Source: Desulfurococcales archaeon (GTDB taxonomy: Archaea; Thermoproteota; Thermoprotei_A; Sulfolobales; NBVN01). From it: DNA of 52,074 nucleotides. This document shows, in pieces, positions 1 to 52,074 of the stretch (the stretch's first letter is position 1; each line of letters starts with the position of its first letter). Where the stretch lies: the NCBI GenBank assembly GCA_015521295.1, contig WAOL01000079.1, positions 1 to 52,074 on the forward strand. Reading direction: 5' to 3'. The notes below the pieces were generated by a model. It did not search any database and had not been told where the DNA came from. It saw only the letters and a list, made by a program, of their open reading frames with translations. Position numbers and translations under genes: made by a program.

Positions 1-153
1 CCGTAAGGGGTAACCGCTGAAAGCATCTAAGCGGGAACCCCTCCCCGAAAAGAGGCGGCCGTTCGCCGGGGGAGACCTCGGCGACGAGGGCTCCCGTAGA
101 AGACGGGGTTGATGGGGCGGGGGTGTATGCCCGCCGCTCCCAATCGCCCGAGG
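1..153 (+). rRNA. rrl: 23S rRNA, 3' end (partial; exact 3' boundary approximate)
   Basis: Conserved LSU 3' motifs AACCGCTGAAAGCATCTAAGCGGGAA, GGGCTCCCGTAGAAGACGGGGTTGATGGGGCGG and CCCGCCGCTCCCAATCGCCCGAGG; no 5S downstream, as usual in crenarchaea. Confidence 0.95.
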
Positions 154-306
154 CTGACGCTCGCCCGAGGTGTTGGCTAGTGCGGTGCTGGTAGGGCCTA
201 TGCGTGGCGCGATTGATGCCCGTTGTATAGTTCTCGTCCTCTCTTGCTTAACACGCTTAGTTAACCTCATTTTCCTTGAGTACGTACTCTAAGCGGGTGT
301 CACGGC

Positions 307-1470
307 TTGGGCAGTCCCGAGTCATTCACGCTTAGGTACGCATCCACGAAGCTCTTCTTTGGGGAGGGCTCCGTTAAGGGCCTAGCGAAGTACCTTAGCA
401 AGCATTCCTTAGTGGCGGTAGTCACGGGTAGGTCCTCAGCTAAGGTCAGCGGCGCCCTAGACGACGTCCTAGACGTCATTAAGGAGATCGGCACTAATTA
501 CTTCGTGGTTTCAGGCGTGCCTCCCAACCCCTGGGCAAGTAGCGCTGATGACATAGCTGAGCGTATATGGCGTGAGGGCGCTGACGCCGTAGTGGCTATT
601 GGCGGGGGAAGCGTGATAGACACGGCTAAGGTAGCGGCAGCCATAGTTGCTGGGGGTGGTAGGGCGACTGACTACGTCACGTTCAGGAGGCGTGTTAAGT
701 CCACCCTACCACTGTACGCTGTCAACTTAACGCACGGAACGGGCTCCGAGGTGGACAGGTACGCGGTACTAACGATCGACGGGACCGGTGAGAAGCGCGG
801 GGCGTCGGTCACGTACCCGGTGGTCGGGGTTGACGATCCCAAGTACACGGTGACGTTACCGCGTGACCACACGATCTACACGTCCTTAGACGCACTGTAT
901 CACGCCTACGAAGCAAGCACTGCTAAGGATCTCTCCTCACCTTACGTAACCCTACTCAGCAAGGAAGCTATCGCAAGGATTAAGGAGTGGCTCAGCACGG
1001 CGGTCGCTGACCCCAAGAACATCGAGGCACGGGGCTGGCTACTCTACGCCTCAATGCTCGCCGGGATAGCGATAGACACGTCATCCACGCACGTGGTCCA
1101 CGGCGTGGAGCACGCATTAAGCGGCATCAACCCCAAACTACCTCACGGTGCGGGCCTAGCGATAGTGGGTCCCGAACTAATCAAACACACCCATAAGGTG
1201 TCCCCAGCGAAGTCAGCGGAAGTGCTCAGAACGCTGAACCCCAAGCTAAGACCAACCCCCGACGACGCTATGAAGGCGGCGGAAACCGTGCGGGAATTCC
1301 AGAGTAGCGTGGGATTCGATAGGAAGCTCTCAGACTACGGCTTCAGCAGGGACGACATCAGGGAGGCGCTGAACCTCATCTTCGGCCCGCTGAAATACTT
1401 ATGGGATAGGGTCACGCCCTTCAAGTTAAGCAAGGAGTTAATCAGGGAGGTTCTAGAGGAAAGCCTATGA
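307..1470 (+). CDS. Iron-containing alcohol dehydrogenase
   Basis: AIGGGSVIDTAK, THGTGSEV, LDALYHAYE and HGVEHALSG..PHGAGL motifs. Confidence 0.93.
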   Translation: MGSPESFTLRYASTKLFFGEGSVKGLAKYLSKHSLVAVVTGRSSAKVSGALDDVLDVIKEIGTNYFVVSGVPPNPWASSADDIAERIWREGADAVVAIGGGSVIDTAKVAAAIVAGGGRATDYVTFRRRVKSTLPLYAVNLTHGTGSEVDRYAVLTIDGTGEKRGASVTYPVVGVDDPKYTVTLPRDHTIYTSLDALYHAYEASTAKDLSSPYVTLLSKEAIARIKEWLSTAVADPKNIEARGWLLYASMLAGIAIDTSSTHVVHGVEHALSGINPKLPHGAGLAIVGPELIKHTHKVSPAKSAEVLRTLNPKLRPTPDDAMKAAETVREFQSSVGFDRKLSDYGFSRDDIREALNLIFGPLKYLWDRVTPFKLSKELIREVLEESL

Positions 1471-1492
1471 GTGAGGGGGTGCTGGGAACACA

Positions 1493-2089
1493 TCACACCT
1501 TAAACTTCCTCTCCCTAGCCTCAGTCCCGCCCCTCAAATACCAGCCAACATCAAACACGTTCTCAGCAACAACGTCAACATTCCTCAACCCCTCAATCCC
1601 CCGGCAGGAGTCAATAACAGATAAACCAACGCCATACACGAACCCATCCTCACCCACGATCCCCACGACCTCACCCTTACTCAGCGGTTCAAAACACTCA
1701 AGCACTGACGCCTTCAGCACGTCCTTACCGTAGAGGAATGGTTTAAGCCCACGCTCACCTACAACCAGAGCCCTCCTAAAGCCACCCAAGCCCGAGTAAA
1801 GGAACGAGAGGAAATCAACTGAAGGCACGAACGTCGGGCGGGACTTCCTAAGCCTACCAACATACAACCCCGCAGCGTAGGGAACCCTACCGGAACCCAG
1901 CAAACCCTTAACGAGGTCAGCCACCTCACCCCTAAGGAGATACGCCTCCGCGAACTCCCCCCTACAGACAAGCAGTGAGAAACCCTCGAACACCTTAACG
2001 GTGTCCTCACCAAACAACCTAGCCACAACGCCCTCCATGAATTGGGCGGTGTCCTCAAAGGAACATCGAATACCGGCACACATCCTCAA
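1493..2089 (-). CDS. Nip7-like PUA-domain RNA-binding protein
   Basis: C-terminal PUA (KPFLYGKDVLKAS...NVFDVGWYLRGG); coupled to the Nop2-type methylase. Confidence 0.75.
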   Translation of the reverse strand: MRMCAGIRCSFEDTAQFMEGVVARLFGEDTVKVFEGFSLLVCRGEFAEAYLLRGEVADLVKGLLGSGRVPYAAGLYVGRLRKSRPTFVPSVDFLSFLYSGLGGFRRALVVGERGLKPFLYGKDVLKASVLECFEPLSKGEVVGIVGEDGFVYGVGLSVIDSCRGIEGLRNVDVVAENVFDVGWYLRGGTEARERKFKV

Positions 2090-3132
2090 TCAACCCTCCT
2101 AAGCAAGCACATGAAGAAACCCTCCATCCCGTGAATGTGGGGCCAGACCCTAACGCACAGCCGCACGTAGTCAGGTAATTCAAGCCCGAAGTACTCCTCA
2201 ACACCCTCACTCAACCTTAACGGGGCATCAACCCTCTCAACCCTCACGTCCTCCCTCCTCTCAACAACCTCAGCAATAACGAACTCGTCCTCCTCAGGAG
2301 CTATCGAGCACGTCGAGTAAAGCACTAAACCACCAGGCCTAACGGAGTCCAGTGCGGCGTTAAGTAACTCGACCTGCAACTCATGCATCCTAACTAAATC
2401 ACGCATACTTGTCTTAACCTTACGTGAAGGGTCAAGCATTATCAAGCCCTCACCACTGCAGGGAGCGTCAAGCAACACCCTATCAAAGTGAGACGGGAAG
2501 ATATCAGGGACGATACGCCCATCAATCCTAAGAAGCACGGCGTTCCTAATGCCCAACCTCTCAACATTACTCCTCAACGCCCGCATCCTAGACCTACTCA
2601 CGTCACACGCAAGCAAGACACCCTCATTACGCATCAACTGAGCCATATGGGTCGCCTTACCGCCGGGGGCGGCGGCCAAGTCACACACTCGTTCCCCAGC
2701 AACGGGGGATAGCGTGAGTGGAGGTAATAGCGATGCCCTCCCCCTATAAAGGTAGTACATGCCAATAAGGAACTCATGTGTAGCCCCTAAAGTCGAGACC
2801 GTGTTAACGCCCCCGACAACCTCGAAGCAATGCTCAGCCCATTCAATAGGCTTAACCTCAAATCCCAAACGCTCAAGCCTTTCAACAAGAAGCCCGCAGT
2901 CCCTAACCTTCAACGTATTACACCTAACAGAGGGACTAACACTTAGCTCGAAGGACTGAAGAAGCCTACCAACCTCAGCCCACGAACCAAGAATATTCAA
3001 GTACCTCTCAACCATGTACGGCCTATAACCCCACCTACTCGCAACTGCCTTGGATCTCCTACCCGGCCTAACCCTACTCACCACCCACTCAAGGGGGTCA
3101 GAAACATCACTGAATCTCGGTAAGTCACCCAC
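2086..3132 (-). CDS. NOL1/NOP2/RsmB family RNA m5C methyltransferase
   Basis: DLAAAPGGKATH, LLDAPCSGEG and YSTCS motifs. Confidence 0.95.
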   Translation of the reverse strand: MGDLPRFSDVSDPLEWVVSRVRPGRRSKAVASRWGYRPYMVERYLNILGSWAEVGRLLQSFELSVSPSVRCNTLKVRDCGLLVERLERLGFEVKPIEWAEHCFEVVGGVNTVSTLGATHEFLIGMYYLYRGRASLLPPLTLSPVAGERVCDLAAAPGGKATHMAQLMRNEGVLLACDVSRSRMRALRSNVERLGIRNAVLLRIDGRIVPDIFPSHFDRVLLDAPCSGEGLIMLDPSRKVKTSMRDLVRMHELQVELLNAALDSVRPGGLVLYSTCSIAPEEDEFVIAEVVERREDVRVERVDAPLRLSEGVEEYFGLELPDYVRLCVRVWPHIHGMEGFFMCLLRRVD

Positions 3133-3180
3133 CTCAAACTTACATTACCTCACCCACCATAAATCATTGGAGGTGAAGAT

Positions 3181-3486
3181 ATGGACAGTGAGCAAGGAAA
3201 GGAGATGGTGAGGGCCCACCTAAGGATATACGGCCTAGTTCAAGGAGTGTTCTTCAGATCCACTATGAGGTCAGTGGCGTACAGGCTAGGCGTCACGGGC
3301 TGGGTGAGGAACTTACCCGACGGAAGCGTCGAGGCCGTGGTTGAAGGACCCAAGGAAGCCGTCGAGGAAATCATAAGGTGGGCCCATAGAGGCCCGCCAG
3401 CAGCCCGTGTGGAGAGGGTTGAGGTGAAGTGGGAGCCGTATAGGGGTGAGTTCAAAGGATTCAAGATAAAGTACGCGTGGTGGTGA
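3181..3486 (+). CDS. acyP: Acylphosphatase
   Basis: [28 protein letters not shown]. Confidence 0.95.
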
Positions 3487-3522
3487 GACACGAACGAGGG
3501 TAATCAAGGCAAAGCAGGGAAT

Positions 3523-4077
3523 ATGGAGTACGAGGTTAAGATACCTATCGACGACCTGAGTAAGGTGGAGAACGCCTTAAGGAGAGTGGGTGCGGAGCTA
3601 GAAGCCCACTTAAAGGAAACGGACTACTACGTAGACCTAAGGCAGTGCCCCGGAGTGCCCAAGGATTCAGCCCTAAGGGTAAGGAAGACGGTGAATCTGA
3701 CGACGGGGGAGATCAAAGGCAAGATCACGTGCAAGACAACACCTCCGGGGACACCGGGCGGAGTGAAGGTAAGGGAGGAGATAGAGAGTGGGGTAAGTGA
3801 TCCCGACGCCCTCGTCAGGGCATTCACGAAGTTAGGGTTCCTAGTAATCAAGGTAAGCAAGGAAAGGAAAGTGTACGCGGGTGTGGAAGGCGCAACAATA
3901 ACGCTGGATAAGGTCGAGGGGCTAGGGAACTTCGTTGAGGTGGAAGTAATGAATCCAAAGGGACCGGAAGACTACGTTAAAAGGCTCAACCGTGTAGTTA
4001 ATTTACTGGGCCTCCAGGGGAGGCCCACCATAACCAAGCCCTACATACAATTACTTCGCAAGAGGTTAGGAAAATGA
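3523..4077 (+). CDS. cyaB: CYTH-domain protein (class IV adenylate cyclase / triphosphate tunnel metalloenzyme)
   Basis: EYEVK N-terminal ExExK, LRVR, REEIE, LDKVEGLGNFVEVE. Confidence 0.88.
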   Translation: MEYEVKIPIDDLSKVENALRRVGAELEAHLKETDYYVDLRQCPGVPKDSALRVRKTVNLTTGEIKGKITCKTTPPGTPGGVKVREEIESGVSDPDALVRAFTKLGFLVIKVSKERKVYAGVEGATITLDKVEGLGNFVEVEVMNPKGPEDYVKRLNRVVNLLGLQGRPTITKPYIQLLRKRLGK

Positions 4078-4919
4078 GGCCATTAATAGCCCTCCTAACA
4101 GATTTCGGCTTAAGCGACCCATACGTCGGCATGATGAAGGCAGTAATAAAGACTATAAACCCGGAAGCAGACATCATCGACATCACGCATGAGGTGCCGA
4201 AGTATAACATCAGGCTGGGAGCCCACATCCTCAAAGTGGCGTCCAAGTACGTGCCTCCCGGAGCAATCATAGTTGGTGTGGTGGATCCTGGCGTAGGCAG
4301 TGAACGCAGATCCGTGGTAATAGTCAGCAAGAAACATGTCTACGTAGGGCCAGACAACGGACTACTCATACCCGCGGCAACGGGGGAAGGCCTTATCGAA
4401 GCATACGTCATTAAGGAGGAAGTTGCGGGCCTTCCTAATCCCTCACCAACGTTCCACGGACGCGACATATTCGCACCGACAGCCGCATGGATCTCTAAGG
4501 GCGTAAAGCCCGAGTCTTTAGGTACACGCGTAGATCCCAACGAGTTGGTGAGGGTGGACACGCTACCTAAACCAGTCACCAGTAAAGGCAACATAGCTGG
4601 CGTCGAGGTCGTCCACGTAGACGGCTTCGGAAACATCATCACGTCAGCAACACTCAAACAGATAATGGATGCCCTTTCACTAACCTACGGCTCCCGAGTC
4701 GACGTGAGCGCTGATGGCGTTAAGTGGTATGCAGCAGAAGTAGTTAAATCGTTCTCCCACGTCAGCAGAGGTTCCTTCGCGGTGTACCAAGGCTCCTACG
4801 AGTTAGCTGAGGTAGCTGTATTCATGGGTTCAGCCGCTGAAGTACTGAGGCCGGCTGGCCGCATACTCTTCAGGAACCCAGCCCTAAGTAATACTGAAAG
4901 CAATAATACTTCCACATAA
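4074..4919 (+). CDS. SAM hydroxide adenosyltransferase (DUF62, chlorinase/fluorinase family)
   Basis: LLTDFG, VVDPGVGSER, VGPDNG, TFHGRDIF, DGFGN. Confidence 0.93.
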   Translation: MRPLIALLTDFGLSDPYVGMMKAVIKTINPEADIIDITHEVPKYNIRLGAHILKVASKYVPPGAIIVGVVDPGVGSERRSVVIVSKKHVYVGPDNGLLIPAATGEGLIEAYVIKEEVAGLPNPSPTFHGRDIFAPTAAWISKGVKPESLGTRVDPNELVRVDTLPKPVTSKGNIAGVEVVHVDGFGNIITSATLKQIMDALSLTYGSRVDVSADGVKWYAAEVVKSFSHVSRGSFAVYQGSYELAEVAVFMGSAAEVLRPAGRILFRNPALSNTESNNTST

Positions 4920-4955
4920 CCAAGCAAGAGGTGGTCGACACTGGTCTGGAGTGAT

Positions 4956-5477
4956 GTGAGGAGAGCCCTCTACCCAGGGAGGTTCCAGCCGGTACACTGG
5001 GGGCACGTTAAGGTGATGCAGTGGGTACTTGAGAGGGTAGACGAGCTCATAATTGGTATAGGGACAGCCCAGGAATCACATACCGTTGTCAACCCATTTA
5101 CGTCAGGCGAGCGCGTCATAATGATTCGCGAGGCGCTGAAGGACGCCGGCGTGGACTTGAGTAGAGTGCACATAATCCCAATACCGGACATACTCATGAA
5201 TTCCGTGTGGCCCTACTACGTGCAGATGTACGTCCCGAAGTTCCAGTACGGTGTTGCGAGGAACCCGCTAGTCCTGAGGCTCTTCAAGGACGCAGGAATA
5301 GAGGTACTAGTACCTCCACCCTATGATAGAGGCAAGTATTCATCAACGAAGATTAGGAAGCTAATGATCGTAGGCAGTGACGCGTGGCGCGAACTAGTCC
5401 CGCCCTCAGTGGCGAAGTTCATCGATGAGATTGATGGGGTTGGGAGGCTAAGGGAAGTAACAGGGGTTGACGAGTGA
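4956..5477 (+). CDS. nadM: Nicotinamide-nucleotide adenylyltransferase
   Basis: GRFQPVHWGH, NPFTSGER, SSTKIR. Confidence 0.93.
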   Translation: MRRALYPGRFQPVHWGHVKVMQWVLERVDELIIGIGTAQESHTVVNPFTSGERVIMIREALKDAGVDLSRVHIIPIPDILMNSVWPYYVQMYVPKFQYGVARNPLVLRLFKDAGIEVLVPPPYDRGKYSSTKIRKLMIVGSDAWRELVPPSVAKFIDEIDGVGRLREVTGVDE

Positions 5478-6538
5478 AGGTAGTGGACGGCTCCTACGGT
5501 GAGGGCGGAGGTCAGATATTAAGGGCGACAGTAGCTATATCCTGCGTAACCGGCGAGCCCGTTAAGATAGTTAACATTAGGGCTAAACGTCCACAACCAG
5601 GCCTCAAGAGACAGCACATGACCGCAATTAAGGCTGCGGCAACCCTCTGCAGCGCTGAGGTAGAGGGGCTAGAGTTAGGCTCACGTACGCTAACCTTCAA
5701 GCCAAGAAGCATTAAGGGCGGCAGCTACAGGTTCGACATAGGCACCGCAGGCTCAATAACCTTAGTGCTCCAAACAATAACCCCCATAATGGCTTACTCC
5801 CCACAACCGGTGAAGGTAACGATAACCGGTGGGACGGATGTCCCCTGGTCACCACCGATAGACTACTTCAGGAACGTCATAGAGTGGCACCTTAGGACCA
5901 TGGGGTACGAACTAAGCACGGAGTTACTTAGGAGAGGTCATTACCCGCGAGGGGGTGGCATGGTAAGGGTTCACGTCCCCAAACCTCCACGCTTACTAAC
6001 CCCTATTAATAGGGTGATGAGGGATGAGGTAAGGATCATTAAGGGCATATCACACTGTGTCAGACTACCTAAACACGTAGCGGAAAGGCAAGCGAAGTCA
6101 GCTAAGGCAACACTAATCCGGGGCGGCGTGAAAGCACCCATAGAGATTCAGTTAGAGTACTATGAACCGCGGCGCGACCCCCACCTAGGGCCTGGGTCAG
6201 GGATCGTGCTCTGGGCAGAAGCAGGCAATACTGTGATCGGTGCAGACGCTCTCGGCGCTAAGGGCAAGCGGGCAGAGGTGGTTGGTTCCGAGGCAGCTCA
6301 AAAGCTACTCAAAGAACTGGCGACGGGAGCGGCGCTAGATAGACACATGTCAGACAACATCCTAATCTACGCGGCATTAGCAGAGGGAGAGAGTAGAATT
6401 GGGGGATCCGAATTAACAATGCATGCACACACGGTGATCTGGCTCATAAAGCAACTCCTTGGTATTGACATAGAATTAAGCGGAAGTTTAGGTAAACCCT
6501 TTACAGCAACAATTAAGGGCGCGGGCATCACGGCTTGA
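5474..6538 (+). CDS. rtcA: RNA 3'-terminal phosphate cyclase
   Basis: DGSYGEGGGQILR, RRGHYPRGGG, DRHMSDN. Confidence 0.96.
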   Translation: MKVVDGSYGEGGGQILRATVAISCVTGEPVKIVNIRAKRPQPGLKRQHMTAIKAAATLCSAEVEGLELGSRTLTFKPRSIKGGSYRFDIGTAGSITLVLQTITPIMAYSPQPVKVTITGGTDVPWSPPIDYFRNVIEWHLRTMGYELSTELLRRGHYPRGGGMVRVHVPKPPRLLTPINRVMRDEVRIIKGISHCVRLPKHVAERQAKSAKATLIRGGVKAPIEIQLEYYEPRRDPHLGPGSGIVLWAEAGNTVIGADALGAKGKRAEVVGSEAAQKLLKELATGAALDRHMSDNILIYAALAEGESRIGGSELTMHAHTVIWLIKQLLGIDIELSGSLGKPFTATIKGAGITA

Positions 6539-6604
6539 ACTACGCCTACCTACAACTTACCTAAACTTAAAAACGCAGTCCCCATAATGTTGAGGGTGTG
6601 ACGA

Positions 6605-7348
6605 ATGTCCTTCAACGACGGAGACATCGTGTTAGTGGAGTACTCGCTCTTCGTTAAGGAAACGAACGAGTTAGTCGACACGACCAACGAGAGTGTAGCT
6701 AAGCTACATGGCAAGTACTCAGAGGATGAGGTGTACGAGCCCGAGGTAGTGGTGGTGGGTGAAGGTCGCTTTATTCCAGGTGTTGAGGAAGCGATAAAGA
6801 ACGCTGAGGTAGGGAAAGAATATGAGGTCGAGATCCCGCCCGAGAAAGGTTACGGTGAGAGGGACCCAAGCAAAGTTAAGGTATTCCCAAGGAGGATGTT
6901 CGTAAAGAACAACATAATCCCCGAAATAGGGAAGGAAGTGAAGATCAACAACATGACGGGCAGGATAATCGCTGTTGGCGGTGGTAGGGTAACTGTTGAC
7001 TTCAACCACCCGCTAGCAGGTAAGACTCTCCTGTTCAAGTTCAAGGTGCTTAAGAAGATCGAGGACCTAATAGAGAAGGTGAAGTACCTAATCAAGAGAA
7101 GGGCTAAGAGAGTACAGCTAGATGAAATCAAGGTGGAGCACGACCCGCAGGAAGGCAAGGTAACGGTGGAGTTACCCGAGGAGATGAGGTTAGCTGACGG
7201 TGTGCAGCTACTGAAGTTCCTAGCCGCGAGGGATATCACTAAGTTAGTGCCGGAGATTAAGGTAGTTGTCTTCGTTGAGAGATACAGTAGGGAGGACTTC
7301 GGAGGTGGTGCAAGCAGTGAGCGCGGAGAACAAGAAAAGACAGCCTGA
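6605..7348 (+). CDS. slyD: Long-type FKBP peptidyl-prolyl isomerase (SlyD-like)
   Basis: [20 protein letters not shown]. Confidence 0.92.
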
Positions 7349-8549
7349 GGTAAACATAGGCGTCGTCGGCCACGTAGACCACGGCAAGACAACCCTCGTC
7401 CAAGCACTGACCGGTATATGGACAGCTAAGCACTCGGAAGAACTAAAGCGAGCGATGACTATAAAGCTTGGTTACGCTGACGGCGACGTATACGAGTGTA
7501 CTAACTTACCGGCCCCCGACAGGTTCTGCACCGAACCAAAAGGCCCTGACTGTGTATACAGGCGAAGCGTCTCTTACGTGGACGCCCCTGGTCACGAAGT
7601 ACTGATGGCGACGATGTTATCTGGTGCGGCTCTAATGGACGGAGCCATACTGGTTGTCGCCGCAAACGAGCCGTGTCCGCAGCCCCAGACCAGGGAGCAC
7701 TTCGCGGCGCTGGAGATTATAGGTGTCAAGAACTTAGTCGTAGTTCAGAATAAGGTTGACGTCGTAAGTAAGGAGGAGGCGCTGAGGCACTGCGAGCAAA
7801 TAAGGAAGTTCCTTGAAGGAACGTGGGCGGAGGACGCTCCCATAATACCCGTAAGCGCTCTCCACAAGGTAAATATTGATGCCCTGCTGATGGCTATAGA
7901 GAAATATATACCCACGCCTGAGAGAGACCTTTACTCCCCACCATTGATGTTTATAGTTAGGTCGTTCGAGGTCAATAGACCCGGCACACCACCTGAAAAA
8001 CTTGTCGGTGGCGTCGTAGGGGGATCACTACTTCAAGGAGTGCTGAGGGTGGGGGACGAGATAGAGATAAAGCCCGGAGCAAGGTTCAGGAAAGGCATGA
8101 AGGAGGAGTACGTCCCGCTATCATCGGAGGTAGTGAGCATACGCTTCGGGAATAGGGAGTACGACGAAGCAAAGCCAGGCGGGCTAGTCGCGATAGGAAC
8201 CAAGCTTGACCCCTCACTAACGCGTGCGGATCGCCTAGTCGGTAACGTGCTAGGGAAGGCCGGCACCCTGCCAGACCCAGTAACGCAGATCACGGTGGAG
8301 TACTCGCTAATGGAGAGGGTGCTCGGCACTAGGGAGTTACTTAAGGTTCAGCCCTTAAGGGTGGGTGAGAGGATAATGATCACTGCCGGTGCGGCAGTAA
8401 CGCTAGCGCTAGTCACTAAACTAAGCAAGGACAGAATGGAATTAACGCTTAGGAGGCCCACGGTCGTTTGGGATGGAATGAGGGTAGCTATAAGTAGGCA
8501 AGTACTAGGTAGGTGGAGGCTCGTAGGCTGGGGCAAGGTAGTAGGGTAG
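7266..8549 (+). CDS. eif2g: Translation initiation factor aIF2 gamma (true start probably GTG near 7317)
   Basis: [30 protein letters not shown]-terminal RWRLVGWG; GGAGGTG SD-like at 7301. Confidence 0.97.
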
Positions 8550-8558
8550 GCAGGGAAG

Positions 8559-8957
8559 TTGAAGGGGAAGAGGAAGATATTGCTAGACACGTCCGCACTA
8601 TTACTTTTCTTTGAAGGCATTGATGTCCTAGATAAGCTATGGTACGCGTTACAGGAACCCATGGAGTTCTACACGCTCGATATCGTGATTGAGGAGTTAA
8701 GGGAGCTAGCTAAGTCCCCTGGAAGCAGGCGTGGGCGTGCTGCCCGAACGGTGTTGACCTACGTCCTCAATAAACTCAAAGTCATTGAAACACGCGGTAA
8801 TTACGAGACGGCCGATGACGCTATAGTGAAGTTCGTTAAGGAACACCCGGAATTCATCGTCGTAACGCTCGACGAGGAGCTCAGGTCTAGGCTTAAGGAA
8901 CTCAACGCCAAGGTACTCACGTGGTGGGCGAGCCGGAAAAGGTTTTCTAAGGGTTGA
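8559..8957 (+). CDS. PIN-domain nuclease (Fcf1/Utp24-like)
   Basis: LLDTSAL, VIEEL, ADDAI, VTLDEEL acidic residues; conserved position after aIF2-gamma. Confidence 0.85.
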   Translation: MKGKRKILLDTSALLLFFEGIDVLDKLWYALQEPMEFYTLDIVIEELRELAKSPGSRRGRAARTVLTYVLNKLKVIETRGNYETADDAIVKFVKEHPEFIVVTLDEELRSRLKELNAKVLTWWASRKRFSKG

Positions 8958-9004
8958 GGGAGAGAAATAAGACTTAATAAATCTCTCATAACTCTCGTAG
9001 TCAG

Positions 9005-9553
9005 GTGTGGACGGTGTTCAGGATTATCTCAATAGAGGACATAATTAGAGTGCCCCCCGACAGGTTCGGCGAGGACCTAACAATCATAGCTTACGACCAG
9101 TTAAGGAATAGGTACATAGGTAGGGTAGATCCCTCGCTTGGCTTCGTGATAGAGGTATGGCGAGTTAACGTTAACCCGGAAGGTATGATAGTGCCTGGGG
9201 ATGGTGCCACCTACCACAAGGTTGAGGCGCAGCTACTGACGTACTACCCGCTAAGACATGAGGTAGTGGAGGGCGTCGTAGTAGACGTTAAGAAAATAGG
9301 GATATTTGTGAACATAGGACCTATAGACGCGTTTGTACACATATCGCAAATAGCTGACGACAGGATGATTTACGACGAACTAAACGGTGTCATGCGCGGC
9401 GAGGAAACGAAGCTAGTTCTCAAGCGCGGAGACATAGTGCGCGGGAAGATAGTTAACGTCAGCATGGCTCCGCCGGCCCACATCAGGGTCGGCATGACTA
9501 TGAAGCAACCCGCGCTAGGAAAGATAAAGGAGGGCCCAGGGTATGCCGGTTAG
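9005..9553 (+). CDS. rpoE1: RNA polymerase subunit Rpo7 (RpoE')
   Basis: EDIIRVPPDRFG, IVPGDGATY, S1 domain, TMKQPALGK. Confidence 0.96.
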   Translation: MWTVFRIISIEDIIRVPPDRFGEDLTIIAYDQLRNRYIGRVDPSLGFVIEVWRVNVNPEGMIVPGDGATYHKVEAQLLTYYPLRHEVVEGVVVDVKKIGIFVNIGPIDAFVHISQIADDRMIYDELNGVMRGEETKLVLKRGDIVRGKIVNVSMAPPAHIRVGMTMKQPALGKIKEGPGYAG

Positions 9554-9761
9554 GAGGAAGCATACGAAGCCGTTTAAAGCATGCACGAAGTGCAAGTACT
9601 TAGTACCGCACGACGTGGAGCGTTGTCCCGTATGCGGTAGTGAGTCCTTCACCGAAAACTGGTCGGGAATGATAATAGTTATCGACCTCGAGAACTCGGA
9701 GGTAGCGAAGATACTCGGCATAAAGCACCCTGGACGGTACGCCATAAAGATAGGGATTTAA
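9543..9761 (+). CDS. spt4: Transcription elongation factor Spt4 (RpoE'')
   Basis: ACTKCKYL..CPVCGS..WSGMII..PGRYAIK. Confidence 0.95.
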   Translation: MPVRRKHTKPFKACTKCKYLVPHDVERCPVCGSESFTENWSGMIIVIDLENSEVAKILGIKHPGRYAIKIGI

Positions 9762-9813
9762 TCTCAATTAATAGATGAAACAATATAAGGGTTCCCCTTA
9801 AGCATAGGAGGAG

Positions 9814-10140
9814 GTGACGAGTATGAGTGAGGGGGCGTTAAAAACAGCTACGTTACCTGACGGTTCACTCCTGCAGGTTATCAGAGAAAAGGAGAACAAG
9901 GTTGTTGGGAGAGTAGAGGTTTACTGCGTAGTCACACACGTTGAGAAGGGAACACCATCCAGGAAAGATGTGCGTGCGGCACTAGCTAAGCTCTACGGAA
10001 AGAGCGAGGACTTAGTAGTGATAAAGTACATAAAGAGCGAGTACGGTATCGGGAGGTCCAAGGTACGTGCGAACATTTATAACGACTTGGAGAGGCTGAA
10101 GGCGTTCGAGCCTGAGTACCTGCTTAAGCGGGGTGCTTGA
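9814..10140 (+). CDS. rps24e: 30S ribosomal protein S24e
   Basis: ENKVVGRVE, GTPSRKDVR, EPEYLLKR. Confidence 0.95.
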   Translation: MTSMSEGALKTATLPDGSLLQVIREKENKVVGRVEVYCVVTHVEKGTPSRKDVRAALAKLYGKSEDLVVIKYIKSEYGIGRSKVRANIYNDLERLKAFEPEYLLKRGA

Positions 10141-10142
10141 GC

Positions 10143-10313
10143 ATGGCTGAGAGGCACAAACTCTATGAGTACGACTATAGCACGGGAAAGATAAGGCTGA
10201 AGAATAAGGTATGCCCTAAGTGCGGGCGCGTAATGGCGTTTCATAAGCACCCGGTGCCAAGGTGGCACTGTGGTTACTGCGGCTACGTTGAGTACGTAAG
10301 GAAGGGTGGTTAG
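10143..10313 (+). CDS. rps27ae: 30S ribosomal protein S27ae (56 aa; absent from ORF track)
   Basis: Manual translation MAERHKLYEYDYSTGKIRLKNKVCPKCGRVMAFHKHPVPRWHCGYCGYVEYVRKGG; C4 zinc ribbon in canonical position after rps24e. Confidence 0.95.
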   Translation: MAERHKLYEYDYSTGKIRLKNKVCPKCGRVMAFHKHPVPRWHCGYCGYVEYVRKGG

Positions 10314-10322
10314 GGTCAGTAA

Positions 10323-11333
10323 ATGATAATTCTAGGCATTGAATCAACGGCCCATACATTCGGTGTGGGTATAGTTAAGGACGAGCCTGAGTACATACTA
10401 GCTGACGTTAGAGCCAAGTACGTGCCAGAGAAAGGCGGCATACATCCCCGGGAAGCGTCTCTCTACTTTATGCGTGAGGCCCCAAGGGTTATTGCGGAAG
10501 CCCTGCAAACTGCTGGGCTCCGCATGAATGACGTTGATGGTATCGCAGTGGCGTTAGGGCCCGGGATGGGTCCCTGCTTAAGGGTTGGGGCCACTATTGC
10601 CAGGGCATTATCCGTGTATTTTAACAAGCCGTTAATACCGGTTAACCACGCGGTAGCGCATATTGAGATAGGTAAGTTGATAACGGGGGCGAAAGACCCC
10701 CTAATAGTTTACCTATCCGGAGGGAACACAATTATAGCGGCATTCGTTGCCGGGCGCTACAGGATCTTCGGAGAGACCCTTGACATACCGCTCGGTAACT
10801 TCATGGACACGTTCGTTAGGGAGGTTGGCTTAGCCCCGCCATACGTTGTCAAGGGCATGCATCAACTGGATAAGTGCGCCGAGGAAAGCAAAGAGAAGAA
10901 AATACTGAACCTACCGTACGTTGTTAAGGGTCAAGACGTGTCGTTCTCAGGCCTACTAACAGCTGCATTAAGGCTAGTTAGGTCAGGGAAGGCGAAGCTC
11001 GAGGACGTATGCTACACTGTCCGTGAGATAGCGTACTCAGCGATCATAGAAGTCAGCGAGCGCGGATTAGCACATACCGGAAAGAAGGAGGTGCTTCTCG
11101 TGGGCGGGGTAGCAGCTAGTAGCGTACTACGCTCCAAGTTCGAGGCCATGGCGGCGTTAAGGAGGGTTGATGTCAAGGTAGTACCTCCTAAGTACGCCGG
11201 AGATAATGGCGTCATGATAGCATGGACAGGCTTACTGGCACTCAAGCATGGGGTAACCATAGAGCCTGAACGCGCGTATGTTAGGCAGAGGTGGAAGCTT
11301 GACCAAGCCGATGTACCGTGGGGAGACCCCTAA
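10323..11333 (+). CDS. kae1: KEOPS t6A synthase Kae1
   Basis: [34 protein letters not shown]. Confidence 0.97.
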
Positions 11334-11976
11334 AATAATTGCATTAGGTGCGGAAGCCGCGTTAATCAAGCACACGTTCCTCGGGATGCCCGCAGTCTAC
11401 AAGGTTAGGTTACCGAAGCCCTACAGAGACCCCAAACTAGACCTAAGGCTAAGATCCGAAAGAACCGCTACTGAAGCTAAGATAATACATGACCTAAGAC
11501 TAGCAGGTTTACCGGTCCCAGCCCTTTACTACGTCTCCTTAAGCGAAGGCCTGATAGTTATGGAGTACGTGGAAGGAGATTTGCTGCGCGACCTCATAAA
11601 CCGGCGGATAAGCGGGTACGTAGACCTCGTACGGGAGCTCGGCAAGGTGATTGCATTAATGCATGGGTTAGGAGTAGTTCATGGAGACATGACTACCTCC
11701 AATGTCGTCGTCAGGGAAGGCACGCCTTACGTGATAGATTTTGGACTGGCTAAGTACAGCAGCGAGTTGGAGGACGTCGGCGTGGACGTGCATCTCTTCA
11801 TACGTGCTGTCGAGAGCACACACTATGACGTGATGGAGGAGGTAACTATAGCGTTCTTCGAGGGCTACGCAAGCATCGCGGGTGAAGAGAGGGTCAAGGA
11901 AATAAAAGAGAAGGTGAAGGAAATAAGGCTAAGGGGCAGATACGTTGAGGAAAGAAGGCAGAAACGAAATAAGTGA
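11278..11976 (+). CDS. bud32: KEOPS kinase Bud32 (true start probably ATG 11311)
   Basis: [26 protein letters not shown]. Confidence 0.95.
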
Positions 11977-12562
11977 ACCCGCAAGTAAGCCAGTAATCCA
12001 CGTGCTTACGCAGAATGAGGGTAAGTTCCGGGAATTCCTCGAACTCGGTAAAGAACATGGAGTTGTACTGAAGCAGCTTCCCTCACCTAAGGTTGAGGTA
12101 CAGCTCAGGAGCTTAGAGGATATAGCAACGTATGCAGCATCAGTCGCATTAGTAGAGTGGGGAGTCCCACTATTTGTGGAGGACGCCGGACTCTTCATTG
12201 AGGCGCTAAATGGTTTCCCCGGCCCCTACAGTAGCTATGTATACAAGACCCTAGGCATCGACGGGATACTAAAATTGATGAAGGGCGTGAAGAACAGGAG
12301 AGCTTACTTCAAGTCAGTGATAGCGTTAGCAATCCCCGGAGAGGGCATTAGGATCTTCACAGGAATTGCGAGAGGGAGCATAGCGTTAGAAGCGCGGGGT
12401 ACTGGCGGCTTCGGGTTCGACCCCATCTTCATTGCTGAAGGAATGGAGAGAACGTTCGCTGAGTTAAGCATTAGTGAGAAGAATAAGCTCTCACATAGGG
12501 GTAAGGCCTTCGCATCCATGGTTGAGTGGTTGCGAACAGCTTTTAAAAGCCGGATTTCCTAA
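11945..12562 (+). CDS. rdgB: XTP/dITP diphosphatase (RdgB/HAM1)
   Basis: TQNEGKFRE, EDAGL..FPGPYS, GFGFDPIF, KNKLSHR. Confidence 0.95.
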   Translation: MRKEGRNEISEPASKPVIHVLTQNEGKFREFLELGKEHGVVLKQLPSPKVEVQLRSLEDIATYAASVALVEWGVPLFVEDAGLFIEALNGFPGPYSSYVYKTLGIDGILKLMKGVKNRRAYFKSVIALAIPGEGIRIFTGIARGSIALEARGTGGFGFDPIFIAEGMERTFAELSISEKNKLSHRGKAFASMVEWLRTAFKSRIS

Positions 12563-12582
12563 GGTGTAGGGGAGAGAGCGTC

Positions 12583-13068
12583 ATGAACAGAGGCAAGGAG
12601 AAAGGTCAGTCACACTCAACGAGGCCGCCCTCAACGGTGGCGCCCAAATGGATACAGTACTCTCCCGAGGAGATAGAGCTAATAATTGTTGAGCTAGCCA
12701 AGAAGGGATACCCACCCTCAATGATAGGTATAATACTGAGGGATCAGTACGGTGTCCCCCTAGTGAAGTCGGTACTAGGTGTGAAGCTTCAGAAAGTCCT
12801 CCAGAAGTACGGTATAAAGCTGGCGATACCGGAGGACCTTTACAACCTAATGAAGAGGGCGGTTAACCTCCGACGCCACCTAGAGGAGCACCCCAAAGAC
12901 ACGCACTCACAGAGAGGTTTAATCGAGATCGAGTCAAAAATCCACAGGCTTGTCAAGTACTACAAGAGGAAGGGTATCCTACCGCCTGATTGGAAGTACA
13001 GGCCTGACCAAGCGAAGATACTGGTCTCTCGTCCCTTAGTAATAGTCCCCGAAGAAACCGCGGAGTAA
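12583..13068 (+). CDS. rps15: 30S ribosomal protein S15/S13e
   Basis: GQSHSTRP, IGIILRDQYGVP, ESKIHRLVKYYK. Confidence 0.98.
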   Translation: MNRGKEKGQSHSTRPPSTVAPKWIQYSPEEIELIIVELAKKGYPPSMIGIILRDQYGVPLVKSVLGVKLQKVLQKYGIKLAIPEDLYNLMKRAVNLRRHLEEHPKDTHSQRGLIEIESKIHRLVKYYKRKGILPPDWKYRPDQAKILVSRPLVIVPEETAE

Positions 13069-13152
13069 AGTAAACCCAACCTTTACATTACCTCCAGCCT
13101 TTACTTTTAGGAGAACGTGTTTACGAGGAGTTATTAAACCATAATCCCCTAT

Positions 13153-14316
13153 TTGACGGGGACGATTTTAGTGCCATTCACGTTTGAGGGTGTTAATGTA
13201 GAGGAAGTCTTCAGGAGAACCGTGTCAAAGGCTCGGACCGACAGGCGCGTAGTAAGGATAGTTATGGCGCATGAACCCGAAGCAGCGGTTACAGCTGGGC
13301 TCCTTGCTAAGGTGCTCAGAGCAAGTGATGTGGAGTTCGAATTCATTACGGATCTGTTTAAGCCTGTTCTCGACGATGCGCAAGTGATTGGAGTGAATAT
13401 GCCAGTAAACCTCTTCGAGGGAAGCGTACTCTTTCAGTCATCAACCTCTACGGTATTCACTAGGGTAGGCTTCAACTACATCTTTAAGTACGCGTCACTT
13501 GCTCTTGGCGTGCTTGATTTGGTTAGTGAATTCGAACTAATAACGAAGGACTTCAAGCTAACCCTAGCTGCCGCTGTACTAGCAGGACACACACCGCGTC
13601 TAGAGAAGGGGGGACTGAACAGTAAGGAGGAGGAATTAATGAATAGGCTGAAAGATGACGGACTAATAGACGTGGTGGAGGGCCCGCCAATAATGGGCTG
13701 GAACAGCGTGGGGCCCGGGAAGGCCGTTAGGACGAGTATTGATGTGCTAGTGCCATCGTTATTCCTCAAAAATGAGCCAAAGGAGGTAAGGCCCGAGGAA
13801 ATTGCGTCGGAACTCGGCATTAAGCCCGAGGAGTTCAAGGACAGGGAATACGTCGTGAAGACGCAGTGGGTTGCTAAGGACTTAATGCTCGCGGCGTACG
13901 CACTAGACTGGATGAGTGACGCAGCAGGGGTGGAGTCCGTAGCCCTATCGATGCTTAACCAATCCTACATCAGGTGGGGTGTAGCTGGGTTACTCTCAAG
14001 CCTCCCAGACTTAAGGAGGATCATCAACAGCCTACCTGAGTACAGGAGAGTGAGGCTCGGTGACCAAACCTGGGTAATTGTAGACGACGTTAACCCACGG
14101 AGATTCTCCGCAGTGGTTGCTTGGAAAGCATTGAGAAGTTCAAAGTTAGTTAAAGATCCTAAGGAGGTGCTGGCGCTCGAACACAATAACGAGTACTTCG
14201 TATCCGCACGTGCCCTCCCACAGACCGCGAGGATTAAGCTAGCGGAACGCGGGATCCCGGTCACTGGCGGCTATTATGTGGTTAAGGATCTAAGGGAAAT
14301 TCAGTCAAGCATATGA
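13153..14316 (+). CDS. Divergent, probably inactive DHH/RecJ-family protein
   Basis: Occupies the conserved rps15-DHH-pcc1-rps3ae slot; AHEPEAAVTAGLLAKVL resembles a decayed HxDADG motif; no DHH tripeptide. Confidence 0.55.
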   Translation: MTGTILVPFTFEGVNVEEVFRRTVSKARTDRRVVRIVMAHEPEAAVTAGLLAKVLRASDVEFEFITDLFKPVLDDAQVIGVNMPVNLFEGSVLFQSSTSTVFTRVGFNYIFKYASLALGVLDLVSEFELITKDFKLTLAAAVLAGHTPRLEKGGLNSKEEELMNRLKDDGLIDVVEGPPIMGWNSVGPGKAVRTSIDVLVPSLFLKNEPKEVRPEEIASELGIKPEEFKDREYVVKTQWVAKDLMLAAYALDWMSDAAGVESVALSMLNQSYIRWGVAGLLSSLPDLRRIINSLPEYRRVRLGDQTWVIVDDVNPRRFSAVVAWKALRSSKLVKDPKEVLALEHNNEYFVSARALPQTARIKLAERGIPVTGGYYVVKDLREIQSSI

Positions 14317-14317
14317 G

Positions 14318-14581
14318 GTGAGTATAGTGGTTTATGCGGCGCTACGTATACCAATACCTAAACATGAGGCTGAAGCCATCCACAAGGCCATAAAGCCGGA
14401 TGATGAATGCCCCCCTAAGGGGTTCGAGATAAGGTCACAAGCGACTGGGGACTCACTAATGTATGAGGTTCGGTTTAAGTACGGTAATCCCTCAATGCTA
14501 CTGACGTTGCTTTCAGTGCTTGACGAGGTCTCGAGGATCGCGGAAATGATTCACGACATGATCGCATGCTTGGATAGATAA
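14318..14581 (+). CDS. pcc1: KEOPS subunit Pcc1-like
   Basis: AEAIHKAIKPDD...LLTLLSVLDEV; position before rps3ae. Confidence 0.75.
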   Translation: MSIVVYAALRIPIPKHEAEAIHKAIKPDDECPPKGFEIRSQATGDSLMYEVRFKYGNPSMLLTLLSVLDEVSRIAEMIHDMIACLDR

Positions 14582-14629
14582 TGAATTCTTATAAACCCCG
14601 CACACACATCTTGTGTAGGTTCGGGCGTC

Positions 14630-15253
14630 ATGTCGAGAGTAGCGATAAAGGATAAGTGGAAGCTCAAGAAGTGGTACCGCGTCCTTGCACCACCCCTATT
14701 TGAGAGTGTGCAGATAGGTACTACTCCAGCCGATAAGGACTGGAAGTTACTTGGTAGGGTCTTTGAGGTCACGTTATTCGACCTCACAGGAGACTTCAGC
14801 AAGCACCACATCCACCTATACTTCCAGGTGTACGACGTTAAGGACGATGTCGCGTACACTAGGTTCAAGGGACATGAGCTGGCTAGGGACTACATGAAAT
14901 CAATAATCAGAAGGAAGTCCAGCAAGATCGCGGCGATAGTGGACGTCCAGACTAAGGACGGCTACGTCCTCAGGGTGCAGGGCGTTGCCTTAACTGCCTA
15001 CAGGTGCAAGACCAGCCAAAAGAAAGCAATACGCAAGGAAATGGTGAGAATCCTAAAGGAGAGAGCGGCTGAAATGACGTTGGATGAGTACATAAAGGCC
15101 ATGATATTCGGCCAGCTAGCCAACGAAATATTCGAAGCAGGAAAGAAGATATACCCACTACGCAAGACTGAGATCTACAAATCGAAGCTCCTCTACATAC
15201 CCACGCCAGAGGGACTCAAGAAGGCAGTCATCGTAGTAACGCCACCGCACTAA
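14630..15253 (+). CDS. rps3ae: 30S ribosomal protein S3Ae
   Basis: DKWKLKKWY, GHELARDY, KIYPLRKTEI. Confidence 0.97.
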   Translation: MSRVAIKDKWKLKKWYRVLAPPLFESVQIGTTPADKDWKLLGRVFEVTLFDLTGDFSKHHIHLYFQVYDVKDDVAYTRFKGHELARDYMKSIIRRKSSKIAAIVDVQTKDGYVLRVQGVALTAYRCKTSQKKAIRKEMVRILKERAAEMTLDEYIKAMIFGQLANEIFEAGKKIYPLRKTEIYKSKLLYIPTPEGLKKAVIVVTPPH

Positions 15254-15341
15254 GGATCAACCCCGCAGCCACCCACTCGCTTTTCTTCAGCCCCAACCCG
15301 GGTCCTCGGTTAGCTTAATAGACACCAACGCAGACTTACTC

Positions 15342-16640
15342 TTGGTATGCTCAATGCCTGACGCTGTGATACTAGCAGCCGGTTACGGGAAAGGACTTGA
15401 ACCAATAACGCATACCAGGCATAAGGTTCTCGTGCCAGTACTTGATAAAACACTCCTCGAGCATAACGTTAAGTCCCTTGTCAGAGCAGGTGTTAAGTCA
15501 ATAGTGATCGTAGTGAATTACCTTAAGGAACAGGTAGTTAAGGAGGCATCTAGGCTCGCTAAAGTGTATGATGCTGAGTTAAGGGTTGTAGATCAAGGCG
15601 AGCCGTTGGGGACGGGACACGCGCTACTGAAGGCACTCTCGAGCATATCAACTGAGGACTTCATAGTGCTTTACGGCGACGTCTACGTGGAACCTGAGGA
15701 TGTAGCTAAGGTCATAAGCGGAGGAAAGCCAGCCATTGCGGGTTACGGTGTGGAGGACCCCAAACGCTACGGAGTACTAATAACTGACGGCGGCATCCTT
15801 AGGGAGATAATCGAGAAGCCCGAAACCCCTCCCAGCAACCTAGTCAACGCTGGCCTATACTACCTGGACAGGAGGATCGAGAAATACCTTGAGAACCTCC
15901 CATTGAGCTCGCGGGGCGAGTACGAGTTAACGGACGCTATCAACTCATACTGTTCCGAGGTAAGTGTTCAGGTCGTGGAACTCTCATACTGGCTCGATAT
16001 CGGGAGACCATGGAAACTCCTTGACCTCTCAAAACACTTACTCCGACGCATAGAGGGTCAGACAATCTTAGGGCATGTCGAGGGAGGGGTCAGGATCCGC
16101 GGACCCGTGGTAATTGAGGAAGGTGCTGAGGTACTCTCAGGGACGTACATCTGGGGGCCAGCCTACATAGGCAGGGAAGCGGTAGTTGGTCCAAACGCCT
16201 TCATAAGACCGTACTCGGTCGTGTTGCGCGGTGCTCGGGTGGGCTTCAACGTCGAGGTTAAGGCAAGCATAGTGATGGAGGACGCACATGCCGCGCATCA
16301 AGCATACATAGGGGATTCCGTGGTCTGCGAACACGCGAACTTAGGTGCAGGGACGATACTTGCTAACCTCCGCTTCGATGACGGCAACGTCAAGTATAGG
16401 GTGAAGGGGGTTGTGGAGGACACGGGTAGGAGGAAGTTAGGGGCGATAATAGGCGGCTATGTCAAGACAGGTGTGAACGTGTCAACCGTGCCTGGAGTTA
16501 AGATAGGGGCTTACTCCTGGATAAACCCTGGTGTCACGGTCTATAGGGACGTCCCTCCATGCACTCACGTAATATCTGAGAACGAGAGTAGGCCCGTGAA
16601 AGGAGAGTGCTGTGTAGATCTCAGCGTCTGGAGGCCCTAG
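15342..16640 (+). CDS. glmU: Bifunctional sugar-1-phosphate nucleotidyltransferase/acetyltransferase (archaeal GlmU-like)
   Basis: ILAAGYGKGLEP, GEYELTD, hexapeptide repeats, ANLRFD. Confidence 0.88.
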   Translation: MVCSMPDAVILAAGYGKGLEPITHTRHKVLVPVLDKTLLEHNVKSLVRAGVKSIVIVVNYLKEQVVKEASRLAKVYDAELRVVDQGEPLGTGHALLKALSSISTEDFIVLYGDVYVEPEDVAKVISGGKPAIAGYGVEDPKRYGVLITDGGILREIIEKPETPPSNLVNAGLYYLDRRIEKYLENLPLSSRGEYELTDAINSYCSEVSVQVVELSYWLDIGRPWKLLDLSKHLLRRIEGQTILGHVEGGVRIRGPVVIEEGAEVLSGTYIWGPAYIGREAVVGPNAFIRPYSVVLRGARVGFNVEVKASIVMEDAHAAHQAYIGDSVVCEHANLGAGTILANLRFDDGNVKYRVKGVVEDTGRRKLGAIIGGYVKTGVNVSTVPGVKIGAYSWINPGVTVYRDVPPCTHVISENESRPVKGECCVDLSVWRP

Positions 16641-17853
16641 CTGAAACCACCTTAACGACGTCACCGTCGCTCAATACGTACGAACCTCCAACTCTCTTAT
16701 TCTCCTTCGCTAGTATGGCGTAGAGGAAGCCCTTGCCCAGATCTGTGTGTATTAGGTACGCGAGTTCCTGAGCTGTCGTCCCTTTCCTAACTAGGTACGC
16801 GTCCGGCAACACGTTCCCGTACCCGTCCGTGTACTTGTGCGGGTCCTCGACTGGATAGACAACGATCATCTGCAGAACCTCGAAGACAGCCTTGTTTATG
16901 GCTTGCTGAACCCCCGTACCGCCGTACTTACGCATAAAGCCCCGTATGATTTCGAGGGCCTTTAACTGCTTCGGGTTCAACTTCGATTCGTCAATGATTT
17001 TGAAGTCAGGGTCGCCGGGGAGGTACTCTATTAGCCCGGCTTTCTCGGCTTTCCTGAGCGCTAGCTCGAAGACAGCGCTCGTAGGCACGATTACCCTGCC
17101 CTTAAGCTCCTTCGATGCGCGCCTGAAGTTATCCTCAGCTTCCGGGATGTCCATCTTATTAGCTATGACAACGATCGGCTTAGCTATCTCCCTTAACCTC
17201 GTCATGAATGACCTTAACTCGTCCTCACTCCACGTGCTCGGCTTCTTACTTTCGAGACCAACTTCGCGCAGGGCTAGGGCTACGTGCTCACGGCGGATGG
17301 AGAGCCCAGACACTCTCTTAGCTATGGAGTCAATTACCTGGTCGAGCGGGAGATTATCTAATCCCCTAGCGAACCTCTCCCAATCTCTCCTGATTATGTT
17401 GTAGAACCACTCGTTAATCTCGAACTCAATGTTCCTTATATCTTCTAACGGGTCATGAGTACCCGGCCTCACGGGATTACCCTCCTCATCGGTCGACCCA
17501 GCCATGTCGACTACGTGTAGCAGTACGTCAGCCTGTCTTAGGTCGTCCATGAATTTATTCCCAAGTCCCCTACCCTTATGCGCGTCCCTGACAAGGCCAG
17601 CAACATCCATCAACTTAACCGGGATGAACCTCTCGCCTCTCACGCATAGTGAGTTACGAGGATTGCAGCCGGGGAGACCTAGGTCAACATGAGCGCATCT
17701 CCTCCTAACGTACCCTACACCTATGTTCGGCTCTATCGTTACGAAGGGTCTATTCTCTATCCTAGCAGGAACCATCGTTGCCGCTTCGAAGAACGTTGAC
17801 TTACCTACGTTCGTTTTACCCACGACACCAACTAACGGCGGTGACGGCGGCAC
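16621..17853 (-). CDS. ychF: Obg-family ATPase/GTPase YchF
   Basis: GKTNVGKST, PFVTIEPN, DVAGL, NKMD, C-terminal TGS domain. Confidence 0.94.
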   Translation of the reverse strand: MPPSPPLVGVVGKTNVGKSTFFEAATMVPARIENRPFVTIEPNIGVGYVRRRCAHVDLGLPGCNPRNSLCVRGERFIPVKLMDVAGLVRDAHKGRGLGNKFMDDLRQADVLLHVVDMAGSTDEEGNPVRPGTHDPLEDIRNIEFEINEWFYNIIRRDWERFARGLDNLPLDQVIDSIAKRVSGLSIRREHVALALREVGLESKKPSTWSEDELRSFMTRLREIAKPIVVIANKMDIPEAEDNFRRASKELKGRVIVPTSAVFELALRKAEKAGLIEYLPGDPDFKIIDESKLNPKQLKALEIIRGFMRKYGGTGVQQAINKAVFEVLQMIVVYPVEDPHKYTDGYGNVLPDAYLVRKGTTAQELAYLIHTDLGKGFLYAILAKENKRVGGSYVLSDGDVVKVVSARASRR

Positions 17854-17967
17854 CTCGTGAACCCATTACCTCATTGTGGTCGCTACTTAAATAGTGGTTG
17901 TGTTAACGTGTTGGGGGAGGAAATAACTTATAACCTCCATACTTAAAGAGTGTAGCAGGCTAGGAAG

Positions 17968-18648
17968 GTGTCAGTCATGGCGAAGTCCGCGTACCACTAC
18001 ATCGCGGAGCTCTGGAAGAGGCCCTACGAGGGCGAAATGCTCCAGATAATGAGAGCTAGGTTCATAAAGTGGAGGAGGCAACCTGCGATAGTTCGCGTCG
18101 AGCACCCCACGAGGCTCGACAGGGCTAGGGCAATAGGCTACAAGGCAAAGCAGGGATTCGTGGTCGTTAGGGTCCGTGTAAGGAAGGGCGGCATGAGGAA
18201 GCAGAGACCGCGCTCAGGCAGGAGGCCGAAGCGCATGGGTGTTTACGGCTTCGCTCCCGCTAAGTCAATACAGCTAATAGCTGAGGAGAGAGCTGCTAGG
18301 AAGTACCCCAACCTCGAGGTGCTGGGCTCATACTACGTAGGGGAGGACGGTCTCTACAAGTACTACGAAGTAATACTAGTTGATCCGGCCCACCCAGTGA
18401 TAAAGGCAGACAAGGACATCAACTGGATAACACAGCCATCGCAGAAAGGACGCGTCTTCAGAGGAAAGACAGCCGCCGGCAGGAGGATGAGGGGCTTACT
18501 GAAGAGCAGAGGGCTAAGAGGAACCCACAAGTGGAAGTGGAAGAAGAAGGCTAAGGAGAGGAAGCTGAAGAAGAGGCACGAGGCGTCAAGAGGCGCCAGG
18601 TTAATAGTTCCTGAGGACCTAGCGAAGGAGTTAGGTATTGAGAAGTAA
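17968..18648 (+). CDS. rpl15e: 50S ribosomal protein L15e
   Basis: [32 protein letters not shown]. Confidence 0.98.
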
Positions 18649-19135
18649 GGATAGACCAGGGATGAAGGCATCACCTAATGTCAGGGTAAGTAGGTTATCG
18701 TTAAGCGTTTTCTATCACTCCACAGAAAACCCTGCTAAGGTCAGAAAGGCTGTTTTGAACCTAATCCCTCCTGAACTCCGAGAAAGGGTAAGTATGGATG
18801 AAGTAGTGACTCAGGGGCATTACGGCAACGAGATAGGGATAATTACGGTCACGCTAAAAGGGAAGAACGCTTTCAAAACACTGAAATTCATAGTCTGCTC
18901 TATGGAACGCGTGGACAGGAACATACTAGTAGCTACCGTAAGCAACCGCGCTGGTCATAGGCCCTCCCACCTATACTTCAGAGTCAGCAAGCAGGAAGCT
19001 TACTTAGGTAAGGTTGAGCTAATGGACGGTGACGACGTGATTAAAGTCTCCGTAACAGTGAATGGTGTGAGGTCCGTGGGTCAGCTGAAGCGGTTCCTCG
19101 AGGTGCTAACTAGTGAGTGCATTAACTCTCGTTGA
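18638..19135 (+). CDS. DUF54-type RNA-binding protein (exosome superoperon)
   Basis: [26 protein letters not shown]; position between rpl15e and rpp30. Confidence 0.85.
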
Positions 19136-19724
19136 CGTGGCCTTCATGGGAGATACCAGCCCCGAGGAAATAGCTAAGGCGGCGCGGCTCATGGGCTTCA
19201 AAGCTGTCGCTGTTGATGGATTGAGAGACTACCTGAGAGTTAACGGGGTTTCCTTAATCCCAAGGCACACCTTCACCGACCCGAACGAGGGTATGTTACC
19301 TAGGGGTAACGTACTCCGTGTCTTCAGGTGCGTGGATCCCGAGGCGTTTAAACTCACCAACAGAGTGATGACGTACGCTCACGCCGTGGAGCTGGGTGGT
19401 AAGATGCTTGGTAGGCTCGGCAGGAAGAACGCCAAGAAATTAGCTAATACCGCAATCCCGGTAATAATTAGGGCTAGCGAGGTGTACGACGCGTTGGTTC
19501 GTGGGAGGAGCTTATCTGGCCTGGCGACGCTACTTAAACTCTACGAAGCCGGAAAGATTATGCTGAGCATGGGTTCAGGTGCCAAGGTACTTGAGGAGGT
19601 AAGGCACGGAATAACGCTAATCGCCCTCCTCACGACCCTGGGTTTAAGTGAGGCTAAGGCGTTAGCAGCCCTCACAACGAACCCCAAAACACTGGTGGAG
19701 CGTGCAGGGTATGTCATTAAGTGA
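19113..19724 (+). CDS. Divergent RNase P protein Rpp30 (Rnp3)-like
   Basis: Synteny DUF54-rpp30-pop5; ARLMGFKAVAV, SMGSGA..EVR, LGLSEAKALAALTTNP. Confidence 0.65.
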   Translation: MSALTLVDVAFMGDTSPEEIAKAARLMGFKAVAVDGLRDYLRVNGVSLIPRHTFTDPNEGMLPRGNVLRVFRCVDPEAFKLTNRVMTYAHAVELGGKMLGRLGRKNAKKLANTAIPVIIRASEVYDALVRGRSLSGLATLLKLYEAGKIMLSMGSGAKVLEEVRHGITLIALLTTLGLSEAKALAALTTNPKTLVERAGYVIK

Positions 19725-20238
19725 AGGGCAACTAGCAATCATCCTAGCACTCACGTCACTGATACTCTCGGTTGTTTCCCTCATTGTAGTTGCCTTTCTT
19801 TACAGGCATTACAGAGCCGTTAACTCCAAAGTAACGCTCCTAGCATCAGCTCTAGGCAGTAGGACGGTTAAGGCATACGTGAAGACGGTGGAGGCCAGAG
19901 AAGAAAGAAGGGAGCGCAGGAGGTACTTGATAGTTAGGCTCGTATACTCTGGCAAGTTAAGTAAGGCGGAACTGGAATCACTCCTACTCAACGCTTACGG
20001 AAAGCTCTACGGGTCTAGCAGATCATCAACAGCGGGACTCAAAGTAATGGATCTAGATGAGAGAACGGGTACAGCCACAATTAGGTTCAAGGCTCCACGA
20101 AAGTGGGAAGTACTAGCCGCTTTAGGTGCCGTGGAGAATCTGAGTGAAGGTAGGGTGGTAGTAATTCCATTGAGGGTTTCAGGGACCTTAAGGAAAGCTA
20201 AGGAGTATGTAAGGAGACTGACACGTTCGGTGAAGTAG
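19702..20238 (+). CDS. rnp2: RNase P protein Pop5 (Rnp2) with N-terminal transmembrane helix (start probably ATG 19711)
   Basis: RRRYLIVRL, LYG, PLRVSGTLRKAK; N-terminal LAIILALTSLILSVVSLIVVAFLY. Confidence 0.82.
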   Translation: MQGMSLSEGQLAIILALTSLILSVVSLIVVAFLYRHYRAVNSKVTLLASALGSRTVKAYVKTVEAREERRERRRYLIVRLVYSGKLSKAELESLLLNAYGKLYGSSRSSTAGLKVMDLDERTGTATIRFKAPRKWEVLAALGAVENLSEGRVVVIPLRVSGTLRKAKEYVRRLTRSVK

Positions 20239-20273
20239 GTTTCATGCCGAATTAAATACAGAACTTAAGTTAA

Positions 20274-20344
20274 GTGGCGGTCAGATCGTCGCGAGGCATT
20301 CATCCCTGCCCAATCCTTTTGGAGCGGCATCATCATTCCACCAC
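20274..20344 (-). ncRNA. C/D box sRNA A
   Basis: Minus strand GTGGTGGa-ATGATGA-tgccgctccaaa-AGGA(D')-ttgggca-GGGATGA(C')-atgcctcgcgacgat-CTGA-CCGCCAC; 7-bp terminal stem; TTATTAA about 20 nt upstream. Confidence 0.8.
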
Positions 20345-20424
20345 GTACTAAGTTACTATCTTAATAAGGTTGGTACCTTCACCTCCATGAGTAACGTTAT
20401 TAGGTGAGTAAACCTTTAGCCATA

Positions 20425-20480
20425 GTGAATGATGGCACCGTCAGTGGCTGAAACGTGATGAGTGGGACCCTCTCTGACAC
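20425..20480 (+). ncRNA. C/D box sRNA B
   Basis: GTGa-ATGATGG-caccgtcagtgg-CTGA-aac-GTGATGA-gtgggaccctct-CTGA-CAC; two 12-nt guides, terminal stem, TTATTA near 20397. Confidence 0.9.
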
Positions 20481-20500
20481 ATTGCATTGGTGAGGCATTC

Positions 20501-21664
20501 ATGAGGCGCGATAAGCTCATCGTGAAGGTGCTCTCATCAGTGCTTTATGAAGTCCTCAACCACAAGGTCTCAGTTGACGTGGCCTTCAAGAGGGCGTGTA
20601 AGGGGAGATGCGCTGATAGTCTTGAGGAAAGGGAGAAACTCTACAACATGGCGAGGGAACTTGTTTCCGATTACCTCAAGGTTCTATGCGTGAACACTAG
20701 ATTAAGAAGCTACGGGAAGATCGTGAGGTTCTGGCTAAGTAAGCAGTGGGACGACACTAACCTTCCGCCTTGGTGCCACTTATCCTATCAAAGGTGGTTT
20801 TACGAGAAGCTAGCATCGTTAGTAGGGGATGAGGTGGAGGAGTTACTGAGTGAAATGAACCGCAGGCGCTGGTGGTTAAGGATAAACACGCTGAAAGCTC
20901 CCGAGGAGAAAGTGCTTCGTCAGCTTGAGGATGAAGGCGTTGAATACGAGGTAGATAGGCACTTCCCCTACATGGTGTTCGTGAGGCACTCACCGAAACC
21001 CGTGAGGTTACTCAAGCCCGTCAAGGAATTTACGGCCATCCCTCAGGACAAGGCCTCAGCGGCGGTCGTTAACGCGCTCGATCCCGAACCAGGCGACGTC
21101 ATCTTAGACATGGCTGCAGCACCAGGAATGAAGACGTCACTGATAATGATGCTCACTGAGAACCGGGCACGAGTCGTCGCCGTAGACATTAGCTATAGGC
21201 GCCTACTAATGTGTGCCAACCTGCTCATGAAGCTTGGCGTTGATTTAAGTAAGGTACACTTAGTGGCAGCGGACTCAAGAGACGTGTTTCTCCGCAGCGT
21301 GTTCGACAAGGTACTGCTTGATGCCCCATGCAGCAACAGTGGGGCGGTGAGCAAGGATCCGGGAGTGAAGATCCACTTAACACCCTCGAAGGTAAGGTAT
21401 TACTCTGAGATTCAGAAGGACCTAATCAGTAGGGCAGTCAAGTGCGCCAGTAACCTAGTGGTGTACTCGACATGCTCAATAATGCCGGAGGAGGGGGAGG
21501 AAGTTATCGTAACGGTGCGTGATGCCGTTAGGCTTGTTAGGAAGTATCCTTGGTCCTCTCCAGGGTATAGGGTAGTGGACTTCCATGATAAGGTAATGCG
21601 TTTCTTCCCGCATAAGCACTTAACGGAGGCATTCTTCCTCGCCGTAATGGAAGTTACTGGATAG
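20501..21664 (+). CDS. Second NOL1/NOP2/RsmB family RNA m5C methyltransferase
   Basis: PQDKAS, DMAAAPGMKT, LLDAPCSNSG, YSTCS; ATG 20501 preferred because the GTG at 20462 lies inside sRNA B. Confidence 0.92.
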   Translation: MRRDKLIVKVLSSVLYEVLNHKVSVDVAFKRACKGRCADSLEEREKLYNMARELVSDYLKVLCVNTRLRSYGKIVRFWLSKQWDDTNLPPWCHLSYQRWFYEKLASLVGDEVEELLSEMNRRRWWLRINTLKAPEEKVLRQLEDEGVEYEVDRHFPYMVFVRHSPKPVRLLKPVKEFTAIPQDKASAAVVNALDPEPGDVILDMAAAPGMKTSLIMMLTENRARVVAVDISYRRLLMCANLLMKLGVDLSKVHLVAADSRDVFLRSVFDKVLLDAPCSNSGAVSKDPGVKIHLTPSKVRYYSEIQKDLISRAVKCASNLVVYSTCSIMPEEGEEVIVTVRDAVRLVRKYPWSSPGYRVVDFHDKVMRFFPHKHLTEAFFLAVMEVTG

Positions 21665-21725
21665 CCTATCCATTAAGGGTAAGTATAAGATTTCCCACGC
21701 AGAAAAAGCTTAAGGGTAAGCCTGC

Positions 21726-22166
21726 ATGAGCGTAAACACCCTAGATGCGACTTCAGAGGGAAAGAACATCAAGCGTAGACGCAGGGTTCTGGTTGCCAAG
21801 CTAGGTCTTGATGGTCATGACAGGGGAGCTAAGGTCGTAGCTAGGGCGCTTAGGGACGCGGGGTTTGAGGTGATTTACTTAGGCGTCCATCAAGCCCCGG
21901 AAGACGTTGTTGAGGCAGCAATAGAGGAGGACGTAGGGGTCGTCGGTGTTTCCATCCTTTCAGGCTCGCACATGGAGCTCGTTTCCGACCTACTGAAGCT
22001 GATGAGAGAGAAAGGATTAAACGTCCCCGTAGTCGTAGGCGGCATAATTCCGCCAGATGACGCTAAGGAACTCAAGAAAATGGGTGTTTTCGAGGTTCTA
22101 GGTCCTGGAACCCCGCTCCGCAAGGTTGTCGAGGTTTACGAGAAGGCGTTGGAGGTGAATAACTGA
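21726..22166 (+). CDS. Methylmalonyl-CoA mutase, cobalamin-binding subunit
   Basis: AKLGLDGHDRGAKV, GVSILSGSH, VGGIIP. Confidence 0.95.
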   Translation: MSVNTLDATSEGKNIKRRRRVLVAKLGLDGHDRGAKVVARALRDAGFEVIYLGVHQAPEDVVEAAIEEDVGVVGVSILSGSHMELVSDLLKLMREKGLNVPVVVGGIIPPDDAKELKKMGVFEVLGPGTPLRKVVEVYEKALEVNN

Positions 22167-22570
22167 TGAGGGAGCTTGATCACATAGGTATAGCCGTAAA
22201 GAACCTAGACGAAGCCATAAAGTTCTACCGTGACATACTGGGTCTCGAGCTAGTCGAGGTTGAGGAGGTTCCGGAGGAGAAGGTTAAGATCGCAATGTTT
22301 AAGGTGGGGTCCGTGTACATAGAGCTACTTCAAGGACTCAGCGAGGACTCAGCAATATCAAAATACATAGCTAAGCGCGGTGAAGGAATCCACCACATAG
22401 CGATTAGAGTGGAGAATGTCGACGCACTAACCAAGGAGTTGAAGGAGAAGGGCGTACGCGTAGTGTACGAGGAGCCGAAGTTAGTGTCCGGCGGTAAGAG
22501 GAAGATAAACTTCATACACCCAAAGGCAACACACGGCGTCCTCCTAGAAATCCTCGAGAGGTATGGGTGA
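22166..22570 (+). CDS. mce: Methylmalonyl-CoA epimerase
   Basis: DHIGIAV, GEGIHHIA, FIHPKATHGVLLE. Confidence 0.93.
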   Translation: MRELDHIGIAVKNLDEAIKFYRDILGLELVEVEEVPEEKVKIAMFKVGSVYIELLQGLSEDSAISKYIAKRGEGIHHIAIRVENVDALTKELKEKGVRVVYEEPKLVSGGKRKINFIHPKATHGVLLEILERYG

Positions 22571-24251
22571 GATGACAGACCTAGAGAAGATAAGGGAACG
22601 GATGAAGGAATGGAGCAAGGAGGTGCTGGAGCCAGTACTGAAGAAATTCCCTGAAAGGAAAGCAAAGTTTCTGACCGAGGAGGGCTTTGAGGTTCGGAGG
22701 GTTTACACGCCCCTAGACACAGAGGGTGTGGGATGGGAGTACCTCGAGAAGCTAGGGTTCCCAGGTGACTACCCATTCACACGCGGTGTTTACCCGACGA
22801 TGTACAGAGGGAGGCCATGGACGATAAGGCAGTACGCTGGCTTCGGGTCAGCAGAGGATACTAACGCTAGGTACCGCTACCTGCTAAGCATAGGTCAAAC
22901 AGGACTGAGTATGGCGTTCGACCTACCCACCCAATTAGGTCTAGACCCAGACCATAAACTAGCGTGGTATGAGGTCGGTAAAGTAGGCGTCTCAATGCCC
23001 TCAGTTAAGGAAATGGACTTAGTATTCAACGGCATCCCAATGGATAAGGTCTCAACGTCAATGACCATAAACGCGACCGCCATAGAGGTACTGTCAATGT
23101 ACGTCGCGGTCGCGGAGTCCAGAGGAATAGATAAGTCGATCCTCAGGGGAACGGTACAGAATGACATCCTCAAGGAATACATAGCGAGGAATAACTACAT
23201 CTACCCACCCCAACCATCAATGAGGTACGCCACAGACCTCATAATATACGCAGCGCAGAACATGCCTAAATGGAACTCCATAAGCATATCCGGGTACCAC
23301 TTCGAGGAGGCCGGAGCCACGCCCGCCATGGAGATAGCGTTCACGCTTGCGGACGCCATAGAGTACGTCAAGTACGTGCTCGAGCGCGGAGTCATGGACG
23401 TCGACAAGTTCGCTCCCAGACTCTCCTTCTTCTTCGCCGCAAGAACGAACCTCTTCGAGCAGGTAGCGAAGTTTAGAGCGGCTAGGAGGATGTGGGCTAA
23501 GATAATGAAGGAGAGGTTCGGCGCGAAGTCCAGGCGCTCAATGATGCTTAGGTTCCACACGCAGACGGCCGGCGTGTTGTTGACAGCCCAGCAACCACTA
23601 GTTAACCTGATAAGAACGACGATTCAGGCTCTCGCCGCCGTGCTGGGTGGCACGCAGTCACTGCACGTTAACTCCTACGATGAGGCATTATCGCTACCAA
23701 CGGAGGAATCGGTGAAGCTTTCGGTAAGGGTACAGCAGGTACTGCTCTACGAATCCGGCGTGATAGACACGGTGGATCCGTTAGGCGGCGCATACTACAT
23801 TGAGTGGTTAACGGATCAAATAGAGGAGAAAGCCTGGAAAATAATAGATGAGATAGAGAAGCTCGGGGGTATGGTGAGGGCCATAGAGGTCGGGTACCCG
23901 CAGCGTGAGATAGCTAAGGCAGCGTATGAGTGGCAGTTGAAGGTCGAGAAAGGAGAGATACCGTTCATAGGCATAAACATGTTCGTCGAGGAGGAAGAGC
24001 CGAAGATCAAGGTACTTAAGGTTGACCCAGAGGTCCGTGAGAGGGTAGTGAGTAGGTTACGCAAACTCAGGGAAGAGCGTGACCCCATCAAGGTGCGTGA
24101 CGCGCTAGATAAGGTAAGGCGCGTAGCAGAGGGTGAGGGCAACCTCTTCCCACCAATACTCGAGGCAGTCAAGGTTAAAGCCACCCTAGGCGAGATCTCC
24201 GGCGTACTAAGGGATGTTTGGGGAGAGTGGAGAGCGCCTGAAGTCTACTGA
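22563..24251 (+). CDS. Methylmalonyl-CoA mutase, substrate-binding (large) subunit
   Basis: PFTRGVYPTMY, WTIRQYAGF, GTVQNDILKE, GGTQSLHVNSYDEA. Confidence 0.96.
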   Translation: MGEMTDLEKIRERMKEWSKEVLEPVLKKFPERKAKFLTEEGFEVRRVYTPLDTEGVGWEYLEKLGFPGDYPFTRGVYPTMYRGRPWTIRQYAGFGSAEDTNARYRYLLSIGQTGLSMAFDLPTQLGLDPDHKLAWYEVGKVGVSMPSVKEMDLVFNGIPMDKVSTSMTINATAIEVLSMYVAVAESRGIDKSILRGTVQNDILKEYIARNNYIYPPQPSMRYATDLIIYAAQNMPKWNSISISGYHFEEAGATPAMEIAFTLADAIEYVKYVLERGVMDVDKFAPRLSFFFAARTNLFEQVAKFRAARRMWAKIMKERFGAKSRRSMMLRFHTQTAGVLLTAQQPLVNLIRTTIQALAAVLGGTQSLHVNSYDEALSLPTEESVKLSVRVQQVLLYESGVIDTVDPLGGAYYIEWLTDQIEEKAWKIIDEIEKLGGMVRAIEVGYPQREIAKAAYEWQLKVEKGEIPFIGINMFVEEEEPKIKVLKVDPEVRERVVSRLRKLREERDPIKVRDALDKVRRVAEGEGNLFPPILEAVKVKATLGEISGVLRDVWGEWRAPEVY

Positions 24252-24267
24252 AATCAGTTTCACCACA

Positions 24268-24819
24268 TTAAAACTTCAGCAACCCACCCTCAATACCTGC
24301 CAAAATTTCGGGAGTTTCCCTCAACTCCTCAACTTTCTTCCCAATAACTATGAACACTGCTAACCCTCTGCACTCTTCTCTCAACGCCTCCACTAGTGAC
24401 CTACTAAGGTCCTTAGCTGCCTTACTCGCCCGCACCATGACCGTGTTGGGCGCCACGTAACTGGATTTCCTGATTATGATCCTATTAGGATCATCCAAGC
24501 TCAGCCCAGGGTCTCCAGAGCCCTTAATGACGTCGACGTCTCCATGTTCCGTGAGTATTAAAGCGATAACTAACGCTCCGGGAACCCTAATCGTTTCCTT
24601 AAACCTAGGGCTGAAGTGCTTGAGTCCCTTATCTGCGGATACGCCGATTATGCAGTCGCCGCGAGGCGTTAACTCCGGTTCCCGGGTGATTTCCACGGTG
24701 GTTCTGTGCGTGGCCCTTACGTTTTTATGTCCCTTGAACCTCACGACCTCTATGCAGAACCAGTCACCGCACCAGCCCGTAACCATGGCTGAACACAAAT
24801 TACTGATCGTAAACCACAA
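24268..24819 (-). CDS. DUF371 protein
   Basis: GHKNVRATHRTTVEIT, LTPRGDCIIGV, IIRKS. Confidence 0.88.
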   Translation of the reverse strand: MWFTISNLCSAMVTGWCGDWFCIEVVRFKGHKNVRATHRTTVEITREPELTPRGDCIIGVSADKGLKHFSPRFKETIRVPGALVIALILTEHGDVDVIKGSGDPGLSLDDPNRIIIRKSSYVAPNTVMVRASKAAKDLSRSLVEALREECRGLAVFIVIGKKVEELRETPEILAGIEGGLLKF

Positions 24820-24839
24820 TATAATGGTGTACTTCGGGG

Positions 24840-25520
24840 TTGGATGCAGAATCCCGAGACTACAGCGCGGAGCGCAGGAGGCTTGTGGAATCGCTGATTG
24901 CTGAAGGGATACTTAGGACGCCCGAGGTAATTCAGGCATTCCTCAAGGTTCCGCGCGAGGAGTTCGTTCCTCCTGAGCTTAGGGACTACGCGTACGATGA
25001 TAGGCCATTGCCCATAGGGTATGGGCAGACCATTAGCGCTCCTCACATGGTAGCGATAATGACTGAGGAGCTAAGCCCTAGACGTGGTGATAAGGTGCTT
25101 GAGGTAGGTACGGGGAGTGGTTACCAAGCAGCAATACTGGCGGAGATCGTAAAGCCCGAGGGACACGTGTGGACTATAGAGCGTGTCAGAGAACTTGTTG
25201 AGTTCGCACGCAATAACTTGCGGAGAGTAGGCTACGACAGGTACGTTACGGTGGTTCACGGAGACGGCTCTTTAGGCCTGCCAGAACACGCGCCATATGA
25301 CAGGATAATAGTTACGGCCGCCGCCCCCTCAATACCTGAGAGCTTAGTGAAGCAGTTGAAACCCAGAGGGAGGATGGTCATCCCTGTTGGGGGACGATAC
25401 TATCAAGTCCTCAAGATCGTTAATAAGGATGAAAGCGGTAACATCAAAGTAAGTAATTCCGTACCATGTATATTCGTACCGCTGATAGGTAGGAACGGGT
25501 TCAGCGAATACGAGTTCTGA
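24840..25520 (+). CDS. pcm: Protein-L-isoaspartate O-methyltransferase
   Basis: GQTISAPHM, VLEVGTGSGY, APYDRIIVTAAAP, FVPLIG. Confidence 0.96.
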   Translation: MDAESRDYSAERRRLVESLIAEGILRTPEVIQAFLKVPREEFVPPELRDYAYDDRPLPIGYGQTISAPHMVAIMTEELSPRRGDKVLEVGTGSGYQAAILAEIVKPEGHVWTIERVRELVEFARNNLRRVGYDRYVTVVHGDGSLGLPEHAPYDRIIVTAAAPSIPESLVKQLKPRGRMVIPVGGRYYQVLKIVNKDESGNIKVSNSVPCIFVPLIGRNGFSEYEF

Positions 25521-25538
25521 ACGCTCAAAGCTTTTAAA

Positions 25539-26231
25539 TTGCGTACTGCTCTATCCTTAGCAGGTGGTGTGATGCCGGAGTTCAAGGTAGTGGTTAACGA
25601 TCCGGAAGCTGGTGATCCGAGACCTATTCTAGTTAAGGTTGTCGGGTCAGACGACCTAAAGTACGATGAGAAGCATAAGGAAGGTAAGGCAATGATCGAA
25701 GGAAAGATGAACCCGAAAACCTTCGAACTACTCAAGGCACCGTACAAGATAATAACGCTACGGATATGGAAGGACAGGTCCAAAGGAGAAAAAGTAAACT
25801 TCACCATCCGCGTAACCACGGACGACTCAGTCCCTGAATTCACCTTACTTGTCCCCTCAGCCCTACTGGCGGAGAAGGTAGGTGAGGAGGAAGTACTTGG
25901 CGAAGTGTTCAGGGCTAAGGCATTCCAAGTAACCGTAACTGGCGACAAGGCCGCGGCATTCCTAGAGAAACGCATAGGCGATTACGTTGACTCCTCCGTA
26001 GTTGGGATACCCGGCATGAAGCTCCTCATAACCGGCGGTTCAGACAACACGGGGTTCCCGATGCTAAAGACGCTACCGGGAGGCGTTAAGAAAGCACTAC
26101 TACTCTCTGGACCTCCAGGATTCCACCCGAAGAACAAGGGCGAGCGCAGGAGGAAGTACGTTAGAGGCAATACGATAACGGAGGACATAGTGCAGATAAA
26201 CACGAAGCTCGTTAAGGAGGCCGAGGCGTAA
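25539..26231 (+). CDS. rps6e: 30S ribosomal protein S6e, long crenarchaeal form (start probably 25572)
   Basis: MPEFKVVVNDP, ITGGSDNTGFPM, GERRRKYVRGNTI. Confidence 0.95.
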   Translation: MRTALSLAGGVMPEFKVVVNDPEAGDPRPILVKVVGSDDLKYDEKHKEGKAMIEGKMNPKTFELLKAPYKIITLRIWKDRSKGEKVNFTIRVTTDDSVPEFTLLVPSALLAEKVGEEEVLGEVFRAKAFQVTVTGDKAAAFLEKRIGDYVDSSVVGIPGMKLLITGGSDNTGFPMLKTLPGGVKKALLLSGPPGFHPKNKGERRRKYVRGNTITEDIVQINTKLVKEAEA

Positions 26232-26253
26232 AGGAGGACAGAGTTAGCGGTGA

Positions 26254-26694
26254 TTAATCAACAACCATTATTTCAGCCTTAACCAGTGACTCACCCCTTG
26301 GACACTTTAACTTCTCCCTCACGCTAACGACCTTAACCTTACCCTCATCAGGAAGTAGGTCAGGTCGGCACAGCTTAAAGAACTCACACTCAGTATTGCT
26401 GCAATCAACTTTCCTGTACCTGAAAATCATCCCCTCGACAGCATACCTCTTCGGTATTGCTGCCGGTACAGCTACTTCCTCGACAGCGACAGTGATTACA
26501 TACTTGTTTATTGGGCAGCGATTCTTTATTCCTAAGACCCTCACCACTCTATACGTGTGGCCCTCCTTCAGCTTATCCACGCATACCTTCCTAAACCTGC
26601 AGTTCATGCATTCCGGTGAGGGTCCTGTGAATAAGAACGTGTATCCCTCCCGGGCTACGAGGTAACTGACGAGCGTTATGGTTCCCGAACCCAT
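26254..26694 (-). CDS. UPF0179 family Cys-rich protein
   Basis: ITLV..AREGYTF, CMNCRFRKVC, C-terminal CP; commonly adjacent to egsA. Confidence 0.85.
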   Translation of the reverse strand: MGSGTITLVSYLVAREGYTFLFTGPSPECMNCRFRKVCVDKLKEGHTYRVVRVLGIKNRCPINKYVITVAVEEVAVPAAIPKRYAVEGMIFRYRKVDCSNTECEFFKLCRPDLLPDEGKVKVVSVREKLKCPRGESLVKAEIMVVD

Positions 26695-26812
26695 AGTGCG
26701 TCGACCTAAGGTCTTCTAGGAATGAGGTCTATAAACAATTGTGAGGTAATCATTAGTAATTAAAGTAAGCATCACATTACACGACTTCCCAGCTGATATT
26801 CTTAGATTAACA

Positions 26813-27853
26813 TTAGTCTATGACGCCAGTGTGCTTGGCAAGCCTCTCGGCTGCCTCCCACGTCAGGCCTGACTCGCCGAGTATCGTGTACCTCTCTGGC
26901 CTAATCCTATGTGCTTTCGTGAGTGCCTCTATAATGTCAACGTCCCTAACGCCTAGTTCCTTAGCCGTTGTTGGTAAGCCCATCTTCTTTATCAGTGACC
27001 TTATTTTCCTCCAATTCCTGCCGTGTAGATACGCCATCATGATCGTGCCTAGCGCTACCTGCTCGCCGTGCAGTGCTGGGTACTTAGCGACAATATCTAG
27101 GGCGTGACTGAAGAGATGCTCCGAACCACTGGCCGGTCTAGTGGATCCGGCTATGCACATAGCGACTGATGCGCTAGTCAACCCCTCAAGCACTATCCTC
27201 ACGGCTTCGGGCTTCATGAGGGATATGAGGTTAGCGGCGCTCAGAACGTGCTTCGCGGAAAGCAGCGAGAGTGAGGCGGCGTACTCGCCGTAGTACTCTC
27301 CCTTCAGCCTATGGGCTAACCTCCAGTCAAGAACAGCGGTGAACTTCCCTACAAGGTCCCCAGCACCTGCCTTGAGGAGTCTGGGAGGTGCCTTCATTAT
27401 GACTTTCACGTCAGCTATTATCGCTAGTGGCGGTGACGCCTTAACCGACGTTACCCTCCCTAACCCCCTAATGGATGCGAACGGCGATGCTATCCCGTCA
27501 TGCGATGCGGCCGTCGGAACGCTAATGAAGGGCACCTTCGTCCTAGAGGAAACGAATTTCGCGGCATCTATCGCTTTCCCGCCGCCTAATCCTACTAGCA
27601 CGGTGGGCCTGAATTCCGTGATGTAATCTAGGAGGGCCTCCACGTCCCCTATGTTTGAGGTCTTGACTATTCCTACCTCATAGTTCAGGTCCTGTTCGCC
27701 AATAATCCGCTCGACCCTAGTCCCCACAATGGATCTGACCCTAGGACCCGTTATTATGTATACTCTATCCCCAAGACCTAGTTCCTTAATTACCGCGGGG
27801 ATAGTATCAATGGTGTCATTACCTATCACGATTTTCTTCGGCAGATCAATCAC
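26813..27853 (-). CDS. egsA: NAD(P)-dependent glycerol-1-phosphate dehydrogenase
   Basis: GGGKAIDAAK, PTAASHDGIAS, RPASGSEHLFSH, LHGEQV. Confidence 0.96.
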   Translation of the reverse strand: MIDLPKKIVIGNDTIDTIPAVIKELGLGDRVYIITGPRVRSIVGTRVERIIGEQDLNYEVGIVKTSNIGDVEALLDYITEFRPTVLVGLGGGKAIDAAKFVSSRTKVPFISVPTAASHDGIASPFASIRGLGRVTSVKASPPLAIIADVKVIMKAPPRLLKAGAGDLVGKFTAVLDWRLAHRLKGEYYGEYAASLSLLSAKHVLSAANLISLMKPEAVRIVLEGLTSASVAMCIAGSTRPASGSEHLFSHALDIVAKYPALHGEQVALGTIMMAYLHGRNWRKIRSLIKKMGLPTTAKELGVRDVDIIEALTKAHRIRPERYTILGESGLTWEAAERLAKHTGVID

Positions 27854-27972
27854 GTGCAGCGATGACTCTTGAATACTTTGCAGCCCGCAACACCTTCATA
27901 CCAGTAACCTTTATTTTACTAATTAAGGTTTACACCGTAGCAGGTAAGTAACGAGTTAGTGGGTGTTTAACC

Positions 27973-28566
27973 GTGGCTAGAGTTATTCATGGAACAACTA
28001 CGGTCGGGCTGAAGGTAAAGGATGGCGTAATCCTGGCCGCCGACAAAAGGGCGAGCACAGGCTACTACATAGCCCACAAGAAAGTAAGAAAGATCGTCAA
28101 AATAGATGATCACGTAGTCATGACTACGGCGGGCCTAGTAGCGGATGCCCAGATGCTTGCATCTCAGCTCCAGTATATCGCTAGGCAGCATAAGATGGAG
28201 ACGGGCAAGCCAATAAGTATAAAGTCACTTGCATCGTACCTTGGCCTCCTCCTAAACTCATACAAGTACTACCCATTCATAGTTCAGCTCCTCCTCGGCG
28301 GCTACGACGACGAGCCACACCTATACGCGATCGAGTGGTTCGGGGATTACGTTGAGGAGGACTACGCGGTAACTGGTTCGGGATCGCCTGTGGCCGTGGG
28401 TATTCTTGAGGCGGAGTACAGTAAAGATTTAAGCATTGATGACGCAATTAACTTAGCCGTTAAGGCCGTTAGGTCAGCTATACGGAGAGACGTGTTCACC
28501 GGTGAAGCAGTTGATGTAGCAGTGGTCACTAGGGATTATGTGAAGATATACTCTTTTCCGAGGTAA
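27973..28566 (+). CDS. psmB: Proteasome beta subunit
   Basis: HG/TTTVG, AADKRAS, AGLVADAQ, TGSGS. Confidence 0.97.
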   Translation: MARVIHGTTTVGLKVKDGVILAADKRASTGYYIAHKKVRKIVKIDDHVVMTTAGLVADAQMLASQLQYIARQHKMETGKPISIKSLASYLGLLLNSYKYYPFIVQLLLGGYDDEPHLYAIEWFGDYVEEDYAVTGSGSPVAVGILEAEYSKDLSIDDAINLAVKAVRSAIRRDVFTGEAVDVAVVTRDYVKIYSFPR

Positions 28567-28574
28567 GGACCGTC

Positions 28575-30536
28575 ATGGGGCTTGTGGATAGGGTTCGTAA
28601 GAGGATAGTTGAGGAAATATTCAAAAGAATTCCACCTGAAGCCCAGCTAACTAGGGTGGAGTTCGAAGGGCCAGTGATAGCTATCTACGTCAAAAACGTC
28701 AGGTTCATTGTCGAGAATGAGGGAATCATAAAGACCCTTGCCAAGACCCTCAGAAAGAGGATAGTCATAAGGGTCGATGAAAGCGCTAGGTTGCCTGAGA
28801 AGGAAGCAAAGAAAAGAATACTGCAGCTCCTCCCCGAAAGCGTTGGTGTCAAGCCAGAAAACATATCGTTCGACAAGGTATTAGGCGAAGTTATCATCAG
28901 GGCACGGAACTCCGAGATATTCTTCCACGACAGGAAGCTACTCTACAACATAATATTTGTAGAGACTGGGTGGAGACCATCCATAGTCCGTGAACCACCG
29001 CTTCGCTCGAAGATTCTCGAGGCGGCGCTCAATTACATGATAGCGCAATCAGACTACAGGAGAGATGTCCTGAGAACGATTGGTGAGAGGATACATAGAG
29101 AAACAATATTCAAGGACCAGTACCTAAGGATAACAGCGCTCGGCGGTTTCAGGGAGGTAGGGCGCTCAGCAATTTTAGTGGAGACTGCGGAGTCTAAGGT
29201 GCTGCTGGACTTCGGTTTTAATCCAAGCGCACCTTCGGCGAAACAAATGATGCCGAGGCTCGACGCTTTAGGCATAAATCCAGAAGAAATAGATGCTGTC
29301 GTGCTAACGCATGCCCACTTAGATCACTGCGGCCTGATACCTTTTCTATTCAAATACGGCTATCAGGGACCCGTGTACGCAACGAGAGCGACTAGGGACC
29401 TCATGGTACTGCTTCAGCTGGACCTCTTAGACATTTCTAAGCGGGAGGGCAAGCCACTTCCCTACGACATAAAGGACGTGCATAAGGCGTTACTACACAC
29501 GATACCGCTGAAGTATGGTGAAGTGACGGATATCACGCCAGACATCAGGATAACGCTGTACAACGCTGGTCACATACTGGGCTCGGCAATGGTGCATATG
29601 CACGTGGGATCAGGCCTACACAACATAGTCTACACAGGTGACTTCAAGTTCGGCCGGACAAGGTTGCTTAACAAGGCACACACGGAATTCCCCAGAGTAG
29701 ACACGCTGATCATGGAGTCAACGTACGGTGGCGTGGTGCAGAAGCCCAGAAAGGAGGCTGAGGAGGAGTTCATAACCCTCATAAAGAAAACCATAGAGCG
29801 CAAAGGAAAAGTTCTAATACCCGCCTTAGCCGTGGGTAGGGCACAGGAGGTAATGGTCATAATAGCGTTCGCTATGCAGTCTGGGGCCCTGCCGGAAGTA
29901 CCGGTCTACATAGAGGGCATGATTAATGAAGTAACAGCTATACACACAGCTTACCCAGAACTCCTCTCAAGGGAGGTTAGGGAGAAGATATACTCTGCGG
30001 AGAACCCGTTCACCTACAAGACGTTTAAGGTGCTTGAGGGTAAGACAGCGAGGGCAGACATCGTCGAGTCGGAAGAACCATGCATAATAATCGCCACGTC
30101 TGGTATGCTGACGGGCGGGCCAGCGGTCGAGTACTTCAGGCTCATGGCGCCCAACCCGAAGAACACCTTAATCTTCGTGAACTACCAAGTGGAAGGCACT
30201 CTAGGCAGGAAAATAAAGGACAGGATGGAGTCAGACTCACCGATAAAGGAAGTCAACGTCGTAGTTGGAGATAAGATAGAGACCATAAGGATAAACATGG
30301 AGGTACATTCAGTAGAGGGTTTCTCAGGACACTCAGACCATAGGCAGTTACTGGCGTACCTAGCCAACATAAACCCCAAGCCGAAGAGAATCATACTGAA
30401 TCATGGTGAGCCAGAAGCGATACGTGCCTTAGCAAACTCGATAAGCAAGAAGATACAGAAGAAGACACTCCCACTGCCGCAGGACGTAGAGCTATACGCG
30501 CCGAGAGTGCTCGATTCCCTCTCCCTGGTGATATAA
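28575..30536 (+). CDS. fttA: beta-CASP ribonuclease aCPSF1 / transcription termination factor FttA
   Basis: N-terminal KH region, THAHLDHCG, AGHILGS, GFSGHSD, NHGE; follows psmB. Confidence 0.96.
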   Translation: MGLVDRVRKRIVEEIFKRIPPEAQLTRVEFEGPVIAIYVKNVRFIVENEGIIKTLAKTLRKRIVIRVDESARLPEKEAKKRILQLLPESVGVKPENISFDKVLGEVIIRARNSEIFFHDRKLLYNIIFVETGWRPSIVREPPLRSKILEAALNYMIAQSDYRRDVLRTIGERIHRETIFKDQYLRITALGGFREVGRSAILVETAESKVLLDFGFNPSAPSAKQMMPRLDALGINPEEIDAVVLTHAHLDHCGLIPFLFKYGYQGPVYATRATRDLMVLLQLDLLDISKREGKPLPYDIKDVHKALLHTIPLKYGEVTDITPDIRITLYNAGHILGSAMVHMHVGSGLHNIVYTGDFKFGRTRLLNKAHTEFPRVDTLIMESTYGGVVQKPRKEAEEEFITLIKKTIERKGKVLIPALAVGRAQEVMVIIAFAMQSGALPEVPVYIEGMINEVTAIHTAYPELLSREVREKIYSAENPFTYKTFKVLEGKTARADIVESEEPCIIIATSGMLTGGPAVEYFRLMAPNPKNTLIFVNYQVEGTLGRKIKDRMESDSPIKEVNVVVGDKIETIRINMEVHSVEGFSGHSDHRQLLAYLANINPKPKRIILNHGEPEAIRALANSISKKIQKKTLPLPQDVELYAPRVLDSLSLVI

Positions 30537-30874
30537 GGTTTAGTTAGCGATTTAGCGATTTCAGCAAAGAGCTAGCGCGTATAGAAGGTCGGAGATATGC
30601 TTCGTATTTTATCACTACCGCAGTATCGTAAGTACTTATTAGGCCACCCTCTCCTATCTTATAGGACTATTATTGAATGATCCACAATGAGTAAATTCCA
30701 TGCCAGCATTTACCGATTTCAGAACCTTCATCAACAATGTTCACCTTTACACTTGCTTCTCTTAAAATCGTCGCCAGTAAGTACTGAGGGTATGTTATCG
30801 GGCATACCTCTACAGGCTTAGACGCCTAATGCATTATGTTGTGGATAAATTGATGGAAAAGATCAAAGACGGTG

Positions 30875-30951
30875 TGGTGGACCGGCCGGGATTTGAACCC
30901 GGGGCCTCTCGGATGCCAACCGAGCGCTCTTCCAGGCTGAGCTACCGGCCC
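30875..30951 (-). tRNA. tRNA-Ala(GGC), intronless, CCA encoded
   Basis: GGGCCGGTAGCTCAGCCTGGAAGAGCGCTCGGTTGGCATCCGAGAGGCCCCGGGTTCAAATCCCGGCCGGTCCACCA; G3-U70 pair; TTATAAA about 25 nt upstream. Confidence 0.97.
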
Positions 30952-30980
30952 ATTAGCACTTGTTTGTCGGTGGTTTATAA

Positions 30981-31499
30981 CTATTTCTTGGCTCTCCGTA
31001 AATACTCTAAGCAGAGTTCCCATATGTCGTCTCCGGCGTAGTGAAGGTTCTTGATGGCCCTTCCCCTCCTTACCTCCATTATTTCCTTGGAGTTCATGAG
31101 AGCTTCGCCAACAACTAACGGTGCTTTCTTGCTGGGGTTCCATACGGCAACTACTTCACCCTTGCTGAAGTCGCTTACCTCAGTTATGCCTGGGGCCATT
31201 ACGTTTGCTCCGTTCAGAAGGTGTTTTACTGCTCCCTCATCGACTACGGCGTAGTGCATTGAATTAACCCCCGCGATCTTAACTAGGACTAGGGTAGGGT
31301 AAGTAGCGTCTTCGTCGCCATACCTGAAGAGCGCCGGGATGTTGTTAAGCACTATGACCTCGAAGTCATCACCCTCAAGCCTGAATCCTTCCTTCCCCTC
31401 ACCTAAGTGCTTGCAGAGCCCGGGGTACTTCTCACAGGCTTTACCCCGAATCCGCACTACGTCCTTCCTCCTCAGCGGAAGCATTCTCACGAACATCAC
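30981..31499 (-). CDS. PUA-domain RNA-binding protein (DUF1947 / MCT-1-like)
   Basis: VVDEGAVKHLLNGANVMAPGI, GRAIKNLHYAGDDIW. Confidence 0.9.
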   Translation of the reverse strand: MMFVRMLPLRRKDVVRIRGKACEKYPGLCKHLGEGKEGFRLEGDDFEVIVLNNIPALFRYGDEDATYPTLVLVKIAGVNSMHYAVVDEGAVKHLLNGANVMAPGITEVSDFSKGEVVAVWNPSKKAPLVVGEALMNSKEIMEVRRGRAIKNLHYAGDDIWELCLEYLRRAKK

Positions 31500-31609
31500 A
31501 CCTCACTATAAACTCAGGTTAACATACTTCAAATACCTACCTTAACCCACCGTACTGAGAAACGTATAGCTTTTAAATCAAGAGTGCCCTAGGTGTTGGG
31601 GATAACTGG

Positions 31610-31828
31610 ATGAGTGACGCAGCACAAAGACTACTCAGTGAGAACCTAGGTAAGATTGTGCTGGTTAAGTTAAGGGGTAATAGATTACTGCGCGGTTCCT
31701 TAAGGAGTTTCGACCAGCACCTAAACATAGTCCTTGAAAATGCCGAGGAGGTCCTTGAGAATGGCACGAGGAGATTAGGCACAGTCATAATAAGAGGGGA
31801 GAACGTAATATTCGTGTCGCCCGCATAG
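31610..31828 (+). CDS. Sm-like protein SmAP
   Basis: LRGSLRSFDQHLNIVL, IIRGENV; upstream of rpl37e. Confidence 0.95.
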   Translation: MSDAAQRLLSENLGKIVLVKLRGNRLLRGSLRSFDQHLNIVLENAEEVLENGTRRLGTVIIRGENVIFVSPA

Positions 31829-31843
31829 GCAAGGTGCTGAAAA

Positions 31844-32029
31844 ATGAAGGGAACACCGTCTATGGGTAAGAGGAGTAAGGGCAAAACCCACATCAGGTGC
31901 AGGCGCTGCGGGAGGCACGCGTACAACGTAGCGAAAGGATACTGCGCAGCCTGCGGCTTCGGCCGCTCCAAGAGAATAAGGAGGTACTCGTGGGCAGCCA
32001 AGAAAGTGAATAGAGTGAGGATAAAGTAA
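31844..32029 (+). CDS. rpl37e: 50S ribosomal protein L37e
   Basis: [25 protein letters not shown]. Confidence 0.97.
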
Positions 32030-32109
32030 CGCTTAATTCAAGAATAAACAATAATACCTTAGCTTAACTACACACAGATCAGTCCCTGATATCGGTAGGT
32101 GGTGGGTAG

Positions 32110-32376
32110 GTGGCCTTAAAGAAGGTCGTACTCGATGTTTTGAAACCGCTGAAAGGCCCTTCAATAGTTGAACTTGCTCAATCCCTCTCAGACGTGGATG
32201 GCGTTAAGAGAGTCATGGTCGTGGTAAATGAAATAGACGTGGAGACAGTTACGCTAACAATAACGGTTGAGGGTCCAGACATAGATTTCGACGACCTGAG
32301 ATCATGTGTTGAGAGGCTTGGCGGCGTCATCCACAGTGTGGATCAAGTAATCGCAGAGAACGAGGAGGAGGGATAA
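32110..32376 (+). CDS. DUF211 protein
   Basis: VVLDVLKP, GGVIHSVDQV. Confidence 0.88.
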   Translation: MALKKVVLDVLKPLKGPSIVELAQSLSDVDGVKRVMVVVNEIDVETVTLTITVEGPDIDFDDLRSCVERLGGVIHSVDQVIAENEEEG

Positions 32377-32385
32377 GAGTAAGTA

Positions 32386-33546
32386 ATGAATCTGCTGCAG
32401 TTGGTGCTCTCCCTATTCATCGCTAGGGTACTGGCCCTAGCACTCGATAGGATTAAGGTACCCGGGATAACGGCATACATACTCACAGGTATAGTTCTGG
32501 GACCATCAATGTTTGCAATCATAACGGACGTGAACCCGGATATTGTCGTGAACTTCTCACTAATATTCCTGATATTCTACTCAGGACTAAACGTTGACTT
32601 CAAGGGATTAAGGAGCTACTTGAAGCAGGCGCTCTTCACAACCCTCACTGGCGCAGGCATAACGCTTGCCCTAACCCTCGGGGTGATGCTTTACTTGGGT
32701 TTCTCACCAATAGCGTCCTTGGTCGTCGCGATATCTGTGAGCAACACGGCCACCGAGATAGTCGTGGTGATGCTCGAGCACATCAGAGGAATCAGCGACA
32801 TGTTCAGGAGGGTACTCATAATGGCTTCATTCCTAGATGACCTCATAGCCATAGGCTTCATCGCGGTAATCAAGGGCTCGATACTCGGCAACTACTTGTC
32901 CGTAGGTGTTGAGGTACTTAAATTGACTCTCTTCTTGGGTTTGGTTCTGGGTGTAATGTATGCGTTAGTTAGGAAGTACCCCAAGATTATTTATCCCCTC
33001 ATAGTAAACTGGGACTACCTCCTCCTACTCTCCTCCGCAATGCTCTTCGGGCTAGTATATGTAGCGATGAAGACAGGGATAGGTGAGATCTACGGGGCGT
33101 ATGTCGCCGGCTTATCAATAAGTATGCTTAGGCTCGTTAAGGACCCAACCCTGCTGTATGAGGTGCGTGTCGAGGAACTTGTGAGTAGGATGTCCACAGT
33201 GCTTCAGTTTTTCATAATCCCGATATTCTTCATATATGTTGGTGCGAGGACGGATGCGTCCCTAATGGTGTCCAGCACCACGCTACTGGTACTGACCCTA
33301 GCAATCGTTGGGAAGTTAGTGGGAGCAAGCCTTCCCCTAATCCTAAAAGGTGAGTACGCGGCGGGGTTAAGCATGGGTGTAGCGATGAACGTTAGGGGCT
33401 CCATAGAACCTGCGGTAGTGTTGATAGCGCTTGAGAAGGGATTAATAAGCACTAACATATTCACGGCCGTCGTGTCGGTATCACTCATAACGTCGGCAGC
33501 CGTGCCTTTGGTCTTCAGGGTAATAAGTGAGTATGTTGAGATCTGA
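32386..33546 (+). CDS. Cation:proton antiporter (CPA2-like)
   Basis: About 12 TM helices, GIVLGPS, FLDDL, PIFFIYVG, MNVRG. Confidence 0.88.
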   Translation: MNLLQLVLSLFIARVLALALDRIKVPGITAYILTGIVLGPSMFAIITDVNPDIVVNFSLIFLIFYSGLNVDFKGLRSYLKQALFTTLTGAGITLALTLGVMLYLGFSPIASLVVAISVSNTATEIVVVMLEHIRGISDMFRRVLIMASFLDDLIAIGFIAVIKGSILGNYLSVGVEVLKLTLFLGLVLGVMYALVRKYPKIIYPLIVNWDYLLLLSSAMLFGLVYVAMKTGIGEIYGAYVAGLSISMLRLVKDPTLLYEVRVEELVSRMSTVLQFFIIPIFFIYVGARTDASLMVSSTTLLVLTLAIVGKLVGASLPLILKGEYAAGLSMGVAMNVRGSIEPAVVLIALEKGLISTNIFTAVVSVSLITSAAVPLVFRVISEYVEI

Positions 33547-33593
33547 TGACGTTCATTTAGGTCAGAACTTTTAACAAGGTACCCACATATCCA

Positions 33594-34832
33594 GTGAATC
33601 ATTTGGAGGAGGGAACCGTTTTGTCAGGCGGCGAAGACATAGTGTTCGAGACCCTAGCCAGAATTTCTTCCAGCATATTCATTAATAGGGAGGTACTGAG
33701 GCCGGACTACGTGCCGAACACCCTACCGCACAGGGAGGAGCAGATAAGGAAGCTCACCGAGCACCTGGCCCCTCTACTAAGGAGGGAGCGACCAAGCAAC
33801 ATATTCATCTACGGCTTAACAGGCACGGGTAAGACCGCGGTAACCAAGTACGTACTAAGAAAGGTGGAGGAATTCGGTAGGAGTAAGGGGTTAACGCACT
33901 TCACGTTCTCGTACACGAACTGCAGGCATGACGACACTACCTACAGAGTACTAGCTAACATCGTTGAGTCGCTCGGGCACAGAGTGCCGTTCACGGGTCT
34001 CTCAACGGCTGAAGTATTCAGGAGGTTCAAGAGGGCAGTGGAGGCTTCCGGAAAGATAGTGGTTGCGGTACTTGATGAGATAGACTTCCTAATCAAGAGG
34101 GCAGGAGACGAGTTACTCTACAGGCTCACGAGAATTAATGACGAGCTAAGCAAAGGTAAGGTCAGCGTAATAGGGATAACGAATGACGTCAGGATAATGG
34201 AGAGACTAGACCCTAGGGTCAGGTCAAGCTTAGGAGAGGTCGAAATAGTGTTCCCGCCGTATGACGCCCTCCAATTAACGGACATACTCAAGGAACGTGC
34301 CGCCAAAGCCTTCAGGGAGGGTGTGCTCGAGGAAGGCGTGATAGAGTACTGCGCCTCAATAGCGGCGAAAGAGCACGGCGACGCAAGAAGGGCACTAGAC
34401 TTGCTCAGGGTAGCTGGTGAGATAGCCGAGAGGGCAGGCGATAAACGCGTTACAATAGCTCATGTCCGCATAGCTAGGGAGGAGATAGAGAGGGATATGG
34501 TCGTTGATGTGGTCAGGACCCTGCCGTACCACGGGAAACTAGTGCTCCTCGTCACCGCCCTAGCCGGCGGTCGCTTCGATAGCACCGGAGAACTCTACGC
34601 TAACTACCGCGAGGTCGCCATGAGGCTTGGCATCGAACCCGTCACGCAACGCCGAGTAAGCGACATAGTAAGCGAACTCGACATGCTCGGTATAGTAACG
34701 GCCAAGATAATCAACCGTGGCAGGTACGGTAAAACCAGGCAAATAATCCTAACCGTAGACCCTAACACCATACTCAAGGCGTTCGAAGATGACCCGAGAA
34801 TCGGGTGGTTCATTAAACACGGCCGGGATTGA
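33594..34832 (+). CDS. cdc6: Orc1/Cdc6 replication initiator (start probably TTG 33621)
   Basis: LPHREEQI, GLTGTGKT, VLDEID, HGDARRALDLL, winged helix with ELDMLGI..RGRYGKT. Confidence 0.97.
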   Translation: MNHLEEGTVLSGGEDIVFETLARISSSIFINREVLRPDYVPNTLPHREEQIRKLTEHLAPLLRRERPSNIFIYGLTGTGKTAVTKYVLRKVEEFGRSKGLTHFTFSYTNCRHDDTTYRVLANIVESLGHRVPFTGLSTAEVFRRFKRAVEASGKIVVAVLDEIDFLIKRAGDELLYRLTRINDELSKGKVSVIGITNDVRIMERLDPRVRSSLGEVEIVFPPYDALQLTDILKERAAKAFREGVLEEGVIEYCASIAAKEHGDARRALDLLRVAGEIAERAGDKRVTIAHVRIAREEIERDMVVDVVRTLPYHGKLVLLVTALAGGRFDSTGELYANYREVAMRLGIEPVTQRRVSDIVSELDMLGIVTAKIINRGRYGKTRQIILTVDPNTILKAFEDDPRIGWFIKHGRD

Positions 34833-35433
34833 TGACGGATTCTTCCCAATAGAATGTAAGGAACTCCGATGCCGTACACTCTTAGTTTCGGTCCTCTGCA
34901 CAGACATGCTAATAGCTGACGTTAGGGTTGAGCCAGTAACCGTTGACAGCTTAGACGGTACATGCGTTGCTTTTAAACTAGTCAAGAGCTTGAGTGGGGC
35001 GCCAGAAGTGATATTCACGGATGGCGTGACCATAGCGGGATTTAACGTAGTGGATCCGGAGGAATTATACGCAATGGCCGGCATACCAGTAGTTGCTGTA
35101 TTCAAGCATGAGTTAAACTTAAGGAAGATAAGGGAGGCGCTAGTGAAGCATTTCCCAGACTGGAGTGTTAGGTATGGCGTGATCGAGAAGGTCTATAAGC
35201 ACTCCAAGTATGTGCAGACGCCCTGGAGACCTCTCCGAATATCGGCTTACGGGATACCGCCCTACCGAGCAATGGACTACATAATAAGGCTGCAGAATAT
35301 CTCACCCATACCAGAGCCTTTGCGGCTGGCTGACATCATAGCTTCCGGACTAACGGGAAGTGACGTACTGATGCTGACGATAAACAAGGACGTACTTAGT
35401 AAGTGGAAGTCGAAGCAATTACGCCATGGATGA
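34789..35433 (+). CDS. DUF99 family (endonuclease V-like) protein
   Basis: GIDDG, DGVTIAGFNVVD, PEPLRLA. Confidence 0.87.
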   Translation: MTRESGGSLNTAGIDDGFFPIECKELRCRTLLVSVLCTDMLIADVRVEPVTVDSLDGTCVAFKLVKSLSGAPEVIFTDGVTIAGFNVVDPEELYAMAGIPVVAVFKHELNLRKIREALVKHFPDWSVRYGVIEKVYKHSKYVQTPWRPLRISAYGIPPYRAMDYIIRLQNISPIPEPLRLADIIASGLTGSDVLMLTINKDVLSKWKSKQLRHG

Positions 35434-36753
35434 CCTTATGCTCTCGAGCCTAGCCACCACTATGTCCGTTATCTCGCTAGGTAACGCAGTAACCGTAGGT
35501 ATTCCGTGCCTCAGAAGTAGCCTGATCCCCTCCATCTTACTCTTGAGCGTGCCCAAACTCCGTAACCTATAGACGGCAGCCTCAATACCCTCCAACGTTT
35601 TGGCCTCAAAAGCCTCAACCATAGGAACAATCACCATAACGGTGTTCCCTAAAGCCTTCAGCTTAGAGGCAACCTCAACGATTTCTTTCGCCTCATCAAC
35701 GCCCCCGTAAAGAATAGTGAACATTATTATCACGTTACGCTCCCTAGGTAAGGTAGGCATTAACTTCCTCAGAACTAGGTCCCTTAACCTAATGTCCGGC
35801 GACGCAAGTATTGTGTCCCACGGAAGCCTCGACACGTCATCAATAACCCGCGACAAGGACTTACGGCCACGCACCAGCGCCGGCCTATCAACAAACCTAT
35901 GTATCACCGCTACGGAATCCCCGCGCCTTAACGCGTAAGCAGCTATTGATGCCGCGGCCTTAACGCTGTACTCCAGCGGGGTCCTACCCCACCCACCGGA
36001 TAACATGAAGAGTGAGGTCTCGAGAACCAAGAAAATGTTGAGAGAAACTTCATGCTCGAATTCCTTCACGAAGAGTCTTCTCATACCATGACGCGCGGAC
36101 GCCTTCCATTCTATACGGCGGTACTCGTCACCGGGAACATACTCCCTTATTCCGTAGAACTCAACACCATGTCCTTTCCTCCGTGTCCTAGAGAGCTCAC
36201 CTGGTCTGGACGCATAAGTAACTCCAAGCGCTTTAACCCCCTCCAAGGCAGGCAATACGCGAACTACTTTCTTACCCGTCACGTTAGCCTCAAACTTAAA
36301 CAGCCCTAACGCATCCCTAAGCACTAACTTAACAGGCTCAAACACATGCTCCCCCACCCGCGGTATTAACTCTAGGCTAATCTCCACAGAGGACTTCGGA
36401 GGGACCGTAATTAAAGTCGTTGAACTACCTTTAACCCTCCTGAACACCCTAGGGTACGGAATAAACACCTCAACAAGTTCTAAGGGGATTAATGAATTAT
36501 TCCTTAACACCACCTCAACAGTGGCTGGTTTACCGCCGATTAACGGCTTACTAATAATTCGCTCAACCCTAAGGGATCCGATAACGCCCACTTGCGTGTT
36601 TAACGAGGCTCTCGAAACAACAATGAGTAAAACTAGGAAAACGGCGGTTGCTGCCGGAATGGGGGCCGCACCAGCCGGGGTTATGAATGCGGCCGCAACT
36701 AGGGTTGCGGCGACGACAAGCATCGCTCTGGTTCTGTTGGTTGCTCTAATCAC
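35419..36753 (-). CDS. DUF58 / vWA-like membrane-anchored protein
   Basis: GVEFYGIREYVPGDEYRRIEWKASAR, FVKEFE; N-terminal TM pair. Confidence 0.92.
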   Translation of the reverse strand: MIRATNRTRAMLVVAATLVAAAFITPAGAAPIPAATAVFLVLLIVVSRASLNTQVGVIGSLRVERIISKPLIGGKPATVEVVLRNNSLIPLELVEVFIPYPRVFRRVKGSSTTLITVPPKSSVEISLELIPRVGEHVFEPVKLVLRDALGLFKFEANVTGKKVVRVLPALEGVKALGVTYASRPGELSRTRRKGHGVEFYGIREYVPGDEYRRIEWKASARHGMRRLFVKEFEHEVSLNIFLVLETSLFMLSGGWGRTPLEYSVKAAASIAAYALRRGDSVAVIHRFVDRPALVRGRKSLSRVIDDVSRLPWDTILASPDIRLRDLVLRKLMPTLPRERNVIIMFTILYGGVDEAKEIVEVASKLKALGNTVMVIVPMVEAFEAKTLEGIEAAVYRLRSLGTLKSKMEGIRLLLRHGIPTVTALPSEITDIVVARLESIRSSMA

Positions 36754-36784
36754 GTATCACACCTTGATGGCGGTCTAAGTGATT

Positions 36785-37705
36785 TTATGGGCGCGGGACC
36801 TCGACTGACTTAAGCACCTCATCAACAACTTTTGAGGCTGTCATGCCCTCGAACTCGTACTCAGGTTTGAGTATTATCCTATGTATGAGGGAGGGCTTAG
36901 CCACGGCCTTAACGTCGTCGGGCACGACGTAATTCCGACCCTCCATAACTGCCCAAGCTTTAGCGAGCTTCAGCATCGCTATCCCGCCCCTAGGTGAGGC
37001 ACCTAAACGTACTGCCGGGTGTTCGTGAGTTGCTCGCACTATAGCGACAATGTAGTCGTATATAGCGTCATCAACCCTAACAGCCTTCACCTCCTCCCTA
37101 GCTATGAATATGTCCCGCGCTGAGGCTACTGGGCGCAACTCCTTAAGCGCGGCTTCAATTCTATCTATCTTTTTCAGTATCTCACGCAACCCCGCATCAC
37201 TGGGGTAATCAACCTCTAACTTAACGAGGAACCTGTCTAACTGTGCTTCAGGCAGGGGAAACACGCCCTCCATCTCTATGGGGTTCTGAGTCGCGATAAC
37301 TATGAATGGATCTGGCAGTGGTTTTGTCTCCCCCTCTATGGTTACTTGTTTTTCCTGCATTGCTTCCAGTAGTGCTGACTGTGTTCTTGGTGACGCGCGA
37401 TTTATTTCATCGGCTAGGATAATGTTGGCGAATATGGGTCCCTCGCGAACAACGAAGACGCCGCGAGACGGATCAAAAACACGCGTACCAACAATATCAG
37501 CAGGCAACAAATCAGGAGTAAACTGAATACGCCTAAAAGAAAGCTTAAACAAGCGCGCCACGACCCTAGCGGTTAAGGTCTTAGCTATCCCGGGAACCCC
37601 CTCGAGGAGGATGTGCCCCCCAACGATCATTGAGGCCACGATGAAGCGGATCTCGTTCTCCCTCTCAATAAGTATGTCTGCCGTGCTCGCAAGCACGTTA
37701 CTCAT
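36785..37705 (-). CDS. moxR: MoxR family AAA+ ATPase (start trimmed from the ORF-track 37948; GTG 37738 is an alternative)
   Basis: HILLEGVPGIAKT, RIQFTPDLLPAD, ADEINRA, ATQNPIE, LPEAQLDRF; the extra N-terminus would overlap the divergent gene. Confidence 0.93.
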   Translation of the reverse strand: MSNVLASTADILIERENEIRFIVASMIVGGHILLEGVPGIAKTLTARVVARLFKLSFRRIQFTPDLLPADIVGTRVFDPSRGVFVVREGPIFANIILADEINRASPRTQSALLEAMQEKQVTIEGETKPLPDPFIVIATQNPIEMEGVFPLPEAQLDRFLVKLEVDYPSDAGLREILKKIDRIEAALKELRPVASARDIFIAREEVKAVRVDDAIYDYIVAIVRATHEHPAVRLGASPRGGIAMLKLAKAWAVMEGRNYVVPDDVKAVAKPSLIHRIILKPEYEFEGMTASKVVDEVLKSVEVPRP

Positions 37706-37748
37706 CACTGCTGAAAACCTCGTTACCGTATAAATCACCGAAACGCTA

Positions 37749-39170
37749 TTGAATGTAAGGTATATGAGTTTTAACAACGATGAGTCAACGGAAGCGATGT
37801 TAATGAAGGTGAATGCTGGCGTGACCGTGTTTAAGGGTGTGGCGGCACTGCTGACAGTGTTCATGCTATTCATGATTATACATAACATCGTTACCGTGAA
37901 TGCGCAGGAAGAATCTACTAGCGGAATAATAAGGCATTCGCCCGACATAATAACTAAGATCCTGACATCTAACTTAAGCCTTCAGCAAATAAGCGAATTA
38001 CTCAATTCAACGAATATCGACGCCCTTCTAGGCGATGAGGGATTAAGGAATGGCGTGCTAAACGTAACTAACGTAGTGAATTCTCTCGCGAATAATCCTA
38101 AGGCGGCAGCCCAGCTAACAAGCGATGACGTGGCGAAACTATCGGCCCTAACAACGCAGGGTAACGGGCAGATGCCCTCAGACCTAAGGATAGACCTAAG
38201 CCTGCTCGCAAGCCTCGCGAAGGATCCCGCGTTACGAGAGGTTCTGAAGGAATGGGCACTAACGGGTAACGTAGACCTACAGGAACTTAGGAATAAGGTA
38301 GACATAAGCTCACTCAGCCCGGAGGATCTAGCAATACTTAAGTCAGCACTAGGCTTAGCAGCCAAGTACGGCTTAGTCAACCCAACCGACGTTAAGGAAC
38401 TGGGGTTAAGCAACCTCACCCCAGAGGACTTAAGAGCGATTGCCGACATAGCCCAGAGACTAGCGAACCTAAGCAAAGATCCCCGAACAACGGAGTTGCT
38501 CAAGGAGTTAGCGAAGAGGAGTTCAGAGTTGTCGCTCTCAGGTAACTTAACGCCCAAGTTACTATCGGAGCTAATGTCTGGTTTAGGGAACAACGCGTCC
38601 TTACCATACGTAATTAAATCAATAACTGACGGGCTAAAGGAACTCACCCAAATACCAAAGGCCGGGGCTACCCCCACAATCCCTGAAATACCTAAGCTTA
38701 ACTTACCTAATATACAGCCGCAGGTGCCTAGCCCTCAAGTGAGCATAGCTAACGCATTCTCCTTCTTGAGGATAGTCCTAGCAAGCATTATAGGCATGTT
38801 ACTTCTGTACCTGGCGTCCAAGTTACTTAGAGAGAGGGCACGGTACGTAGTACTTAGCATGCGTAAGGGTAAAGCAATACCCCAAATTAAGGGTGTGGGC
38901 GGGGTTAACGCGTCAGTAATTCGGGCATACTGGGATGCTGTTGCGTTTCTATCCACCTTAGTGCCGCTGAGTCCGTCGGAAACCCATAGGGAGTATCTGC
39001 GTAAGGCAAGAAGCGTGGCCGGCACGGCTTTCGAGCAACTCACTAAAATATATGAGCTCGCCCGATGGTCCGGTCAAAAACTGGATAAGAGGTACGCAGT
39101 TACAGCTTCGAGGCTTGTGGAAGCGGTGAGGTACGCGATTCGCAGAGGTGTAGGAGGGGGTGGTTGTTGA
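37749..39170 (+). CDS. Signal-peptide, helical extracellular protein with TM helix and C-terminal DUF4129 (start probably near 37798)
   Basis: VIRAYW..SETHREYL..FEQLTKIYELARWS. Confidence 0.78.
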   Translation: MNVRYMSFNNDESTEAMLMKVNAGVTVFKGVAALLTVFMLFMIIHNIVTVNAQEESTSGIIRHSPDIITKILTSNLSLQQISELLNSTNIDALLGDEGLRNGVLNVTNVVNSLANNPKAAAQLTSDDVAKLSALTTQGNGQMPSDLRIDLSLLASLAKDPALREVLKEWALTGNVDLQELRNKVDISSLSPEDLAILKSALGLAAKYGLVNPTDVKELGLSNLTPEDLRAIADIAQRLANLSKDPRTTELLKELAKRSSELSLSGNLTPKLLSELMSGLGNNASLPYVIKSITDGLKELTQIPKAGATPTIPEIPKLNLPNIQPQVPSPQVSIANAFSFLRIVLASIIGMLLLYLASKLLRERARYVVLSMRKGKAIPQIKGVGGVNASVIRAYWDAVAFLSTLVPLSPSETHREYLRKARSVAGTAFEQLTKIYELARWSGQKLDKRYAVTASRLVEAVRYAIRRGVGGGGC

Positions 39171-40333
39171 GGTTACGTGGCCCCGAATCAAGACTGGTTA
39201 CGTACTTATCTAGGGCAGGAAGAGTCATAGCTGTAATTCCGGTGACGTGGTTCCTGGTGCAGACGACAACGTCGTCGATTAGGGAGTTGATGGGCTTAGT
39301 GAACGTGGTTGTCGGTTTCCTGCAGATCGTTCAGGCCCTCGTTACGGCGATAATTAGCGTCGTGGGGGTGGTGGGTGCTTTATTCGCCATGATGGGTAAC
39401 CCTGTCGGGTTAGCCATAGCGTACGTCGCGTACGTGATAATGGTCTGTAGTGGCGCGCCTCCATCACTAACGTTAACAGTGTTTGTCGTGTTGGGCTTCA
39501 TAACGTACTTACCGCTTGACGTGATATCTGGGGTGTGGCGCCCAAGTAGAGTGAGGACTGAGGTAAGCGCCCGGGGCGCTCTTTCCTTCCTGGTTTTCGA
39601 GACCGTAAAGGTCGGCTTGCCCGTGATCCTGGCGTGGTTCATCTACGGGTTTTACGTGTCGCTACTTAGGGTAGGTTCCACGCCCTCACCCGGGCTGTCA
39701 ATGCTATGGGATATATTTGCCCACACGTTAGTGGGTAGGCTCTTCGTATTCATCTTCGTAATAGGGCTCGGGACGTACCTTTCGAGTGCAGTGATGGATA
39801 TACTCACAAGCTACGCTGTCCCCAACCCTATCCGGGTAAGGAGTTACGCTGAGGAATGGCTAAGGAGCTTGAAGTCATTTTTAACTGCTGGGGGTTTCCC
39901 ATCAAGGTTCGTCGTTGGTTGGATGGCTTTCATGGGTTCCATACTGTTCTACCCGTTCATCATGATACCTATACGGGAGGCGATAAGCCGGTACTTGGGT
40001 GGCGTGACCACCTCATTGAATGTCCCTGTAGCAATCATTAACGTGGGTGTAGGCATCGCAGTGCTGGTGGTGTCGTATATAGTGATACGTCTCCTGCTAA
40101 CACATATTCTAACCGGGGGTAGGGGATGGGTGTCCTTAGCTGTGATAGCCGCAATAACGCTTGCAATATCGGCGTACTTAGTTGCCTTCAAAGGGGTCTC
40201 TCCACCTTGGGCAGCAGGGACCGCCTCACCGACGAGTATTGATGAGACCGTAATGCAGAGTTATTACTCTTTTTACTCCTCCTTACTAACAGTCTTGAGG
40301 TACGTGCTTTACTTGCTGGGGGTAACACCATGA
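39164..40333 (+). CDS. Polytopic membrane protein, MoxR locus
   Basis: About 9-10 hydrophobic segments; overlaps both neighbours. Confidence 0.75.
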   Translation: MLRLRGPESRLVTYLSRAGRVIAVIPVTWFLVQTTTSSIRELMGLVNVVVGFLQIVQALVTAIISVVGVVGALFAMMGNPVGLAIAYVAYVIMVCSGAPPSLTLTVFVVLGFITYLPLDVISGVWRPSRVRTEVSARGALSFLVFETVKVGLPVILAWFIYGFYVSLLRVGSTPSPGLSMLWDIFAHTLVGRLFVFIFVIGLGTYLSSAVMDILTSYAVPNPIRVRSYAEEWLRSLKSFLTAGGFPSRFVVGWMAFMGSILFYPFIMIPIREAISRYLGGVTTSLNVPVAIINVGVGIAVLVVSYIVIRLLLTHILTGGRGWVSLAVIAAITLAISAYLVAFKGVSPPWAAGTASPTSIDETVMQSYYSFYSSLLTVLRYVLYLLGVTP

Positions 40334-40578
40334 CGGTGCGCGCGCGATACGCGAGGATTAGGGAGTTCATATATCTTGGGTTAGGCATAGCGTTACTGGT
40401 CGTAGCGTACCAGTTCTTCACTATGGCGGTCGCGTACATGGGCAGGGCCTTAGTGGCTACGTCAGCTATGTCCGCGCTCATAGGATTCACATTCATTGTC
40501 GCTGCCTTGCAGCTCTTCAAGTTAAGCGCCTTGGCATGGTCGGTTGAGGAGTTAAGGAAGGAGGAGGGTAAGTCTTAA
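40330..40578 (+). CDS. Small two-TM membrane protein
   Basis: Two hydrophobic helices; ATGA and TAATG coupling to neighbours. Confidence 0.75.
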   Translation: MTVRARYARIREFIYLGLGIALLVVAYQFFTMAVAYMGRALVATSAMSALIGFTFIVAALQLFKLSALAWSVEELRKEEGKS

Positions 40579-41996
40579 TGCGTGGCAGGTACTTCCTGTA
40601 TGCCGTGATCTTCATAATATTCATAGCGCTACTTGAGTACCCACCGCGCACACCAGTCGTTACTTCCGGTGCGTCCCCAGCCAATACAGGCTGGGACGGG
40701 ACGTCTGGCTTAATGAGCATGCTTAAGTCCCGCGGGTACCGGGTTTACGCGGTAACCGACTGGTGCAGTGTTGCTGACTCGCTAAGCAGCTTAAACTCGC
40801 CTGTGATGGCGGTATTCATATCGCCGGAAGAACCCTACAGCTCAGGCGAGGTACGGTGCGTAAGTAAAGTTCTGAGCTGGTCTATGCATAGGTACGGGAA
40901 CGCGTCCCTCCTCGTTGCTGATGAAGGGCCTTACACGGATCCTATACTTAAGGCACTTAACGTGAGTGTATTCATACTTTACGGCGTGACGCTGAAGTCC
41001 GTGAAGGGAGATCCCTACCCGTTAGCGTTCCTTAAAGTCCCTGGCGGTCCTGGCGCGGGGACTTACAAGCTGTATCTTGATTACGCTGCTAGATTGAGCG
41101 TGAGTGATGGCGCGGTCGTCGCTGGTAGAACTTTAAAGGGTGACGCTGTTGCCGCGTACGTGGTTAGGGGAGGGTTTAAGGCGTATGTGATTTCCGACGG
41201 CTCCATATTCATCAATGAGGTTCTTGGGCTCAGTAGCGCGCAGTACAACTACAGTGGCTTCGCTAACGCATTATTCGCATGGTTAGGTAGCCCAGGTAAG
41301 TACGTCGTGTTGATGGAGTCCGGGAAGTACACGCCGCCAGTGAATGGGTTGCCTAACCTAATTACGCGTGCATTGGAGAGTGTCGGTGCCGGAAGCCTCT
41401 CAGCCATAGTCACCTTGTTGCACCCGATGGTGTGGTTCCCGCTGCTGCATACCCTCATACTGATGGCTGACAATGAATTACGTGCTTTGCTTGCCTTAAG
41501 CGTGTTCGCTAGGTTAGCCTCGCTAGCAATAGGTACGCTAGCAACGATCTTCTTAATGCGTATGGCCGTGTCCTTCGGTAAAGTAGAGACGGATAAGGCC
41601 CTCCCTCAAGTGTCTGAGGTGCAGGTGATGGTTGACACCCCGGTGAGGAGGGAGGTCATAGGCAAGAAGCTCAAGCTCGGTAAGGAGGACCTGGTGGCAC
41701 TCTACGAGTTAGTCGACTCAGTACTCAAGAAGACCATAGGCAAGGGACTGAGAGAGCCGGGGGTCGTACAGACACTCAGCAGCATTTCCGGGATTGACGT
41801 GCGTAGAGTGGAGAAGTACGTGCGTGACATGAACGCCCTCTACGCTAAGGCAACGCGGGGCGGTTTAAGGCCCTTAGTCCTTTCATGGAACCGCAGGGTT
41901 AGGTCACTGATAAGGGAGTCCGATGAAGTGCTGAGCAAGTTAGGTGCGGCCCTAACCAAGGGTGAGGGCGTGGAGAAGGCTTTAAGGAAAGTATAG
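40578..41996 (+). CDS. DUF4350-domain membrane protein
   Basis: SPANTGWDGTSGL, LLVADE, ISDGSIFINEVL. Confidence 0.78.
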   Translation: MRGRYFLYAVIFIIFIALLEYPPRTPVVTSGASPANTGWDGTSGLMSMLKSRGYRVYAVTDWCSVADSLSSLNSPVMAVFISPEEPYSSGEVRCVSKVLSWSMHRYGNASLLVADEGPYTDPILKALNVSVFILYGVTLKSVKGDPYPLAFLKVPGGPGAGTYKLYLDYAARLSVSDGAVVAGRTLKGDAVAAYVVRGGFKAYVISDGSIFINEVLGLSSAQYNYSGFANALFAWLGSPGKYVVLMESGKYTPPVNGLPNLITRALESVGAGSLSAIVTLLHPMVWFPLLHTLILMADNELRALLALSVFARLASLAIGTLATIFLMRMAVSFGKVETDKALPQVSEVQVMVDTPVRREVIGKKLKLGKEDLVALYELVDSVLKKTIGKGLREPGVVQTLSSISGIDVRRVEKYVRDMNALYAKATRGGLRPLVLSWNRRVRSLIRESDEVLSKLGAALTKGEGVEKALRKV

Positions 41997-42053
41997 ACCG
42001 TAAGCAATTCCAATTAAAGGAAACCATTAAGTGTTATGAGGACGTGATCAGTC

Positions 42054-42791
42054 ATGAAGCAATTCACTGCGAGCACAGCGTGTCAAACCAATACGCGCCC
42101 AACTAACAAACTACTCGAGTCCCTGGAAGGTGTGTCCGTCGTTACAACAACGTATAATGAGGTCAACTACGTCGAGCCCTTCACCGAGCGGGTCAGGGCA
42201 GCACTAGCGGGGATCCCTCACGAGATAATCATCGTTGATGACAGCTCACCCGACGGGACCTACGACCTCGCGGTGAGGTACGCAGATAAAGCAATAAAGA
42301 AGGTGAGGGAAGGGCAGACCAAGGGCTTACTGGTAGGCATAGAGAACGCGAAGTACCCAATCGTAGTTACCCTCGACATAGACCTAGAGAATCCACCCGA
42401 AATGATCCCCACGCTAATTCAGGAGTTCCTGAGCAAGAAATGTGGCGTCCTAGTCGCGTGCCGCACGCTAATACCTAGGTTCTCCGAAAGACTAAGCTCC
42501 AAGCTAATAGGCCGCGACATAGGCGCTAGGGACGTCTACTCCAACTTCAGGGTATACTCAAAGGACTGTGTCGCCGGCGCCAAACTACGCCTAGGGGAAA
42601 CCTTCGGCGCCGAACTACTGTTAATAGCTAAGGAAAGAGGATGCAGGATCTGCGAATACATCTACGATCCACCACCCAGAAGAAAGAAACCAAGAGTGGG
42701 CGGAACCATCAAAGCCAACCTCAGAGTACTGCACGTACTAGCAAAGCTAAAAATAGCTATGATGAGAGGATACGGAACCACTAAACGCTAA
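42054..42791 (+). CDS. GT2 glycosyltransferase (polyprenol-phosphate hexosyltransferase-like)
   Basis: VSVVTTTYNE, IIVDDSSPDGT, LDIDLENPPE. Confidence 0.88.
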   Translation: MKQFTASTACQTNTRPTNKLLESLEGVSVVTTTYNEVNYVEPFTERVRAALAGIPHEIIIVDDSSPDGTYDLAVRYADKAIKKVREGQTKGLLVGIENAKYPIVVTLDIDLENPPEMIPTLIQEFLSKKCGVLVACRTLIPRFSERLSSKLIGRDIGARDVYSNFRVYSKDCVAGAKLRLGETFGAELLLIAKERGCRICEYIYDPPPRRKKPRVGGTIKANLRVLHVLAKLKIAMMRGYGTTKR

Positions 42792-42828
42792 AAGCATTAA
42801 AACCCGTTATCACTAACATAGGTCTTGG

Positions 42829-42916
42829 GCGGGGGTGCCCGAGCCAGGTCAAAGGGGTCGGGCTGAGGCCCCGATGGCGGAGGCCTGCGTGGGTTCGAAT
42901 CCCACCCCCCGCACCA
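42829..42916 (+). tRNA. tRNA-Leu(GAG), intronless, long variable arm, CCA encoded
   Basis: GCGGGGGTGCCCGAGCCAGGTCAAAGGGGTCGGGCTGAGGCCCCGA...GTGGGTTCGAATCCCACCCCCCGCACCA. Confidence 0.97.
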
Positions 42917-43106
42917 ATCCGTGTTCTCACCCACATCATCAGGTAGCGTTAATGGAGATTAGCATTAAAATGGCTACCTGTAATTCTTCAGAGTACTCAA
43001 TCATTATGATAATGAGGTAGGAGATCCTACTGCAGGTTAACGACGCTGTAATATTTTTTGAACATGTTTAAATAGTGAATAAACATGTGGCTAGGGTAAA
43101 ATAATA

Positions 43107-44045
43107 ATGAGGAAGGCGTTTTTCTTAGTTCTAATTGTGGTGCCTGCATGTACGCCCCTAGTTTGCTTTGCGTATAGTGAGTACGACGTGATTAGTCTTA
43201 ATAAGGCATGCATGTTTCTCAGAAATCAGTACATTCCAGAAGCTGGTCTGCTCAGGGCAGCCTACAGTCATTGGGTCACGGATTATAACAGAAGTTATGT
43301 GAACGACAATGTACTAGCAGCTAGAGCTTTAGCCGTCTGCGGGGAAAACAAGCTAGCTAATGCGATACTGGCAACTTTAATGAACAAGTATAGTAATTAC
43401 CTGAGAACAGGAAGGTATGAGGTGCTAACAGGGACAGCGATTCCCGACGTACCTTCAGCTAGGGTGAACATAATCATAGGACGTGTTGGGAACGTGACGA
43501 TCATAGCTGAGGTTGCAGATAATCAGACACTAAGTGACTGGAAAGAGTATGCTGATTGGTTACTTCTGGAGTCAATCAATAGCTTGATAAAAGGAGATAA
43601 AGCTAGGGCGGAGGACCTATTCAAGCAAGCCATGAAAATGTGGGACGGCAACGGCATAAACGATAAAGCAACAAAGGAGTCAGGACAATACAGCGTATAT
43701 AAGCTAGCCTTAGCCGTATATGCGTTTAAAGCCCTCGGCAAACCCGCGAAGTACTGGCCAATAATAAAAGAGATGCTATCCGTAATAGCAAAGGCTCAAG
43801 ACCTCGCCAGCGGAGGAATACACACAAACTACGTCGTGCGAAACGGCACACTAGACTTTAGCATAAGTGACAGAAACGTTGAAACAACGTCAATAGTGAT
43901 CCTAGCGCTATACAGCAACTACCCACACCTAATTAACGCTAACAGTACTGCAAATAATCAAGTGCCTTTATACACCTACGTAGTGTTTTTTGCAGTGATA
44001 GCAGGGGCGATTCTAGTGGTTAAGAAAGCAAAGAGAATAAGGTAA
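43107..44045 (+). CDS. Secreted, C-terminally anchored helical protein of unknown function
   Basis: Signal peptide, several NxS/T sequons, C-terminal TM helix followed by KKAKRIR. Confidence 0.75.
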   Translation: MRKAFFLVLIVVPACTPLVCFAYSEYDVISLNKACMFLRNQYIPEAGLLRAAYSHWVTDYNRSYVNDNVLAARALAVCGENKLANAILATLMNKYSNYLRTGRYEVLTGTAIPDVPSARVNIIIGRVGNVTIIAEVADNQTLSDWKEYADWLLLESINSLIKGDKARAEDLFKQAMKMWDGNGINDKATKESGQYSVYKLALAVYAFKALGKPAKYWPIIKEMLSVIAKAQDLASGGIHTNYVVRNGTLDFSISDRNVETTSIVILALYSNYPHLINANSTANNQVPLYTYVVFFAVIAGAILVVKKAKRIR

Positions 44046-44184
44046 GGTTATCGTGGGGGACGTGGAGCTTTCGTTGCCGAGATGCGATGCTAGTGAGGAC
44101 ACCCCCATTATCGGGAGGGGATGGGTAGAGAAGCGTTTTTCTACTCATAAAACACTTGGTGGTTATTATCTTATCTTAGCTTAG

Positions 44185-45057
44185 TTAGGGGTTGAGCTCT
44201 ATTTCGTCGACTTTAAAGGATGCCGTACCGCCGTTCTTTAGTTCTAGGTTGATATAGCTGTAGTACCAGAGGCTCGGGCTTAACCTAGCTATCCCTACCT
44301 CCATTATCTTGGCGGAGGAGTTTGTGTCGTTTATGTTTTTGAGTGTGATTACGTAGCCTTCGTAGAGGTTCCCACTAACTTCAAGGGTGGTGTGTTTCAC
44401 GTTAGTTACTTCCCAGCCGTTTAGTGAGGTTGCGTATTTTCCGTTGGTGTCGAGGGTTATTGTGAGGTGCCCTAGGTTTCCAGTAGTTAGTAGATATGCG
44501 TTTAGTTGCTGCAGTATCATCATGCCGTACATGTTTGCCTGTGGTCCGACTAGGGTCTCACCGTTAGGCATCTGTAGCTTCAGCACACTGCTGTAGTTCT
44601 TGCTTATCCACAGTATCCCTGTTTCTGTTTCATTCTCTGATGATACGTTGAGTATCAGCTTCAAGGTATTTTCATTATTTATTGTTTCGCCGGGAACTAT
44701 GCTGAAGGATATTGAGACGTGGGTTCTTCCACCTGAAGAGTTCATCACGTCGACAGAGATCTTAACGTGCTTGAAGGTTGATAGGAGCTTATCAGGTGTG
44801 GAAAGATCTGTTAGGGATATTCTCTTACCTCCCTCCTCAGCAGTGCTGGCGGCTGCGGATGTTGTGTGTGTTTGTGTGGATGTGGTTGTTGACGTGGTGG
44901 GTGTTGCGGGCTGGGTTTGCGGGGTACTTGTTGTTGACGTTGAGGTGGTGGTTGCCGGTTTCCTCAGGATCAGTGGTTGATAATAGAGCGCGGCGGCGAT
45001 TGCCGCGCAGAGTGCTAACACAGCTATGATGAATATCGCTTTTCTCGTTCTAAACAC
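44185..45057 (-). CDS. Membrane-anchored surface protein with Thr/Ser-rich linker
   Basis: N-terminal hydrophobic helix, TTTTSTSTTST linker, many NxS/T sequons. Confidence 0.8.
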   Translation of the reverse strand: MFRTRKAIFIIAVLALCAAIAAALYYQPLILRKPATTTSTSTTSTPQTQPATPTTSTTTSTQTHTTSAAASTAEEGGKRISLTDLSTPDKLLSTFKHVKISVDVMNSSGGRTHVSISFSIVPGETINNENTLKLILNVSSENETETGILWISKNYSSVLKLQMPNGETLVGPQANMYGMMILQQLNAYLLTTGNLGHLTITLDTNGKYATSLNGWEVTNVKHTTLEVSGNLYEGYVITLKNINDTNSSAKIMEVGIARLSPSLWYYSYINLELKNGGTASFKVDEIELNP

Positions 45058-45121
45058 CTTGCTTTGGTCTTCGCGAGCGCGTTTAAAAACTTACGTACTT
45101 ACTTGTTTACGAGGTTGCACA

Positions 45122-46600
45122 TTAACTTCTCTTCATGAATCTGAGTAAGCCGCCATCATGTTTGCTGGGTTTGCTCTCCTCCCTCTCGGGCTCCTCTCTT
45201 TGCTCTTCTTCCTTCTCCTCACCTTTATCTTTGCTCTCGTTAAGGACCTCCAGTACGGCGTTGAAGTTGTCCCTCACAGGCTTGTAGACCTTCTCGTAGA
45301 ATTTCCTTGGGTCAAGCAATACGTGCTTGGGGAACTTTCTGAGGTACTTTAGAGCTGCTTCCCACGCCTTCTCGTAAGGAACGACGCCCTCGATCTTCTC
45401 AGCGATCTGTCTGTCATAGTCTTCAGGCCTCTGCTCCTCCCCGCCCATTGTGAAGAACCCTGACGGTGCTTGAAACGCTTCTTCACCAGCCGCCTCGACG
45501 AGCTTAACGCCCTCCCTACCCTTAGAGGATGTCCTAGCACGTACTGAGGGGCTGACGCCGTAGGCTTTTCTCGCCGCGACCTGCCCTCTCTTCTTTGCCC
45601 ACGCGTAGAATATCGCCCTATTCAAGCCAAAGGATTTCGCCTTCTCTAAGTCGCCGTAGAGTAGGTAGTAACGTGCTGCCTGAAGTAGGCCCATGACCTG
45701 AAACCTCCCCACCCTCCTAGGTACGGGTCGAGGCTGAGGGGCTTTACGTGCCTTCCTAACGACAGCTTCAGGACTCGTAGCTATGGCGGCATGCCTCTTT
45801 GCTTTCAAGTCAATTTCTCTCAGTGCCTTCCTTAAGAGGTCATCCAGCTCGCCAACGTAGTGCTTGCCCCAGCATGGGTTATGCTTGAAGGAGCTCGGAT
45901 TAGTCCACTCCAACGTGAATGAGCTTAACTCGTCAGGCGTGAAGCATACGGCAACGCGATCCAGTTCCCTATGTAGTGAAAGTGGGGCGGTGAAGACCCG
46001 CTTAGCATCAACTAAGTTCTCAACCTTAACCTCACCCCCTGAACGCTTCGCGGCACCCTTTATGGTTTCGGAGCCTTTGCGGAGCACGTACTCAACTATC
46101 GCGAATGCCGCATCGACGGGTGTGATGCCCAGCTCCTCAAGAAGGTCATTACTTAACGCGTTTTCATTCACTCGAACATGCACACCCCTCCCACTCCACA
46201 GCAGGTACACGCTCTCAGAAACGCCTTCGCCCTCAAGAACCTTCACCACAGCCTCAGCCGCTGCTAGGGCAGCCCTCCACTCACCACTGACTAAGTCAAC
46301 GTCCCAGAAGGGTGTGTACTTCACGATGTTTCCCTCATGCTCAACGTCACCCTTGCTCCTAAGGGACCTCCATACAGCAGCCGTCACGTAAATGGTCCTA
46401 ACACCTATCCCGGAGTACCTAATGACCGTTGAAGAAACGTCCTCGGGCGATGTGAAGTGGAGGGGAACGTTATTCCTATACCTGATGAACACTCTCCCGC
46501 TCCCTAAGCGTCCCTCGAGCGCAGCCCACCTCATCCTAGAGTACCTGAATATCTCCTCTGCGACTTCACGCCTGAAGTAATGTTTCTTAACGTCAACCAT
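45122..46600 (-). CDS. AEP-superfamily primase-polymerase-like domain fused to an uncharacterised C-terminal domain
   Basis: FWDVD (motif I), WSGRGVHVR (motif II), NLVDAKRVFTAPLSLH (motif III); C-terminal GRFQVMGLLQAARYY..AKSFGLNRAIFYAWAK. Confidence 0.8.
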   Translation of the reverse strand: MVDVKKHYFRREVAEEIFRYSRMRWAALEGRLGSGRVFIRYRNNVPLHFTSPEDVSSTVIRYSGIGVRTIYVTAAVWRSLRSKGDVEHEGNIVKYTPFWDVDLVSGEWRAALAAAEAVVKVLEGEGVSESVYLLWSGRGVHVRVNENALSNDLLEELGITPVDAAFAIVEYVLRKGSETIKGAAKRSGGEVKVENLVDAKRVFTAPLSLHRELDRVAVCFTPDELSSFTLEWTNPSSFKHNPCWGKHYVGELDDLLRKALREIDLKAKRHAAIATSPEAVVRKARKAPQPRPVPRRVGRFQVMGLLQAARYYLLYGDLEKAKSFGLNRAIFYAWAKKRGQVAARKAYGVSPSVRARTSSKGREGVKLVEAAGEEAFQAPSGFFTMGGEEQRPEDYDRQIAEKIEGVVPYEKAWEAALKYLRKFPKHVLLDPRKFYEKVYKPVRDNFNAVLEVLNESKDKGEEKEEEQREEPEREESKPSKHDGGLLRFMKRS

Positions 46601-46746
46601 ACCTCATCCCCTAAGGAAAAAGCTGTACTCAGCATATAGGGAAAAATCGTGAGGCCCTTCCCCTAAGGGTATGGTAGCAGTTTCTGTTTTGTGGGTCTTT
46701 TAAGGTGTCTGTAGGTTTATTCTTGTTCTGAGGGTTATGTGGTGTG

Positions 46747-46753
46747 TTTATAA
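46747..46753 (+). promoter_or_regulatory. TATA box for the double K-turn RNA
   Basis: TTTATAA about 30 nt before the structured region. Confidence 0.55.
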
Positions 46754-46780
46754 GCTTTAACTGCTTATGGCTTTATTAGT

Positions 46781-46894
46781 GACCCCCTAGTTCCCGAGAC
46801 CTGCTCTCTGGTGGGCGGGGAGGGGCTAGGGGAAACCGTGATGAACCGACCTGCAGAGACCTAAAAGACCGTAGGCGGGGAACGGTAGGGAACA
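46781..46894 (+). ncRNA. Structured RNA with two tandem kink-turn hairpins
   Basis: HP1: 46784-94/46822-32 (11 bp), CGA bulge, GA/GA, 7-bp stem. HP2: ACCGT/ACGGT, GAT bulge, GA/GA, CCG/CGG, CCTGC/GTAGG, 16-nt loop. Ends GGGAACA. Confidence 0.7.
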
Positions 46895-46937
46895 TTGGTT
46901 AAATAGGTTAGAGAGGAAGGAAGCGTGGGTGCGTTAA

Positions 46938-47756
46938 ATGCTTGTTGAGCCTCCTGTCAAAGGTGTTGAGATAGGTATCATAGGTGGTAGTGGGCTTTAT
47001 GATCCTGAAGTAATTGAGGACGCTAAGGAATACAAGGTTTACACGCCCTATGGGCTTCCATCAGATAACCTCATAGTGGGTTGGCTCGCTGGAAGGAAAG
47101 TAGCTTTCCTACCAAGGCATGGGAGAGGGCATAAGATACCTCCCCACAGGATAAACTACAGGGCTAACATCTGGGCTCTCAAGAGCTTAGGCGTCAAGTG
47201 GGTCATAGCGGTCAGCGCGGTAGGGTCTCTAAGGGAAGATTACAGACCGGGGGACGTGGTGTTCCCTGATCAATTCATCGACATGACTAAGTCAAGGGAG
47301 TACACGTTCTTTGACGGTCCGGTAGTCGCGCACGTGAGTATGGCCGACCCCTTCTGCCTAACGTTAAGATCGATCCTAGCTAAGTCGGCGGAGTCGCTGG
47401 GCATAAGGTATCATGGTAAGGGCACGTACGTATGTATAGAGGGACCAAGGTTCTCTACCCGGGCCGAGTCGAGGATTTGGAAGGAGGTCTTTAAGGCAGA
47501 CATAATAGGGATGACGTTAGTGCCTGAGATAAACTTAGCTAGGGAAGCTGGCATGCACTACGCCACAATAGCGTTGGTGACGGACTACGATGTATGGGCA
47601 GACCACCCAGTAACGGCTGAGGAGGTTGCCCGGGTAATGGCAGAGAACGTAGCTAAGGCTAAGAAACTAATCCTTGACGCAGTACCGAAAATCCCAAGGG
47701 AAGGAGAGAAGGTGGGATGCGCTTGCGAGGAGAGTCTGAAGAACGCGCTGGTGTAG
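46938..47756 (+). CDS. mtnP: S-methyl-5'-thioadenosine phosphorylase
   Basis: [37 protein letters not shown]. Confidence 0.96.
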
Positions 47757-48643
47757 TGACACAGGTAGAGAGGAAGGTTAGCAGGGCCCTTGACACGATA
47801 CGTGATGAGGCGGTTCAAGAGCTGGAGACCTTCATTAAGGAGGTAAGTCAGAAACTAATACTAACCTACGCGGGCCCGTACAGCTCTCCTGCCAGATACG
47901 CTTCCCTAGTACTGAGCAGCTTAACAGCAGTGAATAGTGACTGGATGCACCCACAGGATCTAATGTACTACACCGCGCCCTACGATGAGGGTCATGAGGC
48001 AGGGGTAATAATCTTCGCGTCAGATGCAGGGTTAAACACCCTAGCAATGCTAATTGAGCAACTCGTGTGGACGGGACATAAGGTAATGATAGTTACTCAA
48101 CATGAGTTACCTGACATAATATCCTTCAGAATACCCGAAAACACAGCAATCGTCAACCTAAATACCGATGACTGGTTACTGACCACGCATGTCCTGATCG
48201 CGAGAGCGATAGCGGAGTTCGGCGAGCCCAAAGGGATAAGGTTAGAAAGACTCGGCAGGGAAGCCTCGAACGTAAGACCCGTAATCAAGGACCTCCTAGA
48301 GGAGTATGCGGACACCCTAAACCATGTGCGGGAGTTCGTAAGGACCCCGACCATAGTTACCGCGTCACCAACTATGTGGGGGGCAGCCGAAGCAATAGCA
48401 TACTCCAACCACGCACGCGCCGGCAGATACCTCGTGGAGCCGGAAGCAGTGCCGCAGGTCTCCATATTCACGGGGAAAGTGCTAATAATCAGCACGGACG
48501 TCGAGGAATACTCACTGAAGCAAATAAAGTCACTACCACTCACAACATCAGTTAAGGTGCAGGAAGTAAGGTTACACACCGACCCATTAACAGCGCCCAT
48601 ATACGGCATAATACTCGTTAGGGCCCTCGAGTATATGCGGTGA
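47717..48643 (+). CDS. Hypothetical protein, possibly a degenerate double-SIS (phosphosugar-binding) fold
   Basis: [13 protein letters not shown] and alternating beta/alpha pattern; fold call is weak. Confidence 0.45.
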
Positions 48644-48652
48644 GCCTATGGT

Positions 48653-49375
48653 ATGAAGGGGCCGGTGCTAATAGTGGGTGCGTCAGGGAAGATCGGGCGG
48701 GCAATAGCAAAGAGATTAGCCAGCATGGGGTATGACCTAATACTTCAATGTAATAAGAACTGTGACGTGCTGAAAGAGGTGGGGGAGTCGCCACCTAGGT
48801 CAAAAACCTACATAGTGAAACACGACTTCCTCAAGGAAGGTATAGATGCCTTCATAAACAAGGTAAGGGCTATAGCAAAGAGAGCTCCCAGTACAGTAAT
48901 AATCAGTGTCGGCATTTACGACGACACTAGATCTAGTGAGTCGACCGAGCAGAACGTGTTGTCGGTACTCACACTCAACCTCGCTGTCCATATACGCATT
49001 ATTGAGGCGCTCGCCACATGGATGGGGGAGGATGGAGGCACAATAGTAGTACTGACTGACGCCACACCACTTCGAGGGCCCGACGTTTACTGCAGGCTGA
49101 AACCATCCTTACCATACCTAGCGGCATCAGCTGGCGTGCACGCACTGATTCGCTCAGCCCCAAGCAGGTTACCGAATAACGTACACGTTGTTGGGATAGC
49201 GTTAGGGTGGGTTGAAGGAGATCACATACCGCGGAGGCTTCGGGCCTGCATAGAGGAAAGCGTGCCTGCAGGAAGGACGATACCCGTGCAGGACGTGGTT
49301 GGTGTGGTGTTAAGTGTCGCTGAGATGGCGGAGCTTCTTAACGGGGAAATAGTTGAAGTCACGGGAGGTTTGTGA
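48653..49375 (+). CDS. Atypical short-chain dehydrogenase/reductase
   Basis: GASGKIGRAIA, LNGEIVEVTGG; YLAAS in place of YxxxK. Confidence 0.8.
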   Translation: MKGPVLIVGASGKIGRAIAKRLASMGYDLILQCNKNCDVLKEVGESPPRSKTYIVKHDFLKEGIDAFINKVRAIAKRAPSTVIISVGIYDDTRSSESTEQNVLSVLTLNLAVHIRIIEALATWMGEDGGTIVVLTDATPLRGPDVYCRLKPSLPYLAASAGVHALIRSAPSRLPNNVHVVGIALGWVEGDHIPRRLRACIEESVPAGRTIPVQDVVGVVLSVAEMAELLNGEIVEVTGGL

Positions 49376-49380
49376 AGGAA

Positions 49381-49435
49381 TGGTCAGCCGCGGGTTCTGC
49401 GTTCATCGCTCACCCCTTGTAAGCTACATCATCCA
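49381..49435 (-). ncRNA. C/D box sRNA C (predicted tRNA-Thr guide)
   Basis: TGG-ATGATGT-agcttacaaggg-GTGA-g-CGATGAA-cgcagaacccgcgg-CTGA-CCA. Confidence 0.82.
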
Positions 49436-49492
49436 AGCAAATTACAGATAAACCTGATTTAATTCCTTACTCACATAATATGAGGGTAGTCA

Positions 49493-50242
49493 ATGGAGTT
49501 ACTGCCGGGCGTCGAGGTGGTTGCTGAGCTACCAGTGATTTACTTGAGGAAGCTAAAAGTGCTAGTCCTAGCAGACACCCACATAGGTTTCGAGGAGGAG
49601 ATGGCTGAGAAAGGAGTCTTCATACCGGCGTTCCAGTTAAGGAGGGTCCTAGGGATACTTGAAGAGTCCCTCAACTTAGTTGATGTGGACAAGGTAGTCA
49701 TAGCTGGAGACTTCAAACATAGATTCTCGGGTTTAGGAAGAGCTGAGAGAAGAGAATTAAGCGAGGTACTCACATACCTCCTTCCTAAGGTGAATGAAGT
49801 TATAGTCGTTAGGGGGAACCACGACAACTACTTGCCCTTACTGAAGAGGAGATTTCCCTTCGAGATAGTTAACGAGTTGCTGCTGGGGAAGTATCTGATA
49901 GTTCATGGACATAGACCCCTTAACGAGGTTCAGAGCGATGAGTGGGAGGTACTGATATTCGGGCATGAGCACCCCAGCATAACACTCAGGGACTCTATAG
50001 GTACTATAGGCAAGTTTTCATGCTTCCTGGTAGGCAAGTTAGAGGATAGTAGGGACTTCCTAACTCTCCCGGCTGTCGGTGCGTACCAGACAGGGTCGAG
50101 AATAACGCTTGACCGGAGCACCTACCTTTCACCAATACTCAAGGAAAATGCCGACCTTGAGAGCGTGAGGCCTGTGATAGTTGACGAGGAGGTCGGATTA
50201 TTTGAGTTGCCCCCGCTTCCAGAGTTCCTGGATTTCATGTAG
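49493..50242 (+). CDS. Calcineurin-like metallophosphoesterase (COG1407-type)
   Basis: ADTHIGFE, AGDFKH, RGNHD, HGH, GHEHP. Confidence 0.92.
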   Translation: MELLPGVEVVAELPVIYLRKLKVLVLADTHIGFEEEMAEKGVFIPAFQLRRVLGILEESLNLVDVDKVVIAGDFKHRFSGLGRAERRELSEVLTYLLPKVNEVIVVRGNHDNYLPLLKRRFPFEIVNELLLGKYLIVHGHRPLNEVQSDEWEVLIFGHEHPSITLRDSIGTIGKFSCFLVGKLEDSRDFLTLPAVGAYQTGSRITLDRSTYLSPILKENADLESVRPVIVDEEVGLFELPPLPEFLDFM

Positions 50243-50283
50243 ACGTGCGTTACCAAACTAAAAATTACTTAAAAACCCCTCTG

Positions 50284-50300
50284 CCCCCTTTAAAAGGGGG
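50284..50300. promoter_or_regulatory. Inverted repeat CCCCCTTT-A-AAAGGGGG immediately upstream of tbp
   Basis: Perfect 8-bp arms, TATA-like centre, downstream of CTTAAAAA near 50268. Confidence 0.5.
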
Positions 50301-50305
50301 TTTAG

Positions 50306-50881
50306 GTGGAGATTAAACCAATAATTAAGATTGAGAATATAGTAGCAACAGTCACACTTGACCAGAAACTAGACTTAAACGCCATAGCCCGCTCCGTGCC
50401 TAACATAGAGTATGACCCGGAGGAATTCCCGGGCCTCATACTCAGGCTTGAAAGCCCTAGGCTCACGGCCCTAATATTTAACTCAGGCAAGATGGTCGTC
50501 ACGGGTGCCAAGAGCACTCAGATGCTAATCAAGGGCTTCAAACACATTATGAGGATATTCGTCAGGCACGGCATAATAATAGTGGGTAAGCCCAAGATAC
50601 AGATCCAGAACATTGTGGCTTCCGCGAATCTAGGTGTGGAGATAGATCTTGAAAAGGCCGCATACCTCCTCCCCAACACAATGTACGAACCTGAGCAGTT
50701 CCCCGGGCTAATTCACCGCATGAAGGAACCGAAGGTTGTGCTACTAATATTTAGTAGTGGTAAGATGGTAATAACCGGTGCTAAAAGCGAAGAGGACGTA
50801 CAGAAAGCAGTCTACAGCATTTACGAGAAACTAAAGGAATTAGGATGTGTTAGGGAATCACCGCAGAGCTCGCCTTGGTAA
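50306..50881 (+). CDS. tbp: TATA-box-binding protein
   Basis: Two repeats [46 protein letters not shown]. Confidence 0.98.
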
Positions 50882-51064
50882 TAAGGATAAATAACGACTT
50901 AGTTTTCATTTAAAAAATCAAGCCCCTTAATGGAAGTACATAACTTCATTTACCTTCAGCTTTGTCTATCCGCTTACCTCCGTATGCCTTGATATAATTC
51001 AAAATTTTTAGTAAGATACGTCTGAGGCCCAGAGTAGAAATAAGGCTGAAGGCAGTCTCTGGAG

Positions 51065-51131
51065 TGCTGTCAGAGTGAACTGGTGGTCTTCATCCTTAGC
51101 CGTCTAAGGCTGCCCACCTCATCATCCAGCA
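51065..51131 (-). ncRNA. C/D box sRNA D
   Basis: TGCTGg-ATGATGA-ggtgggcagcct-TAGA(D')-cggctaagg-ATGAAGA-ccaccagttcact-CTGA-CAGCA; 5-bp terminal stem. Confidence 0.85.
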
Positions 51132-51178
51132 TAATATATGGGTAAGGGGCAGAAATGTTTTGATGTTTAGTGGAAACG

Positions 51179-51186
51179 TTTTATAT
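51179..51186 (+). promoter_or_regulatory. BRE/TATA promoter with no protein gene downstream
   Basis: GGAAACG-TTTTATAT about 28 nt before the GC-rich structured block. Confidence 0.55.
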
Positions 51187-51212
51187 GGGTTAGTGACTGG
51201 GCTATTTATTGA

Positions 51213-51416
51213 TTAGGGGCGATGGGAGCCGTGCTCCAACCCCATGGGATATAATCTCCTAGATGGAGGCCCCGGCCGTTGGGCTCGATAGTCACCCATG
51301 ACCTTAAGGGGATGAACCTCTGCGGAGTGAGCCCTCTGGGCGAGGTGGAACTCCCTAGGCGCGACCACGAACCAACATAATAAAACGAAATGGAATGAAC
51401 ACCTAGGGAGAAACGA
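51213..51416 (+). mobile_element. Structured element resembling an orphan TnpB/IS607-type 3' end (omegaRNA-like)
   Basis: Hairpins and a 9-bp inverted repeat CTCCCTAGG/CCTAGGGAG; out-of-frame peptides LDGGP, PLGSIVTHD and LWARWNSL recall crenarchaeal TnpB C-termini. Confidence 0.5.
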
Positions 51417-51444
51417 CTAATTAATGAAGCATTACATTACGGCT

Positions 51445-52071
51445 TTAAAGATACTTTTCTTCAGCCTTCATCAGGTGTCTTTGCTTTATGAAGAGTATTG
51501 TACCGAGCACACCCGTAACAGCCCCCGCAGCCGAGGTAAGGGCGGAGACGAATGCTAATGCGGAGTATGGTCTGCTTAACTTAATTATTACGTAAGTATA
51601 CGTGATGTTACATTCCTCGGGTACGGTAACGTTAAGGAATTCAGCACCAGGTACTGTGATGGATGCCGCACCTTGACGTACCTCGGCAATGAAGCTCTTG
51701 TTCGTGCCATATATCGCTACATTAATGTACCTCAAGTTACAGCCAGACACCTTAAGCGTTAAGTTAGTCACGAACGTTTCCACGCCCGCCAATACATCAG
51801 CAGGGGGCATGTTCTTAGGTATTCTTTCTCCGGTAACGATGGGACCTTGTTCTACGAACTTCGTCGTGTATCTTATTTCAGTGGACATAATCGCTAGGGG
51901 TATGGTAATCACTAATAGCGTAAGCCCTATCACCACGAGCTTCTTCCAGTATATGTATGGCGGCTTATTGGATTTCCTTATTGGATACAAAATCTTTGCC
52001 TCAAATGAATAGTGAATTAACAACAATATAAAGAGTATTGGAATCAACGCGACAATTTTATGCTTGCTCAA
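51445..52071 (-). CDS. Membrane protein of unknown function (5' end uncertain at window edge)
   Basis: Hydrophobic N-terminal helices, beta-rich middle with sequons, C-terminal TM helix. Confidence 0.65.
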   Translation of the reverse strand: MSKHKIVALIPILFILLLIHYSFEAKILYPIRKSNKPPYIYWKKLVVIGLTLLVITIPLAIMSTEIRYTTKFVEQGPIVTGERIPKNMPPADVLAGVETFVTNLTLKVSGCNLRYINVAIYGTNKSFIAEVRQGAASITVPGAEFLNVTVPEECNITYTYVIIKLSRPYSALAFVSALTSAAGAVTGVLGTILFIKQRHLMKAEEKYL

Positions 52072-52074
52072 TAA

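What the first reader, a model, noticed from the sequence alone, without database searches (positions are those of the whole stretch)
46747..46894. Promoter-bearing ncRNA made of two canonical K-turn hairpins
Seen: TTTATAA box, then hairpin 1 (CCCCTAGTTCC/GGGGCTAGGGG, 3-nt bulge, tandem GA/AG, 7-bp stem) and hairpin 2 (ACCGT/ACGGT, GAT bulge, GA/AG plus A.G, stems, 16-nt loop AGAGACCTAAAAGACC). The motif (G/A)AGACC occurs three times. GTTCCC (46790-95) could alternatively pair with GGGAAC at 46878 or 46888. HP1 is followed by AAA and HP2 by GGGAACA. Known: such K-turns bind L7Ae. It fits neither C/D nor a canonical H/ACA RNA (no bipartite pockets), nor SRP, RNase P or 5S. Inference: an undescribed L7Ae-bound RNA. 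It could be a switchable leader for mtnP (MTA/SAM sensing), an atypical H/ACA-like RNA, or a partner of the divergent AEP protein.
Basis: partly seen in the sequence, partly recalled or inferred. Interest (0 to 1): 0.8.

Follow-up and report, generated by a model that had tools for sequence, protein, structure and literature searches.

The report
Transposon-borne guide-like RNA with K-turn
The two-hairpin RNA is real and conserved, but it is the outward-reading RNA gene at the end of a small mobile element derived from a TnpB-type transposon, most likely that transposon's guide RNA rather than a cellular L7Ae RNA or a leader of the neighbouring gene.

Summary
The two hairpins are strongly supported by covariation, and Rfam has no match.

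The RNA (46777-46886, +) is not a cellular sRNA. It is the right-hand part of a 216-bp insertion (46671-46886). Three congeners have the same intergenic region without it.

The insertion is an internal-deletion (MITE-like) derivative of a ~1.3-kb element. That element carries a 375-aa gene on the opposite strand. The protein has a Cas12f/TnpB fold (Foldseek E 3e-10) and a conserved D/E/D triad.

In 70 of 80 public Thermoproteota loci that encode this protein, the RNA gene lies divergently upstream, mostly 36-72 nt away. A TATA hexamer sits 28-31 nt before it.

Conservation stops exactly at AACGGT|, where a variable flank begins. The other end abuts a conserved ..GGGT. This is the geometry of a TnpB guide (omega) RNA with its TAM.

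Hairpin 2 keeps a K-turn signature in 50-65 of 72 copies; hairpin 1 does not do so consistently.

Guide function and L7Ae binding are inferred, not shown. The mtnP-leader, H/ACA and AEP-partner readings are rejected.

The parts
46665..46670 (+). Left flank AAGGGT: conserved target-site / TAM-like motif (..GGGT) abutting the insertion
   Evidence: The empty site in three congeners reads ..CAGAGGT|AGGGAAT... The same R-G-G-G-T type flank precedes 9 of 9 aligned copies in G034/G023 and 4 of 4 full-length elements. The last 3 nt (GGT) are also the last 3 nt of the insertion, so the exact junction is ambiguous by 3 nt.
46671..46886 (.). 216-bp MITE-like insertion: an internal-deletion derivative of a ~1.3-kb TnpB-family element
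   Evidence: Presence/absence against G001:C87, G005:C154 and G002:C157. Two blocks of homology to full-length elements: 46666-46729 and 46770-46886, with ~1.1 kb missing between them.
46671..46729 (.). Left-end module: ~30-nt element end plus a remnant of the 3' end (antisense) of the TnpB-like gene
   Evidence: 84% identity over 70 nt to the left end of the full-length copy G000:C72 (L068), and 77-86% to L118, L121, L127 and L136. The left end of full-length elements was defined.
46747..46753 (+). TATA box (TTTATAA) of the RNA gene, 30 nt before the model start
   Evidence: A TATA-like hexamer starts 28-31 nt upstream of the RNA in 61 of 69 protein-adjacent homologues, against 0-3 of 60-69 at shifted control positions.
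46777..46886 (+). Structured RNA scaffold (110 nt): conserved 5' UAGUGAC, HP1, AA linker and HP2, ending ..GGAACGGU at the element end
   Evidence: Covariance model R1: 101.4 bits, E 2.5e-25. Covariation. No Rfam match.
46784..46832 (+). Hairpin 1, with a K-turn-like internal loop (CGA-GA / GA)
   Evidence: Helices 1-2 have 17 of 17 pairs with changes on both sides. The loop is GAGA/GA in 31 of 72 copies and of other kinds in the rest.
46835..46886 (+). Hairpin 2 with a K-turn signature: bulge GAU 46840-42, GA 46843-44, facing GA 46880-81, with C-stem ACCGU/ACGGU
   Evidence: 5' NNN-GA-N facing ..GA in 50 of 72 copies, or ..RA in 65 of 72. Helices 3-5 are paired in 91-96% of cells.
46887..46906 (+). 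Flank directly 3' of the scaffold: putative guide segment if the transcript reads out (length assumed; inferred only)
   Evidence: All similarity among copies stops at 46886. The first 12 flank positions show no base preference in 71 homologues. No transcript data are available.

Best explanation
The finding is the RNA gene of a non-autonomous, MITE-like element (46671-46886). That element descends by internal deletion from a ~1.3-kb IS200/IS605-like, TnpB-only transposon that is widespread in Thermoproteota.

The parent element has this order:
- a left end that abuts a conserved ..GGGT target;
- a 375-aa TnpB/Cas12f-fold nuclease gene on the minus strand;
- a ~60-nt bidirectional promoter region;
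- on the plus strand, an independently transcribed ~95-165-nt RNA of two hairpins whose scaffold ends exactly at the right end (..AACGGT|).

Proposed mechanism:
- Transcription from the TATA box runs through the scaffold into the flanking DNA, which gives each copy its own 3' guide.
- The TnpB-like protein binds the scaffold and would cut DNA that carries the ..GGGT motif followed by that flank. This is the joint left when the element is lost, as for TnpB omega-RNAs.
- The K-turn in hairpin 2, next to the guide, probably kinks the scaffold and may be clamped by host L7Ae.

Shown: mobility, the deletion origin, the RNA structure, the promoter, the RNA-protein gene linkage, the protein fold and the boundary geometry.
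Inferred: read-out transcription, guide function, nuclease activity and L7Ae binding.

This particular copy may be an orphan. The genome holds only one TnpB-like gene of the family, and it belongs to a different sub-family, with a short-form RNA.
For: Mobility
- Three congeners have the orthologous intergenic region without the 216 bp. Empty site ..AGAGGT|AGGGAAT..; filled site ..AAGGGT[..AACGGT]AGGGAAC...
- Near-identical copies in G034/G023 share both boundaries but not their flanks.
- R1 finds 6 copies in the own genome, up to 18 in a relative, and at least one in 30 of 61 genomes.

Deletion derivative
- Two homology blocks to full-length elements. The full-length own-genome copy G000:C72 is 1315 bp.

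Protein
- Weak sequence hits to guided_TnpB (3.2e-5, below cut-off), Cas12f2 and PF07282. The best matches of a profile against PDB sequences are Cas12f, E ~0.1.
- AlphaFold model with pLDDT 85.5. The top 11 Foldseek PDB hits are Cas12f or Cas12k, E 3e-10 to 1e-6.
- D220 and E284 are invariant and D355 nearly so.
- Sources name some homologues 'transposase, IS605 OrfB family'.

Linkage
- The RNA lies on the opposite strand upstream of the gene in 70 of 80 public loci. Five of the 10 misses have under 100 nt upstream. The gap is 36-72 nt in 67 of 69.
- Among 61 relatives, 22 have both RNA and protein, 8 RNA only, 3 protein only and 28 neither.
- A bona fide TnpB (PF01385 79.8 bits, PF07282 51.9 bits) in G006 has the same RNA divergently upstream in 2 copies.

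RNA-level structure
- Covariation. By my sum of the table, 275 of 2160 pair cells are G.U, which would be A.C mismatches on the other strand.
- TATA at -28 to -31 in 61 of 69.

Guide geometry
- The scaffold ends at the element end, the flank is variable, and there is a conserved G-rich motif at the other end.
- No conserved structure is found at the TnpB-sense 3' end, where canonical omega-RNAs lie.
Against: - No transcript data exist. No RNA run was listed, so the start, the end and any read-out into the flank are all unobserved.
- The RNA is divergent from the nuclease gene. Described TnpB omega-RNAs overlap the 3' end of tnpB on the same strand (passages in PMC12817955).
- The protein fails the Pfam and NCBIfam cut-offs and lacks the zinc ribbon.
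- No transposase was found: no Y1 TnpA and no serine recombinase in G000, and neither in G034 with 18 copies (89% complete). The transposition mechanism is therefore unassigned.
- No clear hairpin was seen by eye at the left end.
- The conserved hairpins could serve as single-stranded-DNA end structures rather than, or as well as, RNA.
- The 3-nt junction ambiguity (GGT) also fits a 3-bp duplication or a GG crossover.
- The cognate long-form sub-family protein is missing from this genome and is a pseudogene in congener G005.
- The RNA alignments used for covariation were fitted to the model, and related genomes are not independent.
Confidence: 0.6

Rival explanations
1. The conserved hairpins are mainly transposon-end DNA or regulatory structures, not a guide. 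They would be right-end single-strand DNA hairpins and repeated RAGACC sites bound by an unidentified transposase. Alternatively, the RNA regulates transposition or the divergent nuclease gene, through promoter competition or antisense or titration effects.
For: - IS200/IS605 ends are recognised as DNA hairpins (established knowledge, recalled).
- A ~23-nt stretch of HP2 including its loop recurs inverted near the left end. The alignment scores 32, against a maximum of 27-28 in 300 shuffles, in 2 of 5 elements tested.
- RAGACC occurs three times in the RNA, and GGTCT-type motifs recur at the left end.
- The RNA promoter is back-to-back with the nuclease gene's start.
Against: - The ~100 nt of covarying structure far exceeds a transposase hairpin.
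- Conserved U.G pairs make the fold specific to the + strand.
- A positioned TATA box is kept even in MITEs that have lost the nuclease gene.
- The protein partner has the fold of RNA-guided nucleases.
- The inverted similarity is weak in 3 of the 5 elements tested.
Confidence: 0.2
2. This copy, and perhaps many solo copies, is a decaying relic with no present function. The promoter and fold persist only because the insertion is recent.
For: - The own genome lacks the cognate long-form sub-family protein. Its only family member, C72, is 51% identical to that sub-family and pairs with a short-form RNA.
- The G005:C106 partner gene carries 5 stop codons.
- Other own-genome copies (C39, C65) show damaged K-turn or TATA positions.
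- No transposase was found in G000.
Against: - The window copy keeps 28 of 32 model pairs, the TATA box and both loops intact.
- Solo copies are kept in 8 genomes where no protein was found. That fits trans use as well as decay.
- This reading concerns this one copy. It does not change what the family is.
Confidence: 0.15
3. One reading: a cellular L7Ae-bound sRNA. It would be an atypical H/ACA-like guide, a SAM/MTA-sensing leader of mtnP, or a partner of the divergent 492-aa ORF.
For: - K-turn signature in HP2.
- The RNA lies 52 nt upstream of the mtnP-like gene (PNP_UDP_1) and reads towards it.
- No Rfam family matches.
Against: - The orthologous loci in three congeners lack it.
- Copies are scattered beside unrelated genes.
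- There is no pseudouridylation pocket, and the ACA lies in non-conserved flank.
- There is a C box-like GUGAUGA but no D box.
- The 492-aa ORF is unrelated to the neighbours of other copies.
- mtnP keeps a TTAAATA box of its own downstream of the insertion.
Confidence: 0.03

Closest known systems
TnpB omega-RNA (reRNA) of IS200/IS605-family transposons (OMEGA systems, e.g. ISDra2; recalled, and as described in passages of PMC12817955 and PMC10691335)
   Same: - The RNA is encoded inside a TnpB-bearing transposon.
- The conserved scaffold ends flush with one transposon end and is followed by variable flank, the would-be guide.
- A conserved short motif abuts the opposite end (TAM-like).
- The protein has a RuvC D/E/D triad and a Cas12f/TnpB fold.
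- Non-autonomous copies keep the RNA.
   Different: - The RNA gene has its own TATA promoter and is transcribed divergently from the nuclease gene. It does not overlap the gene's 3' end.
- The nuclease gene points towards the TAM-side end.
- The scaffold is two hairpins with a K-turn signature, and no pseudoknot was identified.
- The protein is 375 aa, has no zinc ribbon and falls below the Pfam/NCBIfam cut-offs.
- The flanking motif is G-rich (..GGGT).
- The function is untested.
MITE/PATE-type non-autonomous derivatives of insertion sequences
   Same: - A short element (216 bp) that keeps both ends of a longer parent.
- Multi-copy, with insertion polymorphism between close relatives.
   Different: - No terminal inverted repeats, and no clear target duplication (at most the 3-nt GGT ambiguity).
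- It carries a complete promoter plus a structured RNA gene.
Archaeal K-turn RNAs bound by L7Ae (box C/D and H/ACA sRNAs, RNase P and SRP RNAs, and the l7ae 5' UTR; passages of PMC5539422 read)
   Same: HP2 has a C-stem, a 3-nt bulge, G.A/A.G (or A.A) and an NC-stem. The 5' side reads GUGAUGA like a C box.
   Different: - No D box, no guide-flanked C'/D' motifs, no H/ACA pocket and no ACA box.
- It is mobile and linked to a nuclease gene.
- L7Ae binding was not tested.
Cas12f (type V-F) effector with tracrRNA/crRNA
   Same: These are the best structural matches of the protein. Cas12f is also a small RuvC nuclease that depends on a separately encoded structured RNA.
   Different: - No CRISPR array and no adaptation genes.
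- Transposon context.
- A single RNA with a fixed, flank-derived 3' segment.

Membership tests
Kink-turn (K-turn) motif | Canonical stem, 3-nt bulge, tandem sheared G.A / A.G, then a non-canonical stem | tested here: met
   HP2 in the window reads ACCGU-GAU-GA-A.. / ..G-GA-ACGGU. Among relatives, 50 of 72 copies match strictly and 65 of 72 match if 2n may be A. This is a sequence pattern only; no 3D test was made.
Kink-turn (K-turn) motif | The same motif in hairpin 1 | tested here: inconclusive
   The window has CGA-GA / GA only if the closing C-G pair is opened. The MFE fold gives a 4x2 loop. 35 of 72 relatives have NNGA/..GA, and others have U at the 1b position (GUUA, GAUA).
L7Ae-bound RNA | Binding by L7Ae | not testable with these tools
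   No binding assay or RIP data exist for this organism. The RIP-seq paper PMC5539422 has no occurrence of 'transpos', 'IS200', 'orfB' or 'mobile' in its main text.
Box C/D sRNA | C box RUGAUGA plus D box CUGA (and C'/D') flanking 10-12-nt guides | tested here: not met
   GUGAUGA is present at 46838-44, but there is no CUGA partner and the 3' side is GGGA. No Rfam C/D family matches even at E<=10.
H/ACA sRNA | Lower stem, pseudouridylation pocket, upper stem with K-turn, and an ACA box ~14 nt from the pocket | tested here: not met
   There is no internal pocket in either hairpin. The ACA at 46892-94 is in flank, which is variable among copies and reads AAT at the empty sites. No Rfam hit.
TnpB omega-RNA (OMEGA system) | RNA encoded in the same transposon as a TnpB-type nuclease gene | tested here: met
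   70 of 80 loci. The own-genome full-length copy is G000:C72. The geometry differs from the described one: it is divergent, not 3'-overlapping. The window copy itself has lost the gene.
TnpB omega-RNA (OMEGA system) | Scaffold ends at the transposon end, with the guide transcribed from the flank | tested here: inconclusive
   The boundary coincidence is shown. Transcription into the flank is not observable, because no RNA run was listed.
TnpB omega-RNA (OMEGA system) | Conserved transposon-adjacent motif at the opposite end | tested here: met
   A ..GGGT-type flank in 9 of 9 and 4 of 4 aligned copies and in the window. Other sub-families show GGG(G). Further copies were read by eye only.
TnpB omega-RNA (OMEGA system) | RNA-guided DNA cleavage by the protein | not testable with these tools
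   This needs biochemistry.
TnpB / Cas12 RuvC nuclease (the protein partner) | Bilobed WED/REC + RuvC fold with a D-E-D triad | tested here: met
   Foldseek against Cas12f1 7c7l, E 3e-10, TMq 0.52. D220 and E284 are invariant and D355 nearly so.
TnpB / Cas12 RuvC nuclease (the protein partner) | Passes the curated family models (PF01385, PF07282, NF040570) and has the zinc ribbon | tested here: not met
   No Pfam hit. NF040570 scores 23.4 bits against a cut-off of 100, and PF07282 scores 20.4 against 26.3. No Cys4 motif appears in the alignment. Homologues carry PF27229, which I could not open.
IS200/IS605-family transposon | No inverted terminal repeats, no target duplication, insertion 3' of a short specific sequence | tested here: inconclusive
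   No terminal inverted repeats, and a conserved ..GGGT at the left junction. GGT is shared by both junctions, so a 3-bp duplication or a GG crossover cannot be excluded.
IS200/IS605-family transposon | Y1 (HUH) TnpA transposase, in cis or in trans | tested here: not met
   PF01797 gives 0 matches in G000 (98.4% complete). It was found in 2 of 5 relatives (G006, G015), but not beside these elements. A serine recombinase was found in 3 of 5, and there it sits beside canonical TnpBs.

The most novel reading that the evidence does not exclude
A lineage of TnpB transposons across the Thermoproteota has split the guide RNA from the nuclease gene. A compact, zinc-ribbon-less 375-aa RuvC nuclease would use an independently promoted, divergently transcribed ~100-nt RNA. 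The guide-proximal hairpin of that RNA is a K-turn clamped by the host protein L7Ae. The result would be a three-component (TnpB + RNA + L7Ae) RNA-guided nuclease that is hyperthermophile-adapted and recognises a G-rich ..GGGT motif. Solo MITE copies such as the one in this window would then act as extra guide genes used in trans.
Probability: 0.25. Interest if true: 0.8.

Novelty: new variant of a known kind. Interest (0 to 1): 0.62.

Why it matters
If the RNA is the guide, two things follow.
- TnpB systems need not carve their guide out of their own mRNA. A stand-alone RNA gene with its own promoter is a step towards the separate tracr/crRNA genes of type V CRISPR systems.
- A host RNA-architecture protein (L7Ae) may have been recruited into a transposon RNP.

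It would also offer a very small thermostable nuclease with a short two-hairpin scaffold and an unusual G-rich flanking motif.

For genome annotation, it explains a family of more than 100 'orphan' structured RNA genes in Desulfurococcales and their relatives. These could otherwise be mistaken for cellular sRNAs or riboswitch-like leaders.

Tried and rejected
Rfam: gathering scan of the whole window, and an E<=10 scan of 46600-46940. The only match was a chance mir-965 hit at E 6.4 on the other strand.

RNAalifold on a raw MAFFT alignment of 17 copies gave almost no structure. That alignment mixed length classes. I replaced it with a hand-set structure, checked row by row, and with model-based alignments.

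Linkage to the 492-aa ORF: the neighbours of the other own-genome copies are unrelated to it. I rejected this link.

mtnP leader: rejected by the empty sites.

Canonical omega-RNA at the 3' end of the TnpB-like gene: 13 elements gave no conserved structure (-0.14 kcal/mol, 2 invariant pairs). This is a weak negative, because it rests on MAFFT plus RNAalifold only.

Terminal inverted repeats: none at the termini. A sub-terminal inverted similarity exceeds all 300 shuffles in only 2 of 5 elements.

Target duplication: 9 G034/G023 copies, read by eye, show no consistent repeat beyond GGT. One own-genome copy (C87) has the same 8 nt after GGT on both sides, which is unexplained.

Transposase: Y1 and serine recombinase searches found none linked to the element.

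Expression: no RNA holder was listed by the look-up of sequencing runs.

Plasmid and phage collections searched with the protein: 4 weak plasmid hits at 25% identity, one annotated as TnpB-related, and no phage hit.

Sequence search of the 492-aa ORF against PDB chains: no match.

Literature:
- Six searches found no paper linking TnpB with K-turns or L7Ae, or describing a divergently encoded omega-RNA gene.
- I read only search listings, abstract starts and 'find' passages of PMC10691335, PMC5539422, PMC12558985 and PMC12817955.
- The library lacks most subscription journals, and supplements were closed. The supplementary clade tables of PMC10691335 may already list this TnpB branch.
Full report
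**What is there.** The finding lies in the 337-nt spacer between two genes.
- Upstream is a 492-aa ORF (45122-46600, minus strand) with no Pfam, NCBIfam or PDB sequence match.
- Downstream is a PNP_UDP_1 phosphorylase gene, the mtnP-like gene (46938-47756, plus strand).

- TTTATAA at 46747-53.
- Hairpin 1 at 46784-46832.
- Hairpin 2 at 46835-46886.
- Three RAGACC motifs.
- AAA after HP1 and GGGAACA after HP2.

The + strand folds into exactly these two hairpins (-49.4 kcal/mol, z -1.99). The - strand folds worse (-38.0, z -0.66). Rfam has nothing, either at gathering thresholds over the whole window or at E<=10 over the spacer.

**It is a repeated, mobile unit.**
- A DNA search of the own genome and 60 relatives found many partial copies whose similarity always stops at ..AACGGT.
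- Nine near-identical copies in two genomes (G034, G023) share about 235 nt. The shared stretch runs from just after a flanking RGGGT to AACGGT, and the DNA on both sides is unrelated.
- Three congeners (G001:C87, G005:C154, G002:C157) carry the same 492-aa-ORF/mtnP spacer without the unit. They read ..CAGAGGT|AGGGAAT.., where the window reads ..AAGGGT[216 bp ..AACGGT]AGGGAAC...
- The insertion is therefore 46671-46886, with a 3-nt (GGT) ambiguity at the junction.
- The 'alternative partner' GGGAAC at 46888 and the ACA at 46892 are ordinary flank.
- mtnP keeps its own TTAAATA box downstream of the insertion.
- Neighbours of other copies are housekeeping genes of many kinds: DNA ligase, Sua5, an XPB-type helicase, an aminotransferase and a radical-SAM gene.

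**What it derives from.**
- One own-genome copy (G000:C72) lies 64 nt from the start of a divergent 375-aa ORF, and the same pair recurs in other genomes.
- Aligning four such loci shows that the element's left end lies about 30 nt beyond the ORF's stop codon and again follows ..AGGGT.
- The full element in C72 is 1315 bp.
- The window unit matches full-length elements in two blocks: 46666-46729 (left end plus the last codons of the ORF, antisense) and 46770-46886 (the RNA). About 1.1 kb is missing between them.
- It is therefore an internal-deletion, MITE-like derivative.

**The protein.**
- Sequence models barely see it. There is no Pfam hit. NCBIfam guided_TnpB gives 3.2e-5, far below its cut-off, and Cas12f2 gives 1.3e-3. 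PF07282 gives 8e-4.
- A 13-member profile finds Cas12f chains as its only PDB sequence matches, at E ~0.1.
- The alignment has invariant D220 (GVDVN) and E284 (LENPE), a nearly invariant D355 (GLDxH), and no Cys4 zinc ribbon.
- An AlphaFold model (pLDDT 85.5, pTM 0.77) matches Cas12f1, AsCas12f, SpCas12f1 and Cas12k over its whole length (Foldseek E 3e-10 to 1e-7, TMq 0.47-0.55).
- In the large protein database all 120 listed homologues carry PF27229, which I could not open. A few are named 'transposase' or 'transposase, IS605 OrfB family'.
- In relatives the gene is multi-copy and often broken by stop codons, as expected of a transposon gene.

**The RNA and the protein travel together.**
- I built a covariance model (R1) from 21 copies with a hand-set structure.
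- R1 finds the RNA in 30 of 61 related genomes, and the protein search finds the gene in 25 of 61. Of these, 22 have both, 8 RNA only, 3 protein only and 28 neither. Related genomes are not independent, so no test is attached.
- A scan of one genome per species found 216 relatives of the protein, and 80 loci were kept. They come from Desulfurococcaceae, Pyrodictiaceae, Acidilobaceae, Ignisphaera, Zestosphaera, Aeropyrum, Thermoproteaceae, Vulcanisaeta, Caldivirga, a Sulfolobales MAG and a Thermococcus MAG.
- R1 hits the strand opposite the gene in 70 of these 80 loci. Of the 10 misses, 5 have fewer than 100 nt upstream of the protein match.
- The RNA's 5' end lies 36-72 nt from the start of the protein match in 67 of 69 loci. 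The two exceptions have a second, inverted RNA copy inserted in between.
- A TATA-like hexamer starts 28-31 nt before the RNA in 61 of 69 loci, against 0-3 of 60-69 at positions shifted by 200-800 nt. In the window it starts 30 nt before.
- RNA length classes (about 95, 110, 130 and 160 nt) appear to go with protein sub-families.
- A 459-aa protein in G006 that passes PF01385 and PF07282 has the same RNA divergently upstream in two copies. It aligns to the 375-aa family profile with 87.6% probability. This ties the RNA family to bona fide TnpB.

**The fold is real and belongs to the + strand.**
- On 72 protein-adjacent homologues, 94.4% of 2160 pair cells are standard pairs, against 34-55% when partners are slid.
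- 30 of 32 pairs change on both sides, 504 cells show double changes (shuffles average 143), and 0 of 500 shuffles reach any observed measure.
- The 59 copies from relatives give 88.8% paired and 29 of 32 pairs.
- By my sum of the table, 275 cells are G.U. They concentrate in HP1's lower stem and would be A.C mismatches on the other strand.
- These alignments are fitted to the model, which inflates the paired percentages. The slid and shuffle controls use the same alignments.

**K-turns.**
- HP2's loop reads NNN-GA-N facing ..GA in 50 of 72 copies and ..RA in 65 of 72. The variants with A at 2n imply an A.A pair at 2b.2n; from memory, rare natural K-turns have this.
- HP1 is less convincing. 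Its loop is 4x2: GAGA/GA in 31 of 72 copies, and GAUA, GUUA, AAGA and others elsewhere. It fits the K-turn consensus only if the closing C-G pair opens.
- I therefore regard HP2 as a conserved K-turn candidate and HP1 as uncertain. L7Ae binding is an inference.

**How it most likely works.** The geometry is that of a TnpB guide RNA.
- A conserved scaffold ends precisely at one transposon end.
- It is followed by copy-specific flank with no base preference over 12 positions in 71 copies.
- A conserved short motif (..GGGT, or GGG(G) in more distant sub-families) abuts the other end.
- After loss of the element, that motif would sit directly 5' of the flank that the RNA's tail matches. This is the arrangement TnpB uses (established for IS200/IS605 TnpB; recalled).

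What differs is the layout.
- The nuclease gene is inverted and points to the motif-side end, so its mRNA cannot supply the guide. A separate promoter-driven RNA gene at the far end does so instead.
- Consistently, the TnpB-sense 3' end shows no conserved structure in 13 elements (a weak negative).

Not shown: the transcript itself (no RNA run was listed), binding, and cleavage.

The transposase is also unknown. G000 has no Y1 TnpA and no serine recombinase. Those found in some relatives sit elsewhere or beside canonical TnpBs.

**This copy.**
- The window RNA is of the long form. Its cognate protein sub-family (about 50% identical to the C72 protein) is absent from this 98.4%-complete genome and is a pseudogene beside the closest RNA relative in G005.
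- The copy keeps its TATA box, 28 of 32 model pairs and both loops.
- It may be served in trans by the C72 protein, or it may be a relic.
- Its promoter points at mtnP with no T-stretch in between, so read-through into mtnP is possible but untested.

**Comparison and novelty.**
- The kind (a transposon-encoded TnpB with a guide RNA, and its MITEs) is known.
- I did not find the variant described: a stand-alone, divergently transcribed guide-RNA gene with a conserved K-turn, partnered with a zinc-ribbon-less 375-aa TnpB-like protein.
- The evidence for that absence is six full-text searches and passages of four papers. One passage states that omega-RNAs overlap the 3' end of tnpB (PMC12817955).

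**Verdict.** I rate it a new variant of a known kind, with interest 0.62.

Noticed in passing
By eye it has DVD and SGRGVHV-like motifs. It is conserved beside mtnP in three congeners that lack the insertion. The AEP label is unverified.
   Followed up: partly
window 46694-46716 versus 46849-46870; also L041: A ~23-nt stretch of HP2 (upper stem 5' side plus loop) recurs inverted near the left end of the element: 21 matched bases in 23 alignment columns (one mismatch, one gap) in the window. The alignment scores 32, against a maximum of 27-28 in 300 shuffles, in 2 of 5 elements tested. It may be a binding site shared by the two ends.
   Followed up: partly
L189 (G000:C87:18300-19100): In this own-genome copy the same 8 nt follow GGT at both the left and the right junction, and about 17 extra nt lie before the usual left-end motif. 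It could be a target duplication, a rearrangement or chance.
   Followed up: no
window 46660-46670 versus L068 left flank: The DNA just outside the left end is alike in the window and in the unrelated C72 locus (CCCCTAAGGGT versus CCCCTGAGGGT). The target may be longer than GGGT, or palindromic.
   Followed up: no
L184, L185 (G006:C2:183600-186200; G006:C13:300-2600): A canonical 459-aa TnpB (PF01385 + PF07282) also has an R1-type RNA of about 160 nt divergently upstream, with a gap of about 145-150 nt, in two copies. The divergent RNA is therefore not confined to the zinc-ribbon-less proteins.
   Followed up: partly
L124 1182-1477; L135 1125-1405: Two R1 matches lie back to back on opposite strands upstream of the nuclease gene. 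This looks like one element inserted next to another's RNA gene.
   Followed up: no
proteins P0003-P0122: All 120 listed homologues of the 375-aa protein carry the precomputed Pfam family PF27229, which is missing from the local Pfam copy. Its description might already name the family.
   Followed up: partly
G023, G034: These genomes have 15 and 18 R1 matches, many near-identical. No Y1 TnpA was found in either, and no serine recombinase in G034. G023 gave no match to the 375-aa protein. Both assemblies are only 87-89% complete.
   Followed up: partly
window 1-163; 30878-30951 (-); 42829-42913 (+): The 3' end of the archaeal 23S rRNA and two tRNA genes. A weak R1 match at 31057-31143 (-), E 0.61, next to the first tRNA is probably chance.
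   Followed up: no
window 44185-45057 (-): This 290-aa ORF has a below-cut-off Pfam match to PF21827 'New_glue' (23.1 bits against a cut-off of 31).
   Followed up: no

Follow-up and report, generated by a model that had tools for sequence, protein, structure and literature searches.

A 267-bp protein-less element in a Desulfurococcales archaeon, very probably a non-autonomous IS607-family derivative joining a left-end promoter to an omegaRNA scaffold

Results

The locus and the limits of the insertion

The window, by which we mean the whole 52,074-nucleotide stretch of contig WAOL01000079.1 (assembly GCA_015521295.1, Desulfurococcales archaeon) that was analysed, carries a short non-coding element between its TBP gene and a 208-aa ORF (Table 1). 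A C/D-box sRNA-like gene, CUGGAUGAUGAG ... GGAUGAAG ... CUGA, lies on the TBP side, with the element inserted ~20 nt from its 5' end; this stretch is 87-94% identical across the genus and its surroundings diverge, with Rfam returning weak matches to it (sR30, E = 3.2, and sR42, E = 9.4).

Searches with the whole stretch from the TBP gene to the membrane gene located empty sites in two congeners, G001 (contig C87) and G005 (C112), where flanks 85-90% identical to those of the window abut without the element. With junctions marked by slashes, the empty site of both reads ...GTAGGGGG/CTAATTAATGAAGCATTAC..., CTAATTAATG beginning right of the junction, and the filled site of the window reads ...GTAAGGGG/CAGAAATG ... 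GAAACGA/CTAATTAATGAAGCATTAC... The element is an insertion, and since its extent follows from the alignment of the empty site with the window, the span of 51170..51440 given in the initial annotation, whilst describing a real feature, gives way to the limits in Table 1; the terminal ...GGGAGAAACGA at 51406-51416 had been placed correctly. Metagenome contigs from two of the four runs examined (X1 and X2) also join 51128 to 51417 with no element; they belong to a relative, ~9% diverged, that was present in the samples, and so do not show polymorphism inside one population.

The empty-site target reads GGGGG/CTAATT, such that NGGG stands next to the insertion and adjoins the start of the left end; this is an IS607-like target, putatively doubling as the TAM of TnpB. 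The core dinucleotides of the window copy are GG on the left and GA on the right, with a right-hand GG in 21 of 23 aligned family members (the terminus being CGG in these, CGA in the window copy, and CTG in locus L018), and the simplest reading of the GA is a G-to-A change at 51416. An internal repeat search finds no terminal inverted repeats in the element, and the empty-site alignment of the window copy shows no target-site duplication beyond the GG core.

Table 1. The element, its parts, its neighbours and its sister copies; positions are those of the window unless a contig is named (G000 denotes this genome)
Feature	Position	Strand	Remarks
TBP gene	50306-50881		PF00352; one side of the element
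C/D-box sRNA-like gene	51068-51129	-	
Left flank, GGGG	51146..51149	+	Target/TAM-like NGGG; last GG (51148-51149) is the left-junction core dinucleotide
Element	51150-51416	+	267-bp insertion
IS607-family left end (LE)	51150..51212	+	Starts CAGAAATG; two imperfect GAAAnGTTTT..TTAGTG repeats
BRE/TATA-like box, GGAAACG TTTTATAT	51172-51186	+	tnpA box of the LE, a presumed promoter; begins 33 nt before scaffold/helix 1
omegaRNA-type scaffold	51213..51416	+	tnpB 3'-end relic and right end (RE)
Helices	51213-20/51240-47, 51225-29/51233-37, 51268-72/51281-85	+	RNAalifold, 23-copy alignment
Helices	51292-96/51344-48, 51308-10/51333-35, 51353-59/51402-08	+	RNAalifold, 23-copy alignment
Right-junction core dinucleotide	51415..51416	+	GA here; family consensus GG (...GAAACGG)
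Putative guide flank	51417..51435	+	CTAATTAATGAAGCATTAC; identical to the sequence beside GGGG in the empty sites of congeners
208-aa ORF	51445-52071	-	No Pfam match; convergent, 3' end faces the element
Other full copies	G000:C63:30335-30604; G000:C91:7649-7916	-; +	91% alike

Homology to full-length IS607-family elements

Relatives carry full-length IS607-family elements, and the final ~60 codons of their tnpB, together with their right end, are homologous to the right ~200 bp of the element (51213-51416). In G005 (C87) and G013 (C2) this homologous stretch is read through by ORFs of 435 and 437 aa, both with PF07282 and each preceded by a Resolvase ORF of ~216 aa, which in the complete one also carries HTH_17. 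A Resolvase ORF followed by a PF07282 ORF is the IS607 arrangement; in these relatives' loci, an ORF of L049 matches PF00239 Resolvase (E = 2.7e-24) and HTH_17, and the downstream ORFs of both L040 and L049 match PF07282. In G013:C2, G023:C3, and G006:C8 the scaffold match lies directly 3' of a match to the TnpB zinc ribbon (PF07282) on the same strand. These Resolvase-tnpA/tnpB parents are found in relatives (G005 and G013), and not in this genome.

The peptide fragments PLGSIVTHD and LWARWNSLGA, which the initial annotation had taken for relics of TnpB C-termini, are real, aligning with ...PLASNATHDP...LWARWNSLE... at the C-terminus of the 435-aa TnpB. Searches by tblastn with relatives' TnpB place residues 379-389 at 51212-51244 and residues 417-427 at 51334-51366 (82% identical) in another frame, the tnpB relic of the window copy being broken into three frames, and the only ORFs inside the element are of 33 and 51 aa. 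The similarity to tnpB 3' ends on which the initial annotation had hung its reading is thus present in both the tblastn matches and the ORFs of relatives, and homology to relatives' elements bears out its assignment of this sequence to an IS607-family element, at the tnpB-3'/omegaRNA end.

Copies in this genome and among relatives

The 301 bases around the element match C91:7656-7916 (79%) and C63:30340-30495 (83%) of the same genome, with more sensitive BLAST and a three-way alignment resolving three full copies that have a left part in common and all terminate in ...CCTAGGGAGAAA(A)CGG. As the three are just 79-91% alike, they do not reflect a recent burst from one master copy. The count of genomic copies, proposed as a check by the initial annotation, is completed by three degraded scaffold fragments, C56:3139-3272, C68:2533-2645, and C57:1504-1552 (nhmmer E = 5.6e-8, 5.4e-5, and 7e-4 respectively), which are signs of older copies. 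The outer flanks of the C63 and C91 copies are contiguous and element-free in G001:C138, G005:C69, and G004:C89, and hence this genome has either additional DNA lying between two direct copies or undergone a rearrangement from one copy to the other. A tRNA-Arg(GCG) gene lies at L002:1377-1454 (G000:C91:7532-7609), ~40 nt upstream of the C91 copy.

A unit of this kind could be a dead remnant of a full-length IS607 element that occupied the site until an internal deletion removed tnpA and the greater part of tnpB. It does consist of its parent's two ends only, with the frame of its tnpB relic broken, and degraded fragments do occur elsewhere in the genome. However, the same architecture of LE and scaffold, together with the junction region, recurs in the three copies here and in many genomes, which places the deletion before transposition, and the other two copies are also missing at the matching site in three congeners. 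We therefore regard a remnant decayed in place as very improbable, since the element moved as a unit.

Matches occur in 23 of 41 genomes (this one and 40 relatives), with up to 18 per genome, and most cover the equivalent of window 51216-51415. The copies of relatives adjoin unrelated housekeeping genes, encoding an aminotransferase, RsmB, TIM, TFX, and a cation-efflux protein. ORFs of 423 and 445 aa beside the L004 and L008 copies, considered as tnpB on the opposite strand, were rejected, with Pfam identifying them as aminotransferase and RsmB methyltransferase.

A pattern scan of genome_contigs returned at least 123 stretches, with 80 loci fetched, 53 of them passing the scaffold HMM and 27 failing. 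Among the matches listed, the passing loci are, to judge by record title, nearly all from Desulfurococcales, Ignisphaera, Thermofilaceae, Acidilobaceae, Sulfolobales-type, and other Thermoproteota MAGs, with two in oddly labelled bins; the listed matches that bear bacterial titles all fail the HMM and were treated as chance. Once duplicates are removed, the scaffold HMM yields 77 stand-alone and 33 tnpB-linked distinct copies among the matches listed, a biased sample that was gathered from BLAST matches and one sequence pattern and whose members are mutually related. Two stand-alone copies of G025 (L008 and L039, on contig C1 near 197 kb and 1,483 kb) are almost identical, LE promoter included, and in this genome of two contigs (99% complete) no match to PF07282 exceeds the cut-off and no cognate TnpB is found, which suggests recent mobility without a resident partner.

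The left end

The LE (~63 bp) is common to all three copies of this genome in the three-way alignment. The motif GG-CAGAAA..TTTATTAGGGT stands immediately upstream of tnpA in the full-length elements of G005:C87 and G013:C2, which start GG-CAGAAAC-TTTTATTAGGGT and GG-ACAGAAAG-TTTATTAGGGT respectively, and this start motif matches window 51148-51195 as well as the left edge of other stand-alone copies. The initial annotation had credited the element with a promoter of its own; the BRE/TATA-like box is indeed there in front of the scaffold, but because the same motif precedes tnpA in full-length elements, it belongs to the transposon's left end and is presumed to be the tnpA promoter. A weak resemblance of the LE box to the scaffold's A-rich loop in reverse complement, seen by eye alone, was dropped.

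Archaeal TATA boxes are centred about 26 nt before the start site, and the position of this one thus predicts a transcription start at, or a few nt before, helix 1. Of the 77 distinct stand-alone copies, 32 have a TATA-like hexamer 31-40 nt ahead of the scaffold, compared with 0-12 in other 10-nt bins and none of the 33 tnpB-linked copies in the same bin, and the motif GGGC[AT]G, with GGG directly ahead of the LE, occurs 57-105 nt before the scaffold in 38/77 stand-alone copies, 5/75 in a control window, and 0/33 tnpB-linked copies; these counts, like that of stand-alone against tnpB-linked copies, are among the matches listed and describe a biased sample of related copies, and so are no proof of selection.

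The RNA scaffold

The scaffold was examined in an alignment of 23 copies, comprising 19 that stand alone, two that lie within a tnpB ORF still intact, and two that follow a broken tnpB relic. RNAalifold yields six helices of 32 pairs in total, with changes on both sides in 15 of the 32 and with helices 1, 3, and 5 varying at nearly every pair. Paired cells amount to 94.5%, against 84.8% in shuffles, and the covariation score is 0.340, against 0.159, with neither value reached in any of 500 shuffles. When the partners are slid by 1-3 columns, the paired fraction falls to 29-55% and the score does not exceed 0.099, a comparison that is biased towards the structure, which was itself derived from the same, mutually related sequences. 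Of the 32 consensus pairs the window copy keeps 31, and of 91 highly conserved columns it differs at 5 (range 0-7 across copies), such that pairing has been kept where the reading frame was lost, as the initial annotation had observed.

U-G pairs are frequent (e.g. 12/23 at columns 11/31) and fit the + strand only, which identifies this as the RNA strand. Folded as a single sequence, the + strand is no better than shuffles (z = -0.49). The - strand folds with z = -2.1, but was rejected as the RNA strand on account of the U-G pairs of the alignment. The earlier description of about 200 nt of structured sequence therefore holds for pairing across the 23 copies, but not for the fold of the single sequence.

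The motifs first listed are present at their places, e.g. GGAAACG and TTTTATAT at 51172-51186 and the GGGG..GGAGC-CGT-GCTCC..CCCC hairpin at 51216-51244, and CCCTAGG/CCTAGGG (51353-51359/51402-51408) does close the A-rich loop. The proposed pairing of GGGCTC (51281) with GAGCCC (51329) has to be redrawn: GGGCTC pairs instead with 51268-51272 in a local hairpin that shows covariation, and GAGCCC closes the next hairpin. The middle hairpin is extended by an 11-nt insertion in the window copy, L002, L004, L005, and L038, and thereby acquires an internal loop of GAUGA/GA (window 51306-51335), with shorter inserts of 8 nt in L041 and 3 nt in L013, L043, and L044; all insert carriers in the alignment are stand-alone copies. 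The loop is present in the arm described earlier as K-turn-like, but hand threading onto the canonical layout gave no paired C-stem, and it is K-turn-like at most.

No Rfam family reaches its gathering score in the window region, and raising E up to 10 gives chance-level matches inside the element. Supported by covariation, the ~200-nt scaffold defines a family of archaeal omegaRNA that Rfam does not contain. That it might instead be an unrelated housekeeping RNA (RNase P, SRP RNA, or a C/D or H/ACA sRNA) which merely resembles a transposon end has almost no likelihood, for whilst its GC-rich helices and K-turn-like GAUGA/GA loop would suit such an RNA, it occurs in multiple copies, is polymorphic as an insertion, and shares homology with the coding sequence of tnpB, and it lacks the Rfam match.

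The putative guide and the search for partners

Conservation among the 23 copies ends exactly after ..ACGG, and a guide would consequently begin at about 51417, close to the 51416 first proposed. The 19-base putative guide has no second full match in this genome (best 14/19) and no exact match in viral_contigs; the search of the spacer against genome and viruses, proposed at the outset, thus found its own flank alone. A 5-nt duplication of ATTAC relative to the congeners and the metagenome contigs lies at window 51431-51435, just past the first 14 bases of the putative guide.

The element stands without tnpB, as the initial annotation had it, with no TnpB of matching kind in the assembly. PF07282 returns sub-threshold matches only, including ribosomal protein L37ae and a divergent TnpB-like ORF of 375 aa, an NF040570 search for a cognate TnpB has no match, and tblastn with cognate TnpB and TnpA finds relics only, all within an assembly (98.4% complete) of 99 contigs, in which repeats often go unassembled. 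Cognate full-length TnpBs are encoded by relatives, with proteins 62-77% identical to that of G005 in G002, G006, G013, G017, G022, and G023, in addition to G005 itself.

The search for tnpB elsewhere in this genome, another check named at the outset, therefore leaves the one divergent TnpB-like ORF, at G000:C72:4485-5609 on the - strand (L025:1405-2532; NF040570 E = 3e-5, PF07282 17 bits). No CxxC zinc finger is visible in it, and no scaffold of the element's family was found beside it. This TnpB-like family is patchy, multi-copy, and includes pseudogenes, occurring in 15 of the 41 genomes searched, and G025 is without it.

The initial annotation had favoured a stand-alone, possibly domesticated guide RNA acting in trans. 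On this reading the host would keep an orphan omegaRNA that works with TnpB, or with a TnpB-like protein whose nuclease is dead, against a target in the cell or in a virus. In its favour are the promoter-like box, a fold that is intact although tnpB is missing, stand-alone copies in genomes without detectable TnpB, such as G025 with its two, and the divergent TnpB-like ORF encoded here. Against this, the locus is an insertion missing in two congeners and no conserved syntenic gene, the many copies sit at unrelated sites, the promoter-like box is that of the transposon's LE, no cognate TnpB is found in the assembly, and the guide is local flank with neither a second full match in the genome nor an exact one in viral_contigs; the divergent TnpB-like family, for its part, has no scaffold beside it and is absent from G025. 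Domestication is not supported, and we consider this explanation highly unlikely.

Discussion

The element is, with high probability, a non-autonomous, protein-less derivative of the IS607 family, MITE-like and 267 bp long, in which a presumed LE promoter is joined to an omegaRNA scaffold. A non-autonomous IS derivative, offered initially as a fallback, is thus the best explanation, and the derivative moved as a unit. It is short, non-coding, and multi-copy, with empty orthologous sites for all three copies in this genome, as is typical of MITEs; the term is used in a loose sense, given the absence of terminal inverted repeats and of a target-site duplication, both of which are as expected for derivatives of IS607.

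The IS607 family, comprising a serine-recombinase TnpA_S, TnpB, and omegaRNA, has been dissected previously (bioRxiv 10.1101/2023.11.20.567912; eLife PMC6188088). The former describes a GG core dinucleotide that TnpA_S of IS607-type elements requires and a preferred TGGG target that equals the TnpB TAM, as well as a clostridial element whose omegaRNA scaffold ends in ..UCGG and mismatched core dinucleotides that abolish excision in E. coli (bioRxiv 10.1101/2023.11.20.567912). Much of this is shared by the element and its relatives: a Resolvase-type tnpA followed by tnpB in the relatives, the lack of terminal inverted repeats and of any duplication beyond the GG core, insertion at NGGG, and a scaffold that ends ..CGG by the guide, with the CGG of the RE end and the GGG of the TAM differing at -3. 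In contrast to the known family, the unit in the window has neither gene, its right core is GA, its scaffold matches no Rfam model, and its hosts are hyperthermophilic and of Thermoproteota type. Given that an IS607-type element with mismatched core dinucleotides could no longer be excised, the window copy may be immobile.

Protein-less elements have also been described for IS200/IS605, where PATE-like elements 'often encode omegaRNAs' that are used in trans (bioRxiv 10.1101/2023.03.14.532601). These likewise keep the transposon ends alone, guide-RNA scaffold included, with transposase and TnpB needed in trans. However, the PATE-like elements belong to IS200/IS605 and involve a Y1 transposase, single strands, and hairpin ends, whereas the unit described here is archaeal and IS607-derived (serine recombinase, double-strand circle), with an LE promoter just before the scaffold.

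A third comparison is with the ~260-nt MITEs of Staphylothermus marinus, reported in 2009 to resemble the region upstream of IS607-family transposase ORFs (PMC2678158). By their published description, in a paper that predates omegaRNA, they agree with our element in length (~260 nt against 267 bp), in being multi-copy, in their IS607-upstream similarity, and in having a host from the same broad archaeal group. They are described there with flanking inverted repeats (PMC2678158), which were not found as terminal repeats in the unit in the window. Among the matches listed by full-text literature searches, none described an archaeal IS607-derived mini-element with a promoter-omegaRNA fusion.

The arrangement of the unit suggests how it may have worked. 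An IS607 TnpA would have moved the mini-element in trans, and the LE promoter would start transcription a few nt before the scaffold and read into the flank, giving an omegaRNA in which the adjoining DNA, from 51417 on, serves as the guide. With a cognate TnpB, this omegaRNA could direct cutting of the empty site (GGGG followed by CTAATTAATG...), and such cutting may favour the element's retention or its restoration by copying. A guide that is local flank is what the TnpB homing model predicts (bioRxiv 10.1101/2023.03.14.532601; 10.1101/2023.11.20.567912), and it thus needs no domestication. In the present genome, given that searches for a cognate TnpB and TnpA found neither, and with GA as its right core, the window copy is most likely a stranded, currently idle passenger.

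A further-reaching proposal, which we advance as speculative and unlikely, is that omegaRNA units with a promoter but no protein are more than debris: selection would maintain them, and they would propagate themselves, as a 'guide-only' form that IS607 takes in hyperthermophilic archaea. Several observations fit it: stand-alone units outnumber tnpB carriers ~2:1 among the matches listed; the ~200-nt scaffold has been kept by compensatory change after loss of the frame; the spacing of the LE TATA box from the scaffold is constant, such that transcription would start at the first helix of the scaffold; one lineage, including the window copy, gained a GAUGA/GA-loop hairpin that a coding tnpB could not carry; and units persist in genomes without detectable TnpB, namely this one and G025. 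Were it true, the units could await the TnpB of an incoming element, or have an RNA role independent of TnpB.

None of the implications of a mobile-element derivative at this locus is surprising to specialists. Because it explains the promoter-bearing structured feature, the latter need not be annotated as a host RNA gene. The locus offers a clean natural example, complete with its empty site, of an IS607 mini-element in which the presumed LE promoter is fused to an omegaRNA scaffold, and adds archaeal cases of IS607 type to the idea that guide RNA and nuclease are separable modules of these transposons, each open to supply in trans. The cognate TnpBs of relatives, together with the scaffold, are candidate thermostable RNA-guided nucleases with a G-rich TAM.
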